NCBI RefSeq assembly: GCF_000092465.1
Contig: NC_014205.1
Location: forward strand, 270,001-302,000
Direction: 5' to 3'
DNA length: 32,000 nucleotides
From: Staphylothermus hellenicus DSM 12710
GTDB lineage: Archaea > Thermoproteota > Thermoprotei_A > Sulfolobales > Desulfurococcaceae
In this document: piece after piece, positions 1-32,000 of the stretch
Numbering within the stretch: position 1 is the stretch's first letter
Layout of the letters: each line of letters starts with the position of its first letter
Notes under the pieces: generated by a model
Told to the model about the DNA's origin: nothing
Databases searched by the model: none
The model's input: only the letters and a program-made list of their open reading frames with translations
Position numbers and translations under genes: made by a program

Positions 1-1
1 A

Positions 2-325
2 GTGATATATGTCGATCCAAGGAATACTTCAAGACAATGCCCAATACACAGGGCACCAATATTATACGATAACGGGTCTAGGATTGGAAAATGCAGTATC
101 GGTGGAGAATTCTGGCACAGAGACGTAGTCGCATGCTATAATATTCTCTCCCGCACCCTAGGGGTTGATGGGAGCTATGCTCCAAAACCCCTAGGGATCA
201 CCGTAGATGGGAGGCCCGTGCCGTTGGCCTCGACAGCCGCCCATGACCCTATAGTCCTTGATAGAGGACTATGGGAGAGGTGGAAGTCCCCACCGAAGAT
301 ACATAAATATAGAATGACACGGTAG
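2..325 (+). CDS. tnpB: IS200/IS605-family TnpB (OrfB) nuclease, C-terminal fragment; the 5' part lies outside the window
   Basis: The frame is open from the window edge. YVDPRNTSRQCPIH...GKC...H (YTS block followed by a C/H zinc-finger cluster) is followed by HRDVVACYNIL (RuvC-III Asp motif), the canonical TnpB C-terminal order. Confidence 0.75.
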   Translation: MIYVDPRNTSRQCPIHRAPILYDNGSRIGKCSIGGEFWHRDVVACYNILSRTLGVDGSYAPKPLGITVDGRPVPLASTAAHDPIVLDRGLWERWKSPPKIHKYRMTR

Positions 326-326
326 G
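150..326 (+). ncRNA. candidate TnpB omega-RNA (reRNA) scaffold overlapping the 3' end of tnpB
   Basis: The segment is locally GC-enriched in an AT-rich genome. Stems: GAGGCC(211-216)/GGCCTC(226-231) and TAGTCC(252-257)/GGACTA(266-271), with an alternative GGACT(266-270)/AGTCC(285-289). CCCTAGGG at 189-196 is a palindrome. Omega-RNAs are known to overlap the tnpB 3' end and stop at the transposon right end. The boundaries here are guesses. Confidence 0.35.
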
Positions 327-468
327 GACAAACGGTTAGCTAAATCTATGGATTCATTGTTTGTAACGTGTGATAAGAAACTATATGATAGTCTTGTAGG
401 AGAAAATGATATTAGAATAACGTTGCTGGATGATCTGATAATATAATTTGTATTCTGTAACAAATTAT

Positions 469-1332
469 TTATTGTTTCTTCACTATTGATTCAACTGTTC
501 TTTTCACCATTTTCAGCCATTCATCAGATCCGTTTCTACATGTTATGGTTAGGTTGTTTTTGTTGCTGAGTTCCTGGATAATATCTTTTCTACAGTTTAG
601 GAGTATTGAGTAATCTGTTGTTTTAAGCATTGGTATGTCATTGTATCCGTCTCCAACACCTATTGTTACTATGTTTTTATTGAATATTTCTTTTATGATC
701 TCAATTGTTCGCTGAGTTGCTAAGCCTTTATCATGGTTTCCTGTTATAAGGTATATGGTTCCAGAACCTGTTGAAACATTTAGGCCTCTAGCCTTGATCT
801 CTTCCACTATTTTATTGATTATTTCCCCCCTGACTAGTGGGTGGAATAAGTATGAGTATTCACGTTTGAGAGCCAATATTGATTGTTCAATGGGTAGACG
901 GGTTAATTCAGAGAATTTCTGAGGCGTAAAATCTTTGAGCCACAATATTTTTTCCCTTGTCTCCTCAATTATATCAATTATTTTCTGCTCAATAATACTT
1001 GTTTTCAACCCATTTACTATAACAATGTATTCATCAATTATGGAGTGCTCATATTTCTTCAGCATATCATGAACTAGCGAATTCTTATCAACAAGTTTTT
1101 TGGGGATAAAAGTTGCTGCCCCATTCTCCACTGTAAATATTGTTTTGCCGTGTAGACCCCATTTTTCAATATAGTATTCAATCTCATATCTTGTCTTCGA
1201 AGAATTTAGGATGAGTAAAATATTGTTTTCCAAAACATACTTTATGGCATCAATACTTTTCCTATAATCATATGTTTTATTAAGTAAGCAACCATCCATA
1301 TCCGATATAACTACTATTTTCTCTCCGCCCAT
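469..1332 (-). CDS. mpgP: mannosyl-3-phosphoglycerate phosphatase (HAD-IIB family)
   Basis: HAD motifs are present: SDMDGCLL at the N-terminus, NSSKTRYEIEYY (matches the NSSKTRAEQEYY block remembered from Pyrococcus MpgP) and GDGYNDIPML. It lies divergent from and adjacent to mpgS. Confidence 0.85.
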   Translation of the reverse strand: MGGEKIVVISDMDGCLLNKTYDYRKSIDAIKYVLENNILLILNSSKTRYEIEYYIEKWGLHGKTIFTVENGAATFIPKKLVDKNSLVHDMLKKYEHSIIDEYIVIVNGLKTSIIEQKIIDIIEETREKILWLKDFTPQKFSELTRLPIEQSILALKREYSYLFHPLVRGEIINKIVEEIKARGLNVSTGSGTIYLITGNHDKGLATQRTIEIIKEIFNKNIVTIGVGDGYNDIPMLKTTDYSILLNCRKDIIQELSNKNNLTITCRNGSDEWLKMVKRTVESIVKKQ

Positions 1333-1428
1333 AGCTTATCACATGTTTAGACATATTGTTCTATGCCAAAATATGAATACTGTTAAAACATTGTTGGTAA
1401 ATAGATATTATTGTTTGGAGGGATTGTT

Positions 1429-2619
1429 ATGAGAGTTGAGATGCCAAGATATATGGAGAGATTTGGAGCTATTAGGTTCTATAATGTTCAGAGAGTATTG
1501 GAGCTTAGCGGCGGTAAAACAAGTGATTTCAGCGGGGAAGTTCCGGGAACGATTAATGTGGGCAGTGGTGATATTGAGGAAATAGAAGCTAATATGACTA
1601 TTATTGTTCCAGTGAAGAATGAGAACCCGAAAGTCCTCGAGGGTGTGTTGAGTGGAATACCACATGATGCATTCATAGTTGTTGTGTCTAATAGTAAACG
1701 TGAACCAATAGATAGGTATAGGATCGAGCTCGATACATTGTTTCAATTCTACAGGTTAACACGTAGACCATTAATGGTTGTTCACCAGAAAGACCCCGTG
1801 CTCGGGCAAGCCCTCAAAGAAGCTGGTTATCCATATATAGTTGGAGATAATGGATACGTGAAGGATGGTAAGGGCGAAGGAATGATTATAGGATTATTAC
1901 TGGCTAAGTATCTGGGTAGACGATATGTTGGATTCATCGATTCCGACAACTATATCCCAGGAGCTGTTAACGAATACGTCCACATATACGCCGCCGGATT
2001 CTACATGGCTAAATCACCATACGCGATGGTTAGGATCAAGTGGCCATATAAAACAAAATTTGTTGGTAAAAGATTCTATTTCCGTAGGAGGGGGAGGGTT
2101 TCAGAAATAACTAATAGATATATGAACATGTTGATTGCATCGATCACAAAGTTTGAAACAGATGTTATAAAAACAAGTAATGCTGGAGAACACGCTATGA
2201 CGCTTGAACTAGCTGATAGAATAGGTTATTCAAGCGGGTTCAGCATTGAACCATACCAGATTGTTTATATGCTTGAAGAATATACTGGTTTAAAATCATC
2301 TAGATTCCCGGAGATCATGAAGGATACTATTGAAGTATTCCAAATAGAGCCTCGTAATCCCCATATTCACGAGGAGAGAGAGGAAACACATATACCTGAA
2401 ATGATTAAGCAGAGTCTAGCAACAATATATCATAGTAGATTAGCCGATGAATTCCTAAAGAATAGGATACGCGAAGAATTACTGGCTAGGAGAGCTATAA
2501 GCCGGGACGAAGAAATCCCTGAGCCTACAAAGTATCCGCCGCTAATAGAGGCTGATGCACGGAAGATATTTAAGATGCTAGAGGAGAGTAGCGACACTCT
2601 TATTATAAAGGAGTTTTAA
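1429..2619 (+). CDS. mpgS: mannosyl-3-phosphoglycerate synthase
   Basis: Near-colinear match to remembered Pyrococcus horikoshii MPGS blocks: VPVKNE, VVSNSKRE, VHQKDP, GKGEGM, GFIDSDNYIPGAVNEYV, GRVSEITN, NAGEHAM, SIEPYQIVY, FQIEPRNPHIHE, SLATIYHS. The track ORF starts at TTG 1411, but ATG 1429 is preceded by GGAGGG (1417-1422), so it is the preferred start. Confidence 0.93.
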   Translation: MRVEMPRYMERFGAIRFYNVQRVLELSGGKTSDFSGEVPGTINVGSGDIEEIEANMTIIVPVKNENPKVLEGVLSGIPHDAFIVVVSNSKREPIDRYRIELDTLFQFYRLTRRPLMVVHQKDPVLGQALKEAGYPYIVGDNGYVKDGKGEGMIIGLLLAKYLGRRYVGFIDSDNYIPGAVNEYVHIYAAGFYMAKSPYAMVRIKWPYKTKFVGKRFYFRRRGRVSEITNRYMNMLIASITKFETDVIKTSNAGEHAMTLELADRIGYSSGFSIEPYQIVYMLEEYTGLKSSRFPEIMKDTIEVFQIEPRNPHIHEEREETHIPEMIKQSLATIYHSRLADEFLKNRIREELLARRAISRDEEIPEPTKYPPLIEADARKIFKMLEESSDTLIIKEF

Positions 2620-2625
2620 CACGGG

Positions 2626-2630
2626 TTTTT
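2626..2630 (+). terminator. oligo-T tract downstream of mpgS (possible archaeal terminator)
   Basis: A T5 run lies 7 nt after the mpgS stop codon. Archaeal RNAP terminates at oligo-T tracts. Confidence 0.3.
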
Positions 2631-2792
2631 CTATTCTCAACATCATGTTAAATACATGTTTATCTCATATTTATATGTATATACCCACATGTCTCCCACT
2701 ATACCATATATGAAACATAAATATAGAGGCAACCAATATATACCTGAATAGACATTATCATATTTTGAAAACATAATGTATTGGTGTCCTAG

Positions 2793-4073
2793 ATGGCAGA
2801 AATACCTGCTTCACTATATGAGAAAGACCCAACTTATCAAATGGCAGTTAAACAATTAAGAGAAGCAGCTCAACTACTAGGCTTACCAGATGAGATCGTA
2901 GAAGTACTGAGACATCCTGAGAGATTAATACAAGTTAAAATACCAATTAGAAGAGATAATGGCAAAATTGAAGTCTATCTTGGATGGAGATCCCAGCACA
3001 ATAGTGCTCTAGGCCCCTATAAGGGCGGAGTACGCTACCGTGAAGATGTAACACCAGGCGAAGTAGTAGCATTATCTATGTGGATGACTTGGAAGAACAG
3101 TTTAGCGGGAATACCATATGGTGGAGGAAAGGGAGGCATAAGAGTTAACCCCAAGCTACTAAGTCAGCGAGAACTAGAAGAGCTTAGCAGAAAATTCTTC
3201 GCTGCACTAGCTAGAAATGTTGGTCCAGACGTAGATATACCTGCTCCAGACGTATATACTAATCCACAAACAATGGCTTGGTACTTTGACGAATACAGTA
3301 AGATCGTCGGATACAATGCATGGGGAGTTGTAACAGCTAAACCAGTAGAGCTGGGAGGACTGCATGCGCGTACAGTATCCACAGGTTATGGAACAGCTTT
3401 AACAGCACGTGAAGCAGCTAAGAGATGGATTGGAGGGATTGAAGGTAAAACTGTGGCTATCCAGGGATTCGGAAACGTTGGACAATATGCTGCTAAGTAT
3501 CTCAAAGAGTGGGGCGCAATAGTTGTAGCTGTCAGCGACCGTAGCGGTGGAATATATGATCCTAATGGAATAGATGTTGAGGAGGCAATGAAAGTTAAGG
3601 CAGAAACAAGAAAGGTAACAAATTATAAGAAAGGAAACGTAAAAATCATCAGTAACGAGGAACTATTAGAGCTGGACGTAGATATACTTATACCAGCAGC
3701 AACTGAGAACGTTATAACCAAGGCAAACGCTGACCGTATCAAAGCCAAGGTTATAAGTGAGGGAGCAAATGGGCCAACAACTCCTGAAGCCGAGGAGATA
3801 CTTCGTAAGAAGGGCGTAGTAATTGTACCGGATATCCTAGCGAATGCTGGCGGCGTAACAATGAGCTGGATCGAGTGGAGCCATAACCGTATGGGATGCT
3901 GGTTAACAGATGAGGAGGCACTATCTAGACTAGATAGAATAATGACTCATAACTTCAACCGTGTATTCGATGAGTGGCAGAAGAAATTCAGCGATCACCC
4001 AATGAGAACAGCTGCATATGCCATCGCCGTAGATCGCGTAGTTCGTGCAATGAAGCTGAGAGGATGGATCTAA
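2793..4073 (+). CDS. gdhA: glutamate dehydrogenase
   Basis: GDH signature GIPYGGGKGGIRV, Rossmann motif GFGNVG, GANGPTT, and the typical length (426 aa). Confidence 0.95.
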   Translation: MAEIPASLYEKDPTYQMAVKQLREAAQLLGLPDEIVEVLRHPERLIQVKIPIRRDNGKIEVYLGWRSQHNSALGPYKGGVRYREDVTPGEVVALSMWMTWKNSLAGIPYGGGKGGIRVNPKLLSQRELEELSRKFFAALARNVGPDVDIPAPDVYTNPQTMAWYFDEYSKIVGYNAWGVVTAKPVELGGLHARTVSTGYGTALTAREAAKRWIGGIEGKTVAIQGFGNVGQYAAKYLKEWGAIVVAVSDRSGGIYDPNGIDVEEAMKVKAETRKVTNYKKGNVKIISNEELLELDVDILIPAATENVITKANADRIKAKVISEGANGPTTPEAEEILRKKGVVIVPDILANAGGVTMSWIEWSHNRMGCWLTDEEALSRLDRIMTHNFNRVFDEWQKKFSDHPMRTAAYAIAVDRVVRAMKLRGWI

Positions 4074-4076
4074 GCC

Positions 4077-4337
4077 TTATAAACCCATATTTTTTCTCCG
4101 CTTATAAACAATTTTACCATCACGTGTCCTAATCTCCTCTACTCTATGAAAAGGAATCATATCTTCCCCAACAATAATGTATCCTCTCCTAATATCATCG
4201 ATGAATTTTCCAGGAATAGGTCTAAGTTCTTCTTCGCCATCAATTCTGTAACGTATATAAATAACATAATCGTCTTTTCTACCGCTGAAAAACAACCGTC
4301 TAAGCCAATACTCTATTTCCCCCATCCTCTTAGGCAT
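4077..4337 (-). CDS. UPF0248/DUF504 family small protein
   Basis: 86 aa. The C-terminal block IPFHRVEEIRTRDGKIVYKRR matches the remembered DUF504 pattern IPxHRI..i...G.viW.R. Confidence 0.7.
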   Translation of the reverse strand: MPKRMGEIEYWLRRLFFSGRKDDYVIYIRYRIDGEEELRPIPGKFIDDIRRGYIIVGEDMIPFHRVEEIRTRDGKIVYKRRKNMGL

Positions 4338-4368
4338 TTAGAACCCTTCATTCAAAATGATAACAATG

Positions 4369-4695
4369 CTATGAAGTCTCGGTTTTTGGCTCAATTATTA
4401 TGGGGGCTAAGTTTTCAAGAGCATAGCCTATTTTTCTACGAGCAGAAACTAGTAGTCTCCATAAAGTACCCCTTGAAATACCCATTTTAACGGCTGCTTC
4501 TTCCTGGGTTAGACCATGGCTATAAACAAGTCTATATGCTTCAAATTCGTCAGGCTCTAAAATTATTGGTGGGGATTTCCGGGCTGGTAAACCATTAATT
4601 AATGGTACCCATGTTATTTTCCCGCTAATATCGTATCTGACTATTCTAGGCTTCCTCGGCCTTCCTACTCTCCATCCCATTTTTCTGCCGGGCAT
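4369..4695 (-). CDS. UPF0251/DUF134 family HTH protein
   Basis: GRPRKPR near the N-terminus, then LEPDEFEAYRLVYSHGLTQEEAAVKMGISRGTLWRLLVSARRKIGYAL, a sigma-70 region-4-like HTH typical of DUF134. Confidence 0.72.
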   Translation of the reverse strand: MPGRKMGWRVGRPRKPRIVRYDISGKITWVPLINGLPARKSPPIILEPDEFEAYRLVYSHGLTQEEAAVKMGISRGTLWRLLVSARRKIGYALENLAPIIIEPKTETS

Positions 4696-4735
4696 TATTC
4701 TATCTCCCCATGATAAATTAATATGTAATGATGAC

Positions 4736-5833
4736 TTAATGTCTTCTCCTCACAAATAATTCTAGTAACCAGTCTAGAACTTTTTTCGCGGATTCATTAA
4801 TTATTATAGATGATTTCAAAGCATTCCTTGCTCTTTCAACATATTCGTTCATCTTTTTAACACTATAATCTAAACTACCTGTTTCTCTCACTATACTCTG
4901 AACTCTCCTAACATCTTCATCTGTTATTTCTTCGGGTTTCTTCTTATCATATAGTTCTTCTAGAAACTTTTTATCACCGGTATCTGCGAGCTGATAGGCT
5001 TTAACTATTAGTAATGTTTTCTTCTTCTCTCTAACATCGCTCCCAACAGGTTTACCTGTAACTTTTGGATCACCATATAATCCCAGTATATCGTCTTGTA
5101 GCTGGAAAGCTATACCTGCTGGTAAAGCATATTGTGAAAGCTCCGTTAACAATTCTTTATCATACATTAGAGAAGCTATTGCTCCAAGATGTAAAGGCAA
5201 CTCTACAGTATAAGATGCTGTTTTCAACAAATGTATATTATAGACATCGTCTTCGGACACTTTCTGTAGCGGTGTATTAGCTATTAGGACATCTAGGAAT
5301 TGACCATAAGCTACTAATCGTATACCTCTAGTATATGTTTTGATTAATTCCTTCAATGCATAATCCGGCAAATTAAGCCTAGTAAACATTGAGACAGCCA
5401 ACGATTCTAGATAATCCCCAACAATTATTGCTTGTGAAACACCATAGTGTTTGCATCGACCAATAAGTCCCCCCTCTCTACATTTCTTATCAAACCATAC
5501 ATGAACAGTTGGACCACCCCTCCTAATCTCGTCTTCATCCATTATATCATCATGAACGAGTAGGTAGCTCTGCAAAAACTCTATTCCAGCCATCAAGTAC
5601 TTTACTGAATCAATACTGCCATAACCCCATTTCCTGCTCCAATAACCTATTAATACAAGAAATGCTCGCAGCCTCTTACCTCCTCTCAAAGTATAATCCC
5701 TAGAAATAAAGGGGATATCAACGACTTTACTAGAAACACCTCTGGCCTCAGCATCTACTGTGTCGAAGACTTCTCGAAGAGCCTCATTCGTGATCCTTCT
5801 AGCAAACTCTAAAAGTTCCATATAATTATCCAT
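4736..5833 (-). CDS. polyprenyl diphosphate synthase, probably geranylgeranyl diphosphate synthase
   Basis: First Asp-rich motif LLVHDDIMDEDEIRRG and second FQLQDDILG. An aromatic residue (Tyr) lies five residues before the first motif, as in short-chain archaeal GGPPS. The track start is GTG 5842. ATG 5833 is preceded by GGTGGTGAT (SD-like), so it is preferred. Confidence 0.82.
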   Translation of the reverse strand: MDNYMELLEFARRITNEALREVFDTVDAEARGVSSKVVDIPFISRDYTLRGGKRLRAFLVLIGYWSRKWGYGSIDSVKYLMAGIEFLQSYLLVHDDIMDEDEIRRGGPTVHVWFDKKCREGGLIGRCKHYGVSQAIIVGDYLESLAVSMFTRLNLPDYALKELIKTYTRGIRLVAYGQFLDVLIANTPLQKVSEDDVYNIHLLKTASYTVELPLHLGAIASLMYDKELLTELSQYALPAGIAFQLQDDILGLYGDPKVTGKPVGSDVREKKKTLLIVKAYQLADTGDKKFLEELYDKKKPEEITDEDVRRVQSIVRETGSLDYSVKKMNEYVERARNALKSSIIINESAKKVLDWLLELFVRRRH

Positions 5834-5886
5834 TATCACCACCAGTAATACGTATACATGGGCTAGATATAAATAACTAGGCTGGT

Positions 5887-6615
5887 CTAGGATCTCTCCT
5901 TAACAATGCTTTCTAGTTCCCTGAAAACACCGAGTTTTCTCTTCTCACCTAATAGTTCCCAAATAATACCTTTAGGCTTGGGCGGTCTTGGCTTAACAAT
6001 ATATATCCTAGTAGGGGTTGCCATTATATCTACTGTTAAGTCGTGTGGTTCTAAGGGAACATGATCAACTATTTGTATATCATGAATAGTTGTAACAACA
6101 TATACTTGTTCATCAATCGATCCTATTTCGCGTAGTATAGCATACTCTAGCTCTGCATAACCACCTCCCTTGCCAAGCCTTCCTCCCCGCCTATCTACTG
6201 CGACACAACCCGTTATGATAAGGTCTATCATTGGTATTTCACGGAGAGAAATCTTTTTTCCATAAATAAATGCTCCCCTAATAGTTGATGCATAACCATA
6301 TTTTGTAGAGGGGATTTTTGATGGGTCAAGTAATAGGAATCCTTCTCTCAGCCTAGGAGTAGCCATTACTAGTTTCTTACCATCTATTAAAGCATAGTAT
6401 CTAAGAGGTTTTTGTGGACTATCAGGATTAGCCTTTACAACTCCTGCTTTCCCCCATATATCTAGAGACCTTATCTTCGCAGCAGCTTGTTCTGCTCCAA
6501 CAAAATTAGGTATCCTACCATATACTGGTCTAGGAAATCTAGCTATGTTTTTCTTCTCCATAAGACTCCATATATGTTCTCTTATCTTCTTTTTTAGTTC
6601 TTTTATAGTATTCAT
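5887..6615 (-). CDS. 5-formyltetrahydrofolate cyclo-ligase family protein
   Basis: The size, the GRIPNFVGAEQAA block and the Gly-rich GGRLGKGGGYAELEYA block resemble the G.G.YDR region of the MTHFS family. Confidence 0.65.
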   Translation of the reverse strand: MNTIKELKKKIREHIWSLMEKKNIARFPRPVYGRIPNFVGAEQAAAKIRSLDIWGKAGVVKANPDSPQKPLRYYALIDGKKLVMATPRLREGFLLLDPSKIPSTKYGYASTIRGAFIYGKKISLREIPMIDLIITGCVAVDRRGGRLGKGGGYAELEYAILREIGSIDEQVYVVTTIHDIQIVDHVPLEPHDLTVDIMATPTRIYIVKPRPPKPKGIIWELLGEKRKLGVFRELESIVKERS

Positions 6616-6781
6616 TGCTGAGCAACCTATGCATTAATATTATACTAAGAATTGTTTTATAGATCAAAACTATTATTTCTTAGCGGAGAAATAAGTTGTT
6701 AATGTAGTGTTGAAACAAATAGTGTTGATCAATAAAGTATTCAATAAGCTATACTTACATGTTTAGTTGAGGCGATAAAAC

Positions 6782-7435
6782 ATGAGACCCGTGCTCCAGA
6801 TTGCTCTGGATGTAGACGACTTGTTTAAAGCATTAAGCATGTCTACACGTATAGTTGCTGAGCTTGGATGCGGAAACATATGGATAGAGGCGGGAACCCC
6901 GCTTATAAAGGCTTGGGGTAGAATAGGTATTGATGTTTTAAAGAAATCTACTAATTGCTTCGTTGTAGCTGATACTAAAACTATGGATACTGGGGCGTTT
7001 GAGGGTGAAATAGTTTTGAGTGCTGGTGCTGATGCATATACTGTGCTTGGTTTAGCTGATGGCTCAACAATTCGTGAATCCATAGATAAAGCACATGAAT
7101 ATAATAAGCTTTTAATTGTGGACTTAATAAACCATCCTAACCCATATAATAGAGCTCTAGAACTTGACAAGCTCGGCGTAGACGTGGTATTGTATCATGT
7201 TGGAATAGATGTTCAGCGCAGCAGGGGGTTAACAATAGATCAACTAATAGACGAGATCAAGATGCTGAGGAAAAACATAAATGCTAAAATAGCTGTTGCC
7301 GGCGGAATAAAGCATGGTAAAGCAAAACCATTAGTTGATGCTGGTGCAGACATAGTTGTTGTTGGCAGTGCTATAACAAAGGCAGAAGACCCTGTAGATT
7401 CTGCTAGGAAATTCTTAGAAGAAATACTATCTTGA
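6782..7435 (+). CDS. 3-hexulose-6-phosphate synthase-like protein (OMP decarboxylase/HUMPS superfamily)
   Basis: N-terminal LQIALD, EAGTPLIK, VADTKTMDTG, SAGADAYTV and C-terminal GGI...GADIVVVGSAIT follow the HPS/KGPDC TIM-barrel pattern. Confidence 0.68.
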   Translation: MRPVLQIALDVDDLFKALSMSTRIVAELGCGNIWIEAGTPLIKAWGRIGIDVLKKSTNCFVVADTKTMDTGAFEGEIVLSAGADAYTVLGLADGSTIRESIDKAHEYNKLLIVDLINHPNPYNRALELDKLGVDVVLYHVGIDVQRSRGLTIDQLIDEIKMLRKNINAKIAVAGGIKHGKAKPLVDAGADIVVVGSAITKAEDPVDSARKFLEEILS

Positions 7436-7441
7436 CATATT

Positions 7442-8548
7442 TTAGAAAGAAGGTATTTTCACTATTTTTTGGACAATACCCTCCTCCATTACTTCCTTAT
7501 ATCTTTTCTGGTGCTCAGTAAGCATTTCAACTAGTAGTTTAGCAGCTATTCTCTTATCTTCTCCGCAAAGTATTTTTCCCTCTACACATTCCTTATAAAG
7601 CTTGTATAGTTCTCGGTCATCTTTATATAGGAAATACATGTATAGCTCGTAAACTGTGCACTTCTCAGGTATTCCTCCATATTTTCTTTGCTCCTCAGCT
7701 GTTGCTCTCCCACCTGTAAGCGCCATCATTACTTTTCTCTTAATAATATCCGGTTTGTCTAGAAGAAATATTGCATAGTCTGGTCGAGAACTACTCATCT
7801 TGTTACCGTCGAGTCCTCGAATAAATTTGTGGTAGAATGAAGCTGGTCTGTTGAGTCCTAGTTCTGTATGGAATCTATCAGCAATGTCTCTGGAGAGCCT
7901 GAGATGAGGATCTTGATCGGCCCCTACAGGGACTAAGACATGTTTATATCCTCCATACTCTGGTAATTGTAGGTGGAGTATGTCTGCTGCTTGTGTTAGG
8001 GACGCAATTATTTTGCCGGGGCTTATATCTCCATATATAGCTTCCATTTCAGCCATACTGACTCTTCTTGAAAACATTTGTATTAATCTATAATATTCTG
8101 TTTTCTGCGCTGTTTGGAAATAGAATTCCGTCTTCTCCGGGTTAAGTCCCCACGCTATAGCATGGGCAATGTATTCGATTCCATATTTTATTGTTTCCTT
8201 ACGAGATAATCTACGGACAGCATATGCTTCTGCATCGGCAATAACGATTTTAACATGAGCACCAAGTTCTTGGAGAAACCTAAGCTCCTCGATCACCATT
8301 AAATGGCCTAGATGAGTATGTCCACTAGGCATAAAACCTGTTAGAACAGCTACTTTTTCCCCATTCCTAAGGGCTTGAAGCCATTTATCGAAGTCTCTGT
8401 GTCCGAACACTATTTTTCTATCAAAGAAATAATGTTTCTTTGGCAGCAAAGGTGTTGCTTTATCTATTGGTTCTATGCCGAATTGTTTAAATAGTTTATC
8501 ATATTCTTTAATTGCAAAATGACCCCATGGATCAAGTTTAATCGTCAT
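7442..8548 (-). CDS. trpS: tryptophan--tRNA ligase (archaeal/eukaryotic type)
   Basis: Class I motifs: HIGH-like PSGHTHLGH and KMSKS-like KMSSS. The N-terminal LDPWG...YDKLFKQFGI block is typical of archaeal TrpRS. Confidence 0.85.
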   Translation of the reverse strand: MTIKLDPWGHFAIKEYDKLFKQFGIEPIDKATPLLPKKHYFFDRKIVFGHRDFDKWLQALRNGEKVAVLTGFMPSGHTHLGHLMVIEELRFLQELGAHVKIVIADAEAYAVRRLSRKETIKYGIEYIAHAIAWGLNPEKTEFYFQTAQKTEYYRLIQMFSRRVSMAEMEAIYGDISPGKIIASLTQAADILHLQLPEYGGYKHVLVPVGADQDPHLRLSRDIADRFHTELGLNRPASFYHKFIRGLDGNKMSSSRPDYAIFLLDKPDIIKRKVMMALTGGRATAEEQRKYGGIPEKCTVYELYMYFLYKDDRELYKLYKECVEGKILCGEDKRIAAKLLVEMLTEHQKRYKEVMEEGIVQKIVKIPSF

Positions 8549-8551
8549 TTT

Positions 8552-9748
8552 TCATGCCCCATTTAGTCTTTTAAAATGGTATTTTACTGTGTGAATATAT
8601 AGATTGTTTTCCTTCACAAATATTTTATATGGGCTCCAAATAACCCTATTAATTATTGAACCATAGATATTGCCTGATCTATCATTAGCTATACCTAGAT
8701 CGACACCCATAAAATATGCTTTCTCACCTTCCCTTATGATTAGGGGTTTTTGTTTTACAGCATAATAACCATTAATAATTGTCATTTCAAGAAATATCTT
8801 GGGATCAATATCTTTATAGATCGTTTCCAACAATAATGTATCAACCCATACATCGGGATGGAAACAGCCAGCATTATCTGTTCCAACAGCTACTTTGACC
8901 CCATATTTTAATGCTTTATCTATACGAGGCAGTTTCCCGGTAAACCATAAGTTGCTTCTGGGATTCACAACTAATACGATGTCTTCATCTGCTAGGAGCT
9001 TATACTCCCAGTCTTCTAGGTAAACACCATGAACTATATGTGGTGGTTTAACTCTATAATTTAATAAATAATGTAGACTACCATGTTCTTCCATAGTTTT
9101 AGTCTCTGATACATGTGCTGATACTATTTTATCATTGGAGATTTGCGCATATTCGATCACTACCCAGGATGGGAGTTTGAGCGGGTTTGATATGCCTATT
9201 CCATCACAGTTTTTTAGAACATACCCTATTTCTTCCAGATCATATCTTGTTGGACGGGATAAACCAATATATTTTACTCCGTATCCTGATAATTCTTCTC
9301 TGAACTCGTTGCATCTCCAAAAGTGTTCTTGGTAATCAACAACTATACTGTATTGAGCCATGACATATGCTAATTCTTTGGGTAGTATAGGGTTTTTTAT
9401 GAGCTGTATTAATGGATGTTTTACTCCTTTTGATCCAGCATATGTGCTTAGATTATAGCCTATACAATGCTCTGGAACCCTGTAATCGTTTAAATGAGTA
9501 TGGGCATTAACTGGAAGAGGCAGTACAGCTCCTACAGTGTAATCAGCGTCTCTTCTGAAACCATGGTTAATTTCTTTTATAACTCCATTCTCTACAACAA
9601 TATGGCTCTTACCAATATCTTCTAGTTCGTATCCGTAGAGTAAATGATAAGTATTAATAATTAATTGGCTCAGTGCCGGAGACCCCTTCTTCACCTTTCC
9701 GGCTGGACTAGGATTCTTCATCGCCCTACACTCATTGTCTATAATCAA
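8552..9748 (-). CDS. amidohydrolase-superfamily aminohydrolase (COG0402 deaminase/chlorohydrolase-like)
   Basis: HxH metal motif VNAHTHLND, SAHVSETKTMEE (the HxxE...E block of the deaminase subgroup), VNPRSNLWFTGKLP (the cP.SN..lg.G block) and VAVGTDNAG (metal-binding Asp). An alternative start is the Met at 9721. Confidence 0.8.
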   Translation of the reverse strand: MIIDNECRAMKNPSPAGKVKKGSPALSQLIINTYHLLYGYELEDIGKSHIVVENGVIKEINHGFRRDADYTVGAVLPLPVNAHTHLNDYRVPEHCIGYNLSTYAGSKGVKHPLIQLIKNPILPKELAYVMAQYSIVVDYQEHFWRCNEFREELSGYGVKYIGLSRPTRYDLEEIGYVLKNCDGIGISNPLKLPSWVVIEYAQISNDKIVSAHVSETKTMEEHGSLHYLLNYRVKPPHIVHGVYLEDWEYKLLADEDIVLVVNPRSNLWFTGKLPRIDKALKYGVKVAVGTDNAGCFHPDVWVDTLLLETIYKDIDPKIFLEMTIINGYYAVKQKPLIIREGEKAYFMGVDLGIANDRSGNIYGSIINRVIWSPYKIFVKENNLYIHTVKYHFKRLNGA

Positions 9749-9811
9749 CTTATTTATACTTGTAAAGTAATATTTGAGTTTACGAAATATATTAGTGATG
9801 GAGGATAAATC

Positions 9812-10498
9812 TTGGTTAGCTGGCTCGATATTAGAAATGCATTGTTAAATGGTAAGCCCGTATTAATCTTTGATAGTATTGAGAGGGAAGCTGAAACAGA
9901 CATGGTTTTCTATGCTGGAATAATTGATTATAAGAAAATAGCTTATTTGAGGAAATATGCTGGCGGACAAATATGTTTTGTATCGGGCGGATTATTCAGG
10001 GAAGCCCTGGATCTGCCGTTTCTCCAAGACTTAATAATTAAGTATCCAAGCATAAGAGTGCTAGCCACGAGGAAACCAAGATACGGTGACCCCCCTGCCT
10101 TCAATATATGGTTAAACCATATAGCCACGAAAACTGGGATAAGCGATTATGATAAAGCATTAACTATTAAGACATTGTCTGAAATAGCATCATTGATCTA
10201 TAAGGGTTATATGGAGGAAGCTAGAGATAGGTTTCTCAAAGAATTCTATGCTCCAGGCCATGTTCCAGTTCTTACATCGAGAGGATTAGCTAATAGGAGA
10301 GGACATACAGAATTATCTGTTGCTTTATCGTTAATCACAGGTTTAACCCCATCTATGGTTATAGCTGAAATGCTTGATGAAGGGCAGAGTTTATCCTATG
10401 AAGATGCTAAGAGATTCGCAACTAGGAATGGTTTATTCTTTATAGATGGAGTAGACATTGTTGCAGAAGCGGAGAAGAGAGGGTTTTTGAATGATTAA
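9812..10498 (+). CDS. ribB: 3,4-dihydroxy-2-butanone 4-phosphate synthase
   Basis: IFDSIEREAETDMVFYAG, GGQICFV, APGHVPVL and RRGHTELSVAL match the RibB blocks (compare remembered M. jannaschii RibB). TTG start at 9812 with GGAGG at 9799-9803. Confidence 0.9.
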   Translation: MVSWLDIRNALLNGKPVLIFDSIEREAETDMVFYAGIIDYKKIAYLRKYAGGQICFVSGGLFREALDLPFLQDLIIKYPSIRVLATRKPRYGDPPAFNIWLNHIATKTGISDYDKALTIKTLSEIASLIYKGYMEEARDRFLKEFYAPGHVPVLTSRGLANRRGHTELSVALSLITGLTPSMVIAEMLDEGQSLSYEDAKRFATRNGLFFIDGVDIVAEAEKRGFLND

Positions 10499-10961
10499 AA
10501 TAGGTGTGGTTGACACTACTTTTTCTCGAGTTGACATGGCTAAGTACGCGATCGAAGTTATAGAGGAGAATCTTCCAGAAGCAGAAATTATTCGCTACAC
10601 TGTTCCCGGAATAAAAGATATACCTGTAGCTGCTAGGAAGCTGTTAATTGATGAAGGCTGTAATGCTGTATTAACGCTTGGATGGGTGGGTCCTGGACAG
10701 GTTGATAAATATAGTTATTTAGCTATGAGTGTGGGTTTGATAATGCTACAAATTATGACGGGCAAACACGTTATTGATGTAACTGTTCACGAGGACGAAG
10801 CAAGCGATCCAGATGAGCTTTACAACATAGCTGTTGATCGAGCAAGGAAACATGCTTTAAATCTTGTAATGCTAGTTAAATATGGTAGAGAAGCTTTAAC
10901 ACAATATGCTGGCAAGGGCCTTAGACAGGGCAGACCCGATGCGGGCCCGATAAAGGAATAA
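10491..10961 (+). CDS. ribC: archaeal-type riboflavin synthase
   Basis: 156 aa. The N-terminus [16 protein letters not shown] matches the remembered M. jannaschii riboflavin synthase start (VGIVDTTFARVDMA). It overlaps ribB by 8 nt. Confidence 0.85.
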
Positions 10962-10981
10962 ACCTATGTTGGTGGGAGATA

Positions 10982-11434
10982 TTGGCTCGCATAGGAATAG
11001 TTGTATCCGAGTTCAACTATGACATTACTTATTTAATGCTTCAAAAAGCGCTTAGCCACGCTAAATTCTTAGGATTAGAAGTAACATATGTATTCAAAGT
11101 ACCGGGAACATATGAAATTCCATTCGCGGTAGCAAGTCTATTAAAAAGAAATGATGTTGATGGAGTAGTAGCTTTAGGAGCTGTTATCAAGGGTGCTACA
11201 AAACACGATGAACTGGTAGCTGGTCAAACGGCTAGGAAACTAATGGATTTAATGATACAATACGGTAAACCAGTAGGGTTAGGAATAATAGGTCCTGGAG
11301 CAACACGTATGCAGGCTCTGGAGAGAGTGGAAGATTATGCTAGAAGAGCTGTTGAAGCAGTTGCTAAAATGATCAATAGATCTAGAAGTTTGGAAGAAAA
11401 GAAATTCACTAGTGAAACAGTTTTCATAGAATAA
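10982..11434 (+). CDS. ribH: 6,7-dimethyl-8-ribityllumazine synthase
   Basis: [32 protein letters not shown] and GLGIIGPG form the lumazine synthase pattern. TTG start with GGTGGGAG upstream. Confidence 0.9.
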
Positions 11435-11471
11435 TATTCAAGGCTTTCTTAAAATAAGTGGGGTATCATGA

Positions 11472-12179
11472 GTGCCTAGGATCACAGTGATAAGGTTATT
11501 GAAATATCGTAAATGGACAGAAGAATTAGGTTATGATAGAGAATGGATTATACAGAAAAAACAAGCTAGAACATATGATATTCTACAAACACTTTTCTCC
11601 AAGAAAAATGGGTTCGTGGTTCCCCTAAGATATGATCACTACTTAGCTCTTAGCAATGGAATAGATAAGGAGACTCACCAAGAAATACTTACCGAAATAG
11701 ATCCTGTAACGCCTTATGGAGTAAAAATTGTTTCAATCGCTCATAAATATCCTGCAATAGGACAATTAATAGCATCTCGCCTATTAGAGGAGAAGCCAGG
11801 CAAGATCATATATTTAGATGGTGTGGAAGATGAAAATGTAGTTGTACATATTGATTTCAACAGTGTTACCATGTATACTGAGATGACGAGTATTTTTGAA
11901 TCATATATGAGGATCCTTGAACTATATGATATAGTTACAAAATATGTGTTTCAACTTGGCGGTATAACTAGTTATCTTGGCGGGGACAATATGTTGGCTG
12001 TAGTTCCCGAAAATAAATTGGATGAACTACTTGAACTAATACCTTCTTATCTCAAAGCAGGTGTTGGATTATCATATGTGCCGAGAAAAGCACTTCTTCT
12101 AGCCTCAAAAGCATTAACGATTATTAGAAGCGGCAAGGTAGATAAGAGATTTCTTATTCTCCGAGACGAAGACGTATGA
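11472..12179 (+). CDS. arfA: GTP cyclohydrolase III (FAPy-forming, archaeal riboflavin/F420 route)
   Basis: ITVIRLLKYRKWTE..., LALSNGIDKETHQEI, HIDFNSVT and YLGGDNMLAV are colinear with remembered MJ0145 blocks (ITVIQIDNYGPWT, IAITNGIDLITHKRI, HIDINNIT, FIGGDNFMA). GTG start. Confidence 0.85.
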   Translation: MPRITVIRLLKYRKWTEELGYDREWIIQKKQARTYDILQTLFSKKNGFVVPLRYDHYLALSNGIDKETHQEILTEIDPVTPYGVKIVSIAHKYPAIGQLIASRLLEEKPGKIIYLDGVEDENVVVHIDFNSVTMYTEMTSIFESYMRILELYDIVTKYVFQLGGITSYLGGDNMLAVVPENKLDELLELIPSYLKAGVGLSYVPRKALLLASKALTIIRSGKVDKRFLILRDEDV

Positions 12180-13425
12180 ATTCATATAATAATAAAGTTG
12201 CTGAGATGATTGGGCCTAAATAATATATATATGCTAAAGCCTCGGCTTCTCCGCCGCCACTATGTGGTGGGTTGAAGTAGCTTGTTGATAAATTACTTGT
12301 GTTTGTTGAAAACAAGGTATTTGATGCTGTTGATGTGTTTTTGCCTATCGAATACTTTGTCGTTATAGTTGTCGTAGTTGTTGTAGTTGATGTATGGTTT
12401 GGTTTGGTTAAGATACTTAAATATATGGTTTTAAATAATGTAGTGCTTTTACCAGATGGATCTACTGCTGTAATATTTAAGATCAAGGTTTTATTTGTCT
12501 CATTTATTATTCCGGAAGAAGATACATTATATATGGATATCGTAGTAGAACCATTTGTTTTGAAACCTGCTAGATAAATTTTAAATGGTTCTTGTTCTTT
12601 TTCTTTTGGATAATAATATTTTACGTATAGCCTAGTATCTTCCGTATTCACTCCGTCGCATATGTTAATTGTAAGTAGTATTTTATAGAAATATTCATGG
12701 TTTATTTTTCGAATAGAATATGTTGATCTTTCAACACTAACTATTGGATTATGTGTATCAACTATTATTTTCTTTTCCTCGATAATTTCCTGATTAAATC
12801 TTATAGTTATGCTGTGTTTTTCCATCGTGTTAAGTTGTAGAACATAGTTTTGCAACGTATTATTATTGAGGAGGAGATAATGATTATCTATTACGCCATT
12901 GATCAATATTTGTGTTGTTGCTGTATTATTTTCTAAAAGCATAGTTTGATTGTTTCCAAATACATAGAGGAGCTTATATGTAATACTAGCGGGTTCCAAG
13001 TATTCATTGTATATATTAATGCTTGTTTTAAATATTGTATAATTTAATGTTATTGTTATGTTTTCGTTATCAACATTGATTTTTCCACTATATATTTCGC
13101 CGTAGATCCAATAATATACTTTTATATATACAGTTTTAGTGATTGCATTGTATTCCGTGGTTATCGTTGCAACGCCGTCATTATTGGTTTTGCCAGTGTA
13201 TTCATGTGTAGAATAAATAGTTGGCTTAACAATTATTTCGGCATTGGGTAGTGGTTTATTATCTAGTAAACTTAGCTTTATGTGAAGTGTGATCACATCT
13301 TCCATGTTCCAATATAATGCGAAGCTTATAATAGGCGAATTCATAATTATGAGCATAAATATCATTATGACCGATATTAAGTTTTTAAAGATCGATGTTC
13401 TATGATCAGCATTGTTGATCAGCAT
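12154..13425 (-). CDS. predicted surface-anchored glycoprotein (N-terminal TM/signal, Thr-rich stalk, C-terminal TM anchor)
   Basis: Hydrophobic N-terminus (ISVIMIFMLIIMNSPIISFAL), many N-x-S/T sequons, a TSTTTTTTTITT stalk and a C-terminal hydrophobic helix (LAYIYYLGPIISATLLLYEFI) followed by RLRLGE. No family was recognised. Confidence 0.6.
   Translation of the reverse strand: MLINNADHRTSIFKNLISVIMIFMLIIMNSPIISFALYWNMEDVITLHIKLSLLDNKPLPNAEIIVKPTIYSTHEYTGKTNNDGVATITTEYNAITKTVYIKVYYWIYGEIYSGKINVDNENITITLNYTIFKTSINIYNEYLEPASITYKLLYVFGNNQTMLLENNTATTQILINGVIDNHYLLLNNNTLQNYVLQLNTMEKHSITIRFNQEIIEEKKIIVDTHNPIVSVERSTYSIRKINHEYFYKILLTINICDGVNTEDTRLYVKYYYPKEKEQEPFKIYLAGFKTNGSTTISIYNVSSSGIINETNKTLILNITAVDPSGKSTTLFKTIYLSILTKPNHTSTTTTTTTITTKYSIGKNTSTASNTLFSTNTSNLSTSYFNPPHSGGGEAEALAYIYYLGPIISATLLLYEFIRLRLGE
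12355..12390 (-). repeat. low-complexity ACN-codon run encoding the poly-Thr stalk
   Basis: The plus strand reads gtcgttatagttgtcgtagttgttgtagttgatgta. Its reverse translation gives the spurious poly-Val ORF 12299-12577. Confidence 0.8.
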
Positions 13426-13561
13426 ATATCATCACATATATTATTTACTGTACACTTATAAATAACATTTATAGATCTATTGGCGATCTTAGTTGTTCCG
13501 AGAATATAATCATATTAATAAGTATAGGAGTAATAAGGTTTTGATAACATAGTTAATAATA

Positions 13562-13618
13562 ATGATGAATGGTATTACCGGCGACCAATGAGTAGGGATG
13601 AGCGAGCCCCTGATCTGA
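13562..13618 (+). ncRNA. candidate C/D-box sRNA (weak)
   Basis: C box ATGATGA (13562-13568), a 12-nt spacer, degenerate D' GCGA (13581-13584), C'-like GGGATGA (13595-13601), a 13-nt spacer and D box CTGA (13615-13618). It sits just upstream of the cutA SD and start. Confidence 0.3.
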
Positions 13619-14044
13619 TCTCATATGTGAGGTGAGGGGGATCTATCCATGATTAAAGGTGGATGGATCATTGTATTCATTACTGCAAGCGATCCAGGTG
13701 AAGCTGAGAGGATTGCTGAAGGGATTGTTAAGGAAAAACTAGGTGCTTGTGTAAACATCGTGGATAAGATTCATAGTATTTACTGGTGGCAAGGCAAAAT
13801 TGAGAAGGGAGACGAGTCTTTATTGATTATAAAGACTAGGGGTTCAGCCTACGTAGGTTTTGGTAGACCCACATAGGCTTTCATCCCCCATATCTTATCC
13901 CCTTGCCCCCGACTACGGGAGCCCTGCATCAGGATCTAAGGACTCCCCTCATCGAAGACAGGTTCATCTAAAAGGCTCATCCCCCTCGCCTTCTCATCAG
14001 GGTCGATTTTGGAGTTGATTAGTGTGTATAGGGTTCTCCCCAAG

Positions 14045-14167
14045 ATGAGGATGACAATACCGAAGGAAGTAGCTGAGAAAATGGGGTTGAAGGTAGGAGA
14101 TAAGTTAGTAGTGTACTTTGACAACAAGAAGCAGAGGATGGTTGTTGAGAAGTGGAGGAAAGGGTGA
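14045..14167 (+). CDS. SpoVT/AbrB-fold (MazE/VapB-like) DNA-binding mini-protein, 40 aa
   Basis: Manual translation gives MRMTIPKEVAEKMGLKVGDKLVVYFDNKKQRMVVEKWRKG. The IPKEvaeklGLKvGDklvv core is the AbrB looped-hinge pattern. The stop TGA at 14165-14167 overlaps GTG 14164 of the next frame. Confidence 0.7.
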   Translation: MRMTIPKEVAEKMGLKVGDKLVVYFDNKKQRMVVEKWRKG

Positions 14168-15165
14168 CTATTAGAGGGAGGCTGATTCTGAACTCAATTG
14201 TTGATAAGGCATGGTTGCTTCTACTTATGAGAAATTTCAGGGATGCTGTGGAGTATGCACATAATTTATTAAGGAAGAATGTTAGTGAGAATGATATAGT
14301 GAAGCTACTGGCATCGAGAATCCTAAGCAACGCTCACTACTCCTACTCTGCACTGCAGAGAGCAAAGATGTATAGACAACAACCCTATCTTAAACTGAAA
14401 AAACCTCAACTATTCTCTATTGGGAAGAGGAATGAGAAGGGAAATAGAAATATCAGGTTCTTATCAACTGATAGGGTTCAGATAAAAATCCCATCAGCAA
14501 CTGGAAAGCATAGATGGATCACGGCTGGGGTAAGGTTTGGAAGAAAATATATTTCAACCATAAAGAAGTTGATAAACAATTCAATCCCATATGGAGCTGG
14601 AGTCTATATAAACTCTGGTCTTGAGCTACATGTGAATGTCCCATTGGAATTGTATACTGAGAAGCTGAAGGTGGGGAACAAGAATACGAAAAACGATAAA
14701 GGGTATATAGCATCATTCGATTTCAACTCTGACAGGATCTGCATGGTTATAGTTAGTAGAGAAGGCAGGATCCTCGATGTCAAAAACAAACATTTCCCAG
14801 AAGTTACTTCACCTGGCTATTCTGGAAGGAAGGCAAGAGATAAAAGGATGAAAGCACTAGCAGAGCTTGTGGATTATGCATACCACCACAACGTCACCGA
14901 CTATGTTGCAGAGATTTTGAGCAGACCAAAGAAAAAGAGTAGAAGTAAAACGGGTAACAGGAAGTCCTCAAGATGGGCTTTAAGAGAATTCGTAACACAT
15001 CTGAAAACATTAGTCGCAAGATATGGTGGAAAACCGCACTTCATAAACCCTGCCTATACATCTGTAGATGCAATACCGCTTAGCAAACAACTAGGACTCG
15101 ATATTCACACAACATCAGCCTACCTCCTCGCAATAAGATTTATCAAAGGCTATGAAGAATTATAA
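14152..15165 (+). CDS. compact TnpB-like RuvC-fold protein lacking the zinc-finger cluster
   Basis: FDFNSDRICMVIV (RuvC-I-like Asp), DYVAEILSR (RuvC-II-like Glu), NRKSSRWALREFVTHLKTLVARYGGKPHFINPAYTS (TnpB W..f..l...G..v..v.P.YTS block) and GLDIHTTSAYLLAIR (RuvC-III-like Asp). There are no Cys or His pairs between YTS and RuvC-III. The start is either GTG 14152 or GTG 14164. Confidence 0.72.
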   Translation: MEERVTIRGRLILNSIVDKAWLLLLMRNFRDAVEYAHNLLRKNVSENDIVKLLASRILSNAHYSYSALQRAKMYRQQPYLKLKKPQLFSIGKRNEKGNRNIRFLSTDRVQIKIPSATGKHRWITAGVRFGRKYISTIKKLINNSIPYGAGVYINSGLELHVNVPLELYTEKLKVGNKNTKNDKGYIASFDFNSDRICMVIVSREGRILDVKNKHFPEVTSPGYSGRKARDKRMKALAELVDYAYHHNVTDYVAEILSRPKKKSRSKTGNRKSSRWALREFVTHLKTLVARYGGKPHFINPAYTSVDAIPLSKQLGLDIHTTSAYLLAIRFIKGYEEL

Positions 15166-15170
15166 ATACT

Positions 15171-15195
15171 TACCAAACTTGTTACAGTTTCGGTA
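15171..15195 (+). other. subterminal hairpin at the right end of the insertion
   Basis: TACCAAACT (15171-15179), loop TGTTAC, then AGTTTCGGTA (15186-15195). This is a 9-bp stem with one bulged C, 2 nt from the element boundary, like the subterminal hairpins of IS200/IS605 ends. Confidence 0.55.
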
Positions 15196-15353
15196 GGCTT
15201 GATAAGTTCAGTAAACTTGTTGAATATGTTAGGGAAAAACATAGTTATGAAGTGCCAGAAATAGTTGCTGTCCCATTAATTATTGGTTTTGCAAAATACT
15301 TGGATTGGCTAGATGAAGTAGTAAATAGTTCAAAATAGGTTTTAATTTCCTAT

Positions 15354-15662
15354 TTATTTCTCTTCCTCGCCTTCTATAATCTCTAGTTTTTCCCATGCCT
15401 TATTCCTTCTAGCAAACCCGATATAGATATTTATTATTCTTAGGCTCTGCTTTATTTCCTCGTCGAATCTGCATTCACTATTTATTCTTGTCCCATTAAA
15501 TAGTTCCACAACTATTTTCTTAAACCTCTCCTTTTCACAGTTCTCAGTCCAAGCCTTTACCGCGAATCCATTCATAGCTAGTGCTTCGAGAACTCTAGGT
15601 GGGCAATCATGTCTGCACACTATGTATTGTTCGATTGATTTATGGGTATCCGTGTTTTTCAC
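15354..15662 (-). CDS. hypothetical protein (102 aa, acidic C-terminus)
   Basis: Clean ORF, 7 nt downstream of the 114-aa ORF on the same strand. No family was recognised. Contains CRHDCPP plus two further Cys. Confidence 0.45.
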   Translation of the reverse strand: MKNTDTHKSIEQYIVCRHDCPPRVLEALAMNGFAVKAWTENCEKERFKKIVVELFNGTRINSECRFDEEIKQSLRIINIYIGFARRNKAWEKLEIIEGEEEK

Positions 15663-15669
15663 TATTAGA

Positions 15670-16014
15670 TCACCTTATTCTCTTAATGATTATACCTGCT
15701 TCTCCAGCCTTGGCCACAGTGTCTTTATCAATTACTGGGCCTGAACCATACAGTATAATTATGGGTTTTACTTTGTATTTATCAGCTATTTCTTTTGCTT
15801 TACTAATAATTTCTTCGCCTATCTTCTTCTTCTGCCACAGAACTATGCCGGCATATCTTACTCCATGCTTGGAAGCAGTGAAATCAACTCCTTTTAGTGG
15901 AGGGTTAATTGTTACATTGAATCCGGCAGCAACATATCTAGCAGCTACTTTTCCCACAACATTCTTTTTTCGAAGCAGTTTATTTATTATAAACATTCTA
16001 CGTGCAGTCGTCAT
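15670..16014 (-). CDS. hypothetical protein, possibly a restriction-endonuclease-like (Hjc-like) fold with non-canonical catalytic positions
   Basis: The strong SD-like GGAGAGGGGGAG lies upstream of the ATG. The layout GKVAARYVAAGFNV...GVDFTA...GIVLWQKK...KPIIILYG resembles the Hjc order (ERN..GF.V...PDIIA...IEMK) but lacks the first Glu and the ExK Glu. The fold assignment is tentative. Confidence 0.5.
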   Translation of the reverse strand: MTTARRMFIINKLLRKKNVVGKVAARYVAAGFNVTINPPLKGVDFTASKHGVRYAGIVLWQKKKIGEEIISKAKEIADKYKVKPIIILYGSGPVIDKDTVAKAGEAGIIIKRIR

Positions 16015-16157
16015 TGCTTTCTCCCCCTCTCCTACTTATTCTGGAAACATTGTTTTTCAATGTATTACTGTTTATATAGTATAATTGAGTCCTTGCCTTT
16101 TTAACTATATCCTCTACCATAAAGAAACTGGATACTTGGAAACGGGTGGTGGAATAA

Positions 16158-16796
16158 ATGTCTACACCCTGGTTTGGAAACAATCAACAGACGATAGGGG
16201 ATAAGATTAAGTCGTTGTTCAAAAATGATCGTGAACCCATAGAGAAAAAGGCAATAATTGCTCATTATCGTGTTAAAACAGCTTTAGGCAGGATCAATAG
16301 TTACCTATCAAAAATAGAGCAGAGAGATCGTGAGCTTTTCCAAAATGTAGTAGAATCACTAGTGAAGAGAGATGAGAGAAAAGCTAAGATGTATGCTAAA
16401 GAGGTATCTGAGCTTAGAAAAGTCGCTAAGCAATTAATAACGGTACAATATGCTTTAGAGCATGCATCACTTAAACTGGAAACATTCCTCGTATTTGGTG
16501 GGGCAATGAGGGAATTACAGCCGATAGTTAGTGTTATGAAGGAAGCTGTTGGAATTGTTCGCTCCTTAGCACCGGATGTATGGATCGATCTACAAGTGGC
16601 TCTGAGAGAATTAGAAACCTCAATGAATACAGGAGTAGCAGATATATCAGCCGAAATAGATGTTGGACTAGATAATGATGCTAGGAAGATATTCGAAGAA
16701 GCAAAGACAGTTGCAGAGCAGAAGCTTAAGGAGCATTATGCTGAATTACCAAAGATATTAACCGAAGCGGAGAAATCAGGCGAAGCTTCTCCATAA
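16158..16796 (+). CDS. cdvB: ESCRT-III (Snf7/CdvB family) protein
   Basis: The helical-hairpin pattern is typical of archaeal Snf7: RDRELFQNVVESLVKRDERKAKMYAKEVSELRKVAKQL...LEHASLKLETF, plus an acidic C-terminal tail. No winged-helix extension is evident, so this is a CdvB paralog. Confidence 0.8.
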   Translation: MSTPWFGNNQQTIGDKIKSLFKNDREPIEKKAIIAHYRVKTALGRINSYLSKIEQRDRELFQNVVESLVKRDERKAKMYAKEVSELRKVAKQLITVQYALEHASLKLETFLVFGGAMRELQPIVSVMKEAVGIVRSLAPDVWIDLQVALRELETSMNTGVADISAEIDVGLDNDARKIFEEAKTVAEQKLKEHYAELPKILTEAEKSGEASP

Positions 16797-16821
16797 AATT
16801 ATTCTTTAATAAATTAAAGAG

Positions 16822-16826
16822 TTTTT
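16822..16826. terminator. oligo-T/A tract between convergent genes
   Basis: A T5 run lies in the 48-nt gap between the cdvB paralog (+) and the 177-aa ORF (-). Confidence 0.25.
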
Positions 16827-16844
16827 ATAAATCTAAAACATATT

Positions 16845-17378
16845 CTACAACTTTAACCCTAGTCTTTTCTCCGCTACTGGTAGTAATTGATATTCTACTA
16901 TTCTTCCCAGGCTTCTCAGCAAATACTTTATCTCAGGCAGTTTCTTGGAAATATCCTCAGCACTTCTAAGGTCTACATTGATCTTCAAGGATAACTTGGT
17001 TAACTCCATAGTTGTAGGAGTAATTATTGCCCTAAAGTTCTTGGTTTTAACATATAGTTTTCCTTCACCTTTCTTGTAGGATATAGTTATCGTGTAGGGT
17101 TTGCTTCTAATCAATGTAAATGAATCCTTATAAGGTGCTAGGTAGAAGTATGTGCCGATGGACACGATTTTACCAGTATCTTTTTCCCCTATTCTATCAA
17201 TGGTTCCTCCCAAGATCGCATCAATAAAGCTTAGAATTTCATATATTCTACTGGCTACACTAACTATTCTGATCTTTAACTCAGTTGATCTCGACAGAAT
17301 TCTTTTATCTATTAGCTCCATCGCCGATCTAACCACGTTTCTAGCTTCTAATAATGTATCCTTAACCATGTTTTCCAC
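16845..17378 (-). CDS. hypothetical protein (177 aa)
   Basis: Clean ORF with a helical N-terminal half and a beta-rich C-terminal half by composition. No family was recognised. Confidence 0.5.
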   Translation of the reverse strand: MENMVKDTLLEARNVVRSAMELIDKRILSRSTELKIRIVSVASRIYEILSFIDAILGGTIDRIGEKDTGKIVSIGTYFYLAPYKDSFTLIRSKPYTITISYKKGEGKLYVKTKNFRAIITPTTMELTKLSLKINVDLRSAEDISKKLPEIKYLLRSLGRIVEYQLLPVAEKRLGLKL

Positions 17379-17428
17379 CTATTCCCCCCTTATTCTTCAT
17401 GGATTTACTCATATAATTCGTGAACTTA

Positions 17429-18496
17429 TTAAATATAGCTATCCCTGCTCCACAGCTTATATATTTCGTCAACAACATCTTCTATTATTCTTATTGTTTT
17501 TCCATTTTGGTTAACTATTAGTTCTCCTCCCCTGACATGTTCTGATATGTATCCTGCTATTGAGTACTTGTATCCTTTCTCTTTAAGCAAATCTTCAACT
17601 TGTCTAGTATTTTCTCCTGGAACTGAAGCTATTAATGCACCACTACTAAGGATTTTCAATGGGTCTAGTTCTAGTGTGGAAGTTATTTCTTTAACAATAG
17701 GGTCTAATACAACCTTATCTGCATCTAGAATTATTCTTGTATTGCTTGCTTTAGCTACTTCTCTTAGTCCCTGCAATAATCCGCCCTCGGTGGGATCGTG
17801 CATTGAATTAGCATAGTCTCTGATCAATAGTGCTTTATCAACAATACTGATATCTGTAAAGTATTCTTTCGCTGTAGCAATAATGTCTCTGCTTATACCT
17901 TTTCTCAACAATAAATCCTCGAAGTCCCAAGCTATAACACTAGCTCCCTCCCCTCCTACGCGTCCAATAACAAATATTTTATCTCCCGGCCGAGCATTTC
18001 TTGTTAAAACCACTTTATCCATGCTATAACCAATAGCTGTCATAGAAATAATGGGTCTGGGAATGCCTGGTGTGAATTCTGTGTGGCCGCCGATCACAGT
18101 TGCGTCGAGAGATTGAGCAGCTGAGCCTATATCTCTGAAAATACTTTCTATTTGTTCAAGCGAGTGTTTTGGAGGCATAAGTATTACTGGTAGAAGCCAT
18201 CGAGGCTTAGCTCCCCTAACAGCTATATCGTTTGCAGCTATATGTACCGCTAACCATCCAATCCTCCTAGTAGCAGCCGTTATTGGATCACTATGAACTA
18301 TGAGGAAGCCGTCTTTAAACCTAATAATAGCTGCATCTTCACCAATGCTTGGCCCAACAATTAAATCCGGATCTCTGATTGGAAACATTGATAAGAGTCC
18401 TGATAAAAATTCCCAAGATGGTTTACCGCCTTCGTAATAAGCTTTGTTTAGTTTCAAGCCTGTACCTCCCCTGCCTAATACAATCTTTACATACAT
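17429..18496 (-). CDS. AIR synthase-related protein (PurM/HypE/ThiL superfamily)
   Basis: GPSIGEDAAII, HSDPIT...LAVHIAANDIAVRGAKP and GGHTEF form the PurM-like N-domain pattern, followed by a C-domain. The track start overlaps the upstream Zn-finger ORF by 74 nt, so the start is uncertain (alternative Met at 18388). Confidence 0.75.
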   Translation of the reverse strand: MYVKIVLGRGGTGLKLNKAYYEGGKPSWEFLSGLLSMFPIRDPDLIVGPSIGEDAAIIRFKDGFLIVHSDPITAATRRIGWLAVHIAANDIAVRGAKPRWLLPVILMPPKHSLEQIESIFRDIGSAAQSLDATVIGGHTEFTPGIPRPIISMTAIGYSMDKVVLTRNARPGDKIFVIGRVGGEGASVIAWDFEDLLLRKGISRDIIATAKEYFTDISIVDKALLIRDYANSMHDPTEGGLLQGLREVAKASNTRIILDADKVVLDPIVKEITSTLELDPLKILSSGALIASVPGENTRQVEDLLKEKGYKYSIAGYISEHVRGGELIVNQNGKTIRIIEDVVDEIYKLWSRDSYI

Positions 18497-18731
18497 AGGA
18501 AACAGGTGTAACCTGTATTAAACAATCCTCGCATCCATTTCTACCACATACCATACAGTATCCTATGGATGGATATTTTCCACATATCTCACATAAGGTT
18601 TCACTGCAAACCTTACAAACACCCTTCTCGAAATCGAAATCATCTTCACAAACATGTCTTCCGCAAACCGGGCATTTATATTTAGCAGGCTTATGTTCGC
18701 AAATATCACAAACCCTCAAACAAAACACCAT
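18423..18731 (-). CDS. Cys-rich zinc-finger protein with internal duplication
   Basis: There are seven CxxC pairs. Two paralogous modules are present: CDICEHKPAKYKCPVCGRHVCEDD and CEICGKYPSIGYCMVCGRNGCEDC. Confidence 0.6.
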   Translation of the reverse strand: MVFCLRVCDICEHKPAKYKCPVCGRHVCEDDFDFEKGVCKVCSETLCEICGKYPSIGYCMVCGRNGCEDCLIQVTPVSYVCKDCIRQGRYRLETKQSLLRRR

Positions 18732-18807
18732 CTGAAATATATGTTATCATTGAAGAATGAATATAATATTATTATTAAATAAATTATTGTATAAAGCAGC
18801 TTATAAC

Positions 18808-18987
18808 ATGGCTTATCCGGGGCAAGTATTAGCTATGCTTTACAGGATTAAGATCGCTAGATGTATAGATGCTCTGGTAAAGATAGATTCCGAAAATGAG
18901 CTTGGCAGGATTCTTGAGGAGATCAGAAAACTTTGTCCTATTGATTCAAAGATGTACTTGCATATTGTCCGGGAAGAGAATTTATAG
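18808..18987 (+). CDS. small hypothetical protein (59 aa from Met 18808; track ORF starts at 18757)
   Basis: ORF only, with no recognised motif. It fits the gap between flanking genes. Confidence 0.3.
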   Translation: MAYPGQVLAMLYRIKIARCIDALVKIDSENELGRILEEIRKLCPIDSKMYLHIVREENL

Positions 18988-18990
18988 TAG

Positions 18991-19851
18991 TTATGGGGGT
19001 TCAACTCTATATGCTTTAACTATGTTGTCAATCATTGATTTATATACGTTTTCAACACTAATTACTCCCTCACTTAGTAGTTCCTTAATCCTCTTAGGAA
19101 TATCCCATGGATATGAAGAGACCCCGGGCCTTTTAGGGTCATCAATAAAATCTGATTCAACCAAAGCATGATTTCTTTCCTCGGATAATACCTTAGATAA
19201 TATTCTCTTCTTAGCAGGCACGGTGTACCAGTATCCATATTTCTCGCCCCAAACACTTGTATCATAGTCTACATGGTGCAGGAAAACTTTTTCACTCCCG
19301 ATCCCGGTTATCTTCCTTAATCTATCTATAGACTCAACAGTAACCCATCCACCTTGCTCGAGATGTAGATGCATAATCATATCGTAGTCTCTTGCATACT
19401 CCATTGCTTTGATAAGTATTAGTTCAGAAGCAACTATTCTGCTTGGAGCAGTACTATAGTGTTGTCTACCAACTTCTCCTATTCCATCAATAACTCCTTT
19501 CCTGTGATAATCAATTATCAGCTTAAATACTTCATCGGCGAATTCAACAATAGATTTTAAATCTCTTCCTCTACGAAAATGTTCATCTACTTCTGCGGGG
19601 TGAAAACCCGCTAATAACCTAACCTTTAAACCATAACTACGCATAATTTTTGCTTCATTTATTAATAATTCAATTGTCTTAGCATAGTTATCAAGTGTTA
19701 AATCATTGAATCTATAATAGTAAGGTGGTAGAGAAACTAATGCGATAAACCAGCCGCCACTATTTTTAAACTTTGGAGCTATTCTACGAGCTCCAAGACC
19801 ACTTATGGGATTCGTGTGAGAATGTGCATCGGCGAACAATAGCTTCTCCAT
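18991..19851 (-). CDS. TatD-related metal-dependent hydrolase
   Basis: N-terminal FADAHSHTNP (HxH), internal HLHLEQ and HHVDY His clusters and a late Asp (ESDFIDD) follow the TatD/amidohydrolase TIM-barrel pattern. Confidence 0.78.
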   Translation of the reverse strand: MEKLLFADAHSHTNPISGLGARRIAPKFKNSGGWFIALVSLPPYYYRFNDLTLDNYAKTIELLINEAKIMRSYGLKVRLLAGFHPAEVDEHFRRGRDLKSIVEFADEVFKLIIDYHRKGVIDGIGEVGRQHYSTAPSRIVASELILIKAMEYARDYDMIMHLHLEQGGWVTVESIDRLRKITGIGSEKVFLHHVDYDTSVWGEKYGYWYTVPAKKRILSKVLSEERNHALVESDFIDDPKRPGVSSYPWDIPKRIKELLSEGVISVENVYKSMIDNIVKAYRVEPP

Positions 19852-19870
19852 ACCATGTTCACCCTAGATA

Positions 19871-19930
19871 GTTTCAGCTAGTAGGGAGGACACAATCATA
19901 TATATTCATCGAGTAGAGGCTTCATCATCA
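19871..19930 (-). ncRNA. candidate C/D-box sRNA (weak), in the tatD upstream region
   Basis: The minus strand reads ATGATGA (19928-19922, C), the 12-nt spacer agcctctactcg, ATGA (19909-19906, D'-like), atatat, ATGATTG (19899-19893, degenerate C'), a 15-nt spacer and CTGA (19877-19874, D). Confidence 0.25.
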
Positions 19931-19997
19931 ATTAATCATTTATATAATTAGAGGTTTAAAGCTGTGATTATACATAGTTATTATTTGATGGTGTGGG

Positions 19998-20717
19998 ATG
20001 GCTGGGAGAAAAAAATATAAGGTATTAACTATAAGGGTGGATGAAGAAACTTACCGGAAACTATTGGTTAAAGCTGAAGAAGAAGGATACTCTATGATCA
20101 GCGATTATATATTAGCACTCATCAATCAAGCAGTAAGAGCTGAAACTACTCCTTCATATGATAAGCTCAAAACAAGGATTAAAAGATATGTGCAGGATGT
20201 TGTGAATGAACAATTAATGGTTGTAGAGAATTTGAAGAGACAAGTAATAGAATTATATGATAAAATCGATGGGTTGGAGAAAAGGATTAATGATATAGAT
20301 AAGAAAATACAGGAAATATCATCAAAAATAACTCGGCCAACACCTATACGGAGGGAGAGGCCTGTCAGGCAGCGTAAAACGGGAATTGAGAGGCTTAGGG
20401 AAGAGAAGGTATTATTTGAAAGCAGGCTTACAGGGCTGAGGTATAGAGATAAATTCTTTAGTTACCTGGAGAGAATGGGAGCTATAGTTATTCCTTTAAG
20501 AGGGGAGAGAGTAGCTGTTGATGCAGAGTTTTGGGAGAATTTTAAGAAGAAGCTATTCGAAGAAATAGATACTGATAACGAAGAAATAATCAAGGAAAAA
20601 CTAGATCCGTTGGAATACCAGTTGTTCCTCAGACTTAGAAGCGAGCCATTGATATTCTTTGATGCAAAAACTAAGAAATGGAAACCAATAAGTGAATCAA
20701 GGATTTTTTCACAGTAA
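19998..20717 (+). CDS. ribbon-helix-helix (CopG-like) N-terminal domain protein with a central coiled coil
   Basis: KVLTIRVDEETYRKLLVKAEEEGYSMISDYILALINQAV fits the RHH beta-alpha-alpha pattern. A heptad-like stretch VVENLKRQVIELYDKIDGLEKRINDIDKKIQEI follows. The C-terminal domain is unrecognised. Confidence 0.55.
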   Translation: MAGRKKYKVLTIRVDEETYRKLLVKAEEEGYSMISDYILALINQAVRAETTPSYDKLKTRIKRYVQDVVNEQLMVVENLKRQVIELYDKIDGLEKRINDIDKKIQEISSKITRPTPIRRERPVRQRKTGIERLREEKVLFESRLTGLRYRDKFFSYLERMGAIVIPLRGERVAVDAEFWENFKKKLFEEIDTDNEEIIKEKLDPLEYQLFLRLRSEPLIFFDAKTKKWKPISESRIFSQ

Positions 20718-20774
20718 TAAATTCTTAATCCACAAATCAATATACCTATGTTAACAAACAGCGTAAAACGCTGA

Positions 20775-21863
20775 GTGAGCGTGGAGTATATGGTGAAATC
20801 TAAGAGTATCTCTGAACTGCTAAAATATGTGGATATATTAGGGGATACTTCAGCAATAGTTGTAGGAGAAAGTTTTGCTATAGACGGTTTTGCTGAGAAG
20901 CCAGTTAGGGTAATATCTCATGCACACTATGATCATATTGTAGGATTAAAGGATAGCATATTATATTCTAAACAAATAGTCGCTACTCCTCCTACCCATG
21001 ATCTAATATTAACTCTGGGTTATGTTGGTGGAAGAGAACTTAGAATGCTTTATAAAAACAAGATGGTGAGGCTAAACTATTATGAAGAATATACTTATGG
21101 CGGGGAAAAACTCGTTCTTATCCCATCTCATCATATTATTGGTTCTGCGCAGGTTTTAATCGAGATAGGGGATCTTAGGATAGGATATACTGGAGATTTT
21201 AAGCTTGGAGAGAATACTAAGATCATGGATGGGTTAGACATATTGATTATTGAATCCACATATGGTGATCCATCGTATCGTAGACCCTTCAAGAATGAAG
21301 TGGAAGATCTCCTGGTTGATATTGTTCTAGACGGTTTAGAAATGTATGGTAAAGTAGTAATTTTTGGGTATCATGGAAAAATCCAGGAAGCAATGCAGAT
21401 TCTTCGAAGAAACGGCGTGAAAGAACCGTTCCTGATGCCTAAGAGAATATATGAAGTTACAAGGATCGCTGAGAAATATGGTTATGAAATAGGGGGATAC
21501 TATAATATGAGAAGCTTAAAGGGGAGAGAAATTCTTAAAAGTAACAGATACATCTTATTCGAACACTTCAACAAAGCAAACCATCGGCGTCTAGGAAATA
21601 ATACTTTATATATTGTTCTAAGCGGTTGGGAGTTCAACGGGCCTATTAAGAAAATAGATAGATATACATGGCTCGTAGCTTTAAGCGATCACGCCGATTT
21701 CGATGAATTAATAGAATATGTGGAAAAAGCTGAGCCCAGACTAGTTATTGTAGATGGTTCAAGACAAGGTAGTGCTGAAGCACTTGCAAATGAACTAAAT
21801 AAGCGAGGATGGAAATCACTGGTTCTCCCAGGCCCACGTGTTTTACCATCTTCTATTATTTAG
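20775..21863 (+). CDS. metallo-beta-lactamase fold nuclease, beta-CASP-like
   Basis: HAHYDH (the HxHxDH motif), YTGDFK, IIESTYGD and ALSDHADFDEL (the C-terminal His motif of beta-CASP enzymes). The start is either GTG 20775 or ATG 20790. Confidence 0.75.
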   Translation: MSVEYMVKSKSISELLKYVDILGDTSAIVVGESFAIDGFAEKPVRVISHAHYDHIVGLKDSILYSKQIVATPPTHDLILTLGYVGGRELRMLYKNKMVRLNYYEEYTYGGEKLVLIPSHHIIGSAQVLIEIGDLRIGYTGDFKLGENTKIMDGLDILIIESTYGDPSYRRPFKNEVEDLLVDIVLDGLEMYGKVVIFGYHGKIQEAMQILRRNGVKEPFLMPKRIYEVTRIAEKYGYEIGGYYNMRSLKGREILKSNRYILFEHFNKANHRRLGNNTLYIVLSGWEFNGPIKKIDRYTWLVALSDHADFDELIEYVEKAEPRLVIVDGSRQGSAEALANELNKRGWKSLVLPGPRVLPSSII

Positions 21864-21902
21864 GGTTACTAATAATATAGGAAATATTTAGATGTAATAT
21901 TT

Positions 21903-21959
21903 AGAGATGAAGAACGCCTGCGAACCTGATCCGTGATGACGAAGAGCCGTTCTGATCAT
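21903..21959 (+). ncRNA. C/D-box sRNA (2'-O-methylation guide)
   Basis: Textbook archaeal architecture: C box ATGAAGA (21907-21913), 12-nt guide acgcctgcgaac, D' CTGA (21926-21929), 3-nt loop, C' GTGATGA (21933-21939), 12-nt guide cgaagagccgtt and D CTGA (21952-21955). It is intergenic and GC-richer than its surroundings. Confidence 0.8.
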
Positions 21960-21975
21960 CTGATCAAATAGTTTT

Positions 21976-22662
21976 TTACATAATGCTGTAATCCTTCCAC
22001 TTCATCAATGTTCTAACTGCTAAAACAGTAATAGTGGCTGCAATAATTATGGTTGTATTTCTAACAATACTTGTTGGAGGCTCTATCACTGCTAGGGAAT
22101 TAATTATTTGTTCTGGCTTAATACTGAATAGATAACTAATAATGCTTAGATTGTATCTATACTTTGGATGCATGGGAGAAATTGTTTCTATACTTATTTG
22201 TAATTCTTTGTCCCCGCCAACGTATAGTCCTGTATTAGCTTCTCTATATTCTACACCATTATTTCCGGAGACAATATATGCTTCAATGATTTTACCATTA
22301 ACACTAATATATGTTTTATAATTGCTTTCAACTTTATCGAATAAGCTGAAAGAATTAAACCACTTAATAATTACTGTTTTCACGAATTCTTGAAATCTAT
22401 AAGATACAGAGTCAGGTATATTGTTAATAATGAAATTAGATGCTGAAATGCTTTCAACCTTATTGTTTTCTATTTTTAACGATATTACACATTGAAAAGA
22501 AACCATATCTAAAGGATTATCGCTACGTGCCCCATCAACTATAACGAGATATCTTATTTCACCAGTGATCGTCTGTAGATTGTTAAAAGATGAAACAATA
22601 CCAGAAATTAATGCTAAGGGTACCAAAAACAGCGTGCTTAGTAACAAAAAAGTGCTCTGCAA
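21976..22662 (-). CDS. hypothetical membrane/secreted protein (N-terminal signal/TM and C-terminal TM)
   Basis: Hydrophobic N-terminus (FLLLSTLFLVPLALISGIV) and C-terminal helix (TTIIIAATITVLAV). No family was recognised. Confidence 0.5.
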   Translation of the reverse strand: MQSTFLLLSTLFLVPLALISGIVSSFNNLQTITGEIRYLVIVDGARSDNPLDMVSFQCVISLKIENNKVESISASNFIINNIPDSVSYRFQEFVKTVIIKWFNSFSLFDKVESNYKTYISVNGKIIEAYIVSGNNGVEYREANTGLYVGGDKELQISIETISPMHPKYRYNLSIISYLFSIKPEQIINSLAVIEPPTSIVRNTTIIIAATITVLAVRTLMKWKDYSIM

Positions 22663-22663
22663 T

Positions 22664-23194
22664 TTACATGCTCTCCCTATACCTTTCTATAGCCTCTCTG
22701 ATCCTATTTAATGCATCTTCTCTGCTCTTCCAGCCTATAACCTTAACCCATTTACCTTTTTCAAGCTCTTTGTAGTGCTCGAAGAAATGAGCTATTCTCT
22801 CCTTGAAATTCTCAGGCAGATCATTTATGTCTTTAATATTTTCAAATCTCGGATCTATTTTTTCAACTGGCACAGCAACTATTTTAGCATCACGGCCTTT
22901 CTCATCCTCTGTCTCTAATACACCTATAGGTCGAGCCTTTATGATAACACCTGGATAGAGAGGCTCATATCCTAATACAAGAACATCCACGGGGTCCTCG
23001 TCTTCCTCGAGTGTTCCAGGGATAAATCCATAGTTGAACGGGTAATGCATTGATGTAAACAGTATTCTGTCAACGAATACTAGACTTGTTTCTTTATCAA
23101 TTTCGTACTTAATACTGCTACCCATGGGTATTTCTATAACTACATGTACCTCGTTGGGAGCATTTTTTCCTGGACCTATTTTATCATAGATCAT
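22664..23194 (-). CDS. ppa: inorganic pyrophosphatase (family I)
   Basis: [35 protein letters not shown] and the typical 176-aa size. Confidence 0.95.
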
Positions 23195-23306
23195 GGGGGA
23201 TCACCTTCTACTGATGGGTGATAAGTTTGTTTTCTATAATTGTATATTGAGTATGAGGCGATAAAAATAGTGATGGTATACTTTTTGAAAAACTATAGTA
23301 TCAGTG

Positions 23307-23738
23307 TTATGTGCTTGACAGTTTCAATATTATTGAGGAGGGGGCTCCTTCTTTATATACTACAACTATTTTAGCTTCTACCTCAACATTTGATAACGGC
23401 TCTAGTGATTTCCTAATGCTTTGCAGGCTTTGAATGGTCTTATTTATCCTATCAATTATTTCTTCCATAACAGTTGCTTCTTGTTGAGCGTCGGGGTTTA
23501 CATAGAGCTTAACATCTTTTAAATCTACAACTTTACCTTTACTAGTTTGTTCCTCACCGGTCAGATTCTTTAATAATTCTCTTAGTCTTCTCTCTTGTTC
23601 GCTTTTAGCACGTATATCTTCTAATCTTCTAAGGTAGTCGGCAAGTTGTTGTTTCAGCATATTTAATTCTTCATCTATACTTTTAATTAGATCTGCGAAT
23701 GAGGAAAATTCTCTAACTACAGCTGACAATTCAATCAC
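23307..23738 (-). CDS. hypothetical coiled-coil protein (143 aa)
   Basis: Heptad-rich helical sequence (LNMLKQQLADYLRRLEDIRAKSEQERRLRELL). It lies 49 nt downstream of sucD on the same strand. Confidence 0.5.
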   Translation of the reverse strand: MIELSAVVREFSSFADLIKSIDEELNMLKQQLADYLRRLEDIRAKSEQERRLRELLKNLTGEEQTSKGKVVDLKDVKLYVNPDAQQEATVMEEIIDRINKTIQSLQSIRKSLEPLSNVEVEAKIVVVYKEGAPSSIILKLSST

Positions 23739-23787
23739 CTGGAAAATATTTATGTTGATTAGAAAAATAAAGCTTATTATTCAGTAT

Positions 23788-24678
23788 TTAGTTATTATAA
23801 AGTTTCTCAAATACTGAACCAAGAAGTATTGGTATATCTGAAGGTTTCTCGGCAACAGGAATATTTGCTTTAAGTAATGCTTGCTTCTTGGATTGATAAT
23901 CTCCTACTCCCATGGAAATTATTGCTCCTGCATGCCCCATTCTTTTTCCAGGGGGAGCAGTTTTTCCAGCAACATATGCTACAACAGGTTTTTTCATAGA
24001 TAATTCAGCGTAGTATTTTGCAAATCTTTCCTCTGCATCCCCTCCTATTTCCCCGATCAATACAACGGCGCGGGTGGAAGGATCTTTTATGAATAGTTCG
24101 TATGCTTCAACAAAATTTAGCCCAGTAACCGGATCCCCTCCAAGACCGATAACGGTGGATATGCCGTAGCCTTTCTTTCCCAGTTCTCGCGCGATCTCAT
24201 ATGTTAATGTTCCACTTCTAGAGATTAATCCTATTTTTCCAGGCTTGAAGACATGTGCTGGCATTATTCCTATTTTTGTTTCTCCTGGCACCATTATTCC
24301 CGGAGTATTTGGCCCGATAATAACAGTGTTTTTCTTTTTTGCGTATTTCACAAATTCTAATTCTTCATGTACAGGGATTCCTTCAGTAATTACAACTATT
24401 GTCTTAATATCTGCATCTATAGCTTCAAATACAGCATCACTCGCAAATTTCGCTGGTACAAATATTATGGAAGCATCTATTTCCCCAATATTCTCTATGG
24501 CCTCATATACTGTATCATATACTGGTACACCATAAACATTCATTCCTCCCTTCCCGGGAGTTACCCCTGCCACTATCTTGGTTCCATATTCTAGCATTAA
24601 TTTTGTATGAAAACTGCCTTCTCTACCAGTTATTCCTTGTACAAGGACTCTTGTATTCTTATTTACGAGGACACCCAT
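23788..24678 (-). CDS. sucD: succinate--CoA ligase (ADP-forming) subunit alpha
   Basis: [41 protein letters not shown] and the phosphohistidine loop MGHAGAII. Confidence 0.93.
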
Positions 24679-24684
24679 AACTTC

Positions 24685-25824
24685 TCACCTAGGTAGATTC
24701 TTGGCTATCTCAACAGCTTTCTTAACAGCATCATCTGCTTCGCTAAAAACACTATATCCTTTTTCTTCAAGAAGTCTTCTACCAATTTCCTCATTGGTGC
24801 CGAGCAATCTAATAACAATTGGTTTTTTAACACCGGTCTCCTCTACAGCCTCAATTATCCCTCTAGCTACTTCATCGCACCTAGTTATACCGCCGAAAAT
24901 ATTTATTAGAAGCACCTTAACCTTGTCATGCTTCAATAATAGTTTAGCTGCCTCCTTAACTCTCTCACGCGAAGCCCCACCACCTATATCTAGGAAATTA
25001 GCTGGTCTCCCACCATAATATGCCACCATATCCATTGTCGCCATAGTTAATCCAGCACCATTACACATTATCCCAACATCCCCGTCGAGTTCTACGTAGG
25101 AGAACCCAAGTTTTTTAGCGATAGCTTCTAGTTTCGATAACTCCCTCCCATATTTCTCGGCGAATTCTGGGTGGCGGTAAAGACTGTTGTCGTCAATTGT
25201 TATTTTAGCATCAACCGCTACTATTTCGTTACTACATGTTTTAACCAATGGATTAAACTCTACAAGATCAGCATCATAGTTTTTCATGATATTATACATA
25301 GAATTCATTATCTTATGTATACTAGGCCATAGCTCTTTCGGTAAACCTAGGAATTTAGCTGCTAAACGCGACATGTATGATTTGTATCCAATCATTGGAT
25401 CAACTCTGATCCTCAATAGTTTATTTGGGTATTTCTTAACAAGCTCTTCTATCTCAACTCCTCCCAGAGGGGATACAAGGTATACTATTTCCCTGTTGGA
25501 GCGATCTATGGTTAGAGATAAATAATATTCTTTATCAATACATATTTTCTCCTCTACAAGGATAAGCTGTGCTTTTTCACCGCGTATGCGTTTATTGAAG
25601 AGTTCCCTAGCAACTTTTTCAGCTTCGAGAGGATTAGATGCGAACAAGACTCCGCCCGCTAATCCTCTTCTCCCAACCAGTACTTGTGCTTTCAACACTA
25701 CTTCGCCGCCGATTTTCTCAGCAACAGTTCTTGCCTCCTCAGGTGTTTTAGCAATATTTCCTCGAGGAACAGGTACACCATTGTTTCTAGCGATCTCTTT
25801 TGCCTCGAACTCGTATAGTTTCAA
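24685..25824 (-). CDS. sucC: succinate--CoA ligase (ADP-forming) subunit beta
   Basis: ATP-grasp N-terminus MKLYEFEAKEI...GVPVP, GIMCNGAGLTMATMD and NIFGGITRCDEVA. It lies directly upstream of sucD. Confidence 0.93.
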   Translation of the reverse strand: MKLYEFEAKEIARNNGVPVPRGNIAKTPEEARTVAEKIGGEVVLKAQVLVGRRGLAGGVLFASNPLEAEKVARELFNKRIRGEKAQLILVEEKICIDKEYYLSLTIDRSNREIVYLVSPLGGVEIEELVKKYPNKLLRIRVDPMIGYKSYMSRLAAKFLGLPKELWPSIHKIMNSMYNIMKNYDADLVEFNPLVKTCSNEIVAVDAKITIDDNSLYRHPEFAEKYGRELSKLEAIAKKLGFSYVELDGDVGIMCNGAGLTMATMDMVAYYGGRPANFLDIGGGASRERVKEAAKLLLKHDKVKVLLINIFGGITRCDEVARGIIEAVEETGVKKPIVIRLLGTNEEIGRRLLEEKGYSVFSEADDAVKKAVEIAKNLPR

Positions 25825-25857
25825 GCATGTTCACCAATTAAAATACAATGTTTATCT

Positions 25858-26265
25858 CTAAGTAAAAAATTCTAATCCCCCTCTCTCAACAAATAAGCCA
25901 TAGAGTTTATGTATTATTTTCTTATTAACGTATTTTCCATGAGGTCTAAGACCCCCTGTGAACCCGTAAGGTATGTGTAATAGTTCATGTATTAGTACTT
26001 GTATTTTGTCTTCTATATCTAATGGATCATACCTCTCCGATAATACTTCAACTATGTACATAGGCTTTACTCCAAGAGCTTTAATCCAAATACGTGGTAG
26101 ACCATGTATTCTAGCATAAGCGTATGATTTAGAACCCGTGCTTCTAAAGCATTTTATCCTCTCAAGATCTATGTGCTTAAAATAATCACGGAGAAAATGG
26201 ACTATAACGTTAATTAAACAACATACATCCTCTGCTTCAACATATTTTATCAAGTTATTTCTCAC
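25858..26265 (-). CDS. predicted small metallopeptidase (HExxH)
   Basis: YARIHGLPRIW...VLIHELLHIPYGFTGGLRPHG contains an HELLH zinc motif and resembles the small archaeal predicted-metallopeptidase family (COG4900-like, from memory). Confidence 0.58.
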   Translation of the reverse strand: MRNNLIKYVEAEDVCCLINVIVHFLRDYFKHIDLERIKCFRSTGSKSYAYARIHGLPRIWIKALGVKPMYIVEVLSERYDPLDIEDKIQVLIHELLHIPYGFTGGLRPHGKYVNKKIIHKLYGLFVERGGLEFFT

Positions 26266-26569
26266 CTATTATATCCGTAATAATTTTTACAGCTTCATCC
26301 TCAGAATCAGCTACTTCGATTAATTGATGAGTTGCGTAGCCCGGCTTCTTTTCTTTCTTACCTAATGCTTTTCTACGAAGAATTATTCCTTTTCTGAAAG
26401 GATGGAGTGCTGTATAAGCATATGCTCTCAATAATGCAGCAACAGTTGCTTCCTGCAATAATATTGTTTGATCACGGAATTTAATTAAGAATCTTACATG
26501 ATAGTGATTCACCGGTATAGCGGCTATAATTTCTTCTACATCCTCATTCCTATATACTCTCAGATCCAA
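26255..26569 (-). CDS. hypothetical protein (104 aa), overlapping and co-oriented with the HExxH ORF
   Basis: Clean ORF with an 11-nt overlap onto the downstream metallopeptidase ORF. No family was recognised. Confidence 0.45.
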   Translation of the reverse strand: MDLRVYRNEDVEEIIAAIPVNHYHVRFLIKFRDQTILLQEATVAALLRAYAYTALHPFRKGIILRRKALGKKEKKPGYATHQLIEVADSEDEAVKIITDIIGEK

Positions 26570-26662
26570 ACATCAACCCCTCAGGCAGTCTTATACTTAG
26601 AATTATTCCATTAGGGCTCAATATTGTTTTGTAAATAATATATTGTCTTGTTTCTAGAATAT

Positions 26663-27640
26663 TTAGAATATATTGATTGGTATGATAGGGATCTTGGATA
26701 CTTTGATTAAAACATAGTATTCTTCGCCATCAACTAGTAGGATATCTCGGCATCCATAATTCTTTTCCAGATAACGCTGAATAATAGATAGTTTTTCATC
26801 AATGTTCAATGATTGTTTCTTTGCAGATCTAATAATATCTGAAAACTTAAGAGCAACGTATCCGTCATCAATGATGCTTGATACTATCTCATTTATTTTT
26901 TCAACCAAGTAATTATCAATTAGTTCTATTTCCTTTTTTACTAACCTATTCGTTTTCTCCATTATTTCTTCTTCAAAAAGTTTTTCTTCTTCTACAATAC
27001 TATTTACTCTGTCAAAGAGCTCCTTGTTTTCTTCCCATAATCTAGCAATTATAGGAGTTATATTGTCTAATTGATTAATAGTAACTATATATTTCTCGTG
27101 TAGTTCGGGATCAAATCTTATTTTTAGTGAGCGTTCAAGATTCTTTGCTTCATCCATGATTTTTCTTAGTTTAAGGATTTCCCGTAGGTATTTATAGAAT
27201 ATTATTGGATCTACTTTTCTATTATTGTATTTTTCAATGTATAGTGATAGGTAATAACTTGTTAAAATATAGCTTCTGCTCAAATCATCTATTATAATAA
27301 TATAGTTGGAGCCATGGTTTCGGGGGAATAGTTTATAGAGTATTGCTGATCCTATAATCTCCTTCTCCTTTTCAATACTTTCTAGATCTATTAATCTAGG
27401 CAGTATACATAGTTGGTGTCTAATTATTAATGGGTATTCGAAGATTATCCTATTGTTTCTGGTAATGTTTCTATGACCTAGTTGTTCTAGTAGTTTACTA
27501 TTATGTATTTGAACAATTGCTTCTCTACTACTTCTATGTATTTCATAGTCTTTTCCGTAATTGTACTGGATAAGTATTCTCATAATACCTATAATTTTAT
27601 TTAGTAAATCAGTTGATCTATAGCTATGATCAGTCTTCAA
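26663..27640 (-). CDS. hypothetical protein (325 aa), very AT-rich, coiled-coil C-terminal half
   Basis: Long clean ORF. Its start overlaps the PfkB kinase stop region by 11 nt. Composition is rich in I, K, N, Y and E. No motif was recognised. Confidence 0.5.
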   Translation of the reverse strand: MKTDHSYRSTDLLNKIIGIMRILIQYNYGKDYEIHRSSREAIVQIHNSKLLEQLGHRNITRNNRIIFEYPLIIRHQLCILPRLIDLESIEKEKEIIGSAILYKLFPRNHGSNYIIIIDDLSRSYILTSYYLSLYIEKYNNRKVDPIIFYKYLREILKLRKIMDEAKNLERSLKIRFDPELHEKYIVTINQLDNITPIIARLWEENKELFDRVNSIVEEEKLFEEEIMEKTNRLVKKEIELIDNYLVEKINEIVSSIIDDGYVALKFSDIIRSAKKQSLNIDEKLSIIQRYLEKNYGCRDILLVDGEEYYVLIKVSKIPIIPINIF

Positions 27641-28583
27641 GTATCCAATTCTCCGGCTCCTTTATTTCTTCTACGATTGTTTCATTTAATTGTTTAGAGA
27701 ATAGATGTTTATCCCAGCATAGTATGCTTCCACGGCACATTACTTTTAATGCTCCAGCAGCTAATGCATATGATAATGCTTTACCTAGATCCTTATAGTC
27801 TATGTATGCAGCATTAAAGAATGCATCAAAAGCGTCTCCAGCACCTGTAGAGTCTATAGGTGGTCTTATAGGTTTTGATACGCCATGATAAACTGTGCCT
27901 CCCTGTTGTAAAACATATGCTCCTCCAGGCCCTTTCTTAATGACTATTAGATCTGTACCATATTTTAATAGGTTCTCGATTTTACCTCCAGTAATCGATC
28001 GAGCCTCTGCTCTGTTAAGGAATAAAATATTTATATTGTCCAGTATTGAAACAATTTTTTCTTCATCATATAATGCATATGCTCCGGGATCATAGCTTAC
28101 AAGGGCTCCTAAACCAGTGGCTCGCATCGCTATTTCTGACGCGATAGTTGGCGGAATACTTGCCATATGCACTATTGTCGCCTCCTCTAATAGTTGTTTT
28201 GGAACATCATTAGGCGATAATAATTCGTTAGCGCCTCTATATTTAACCATTATTTTTTCTCCACCAGGGATCACTACTACGTTTACAATGCCCGGGTTTT
28301 CCTCAACTCTCTTCACAAATCTTGTAATTACACCGATCGAGTTTAGTTTTTCCAGGATAGAATCTACTAATTGGTTTAGCGATGTTGAAGCAATAAGATA
28401 TGCTGTGTGGCCATAATAGGTAACTGCTATTGAATAATTAGATGCAGAACCGCCTGGCCCCATCATTATTTCTTCAGCGAAAACACTTTCATCAGGCATA
28501 GGCAGTCTTGAAACATACATTGTTATATCTATGTTTAAATTACCCACGGCTACATGTATTGGTTTTGAACTAGTCTTGGGCAT
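27630..28583 (-). CDS. PfkB-family sugar/nucleoside kinase (ribokinase fold)
   Basis: N-terminal GPGGSASN and C-terminal DSTGAGDAFDAFF (the PfkB signature 2 region). Confidence 0.85.
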   Translation of the reverse strand: MPKTSSKPIHVAVGNLNIDITMYVSRLPMPDESVFAEEIMMGPGGSASNYSIAVTYYGHTAYLIASTSLNQLVDSILEKLNSIGVITRFVKRVEENPGIVNVVVIPGGEKIMVKYRGANELLSPNDVPKQLLEEATIVHMASIPPTIASEIAMRATGLGALVSYDPGAYALYDEEKIVSILDNINILFLNRAEARSITGGKIENLLKYGTDLIVIKKGPGGAYVLQQGGTVYHGVSKPIRPPIDSTGAGDAFDAFFNAAYIDYKDLGKALSYALAAGALKVMCRGSILCWDKHLFSKQLNETIVEEIKEPENWILED

Positions 28584-28588
28584 TGCTC

Positions 28589-29458
28589 CTACAACCTACC
28601 TATCCTCTTATACCATTCTAGAATTGTTTTTGCAGATACCGTTTTTGATCCTGTTTCCCCAACTATTTGATCCCATTCACTAAGTATTTTAACCGCTTCA
28701 TTAGCTACCTTTATAGCATCATCTACTCCAGCATCAACAATGAATTCCTCTGTCTCCCTATTCGCTATCGCAGCACAGACGCTGCCGGCTCTTAAACCAT
28801 AAATATTCGCTAATGTGAAAATAGCTGCAGCCTCCATCTCGAAATTCAATACGTTAACACTTCTCAAAAAATCTATTAAGCCCCTCTGGAAAGGCGGTAA
28901 ATAGCCTTTGTAACCCGGCCTCTCCTGCCCCACATAGAAGCTGTCAGAACTAACTGTTAAGCCAACATGGTATTTTACGCCGAGCTCTTCAGCAGCTGTT
29001 ATAAGTGCTAATGTAACATCAAACGAAGCAACAGCTGGGTATTCGGGAAATACATATTGTTTACTTGTCCCCTCAAACCTTACAGCACCGGTTGAAATAA
29101 TTATGTCTCCAACACCTATATTCCTATTCAGAGCACCCGTTGTTCCTACACGAATAAAAGTAGTTGAGCCAACACGGGCAAGCTCTTCGACAGCTATAGC
29201 TGTTGATGGAGATCCTATGCCTGTGCTTGTAGCAGATATGAATACCCCCTTATACCTCCCACTAAATGTTAAATATTCTCTATGCTCAGCAACCCTCCAA
29301 GCCTTATCCCAGAAACTAGCAATACGTTTAACCCTTCCAGGATCACCGGGTAATAAAACATATTTGCTCACATCACCGGGCTTAACACCTAGATGATATA
29401 CTCGGCCAGATTCATCTACAGGAGCACTAGCACTACTAAGTTTCTTACCTCTTTCCAA
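28589..29458 (-). CDS. nucleoside phosphorylase, PNP/UDP family (uridine phosphorylase-like)
   Basis: VYHLGVKPGDVSKYVLLPGDPGRVKRIA, IRVGTTGAL and FEMEAAAIF. TTG start at 29458. Confidence 0.85.
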   Translation of the reverse strand: MERGKKLSSASAPVDESGRVYHLGVKPGDVSKYVLLPGDPGRVKRIASFWDKAWRVAEHREYLTFSGRYKGVFISATSTGIGSPSTAIAVEELARVGSTTFIRVGTTGALNRNIGVGDIIISTGAVRFEGTSKQYVFPEYPAVASFDVTLALITAAEELGVKYHVGLTVSSDSFYVGQERPGYKGYLPPFQRGLIDFLRSVNVLNFEMEAAAIFTLANIYGLRAGSVCAAIANRETEEFIVDAGVDDAIKVANEAVKILSEWDQIVGETGSKTVSAKTILEWYKRIGRL

Positions 29459-29743
29459 GAAAACATCACCTACAATATTTCTTCTATGACGATCTAAGTT
29501 ATAAAGACTGTTTGCTTATTTAGATACTATGGTTAATTGGGAAGTTATGAGATTTATTGTTTAGAACCGTTTCTGCTTGTATAGCGTTCAACTTTGTAAA
29601 CACCTCTACAATGCAATAGTTGAGGAAGCACGGATTATGTAATGCTCCAACAGGCTTCTCGATAAAGAAGAGGAAGCCCCGACATGAGTAGGAGGTCTAT
29701 ACACGGAAACAATGTTCTGCAATTCTTGTTTTCAATATGATAA

Positions 29744-30040
29744 TTATGATAAATGTTTATATCTACTACTCCCGTATTTTGAAAGCAGCGCTTTAAATTC
29801 TCTTCTTCCAAGAACAGTGACGATCTCTAAAATGTTGCCGTGGAAAGCATATACAACAGCGTATCCTCTAATATTAACAGCTAAGTATAAATCGTTCCAG
29901 GAATCATAGAAATACATGTATGGATCATTGATAGTATCATATATGTCTTCCAAACATATTTTCCTCTCCTTCATTCTACGCATTGCATGTTTAGATATAT
30001 GTATTTTCCAGAAAAATTCTTCTCTAGAATAATTATTCAT
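29744..30040 (-). CDS. DUF4258-like (toxin-like) small protein
   Basis: ISKHAMRRMKERKICLEDIYDTI matches the remembered DUF4258 core HA..RM.eR.I....i. 98 aa. Its ATG overlaps the upstream gene's TGA. Confidence 0.5.
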   Translation of the reverse strand: MNNYSREEFFWKIHISKHAMRRMKERKICLEDIYDTINDPYMYFYDSWNDLYLAVNIRGYAVVYAFHGNILEIVTVLGRREFKALLSKYGSSRYKHLS

Positions 30041-30552
30041 ATTTCAAGCACTTCAACAGATAAATCCTTTGTATCTAGAAGTGCTATTGTAGATTTACCA
30101 GTTAAATAACCACATGTTTCTCCAGGGTTTAATAATAGTTTGTTATTAATATATTGAACTAATACTCTATGAGTATGTCCAAACAATACAGCGTCAACCC
30201 CCTCGATACTAAGCAGTGTTTTAGCTAGCTTTTCAGTGTGCTCAATCCCATCATATCCATGCATTATTACAAAGTTCCTATTACCCAGATTAATAATGGA
30301 TGGCCCACTATATAGTTCCCAGTTATTAGCAGTAAATAACTTATTTAACAAATATATGTCGCCGTCATTGTTTCCGAGAACACCGTATACCTTGATATCT
30401 TTCAATATATTCTTCATTCTCCTGACAATGAAGGGAGAAATAATGTCTCCTAAATGAATAATTGCTTCAACACGGTGTTCTATGAATTTATTTAATGCTT
30501 TATCTACGGCGTATATATTATCATGACTATCGCTCATAACACCAATTAGCAT
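30037..30552 (-). CDS. MJ0936/YfcE-family metallophosphoesterase
   Basis: GVMSDSHDN, HLGDI, GNNDG, HGY, GHTH and NPGE. This is the full calcineurin-like motif set, at the typical 171-aa size. Confidence 0.9.
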   Translation of the reverse strand: MLIGVMSDSHDNIYAVDKALNKFIEHRVEAIIHLGDIISPFIVRRMKNILKDIKVYGVLGNNDGDIYLLNKLFTANNWELYSGPSIINLGNRNFVIMHGYDGIEHTEKLAKTLLSIEGVDAVLFGHTHRVLVQYINNKLLLNPGETCGYLTGKSTIALLDTKDLSVEVLEI

Positions 30553-30597
30553 GCCATGAATTCCCCCGAGAAAAACTATTAGTTAAGTAAGAGAGGC

Positions 30598-31197
30598 TTA
30601 TTCTATTTTTACCTCGTATCCCTTCTTTTTCTCTGATCTCTTGATCTTCTTCAATGTTACCTCTAATACTCCATTTTTATATGTAGCCTTCGCTGATCCA
30701 GGATCTACCTCTGCAGGTAGCTCTACTTCCTTATAGTATTTCCTGTTCGTATCGCTCGCACTTATAATGAGTTTTCTTCTATCATCGCTTACTTCTAGCT
30801 TGATCTTATCTTTTTCTACTCCTGGAAGCTCTGCAATAACAGTTATACTGTCATCCTGTTCAAATACATCTACTAGAGGTTCTCTTTCTTCACTAATCAT
30901 TCTTTTACCTTCAACCTTTTTCACATTACCGAATTCTTCAATCATAGGTTTACCATCTGGGCCTATTGTTATTCTAAAACCATATACATAAGGACCAAAC
31001 CTCCTTGTTGGGCCGGCTTCTTCTATAAATTCCCTTGGCTCCATTGTTTCGAATTCTCGCAGTAACCTATTCATTTCCTCCTCCATTTGCCTGAATATTT
31101 CATCAAATACGTCGAAGAACCCTCTTCTACGCCGCTTATTATAGTCGTCCCATCTACTCATATAGAATATCACCTCTTGACCTGTTTGTTCATTCAT
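30598..31197 (-). CDS. Hsp20/alpha-crystallin family small heat-shock protein with a long N-terminal extension
   Basis: Alpha-crystallin domain VDVFEQDDSITVIAELPGVEKDKIKLEV...YYKEVELPAEVDPGSAKATYKNGVLEVTLKK. An alternative start is the Met at 31161. Confidence 0.88.
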   Translation of the reverse strand: MNEQTGQEVIFYMSRWDDYNKRRRRGFFDVFDEIFRQMEEEMNRLLREFETMEPREFIEEAGPTRRFGPYVYGFRITIGPDGKPMIEEFGNVKKVEGKRMISEEREPLVDVFEQDDSITVIAELPGVEKDKIKLEVSDDRRKLIISASDTNRKYYKEVELPAEVDPGSAKATYKNGVLEVTLKKIKRSEKKKGYEVKIE

Positions 31198-31273
31198 TAT
31201 ACCTTATATTTTCTATTTATCTTAATATTTTTGATTGATTAGGGGATTGGAAATAATTGGTGTTTATTTGAAA

Positions 31274-31951
31274 ATGGAGAGACCATATATACTAGTGTTT
31301 TCAACGATTAGTGTTGACGGAGGATTATCTGTTAAAGGTAAAAGATACAGGCTGAGCAGTGATAGGGATATTTATAGACTGCATTATTTTAGATCAATTG
31401 TAGACGCTGTAATGGTTGGTGCTAATACTGTAATAATAGATGATCCATTGCTAACTGTGCGTTTACCCGACTATAAGGGTAAGCAACCATATAGAGTAGT
31501 TGTTGATGGTAAGCTAAGGGTTATGCCTGAGCTTAGAGTATTTGATACAAGACATGCTCCAACAATACTTATCACAAGCATCAATAATAAGGATAGAGAG
31601 ATGATTAGGAGGTTTCTATCAAGGGGTGTGAGGATATTATTTGTTGACACAGATAAATATGATCCCTCAAAAATTGATCTTAGAAAAGCTGTTGAAAAAT
31701 TATATCGCGAATTTTCTATTAGGAAAATACTTGTTGAGGGCGGGGGACAATTAATAGCTTCTCTATTCAAAAACAGATTAATCGACGAATTATATTTATC
31801 GATCTCTCCATTAATTATTGGATTAAACAAGACCTCGTTGATTGAAGATTTCCTTGATTCTCCGGTAAGGCTTGTTCTTAAAAACATATTTGTAGACCAT
31901 ATAACAGGAGAGATAATTGTTAATTATAAACCATTCTATGAAGATCATTGA
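31274..31951 (+). CDS. arfC: 2,5-diamino-6-(ribosylamino)-4(3H)-pyrimidinone 5'-phosphate reductase (RibD C-terminal-domain type, archaeal ArfC)
   Basis: RPYILVFSTISVDGGLS, DAVMVGANTVIIDDPLLTVR, YRVVVDGKLR and ILVEGGGQLIASLF are colinear with remembered MJ0671. The track ORF starts at TTG 31235, but ATG 31274 is preferred. Confidence 0.85.
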   Translation: MERPYILVFSTISVDGGLSVKGKRYRLSSDRDIYRLHYFRSIVDAVMVGANTVIIDDPLLTVRLPDYKGKQPYRVVVDGKLRVMPELRVFDTRHAPTILITSINNKDREMIRRFLSRGVRILFVDTDKYDPSKIDLRKAVEKLYREFSIRKILVEGGGQLIASLFKNRLIDELYLSISPLIIGLNKTSLIEDFLDSPVRLVLKNIFVDHITGEIIVNYKPFYEDH

Positions 31952-32000
31952 TCTATTCAGTTATTAGAAGAATATAAATTACTCGTAATACATTACACAA

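Follow-up and report, generated by a model that had tools for sequence, protein, structure and literature searches.

In archaea, the deamination of 2,5-diamino-6-ribitylamino-4(3H)-pyrimidinone 5′-phosphate is one of the last two steps towards the riboflavin and F420 precursor without a biochemically proven enzyme. The locus described here raises the question of whether an amidohydrolase gene of Staphylothermus hellenicus, transcribed divergently from a cluster of riboflavin genes, supplies it. The gene lies in a stretch of 32,000 nucleotides from strain DSM 12710 (the window), and coordinates are those of the window unless another record is named. According to Rodionova et al. (2017, PMC5397151), archaea lack orthologs of the RibD-type deaminase; on the strength of gene clustering and co-occurrence, Osterman, Overbeek and Rodionov had put forward a candidate, ‘PyrD’, in 2010, and in 2017 this was still a prediction awaiting test. 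HVO_2483 and MJ0699/Q58110 were later named as the candidates by Pfeiffer et al. (2021, PMC8305020), who likewise called for experiments. The protein family of the candidate is unstated in both texts, and a literature search on the MJ0699/HVO_2483/Q58110 family found no published assay or knockout. The preliminary description of the window had stated that the deaminase is not assigned in archaea; this holds for experimental assignment but not for prediction, the MJ0699/HVO_2483 family having been proposed in 2010 and restated in 2017 (PMC5397151) and 2021 (PMC8305020). Because the hypothesis has been in print since 2010, the window adds support rather than discovery: the gene is a well-supported rediscovery, and a new, divergent member of the predicted MJ0699/PyrD family. 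Its candidacy as a riboflavin-pathway deaminase, also put forward in that description, is supported by orthology, co-occurrence, linkage and catalytic residues, and we place the probability that it encodes the archaeal 2,5-diamino-6-ribitylamino-4(3H)-pyrimidinone 5′-phosphate deaminase at roughly 0.8.

The open reading frame spans positions 8552–9748 on the minus strand and comprises 398 amino acids when counted from a TTG codon, as given by the list of open reading frames and the translation. It is a real gene, as judged from matches to Pfam Amidohydro_1 and NCBIfam NF005552 and from an identical protein on record (P0002 in the protein collection). The recorded protein has 389 amino acids and begins at the ATG at 9721, which is residue 10 of the open frame. 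This ATG is preceded at a distance of 30 nt by a minus-strand TATAAATA box (9758–9751), which is only 3 nt from the TTG at 9748. Translation probably begins at this ATG rather than at the TTG, because P0002 starts there and the spacing of the TATAAATA box fits the ATG, which would make the predicted pyrimidine deaminase gene, encoding a TIM barrel of the amidohydrolase superfamily, 8552–9721 (minus strand, 389 aa; numbering below follows this form). With a start at 9721 the spacer to ribB becomes 9722–9811, so that the AT-rich divergent intergenic region read from the sequence is probably 90 bp long and not the 63 bp (9749–9811) first described. Within this spacer, a near-palindromic element, TATTTATA/TATAAATA, occupies 9751–9758 and is likely the TATA box of the deaminase-candidate gene. 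On the ribB side, AAATATATTA (9785–9794) and GGAGGA (9800–9805) precede the TTG start of ribB. The TATTTATA/TATAAATA element, which lies between the two genes, might also act as a two-way TATA box.

Divergence from a ribB-ribC-ribH-arfA cluster had been proposed for this gene, and family models confirm all four neighbors on the plus strand. They are ribB (9812–10498, TTG start; PF00926, 143 bits; NF004437, 266 bits, above cut-off), the archaeal-type riboflavin synthase gene ribC (10491–10961; TIGR01506, 220 bits, cut-off 100.55), ribH for 6,7-dimethyl-8-ribityllumazine synthase (10982–11434; TIGR00114, 143 bits, cut-off 84.6) and arfA for GTP cyclohydrolase III (11472–12179; PF05165, 137 bits). 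The gene for ArfC, a RibD_C-type pyrimidine reductase whose product is the proposed substrate of the deaminase, is found 21 kb away from the rib cluster (31235–31951, plus strand; PF01872, 137 bits). On the other side, trpS, encoding tryptophan–tRNA ligase (7442–8548, minus strand; NF008925, 571 bits), begins 3 nt past the stop codon of the deaminase candidate, and the two genes are probably co-transcribed. The same gene order recurs in two further genera of the family, with TrpS encoded directly downstream (loci L013 and L014). The position of the gene outside the rib operon, divergent from it and in a probable transcription unit with trpS, counts against a riboflavin role.

At the level of the protein, the product of 8552–9748 passes the Pfam Amidohydro_1 cut-off with 28.5 bits, and its entire length aligns to NCBIfam NF005552 (PRK07213, ‘chlorohydrolase’; E = 2.9e-35). 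The NF005552 score is 121.9 bits versus a cut-off of 294, which is the threshold of one model and does not define a biological clade; the next-best model reaches 52 bits. By this measure the shortfall marks the branch of the window protein as divergent. The motifs quoted in the preliminary description are all present, namely NAHTH (HxH), SAHVSETKTMEE (HxxE), PRSN and GTDNAG. Alignments of 18 and of 126 homologues identify N72, H74, H76, D79, K101, E132, H203, E206, H231, N257, G280, D282 and N283 as invariant, and H74, H76, H203, E206, H231 and D282 are invariant both in the 126 homologues and in a 38-member clade discussed below. In the amidohydrolase superfamily, HxH on strand 1, HxxE on strand 5, a histidine on strand 6 and an aspartate on strand 8 of a (β/α)8 barrel define the mononuclear deaminase subtype. 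As read from these alignments, the window protein has the complete residue set of this subtype (H74/H76, H203 with E206, H231 and D282). A domain search found no dCMP_cyt_deam_1 domain in it.

The AlphaFold model shows a confidently predicted amidohydrolase barrel (pLDDT 94.8). The solved structures closest to the model are TM0936 (an MTA/SAH deaminase), AtzA and other COG0402 deaminases and hydrolases, with TM-scores of about 0.7 and 13–20% identity. No member of the family appears to have been solved, because a profile search of PDB sequences found no closer relative, and a look-up in the ESM Atlas returned generic ‘amidohydrolase’ clusters only. A conserved N-terminal tail (MKNPSP...VKKGSPA; first residues of the protein, 9694–9721) is common to the clade of the window protein and absent from MJ0699-type members; it has low confidence in the model.

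The window protein is, by sequence, a member of the MJ0699 family. The route to MJ0699 ran from a representative search to Methanotorris igneus, and from there through a homolog search to a cluster look-up, in which the protein P0432 was identified as Q58110/AAB98692.1 and carries the name ‘Uncharacterized protein MJ0699 / atrazine chlorohydrolase isolog’. In Methanocaldococcus lauensis, a sibling protein is annotated as ‘Pyrimidine deaminase archaeal predicted’. The window protein and MJ0699 share 27% identity over 359 amino acids (E = 3e-26), and when the S. hellenicus genome (a single contig of 1,580,347 bp) was searched with MJ0699 by tblastn, the best match was this open reading frame with 105 bits, followed by a match of 67 bits. 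A clade of 38 rows unites the window protein, MJ0699 and the M. lauensis protein with an SH-aLRT value of 99 in a maximum-likelihood tree built by quick search with no bootstrap. Outside this clade fall the DadD-like and SsnA-like paralogs of the same genome and the aminofutalosine-deaminase-like proteins. Within it, the window protein sits on a long branch in a sub-clade of the order’s own sequences (support 99), and this long, divergent branch accounts for its low NF005552 score (122 versus 294), for which MJ0699 reaches 589 bits and a Methanolobus protein 308 bits.

The MJ0699/HVO_2483 family corresponds to NCBIfam NF005552 and to the SEED role ‘Pyrimidine deaminase archaeal predicted’ (‘PyrD’), with a function that is a published prediction. 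Its likeness to the window protein extends to near full-length homology, best reciprocal matches, the same invariant catalytic residues, the clade-specific residues D79, K101, E132, N257 and N283, and the same genomic association with rib and FO genes. The window protein differs from the MJ0699 type in its divergent branch, its conserved N-terminal tail, the pairing of its gene with trpS and the divergent orientation towards the rib operon.

Linkage of the gene to arfA, arfC, ribH or ribC, raised earlier as a point to be checked, is kept in several independent arrangements across archaea. The gene is divergent from ribB in the family to which S. hellenicus belongs, and other genomes hold same-strand clusters in the orders arfA-ribC-ribH-gene (G025), gene-arfA-ribH-ribC (G036) and arfA-gene (G033). 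In two further families the gene lies close to ribH, at about 0.8 kb in 22/22 genomes (f14) and at no more than about 1 kb in 7/7 genomes (f13). The reductase gene arfC adjoins it in three genomes (G026, G027 and G038). A contig-wide search for related loci, in which the best 80 loci were all from Methanosarcinales, placed arfC about 1.5 kb downstream of the gene in at least 36 loci of Methanosarcinaceae, and adjacent to and divergent from it in at least 13 loci of Methanotrichaceae. The variation of the gene arrangement between lineages favors functional coupling over inherited synteny.

Co-occurrence of the ortholog group with riboflavin or FO genes, likewise suggested at the outset, was borne out in two samples. 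Among 41 genomes of the order, a short-form gene is carried by 30/30 of those with the archaeal riboflavin synthase gene ribC; in the remaining 11, which are without ribC, the short-form gene was not found, and these genomes have long-form paralogs only, or nothing. A second sample comprised 151 genomes of the phylum, at least 90% complete, searched with the family profile and for ribH. The gene and ribH were both present in 53 and both not found in 88, the gene was present with ribH not found in 7, and ribH was present with the gene not found in 3; these counts describe a pattern and are not a statistical test, and they overstate statistical support because related genomes are not independent samples. 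All three genomes with ribH only hold a copy that is divergent (just sub-threshold) or cut by the end of a contig. Five of the seven genomes with the gene only were examined, and all five have it in one operon together with arfC and cofH, the gene for FO synthase. The compound 5-amino-6-ribitylamino-uracil is the precursor common to riboflavin and FO/F420. Since the five ribH-less genomes with FO synthase genes keep the gene, it tracks the production of 5-amino-6-ribitylamino-uracil and not riboflavin as such.

Under the preferred reading, the enzyme would stand in for the cytidine-deaminase-fold domain of bacterial RibD and fungal RIB2 without being homologous to it. By analogy with the amidohydrolase superfamily it would be a mononuclear metal enzyme of the deaminase subtype, in which H74, H76, H203 and D282 would hold the metal and the attacking water, and E206 (of HxxE) and H231 would shuttle protons. 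The 2-amino group of a 2-amino-4-oxopyrimidine ring would be exchanged for oxygen, the reaction on the ring being that of guanine, isocytosine and pterin deaminases, and the product would be 5-amino-6-ribitylamino-uracil 5′-phosphate. Once dephosphorylated, this product would feed RibH and RibC, which are encoded on the other side of the divergent promoter, and in other archaea also FO/F420 synthase. The substrate, its phosphorylation state and the metal are what we infer here, and the order of the steps is taken from the literature on M. jannaschii.

The fold and catalytic residues are common to deaminases that act on guanine, cytosine, adenosine, MTA/SAH or 5′-deoxyadenosine, and some members of the family are listed in databases as ‘cytosine/adenosine deaminase-related’ or ‘MTA/SAH deaminase’, so the protein could be a base or nucleoside deaminase unrelated to flavins that adjoins the rib genes by chance. 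This is very unlikely. The scores of the window protein on curated models of 5′-deoxyadenosine, MTA/SAH and guanine deaminases are 27–52 bits, against cut-offs of 375–779 (for example, 27.7 bits on NF005557 with a cut-off of 522, and 27.5 bits on NF012037 with a cut-off of 779). Three other amidohydrolase paralogs are present in the genome (466 aa; 495 aa and SsnA-like; 431 aa and divergent), and the 466-aa paralog fits the 5′-deoxyadenosine and MTA deaminase models far better, with 383–396 bits. Maximum-likelihood trees exclude these paralogs from the clade of the window protein, and an MtaD/DadD identity was rejected on the curated-model scores and on the fit of the 466-aa paralog, which lies outside the clade. 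Clustering with characterized MTA/SAH or 5′-deoxyadenosine deaminases, which the preliminary description had named as part of what would speak against a riboflavin role, was seen neither in the models nor in the trees. A deaminase unrelated to flavins also fits poorly with the distribution of the gene, which was not found in the 11 relatives without riboflavin genes, where long-form paralogs are kept, and which follows arfC and cofH in the five examined ribH-less genomes. COG0402 deaminases (TM0936, 1p1m/1j6p; guanine, 8-oxoguanine and isocytosine deaminases; DadD) share the TIM barrel and the HxH/HxxE/H/D residues, and their guanine-type members attack a 2-amino-4-oxopyrimidine ring, as proposed for the window protein. 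The window protein differs from them in being shorter (about 370–390 versus 430–480 aa), in falling outside their clades and in having D79, E132 and N283, which are not found in these deaminases. As a separate observation, the 431-aa paralog (L099:1104–2399; G000 at about 556603–557898) has lost metal-site residues, with the second His of HxH replaced by Arg, the strand-5 His by Gln and the strand-6 His by Asn, and could be devoid of catalytic activity or serve a different function.

Genomic context cannot separate the steps within one pathway, which leaves room for a different role in the same route: deamination might take place on the ribosyl form, ahead of reduction, or on a dephosphorylated intermediate, or the enzyme might hydrolyze the formamide made by ArfA, sharing or replacing the role of ArfB. 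COG0402 includes an enzyme acting on formimino groups (HutF family hits), and two genomes of one family (G030 and G040 of f7) and the control Methanosarcina acetivorans have ribC and the deaminase candidate with no match to PF05165 or PF00925. As G030 and G040 have the gene and ribC without GTP cyclohydrolase III or II, the early steps vary among archaea, in keeping with such a role. An attempt to exclude an ArfB-type function by means of ArfA-less genomes was dropped, the same genomes being also without GTP cyclohydrolase II. Against a different role, ArfA, a creatininase-family ArfB candidate (G000 52072–52548, creatininase-family match) and ArfC are encoded by separate genes in the S. hellenicus genome, and the ArfB candidate is found in 30/30 ribC-positive relatives, adjoining the gene in G025 and G003; the presence of this separate creatininase-family gene settles the ArfB question. 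M. jannaschii, too, has the characterized ArfB family in addition to MJ0699. The HxxE glutamate is a signature of ring deaminases in the amidohydrolase superfamily and is invariant here, and arfC, the recurrent neighbor, encodes the enzyme that acts just before the proposed step. A different role in the same pathway thus seems unlikely. With these genes assigned, only deamination and dephosphorylation are left unfilled, and the window protein has the residues of a deaminase. That it could instead be the missing phosphatase for 5-amino-6-ribitylamino-uracil 5′-phosphate has the context evidence equally on its side, the amidohydrolase superfamily includes phosphoesterases, and the phosphatase step is also unassigned in archaea (PMC8305020). 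The invariant HxH, HxxE, H and D nevertheless match a single-metal deaminase site, and the genome offers no deaminase of another fold for the deamination step, its sole cytidine-deaminase-fold protein being a tetrameric cytidine deaminase that scores above the equivalog cut-off; a phosphatase is therefore highly improbable. The Desulfurococcaceae-type branch, with its length, its conserved N-terminal tail and the pairing with trpS, could also differ in function from the MJ0699 type, by acting on a ribosyl or dephosphorylated substrate or by combining deamination with a second step such as dephosphorylation, which we regard as quite unlikely.

If the proposed deaminase function is correct, the reaction is the same as that of the N-terminal domain of RibD and of fungal RIB2, whose fold (a cytidine-deaminase fold) and metal site are unrelated to those of the window protein. 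With RIB2 the window protein would share the substrate as well, namely diamino-ribitylamino-pyrimidinone 5′-phosphate, deaminated after reduction (PMC8256712, PMC12542839). The locus would then represent a clear case of non-orthologous displacement, with a TIM-barrel amidohydrolase in the role of a cytidine-deaminase-fold enzyme, and thousands of annotations that read ‘chlorohydrolase’ or ‘amidohydrolase family protein’ would be corrected. With respect to experimental work, the enzyme, coming from a hyperthermophile, could prove stable enough for assays and crystallography.

Several other features of the window and of related genomes were recorded alongside the deaminase candidate. In a genome without ribC, a creatininase-family gene stands beside a long-form, 468-aa amidohydrolase paralog (G004:C1:1317514–1319699), in a pair unrelated to the riboflavin cluster. 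At the far end of the rib cluster, an open reading frame of 423 aa on the minus strand (12154–13425) runs towards arfA and shares 26 nt with the 3′ end of that gene. It has no family match apart from a weak Pfam hit below the threshold. Just beyond trpS are a 3-hexulose-6-phosphate-synthase-like gene of the OMPdecase family (6782–7435, plus strand; TIGR03128, 168 bits) and a 5-formyltetrahydrofolate cyclo-ligase-like gene (5887–6615, minus strand). In archaea without the oxidative pentose pathway, 3-hexulose-6-phosphate synthase leads to ribulose 5-phosphate, which is the substrate of RibB. Near the start of the window (469–2619), genes for mannosyl-3-phosphoglycerate synthase (541 bits) and a HAD-type phosphatase are neighbors and likely form a pair for the compatible solute mannosylglycerate.

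Follow-up and report, generated by a model that had tools for sequence, protein, structure and literature searches.

A zinc-finger-less TnpB-family gene, an AbrB-fold mini-gene and a divergent structured RNA gene in a discrete insertion in cutA of Staphylothermus hellenicus

Introduction

What does a gene of some fifty codons, with an AbrB-type DNA-binding fold, do directly in front of a TnpB-family gene, and do the two move together? The question is raised by a locus in a 32 000-nt stretch of archaeal DNA (hereafter the window) that comes from Staphylothermus hellenicus; its TnpB product is 100% identical to the S. hellenicus protein annotated as ‘transposase, IS605 OrfB family’. An initial annotation, made from the sequence alone, had proposed that an AbrB-fold mini-ORF is paired here with a zinc-finger-less TnpB-like protein within a transposon, and that such a pairing had not been described.

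The pairing is in fact already on record. Altae-Tran et al. (2023, PNAS, PMC10691335) defined an archaeal “RHH/MazE-TnpB” group, clade RIIIr-4, whose TnpBs have no C4 zinc finger, carry His in place of the RuvC-III Asp, and are preceded by a small gene of AbrB/MazE or RHH type; the authors hypothesised that the two genes form a toxin–antitoxin pair. They called the clade non-mobile, suggested that a guide RNA lies within a long 3′ untranslated region, and presented an AlphaFold co-fold that places the RHH protein in contact with TnpB, where it would obstruct the guide–target duplex, favouring an inhibitor or antitoxin role. By its match to this published description the S. hellenicus module appears to belong to the same group. 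The initial annotation had also envisaged that the element might prove to be a known insertion sequence family with an accessory gene; the family has been described and named, from computation only. The pairing itself is not new; what appears from our sequence comparisons to go beyond the earlier paper is the mobility of the unit, a divergent RNA gene and the exchange of the small gene. The published description (non-mobile, 3′ guide RNA, toxin–antitoxin) does not fit the observations made here.

Insertion in cutA and related units

The outermost features of the locus are the two halves of an interrupted cutA gene and the element between them:

13649..13840, + strand: 5′ part of cutA, codons 1–64 (Pfam CutA1 profile positions 1–62), closed by the target triplet AGG at 13838–13840
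13841..15197, + strand: inserted element, 1357 bp including one AGG copy (alignment to the S. marinus empty site)
15166..15197, + strand: right end of the element, a short 3′ untranslated stretch of 32 nt that closes with ..ACAGTTTCGGTAGG
15198..15338, + strand: 3′ part of cutA (LDKFSKLVEYV...SSK, then stop; Pfam CutA1 profile positions 60–98 and S. marinus alignment)

The module is a precise 1357-bp insertion at AGGC in cutA, as the filled and empty sites of S. hellenicus and S. marinus show. At the DNA level the empty site of S. marinus reads ..AAAGACG AGG CTTGAT.., in matching synteny. The interruption falls at Pfam CutA1 profile position 60–62, and the CutA rebuilt from the two halves (110 aa) is 89% identical to that of S. 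marinus over 100% of its length; the S. hellenicus annotation has a truncated CutA of 75 aa. The element runs from GGTTCAGCCTACGTAGG at its left terminus to ACAGTTTCGGTAGG at its right, and AGG flanks the insertion on both sides, by either a 3-bp duplication or terminal identity. Because cutA has both a filled and an empty site, the AbrB–TnpB pair is transposon-borne, as the initial annotation had supposed; that annotation was also right that the element contains no TnpA gene.

Related loci show the same discreteness. Similarity between them is confined to units of 1.4–1.54 kb with unrelated flanks, there are several diverged copies per genome, and one genome holds two copies of the unit. A metagenome contig of 1406 nt (L085) is exactly one element from terminus to terminus, and many homologues sit on contigs of 1.2–1.45 kb, that is, of element size. 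The three-part unit of RNA gene, small gene and tnpB is conserved. Terminal sequences and the target AGGC are kept among class A relatives, which share the right-end consensus AACnGTTnnnnnAGG followed by C. Class A termini accompany the small-protein types AbrB1, AbrB1b and RHH2b, and class B termini RHH2, T3 and AbrB1, the target-site bases (AG ... C) being independent of small-protein type.

No Y1 TnpA occurs in any of the 80 related loci or units inspected. Nor did we find a long conserved 3′ region: similarity between copies stops 30–80 nt past the tnpB stop codon. Searches of IMG/VR, PLSDB and INPHARED for carriage by viruses or plasmids returned no relatives, and none of the PADLOC defence-system models matched. 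Across archaea the module has a patchy spread.

The structured RNA gene

The part of the element to the left of the two protein-coding genes is occupied by an RNA gene on the opposite strand, which the initial annotation had missed, together with a promoter loss described below, while naming the AbrB and TnpB parts correctly:

13840..14009, − strand: structured non-coding RNA gene, candidate omega-like guide RNA (covariance model; 3′ end at the left terminus of the element)
13904..13960, − strand: long central hairpin of the RNA, counterpart of Rfam RF02814 Sso133 (helices 2 and 3)
13846..13879, − strand: subterminal left-end hairpin (AGCCTACGTAGG ... CCCACATAGGCT), the RNA's final stem, or else possibly a hairpin that serves transposition (helix 5)

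The RNA, of ∼160–170 nt, folds at −77.5 kcal/mol (z = −4.3), and a comparison of the two strands gives −58.5 kcal/mol for minus versus −33.8 for plus. We built a covariance model, R1, from seven loci; the window RNA matches it over its full length at 157.6 bits. In an alignment of 52 homologues, 95.5% of cells are paired (slid controls ∼45%) and 36 of the 41 pairs show compensatory changes, counts that lean towards structure in that the alignment was fitted to the model, a bias from which the 7-sequence RNAalifold result is free. Helix 5 alone has compensatory changes in nine of its ten pairs. Readings of the signal as a plus-strand RNA or as a DNA-only hairpin were rejected: the plus strand folds far worse, and several invariant U–G pairs would become A–C mismatches. 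Repeated GAUGA motifs suggested a K-turn, a reading that we also rejected, the internal loop being symmetric (3×3) and not in the asymmetric K-turn layout.

The RNA keeps company with the protein-coding genes. Full-length minus-strand matches to R1 adjoin the small gene in 58 of 61 eligible loci, in all subfamilies; the last R1 position lies 2–3 nt from the boundary of inter-copy similarity and from the cutA junction; and RNA score tracks TnpB identity (Spearman 0.82). The structure of the RNA is shown, as is the identity of the element's parts, and the conserved RNA is probably the guide of the nuclease.

Part of this RNA has been catalogued before. Rfam Sso133 matches the window itself weakly (13902–13978; 20 bits, E = 0.88, below its gathering score of 44), and passes that score, on the same strand, at four Sulfolobales/Desulfurococcus loci (L059, 92.7 bits; L068, 80.9; L067, 69.5; L078, 57.9), to which the window RNA is homologous via R1. 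An orphan Rfam family thereby gains a likely function. Our literature search found no paper linking Sso133 to TnpB, and nothing on Sulfolobus Sso133/sRNA133 or SSO2105. The transposon-derived RNA-257 of S. solfataricus was considered and set aside as belonging to another element, ISC1904, and the circular omega-RNA paper does not cover the RIIIr-4/MazE-TnpB family.

The AbrB mini-gene and its promoter region

Rightwards from the RNA gene lie the two protein-coding genes, with a small deletion where the first of them begins:

14006..14011, no strand: site at which ∼50 nt are deleted in this copy only (alignments to L001, L002, L003, L005, L007, L012 and L085)
14009..14167, + strand: AbrB/MazE-fold mini-gene, 52 codons, TTG start (PF04014, E = 7e-9; TIGR01439, E = 6e-9; conserved N-terminus MELIGVYRVLPK)
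14152..15165, + strand: tnpB, gene for a zinc-finger-less RuvC putative nuclease (337 codons from GTG 14152; 333 from GTG 14164, the NCBI start)

The AbrB fold that the initial annotation had recognised by eye is borne out by profile matches, and its 40-codon ORF (14045–14167, from ATG 14045) exists, matching MazE_antitoxin/SpoVT-AbrB PF04014 at E = 4e-9 and 36.7 bits (cut-off 24.7) as well as the TIGR01439 AbrB model. The real gene is the 52-codon version from TTG 14009, which the ORF tool lists. The AbrB domain spans residues 14–48 of 52 by Pfam or 9–38 by TIGR01439. Six close relatives have an orthologous ORF of 51–52 codons with an ATG start and the N-terminus MELIGVYRVLPK, as does the single-element contig L085, and comparison with the six gives pN/pS of 0.06–0.32, indicating purifying selection, with synonymous sites near saturation. 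Nearly all eligible loci whose N-terminus is intact have a small ORF at this position. The shortness of the ORF, its TTG start and the want of a recognisable promoter in the window copy might still suggest a chance reading frame, tnpB alone being real; against the Pfam match above cut-off, the ATG-start orthologues, the pN/pS values and the positional conservation across loci, we regard that explanation as ruled out for all practical purposes.

The small proteins of sister elements are of 45–55 aa and consist of a DNA-binding domain only. They are of several types: the AbrB types reach significance in Pfam, a single RHH type matches weakly (RHH_6, E = 0.0065), and two types have no Pfam match. 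The small protein also matches PHROG 4681, ‘antitoxin’ (E = 7.5e-4). On the tree of TnpB, a neighbour-joining tree that carries no support values, the AbrB and RHH types are intermixed.

As the initial annotation had noted, the TGA of the mini-gene (14165–14167) overlaps GTG 14164 as GTGA, and GTG 14152 shares the frame of the latter. Starting at GTG 14152 gives a 16-nt overlap of the two genes, and in relatives L002 and L085 the codon at this very place is ATG; on this comparison GTG 14152 is the likelier TnpB start. As the two genes overlap, translational coupling is plausible. The small gene and tnpB of the T3 and T3b subfamilies do not overlap.

In relatives, every small gene has a TATA box 25–35 nt upstream, a feature present in all subfamilies, and a second, inverted TATA-like box often faces the RNA gene. 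In the window copy, the deletion took out the intergenic stretch that holds two TATA-like boxes and changed the start codon of the mini-gene from ATG to TTG. An assembly artefact was dismissed, the sequence being identical in assemblies from two independent read sets. The S. hellenicus copy is probably silent or dependent on read-through from cutA, though its RNA and both ORFs are intact.

The TnpB-family protein

The large ORF has the motif order that had been reported for it (FDFNSD, YVAEIL, NPAYTS, GLDIHTTSAY), the RuvC-III motif of the family being GLDxHT(A/T)SAY. Profile and structure searches, which the initial annotation had proposed, point the same way. The AF2 model (pLDDT 90.7) finds Cas12f (7l48, E = 1e-7) at the top of a Foldseek search of the PDB, along with ISDra2 TnpB (8exa, E = 3.8e-5) and RuvC; a profile search against the PDB gives Cas12X (E = 8e-7), and NCBIfam guided_TnpB matches at E = 2e-7, under its cut-off. 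Pfam SSO2105_N (PF27229) is present in all 105 of the 107 matches that have a precomputed Pfam domain. These model-based results support a zinc-finger-less RuvC protein of TnpB/Cas12f fold.

Its zinc-finger-less state stands up to comparison: 13 residues with no Cys/His cluster separate NPAYTS from Asp313 (333-aa numbering, used throughout), and none of the 36 aligned members has the Cys pair. The canonical TnpB fragment elsewhere in the window (2–325) does carry the cluster, as had been claimed (RQCPIH..C..H.RDVVACYNIL, with C..H..C..H present), and matches Pfam Cas12f1-like_TNB. The key residues are D186, E250 and D313/H315; among the 36 members E250 and H315 are invariant and D186 and D313 nearly so. 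The residue that the initial annotation took for the RuvC-III Asp is Asp313, and the canonical position, by motif alignment, is probably the invariant His315 two residues later.

Proposed function and alternatives

We propose that the unit is an OMEGA-like mobile element: the RNA would serve TnpB as its guide and AbrB would hold down a bidirectional promoter, which the window copy has lost; this functional reading we hold at about even chances. Transcription of the RNA would run outwards over the element terminus, and the guide would come from the flanking DNA, as it does for TnpB of IS200/IS605 elements. An AbrB dimer would act as an autorepressor: bound to the short bidirectional TATA-box promoter that separates the RNA gene from the abrB–tnpB operon, it would keep both at low expression as Arc does in bacterial IS605 elements, and AbrB and TnpB would be co-translated from a single leaderless or short-leader mRNA. 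For Arc, an RHH-fold protein, repression of bidirectional IS605 promoters has been demonstrated (Moon et al. 2026, bioRxiv 10.64898/2026.09.24.754181). What counts for repression by the small protein is that it has a DNA-binding domain only, that AbrB and RHH types are interleaved, and that the TATA boxes are laid out as they are. The window copy, for its part, has lost the very promoter on which the repressor model rests, which counts against that model. Against the proposal as a whole count the published RHH–TnpB co-fold (PMC10691335), which favours a direct inhibitor or antitoxin role, the probable Asp-to-His change at RuvC-III in a putative nuclease, and the want of an encoded transposase.

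A wider statement for the whole clade we put forward tentatively, at somewhat less than even chances: that the divergent RNA, with Sso133 as its core, is the true guide of the RIIIr-4/MazE-TnpB clade, that the units are complete, currently mobile OMEGA elements of inverted layout, with target AGGC in class A, and that AbrB or RHH is a swappable repressor and not an antitoxin. In such a layout the RNA would read out of one end and the repressor–nuclease operon towards the other. A bolder extension is that the TnpB–RNA complex may itself help to move the element, given that none of the 80 units has a transposase gene.

The alternatives differ mainly in what they ask of the small protein. In the toxin–antitoxin hypothesis of Altae-Tran et al. 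(2023), TnpB, perhaps with its RNA, would be the toxin, and a labile AbrB or RHH antitoxin would bind TnpB, block the guide–target duplex and autoregulate the operon. The gene order is the typical type II one (a small DNA-binding gene first, overlapping a larger gene), AbrB/MazE and RHH are classic antitoxin folds, with the PHROG 4681 ‘antitoxin’ match (E = 7.5e-4) besides, the archaeal distribution is patchy, the published AlphaFold co-fold has an RHH–TnpB contact, and a 2026 review still cites the idea as a proposal. The small proteins, however, at 45–55 aa lack the C-terminal toxin-binding extension of type II antitoxins, and unrelated folds have repeatedly been swapped on close TnpBs, which is easier for a promoter repressor than for a co-evolved inhibitor. 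Discrete in extent and conserved at its termini and target site, the module moreover behaves as an insertion element; it is accompanied in 58 of 61 loci by an RNA gene that a toxin–antitoxin model does not need, and it matches nothing in PADLOC. We consider this hypothesis unlikely. Distinctly less probable, in our judgement, is that AbrB or RHH belongs to the TnpB ribonucleoprotein as a subunit for structure or specificity, replacing the zinc finger, for example, in DNA or target-adjacent-motif binding or in dimerisation. Such a subunit would fit the strict co-occurrence of the small gene with the zinc-finger-less clade, the stoichiometric co-production that overlapping frames suggest, and the DNA-facing surface of the published dimer-of-dimers co-fold (PMC10691335); it sits badly with non-homologous AbrB and RHH proteins that take the same place and have been traded between lineages of TnpB, with target-site bases (AG ... 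C) that do not follow small-protein type, and with the separate genes of the T3 and T3b subfamilies.

It could also be asked whether the module is mobile at all, or is a domesticated RNA-guided regulator or host-function module (TldR-type or another exapted TnpB) that lies by cutA through chance. The clade was classed as non-mobile by Altae-Tran et al. (PMC10691335), the module is present in a single copy in the window, with P0001 at one S. hellenicus locus, and loss of the promoter might be tolerable given a function in trans. Against this stand the precise filled and empty sites shared with S. marinus and the annotated truncated CutA of 75 aa, the several diverged copies per genome with unrelated flanks, the frequency of element-sized contigs, and the conservation of the putative catalytic residues. 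We judge domestication to be very improbable and return to the OMEGA-like mobile element as our preferred reading. On that reading the units offer testable parts (an RNA scaffold, a guide at a predicted position and a candidate for the target-adjacent motif) for a hyperthermophilic, very small (∼335-aa), zinc-finger-less putative RNA-guided nuclease.

Comparison with known systems

With the RHH/MazE-TnpB group as published, the S. hellenicus module shares an archaeal host, a zinc-finger-less TnpB, the invariant RuvC-III His and a small gene, AbrB/MazE or RHH, immediately ahead of tnpB, and the sister loci of the window element show both small-gene types. It departs from the published account in being a discrete insertion with an empty site, whereas the group was described as non-mobile, and in having a short 3′ region, of about 30–45 nt, with a structured RNA upstream on the opposite strand, whereas the guide RNA was placed in a long 3′ region.

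The TnpB-only (IS1341-type) OMEGA systems of the IS200/IS605 family likewise combine a RuvC protein of TnpB fold with a structured RNA (∼160 nt) that has its 3′ end against the end of the transposon; a subterminal hairpin, a short conserved target motif and the lack of long inverted repeats are further points in common. In contrast to those systems, the RNA here does not overlap the 3′ end of tnpB and instead is divergent, upstream and at the other terminus; the protein has no zinc finger and has D-x-H at RuvC-III; there is an extra small DNA-binding gene; AGG stands on both sides; and Y1 TnpA is missing from all 80 loci. Rfam RF02814 Sso133 matches, on the same strand, the RNA's long central hairpin, but as a model of 73 nt covers only that hairpin, under half of the conserved RNA of ∼166 nt.

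Type II toxin–antitoxin systems with MazE/AbrB antitoxins (MazEF, VapBC, PrlF-YhaV) also place a small AbrB-fold gene first, overlapping the downstream gene, and the Pfam family is named for MazE. Here, unlike in those systems, the small protein has no toxin-binding tail, its partner falls outside the known toxin families, and the pair lies within a mobile unit with an RNA gene.

The Arc protein of IS605 (Moon et al. 2026) offers the nearest likeness for the small protein as a putative repressor: both are DNA-binding micro-proteins of dimeric fold encoded inside a TnpB-bearing element by a bidirectional promoter region, and RHH versions fill the same slot in sister archaeal elements. Unlike Arc, the S. 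hellenicus protein has an AbrB fold, the promoters of its relatives are archaeal TATA-box promoters, there is no tnpA, and the gene is co-oriented and overlapping with tnpB instead of tnpA; its repressor role is proposed by analogy. These archaeal units provide a natural test of whether transposon-borne micro-repressors, represented in bacteria by Arc, are general for archaeal TnpB elements.

Insertion of the element into cutA

The small gene and tnpB lie, together with an RNA gene, in an element that interrupts cutA. The window features are the following.

2–325 (+): 3′ fragment of a tnpB gene
12154–13425 (−): 423-aa ORF
13649–13876: 75-codon ORF, truncated cutA
13841–15197: inserted element
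13840–14009 (−): structured RNA gene
14009–14167 (+): small AbrB/MazE-fold gene
14152–15165 (+): tnpB, RuvC nuclease gene
15354–15662 (−): 102-aa ORF
15670–16014 (−): 114-aa ORF

The 75-codon ORF, annotated in S. hellenicus as a truncated CutA of 75 aa, matches positions 1–62 of the Pfam CutA1 profile, and the frame from 15198 matches positions 60–98. When codon 64 is joined to 15198, the resulting 110-aa protein aligns end to end with the CutA of S. marinus F1, also 110 aa, at 89% identity; the S. marinus cutA locus has the same neighboring genes. The S. marinus DNA at the site reads ..TATAAAGACG-AGG-CTTGATAAGTTC.., as compared to ..TATAAAGACT-AGG/GGTTCAGCC.. at the left junction of the window and ..CAGTTTCGGT-AGG/CTTGATAAGTTC.. 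at the right (slashes mark element boundaries). Thus, 1357 bp (one AGG included) were inserted precisely into AGGC. The initial annotation had taken the gene pair to be transposon-borne, and this comparison of filled and empty sites bears it out.

Related loci are alike in pairwise comparison only over discrete units of 1.4–1.54 kb, with unrelated flanks, and one Sulfolobaceae genome holds two copies that are 87% identical. The contig of the closest relative (P0002, contig L085; 73% identity) is 1406 nt and runs exactly from AG/GGTTCC.. to ..CACTAGG/C, and many further homologues occupy contigs of 1.2–1.45 kb. Contigs of such size are the usual assembler product for multi-copy repeats. All three of these observations further support mobility. 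Termini are of class A (flank ..AG/GGTTC..CCTACGTAGG.. and ..AACnGTTnnnnnAGG/C; right end AGG/C) or class B (left flank ..AC/CGTTC..; right end ..GTTTCTnCCC/). Among the related loci L001–L080, the classes co-vary at both ends and follow the TnpB tree, not the small-protein type, which may point to rules of recognition between the two ends or between end and target. We found no transposase gene in any unit, and no relatives of the element in IMG/VR, PLSDB, or INPHARED; a conventional guess for its movement is a Y1 transposase supplied in trans and acting on the subterminal hairpin.

Contigs L081 and L082 come from independent Logan assemblies of S. hellenicus reads, and both start exactly at window 13944, in the loop of the long RNA hairpin; the hairpin may have affected assembly, or the genome may hold further copies of the leftmost ∼100 nt of the element. 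The 423-aa ORF has a threonine run (TTTTTTTITT), a hydrophobic stretch at the C-terminus, and numerous N-x-T/S sites, and adjoins cutA in S. marinus too, as a 422-aa protein without a Pfam match; the product resembles a glycoprotein that is secreted or anchored. The 102- and 114-aa ORFs, downstream of cutA, keep the same order in S. marinus, and neither had a match in a Pfam search.

The nuclease and its small partner gene

The window derives from Staphylothermus hellenicus DSM 12710, whose protein annotated “transposase, IS605 OrfB family” (333 aa) is matched by the large ORF at 100% identity. The ORF product had no match in our local Pfam copy, and its NCBIfam matches were sub-threshold (guided_TnpB, E = 2e-7; the TnpB N-terminal domain TIGR01765; and TIGR01766). 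The newer Pfam family PF27229 (SSO2105_N) is found in all 105 homologues with a precomputed Pfam domain, out of 107 database homologues in all. AlphaFold2, given 36 homologues, yielded a confident model (mean pLDDT 90.7), and the solved structures closest to it are Cas12f (7l48, E = 1e-7), AsCas12f, ISDra2 TnpB (8exa), ISFba1 TnpB, Fanzor2, and RuvC resolvases; in a profile search of PDB sequences, Cas12X/Cas12X2 matched over the RuvC-II region (E ∼1e-6). Aligned family members all have E250 and H315, and nearly all have D186, D190, and D313; only 13 residues, with no Cys/His cluster, lead from NPAYTS to D313, in agreement with the initial view that the zinc finger is missing. The fragment at 2–325 does have a canonical TnpB C-terminus, as was also noted, with a zinc-finger-type C..H..C..H, RDVVACYNIL, and a Pfam Cas12f1-like_TNB match; it is cut by the window edge, and so represents a second, ordinary IS605-family element at the left border.

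A check of the sequence located the 40-codon ORF of the initial annotation (14045–14167), whose TGA (14165–14167) overlaps GTG 14164, with GTG 14152 in frame. The ORF is real, but its length needed correction: the true gene has 52 codons, from TTG 14009. All six closest relatives (L001, L002, L003, L005, L007, and L012) have a 51–52-codon ORF with an ATG start, reading MELIGVYRVLPKMRMTIPKEV, and the same twelve extra codons follow TTG 14009 in the window, where the ORF tool also finds the longer frame. Purifying selection acts across the whole ORF (pN/pS 0.06–0.32, synonymous sites near saturation). The proposed AbrB fold is confirmed by the Pfam MazE_antitoxin/SpoVT-AbrB match (E = 4e-9; 36.7 bits against a curated cut-off of 24.7), and NCBIfam AbrB TIGR01439 also matched. 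For tnpB, L002 and L085 have ATG where the window has GTG 14152, which is therefore the likelier start (16-nt overlap), as compared to the NCBI start at 14164 that gives a GTGA overlap; the two genes overlap with either.

RIIIr-4 is a major TnpB clade without the C4 zinc finger, in which the RuvC-III aspartate has become histidine (Altae-Tran et al. 2023, PMC10691335); the invariant RuvC-III motif residue of our family, His315, appears to agree with this, positions being equated by motif alignment. The window locus shows the features of an archaeal “RHH/MazE-TnpB” group within RIIIr-4 that has a small AbrB/MazE or RHH gene upstream of tnpB (PMC10691335). The pairing, initially thought to be undescribed, is thus of a kind published in 2023 and lacks the novelty claimed for it; the observation itself holds with the corrections made here, and its interpretation is supported in part. 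What was published is confirmed and broadened by the 80 genomic loci that we surveyed, all of them archaeal (Desulfurococcales, Thermofilaceae, Sulfolobales, Methanomethylicales, Thermococci, Archaeoglobaceae, and Baldr-, Odin-, Bathy-, and Nezha-archaeota). Nearly every eligible locus (intact N-terminus and sufficient upstream sequence) has a 45–60-codon ORF that abuts or overlaps tnpB. Two types of these ORFs are AbrB, both Pfam-significant, and two are RHH-like, one with a weak RHH_6 match; two further types had no match in a Pfam search.

A divergent structured RNA gene

The 165 nt from the left terminus to the small gene are G+C-rich and conserved among relatives. On the minus strand, seven AbrB-type sequences share a common structure (−54 kcal/mol) with 16 of 41 pairs compensatory and several U–G pairs invariant; a plus-strand RNA folds far worse and was rejected. 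The window RNA alone reaches −77.5 kcal/mol (z = −4.3). R1, a covariance model built from those seven sequences, matches over its full length on the minus strand, just upstream of the small gene, in every subfamily and at 58 of 61 eligible loci when one added unfiltered search is included. Over 52 matches, 95.5% of cells pair versus ∼45% with slid partners, and double changes occur in 36 of the 41 pairs (545 double-change cells versus 160 in shuffles); this alignment was fitted to R1 and so is biased towards the structure, whereas the seven-sequence fold is independent and free of that bias. The central hairpin corresponds to Rfam RF02814, Sso133 (“Sulfolobus sRNA133”), scoring 58–93 bits in four relatives on the same strand (gathering score 44), but only 20 bits in the window. 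The RNA 3′ end lies 2–3 nt from the end of inter-copy similarity and from the cutA junction; 3′ of tnpB, the conserved region is just 30–45 nt. R1 scores fall with falling TnpB identity (Spearman 0.82, n = 49); RNA and nuclease are thus inherited together.

Four GAUGA motifs in the window RNA (GAUGAG three times, GAUGAA once) are invariant in the seven-sequence alignment; a K-turn reading of them was considered and is unsupported. Extra copies of the RNA gene occur at four related loci (L052, 1870–2069, +; L050, 1102–1264, +; L064, 2874–3008, −; L037, 4768–4902, −). The two inspected, in L050 and L052, adjoin neither a small gene nor tnpB, and the L052 copy shares 86% identity with the RNA gene of L051 over 210 nt; such copies may be solo RNA genes, MITE-like derivatives, or remnants. 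On a Nitrososphaeria contig, a weak sense R1 match (L043, 1198–1359, +; 19 bits, E = 0.004) overlaps the 3′ end of a family tnpB, which may be due to chance or reflect a canonical omega-RNA-like layout in one lineage.

Every subfamily has a TATA-like box 25–35 nt upstream of the small gene ATG, and many loci have a second, inverted box towards the RNA gene (e.g. cTTATATAc..gTATATAAGt), which suggests a bidirectional promoter region of 45–65 nt. Relative to its six closest relatives and L085, the window copy has lost ∼50 nt of the promoter segment and has TTG for ATG; its ORFs and RNA are otherwise intact. An assembly artefact was rejected, the same sequence being present in two independent read-set assemblies. 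This copy is probably silent, or depends on read-through from the co-oriented cutA gene.

Possible function and comparison with known systems

The components of the element, their joint inheritance, and its insertion are established. As to function, we favor, at about an even chance, an OMEGA element plus repressor, in which the RNA would guide TnpB and the small AbrB or RHH protein would repress the element promoter. A toxin–antitoxin system with TnpB as toxin has been proposed from gene content, patchy distribution, and AlphaFold co-folding (PMC10691335), and a 2026 review still cites it as a proposal only. The small protein would then be the antitoxin; the two genes are ordered as in type II toxin–antitoxin pairs, and the published co-fold suggests direct RHH–TnpB contact (PMC10691335). 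We nonetheless consider this unlikely, since the small proteins of our loci are bare DNA-binding domains (45–55 aa) without a toxin-binding tail, and since the TnpB tree shows several exchanges of one fold for an unrelated one, both of which favor a repressor. In that tree (neighbor-joining, without support values), AbrB-type L003 and L005 are nested among RHH-type elements and, like these, have class B termini, and RHH-type L004 is sister to the AbrB clade of the window. A structural-subunit role for the small protein seems to us quite improbable.

The nearest experimentally studied analogue likewise favors a repressor over an antitoxin: Arc, an RHH protein of bacterial IS605 elements, binds to a bidirectional promoter of the transposon and represses it (Moon et al. 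2026, bioRxiv 10.64898/2026.09.24.754181). The small protein of our element has an AbrB fold instead, and would be a repressor by analogy. Beyond or contrary to the 2023 description are the evidence for mobility with a defined target, the short 3′ end, and the nearly universal divergent structured RNA, which would give the orphan family Sso133 a likely role; our literature search found no paper describing a divergent RNA gene of zinc-finger-less TnpB elements. We infer that this RNA is the obvious guide candidate for TnpB. As in TnpB guide RNA systems, a ∼160-nt scaffold ends at the transposon end, so that the flank beyond would be the guide; yet in those systems the RNA gene overlaps the 3′ end of tnpB, whereas here it diverges from tnpB.
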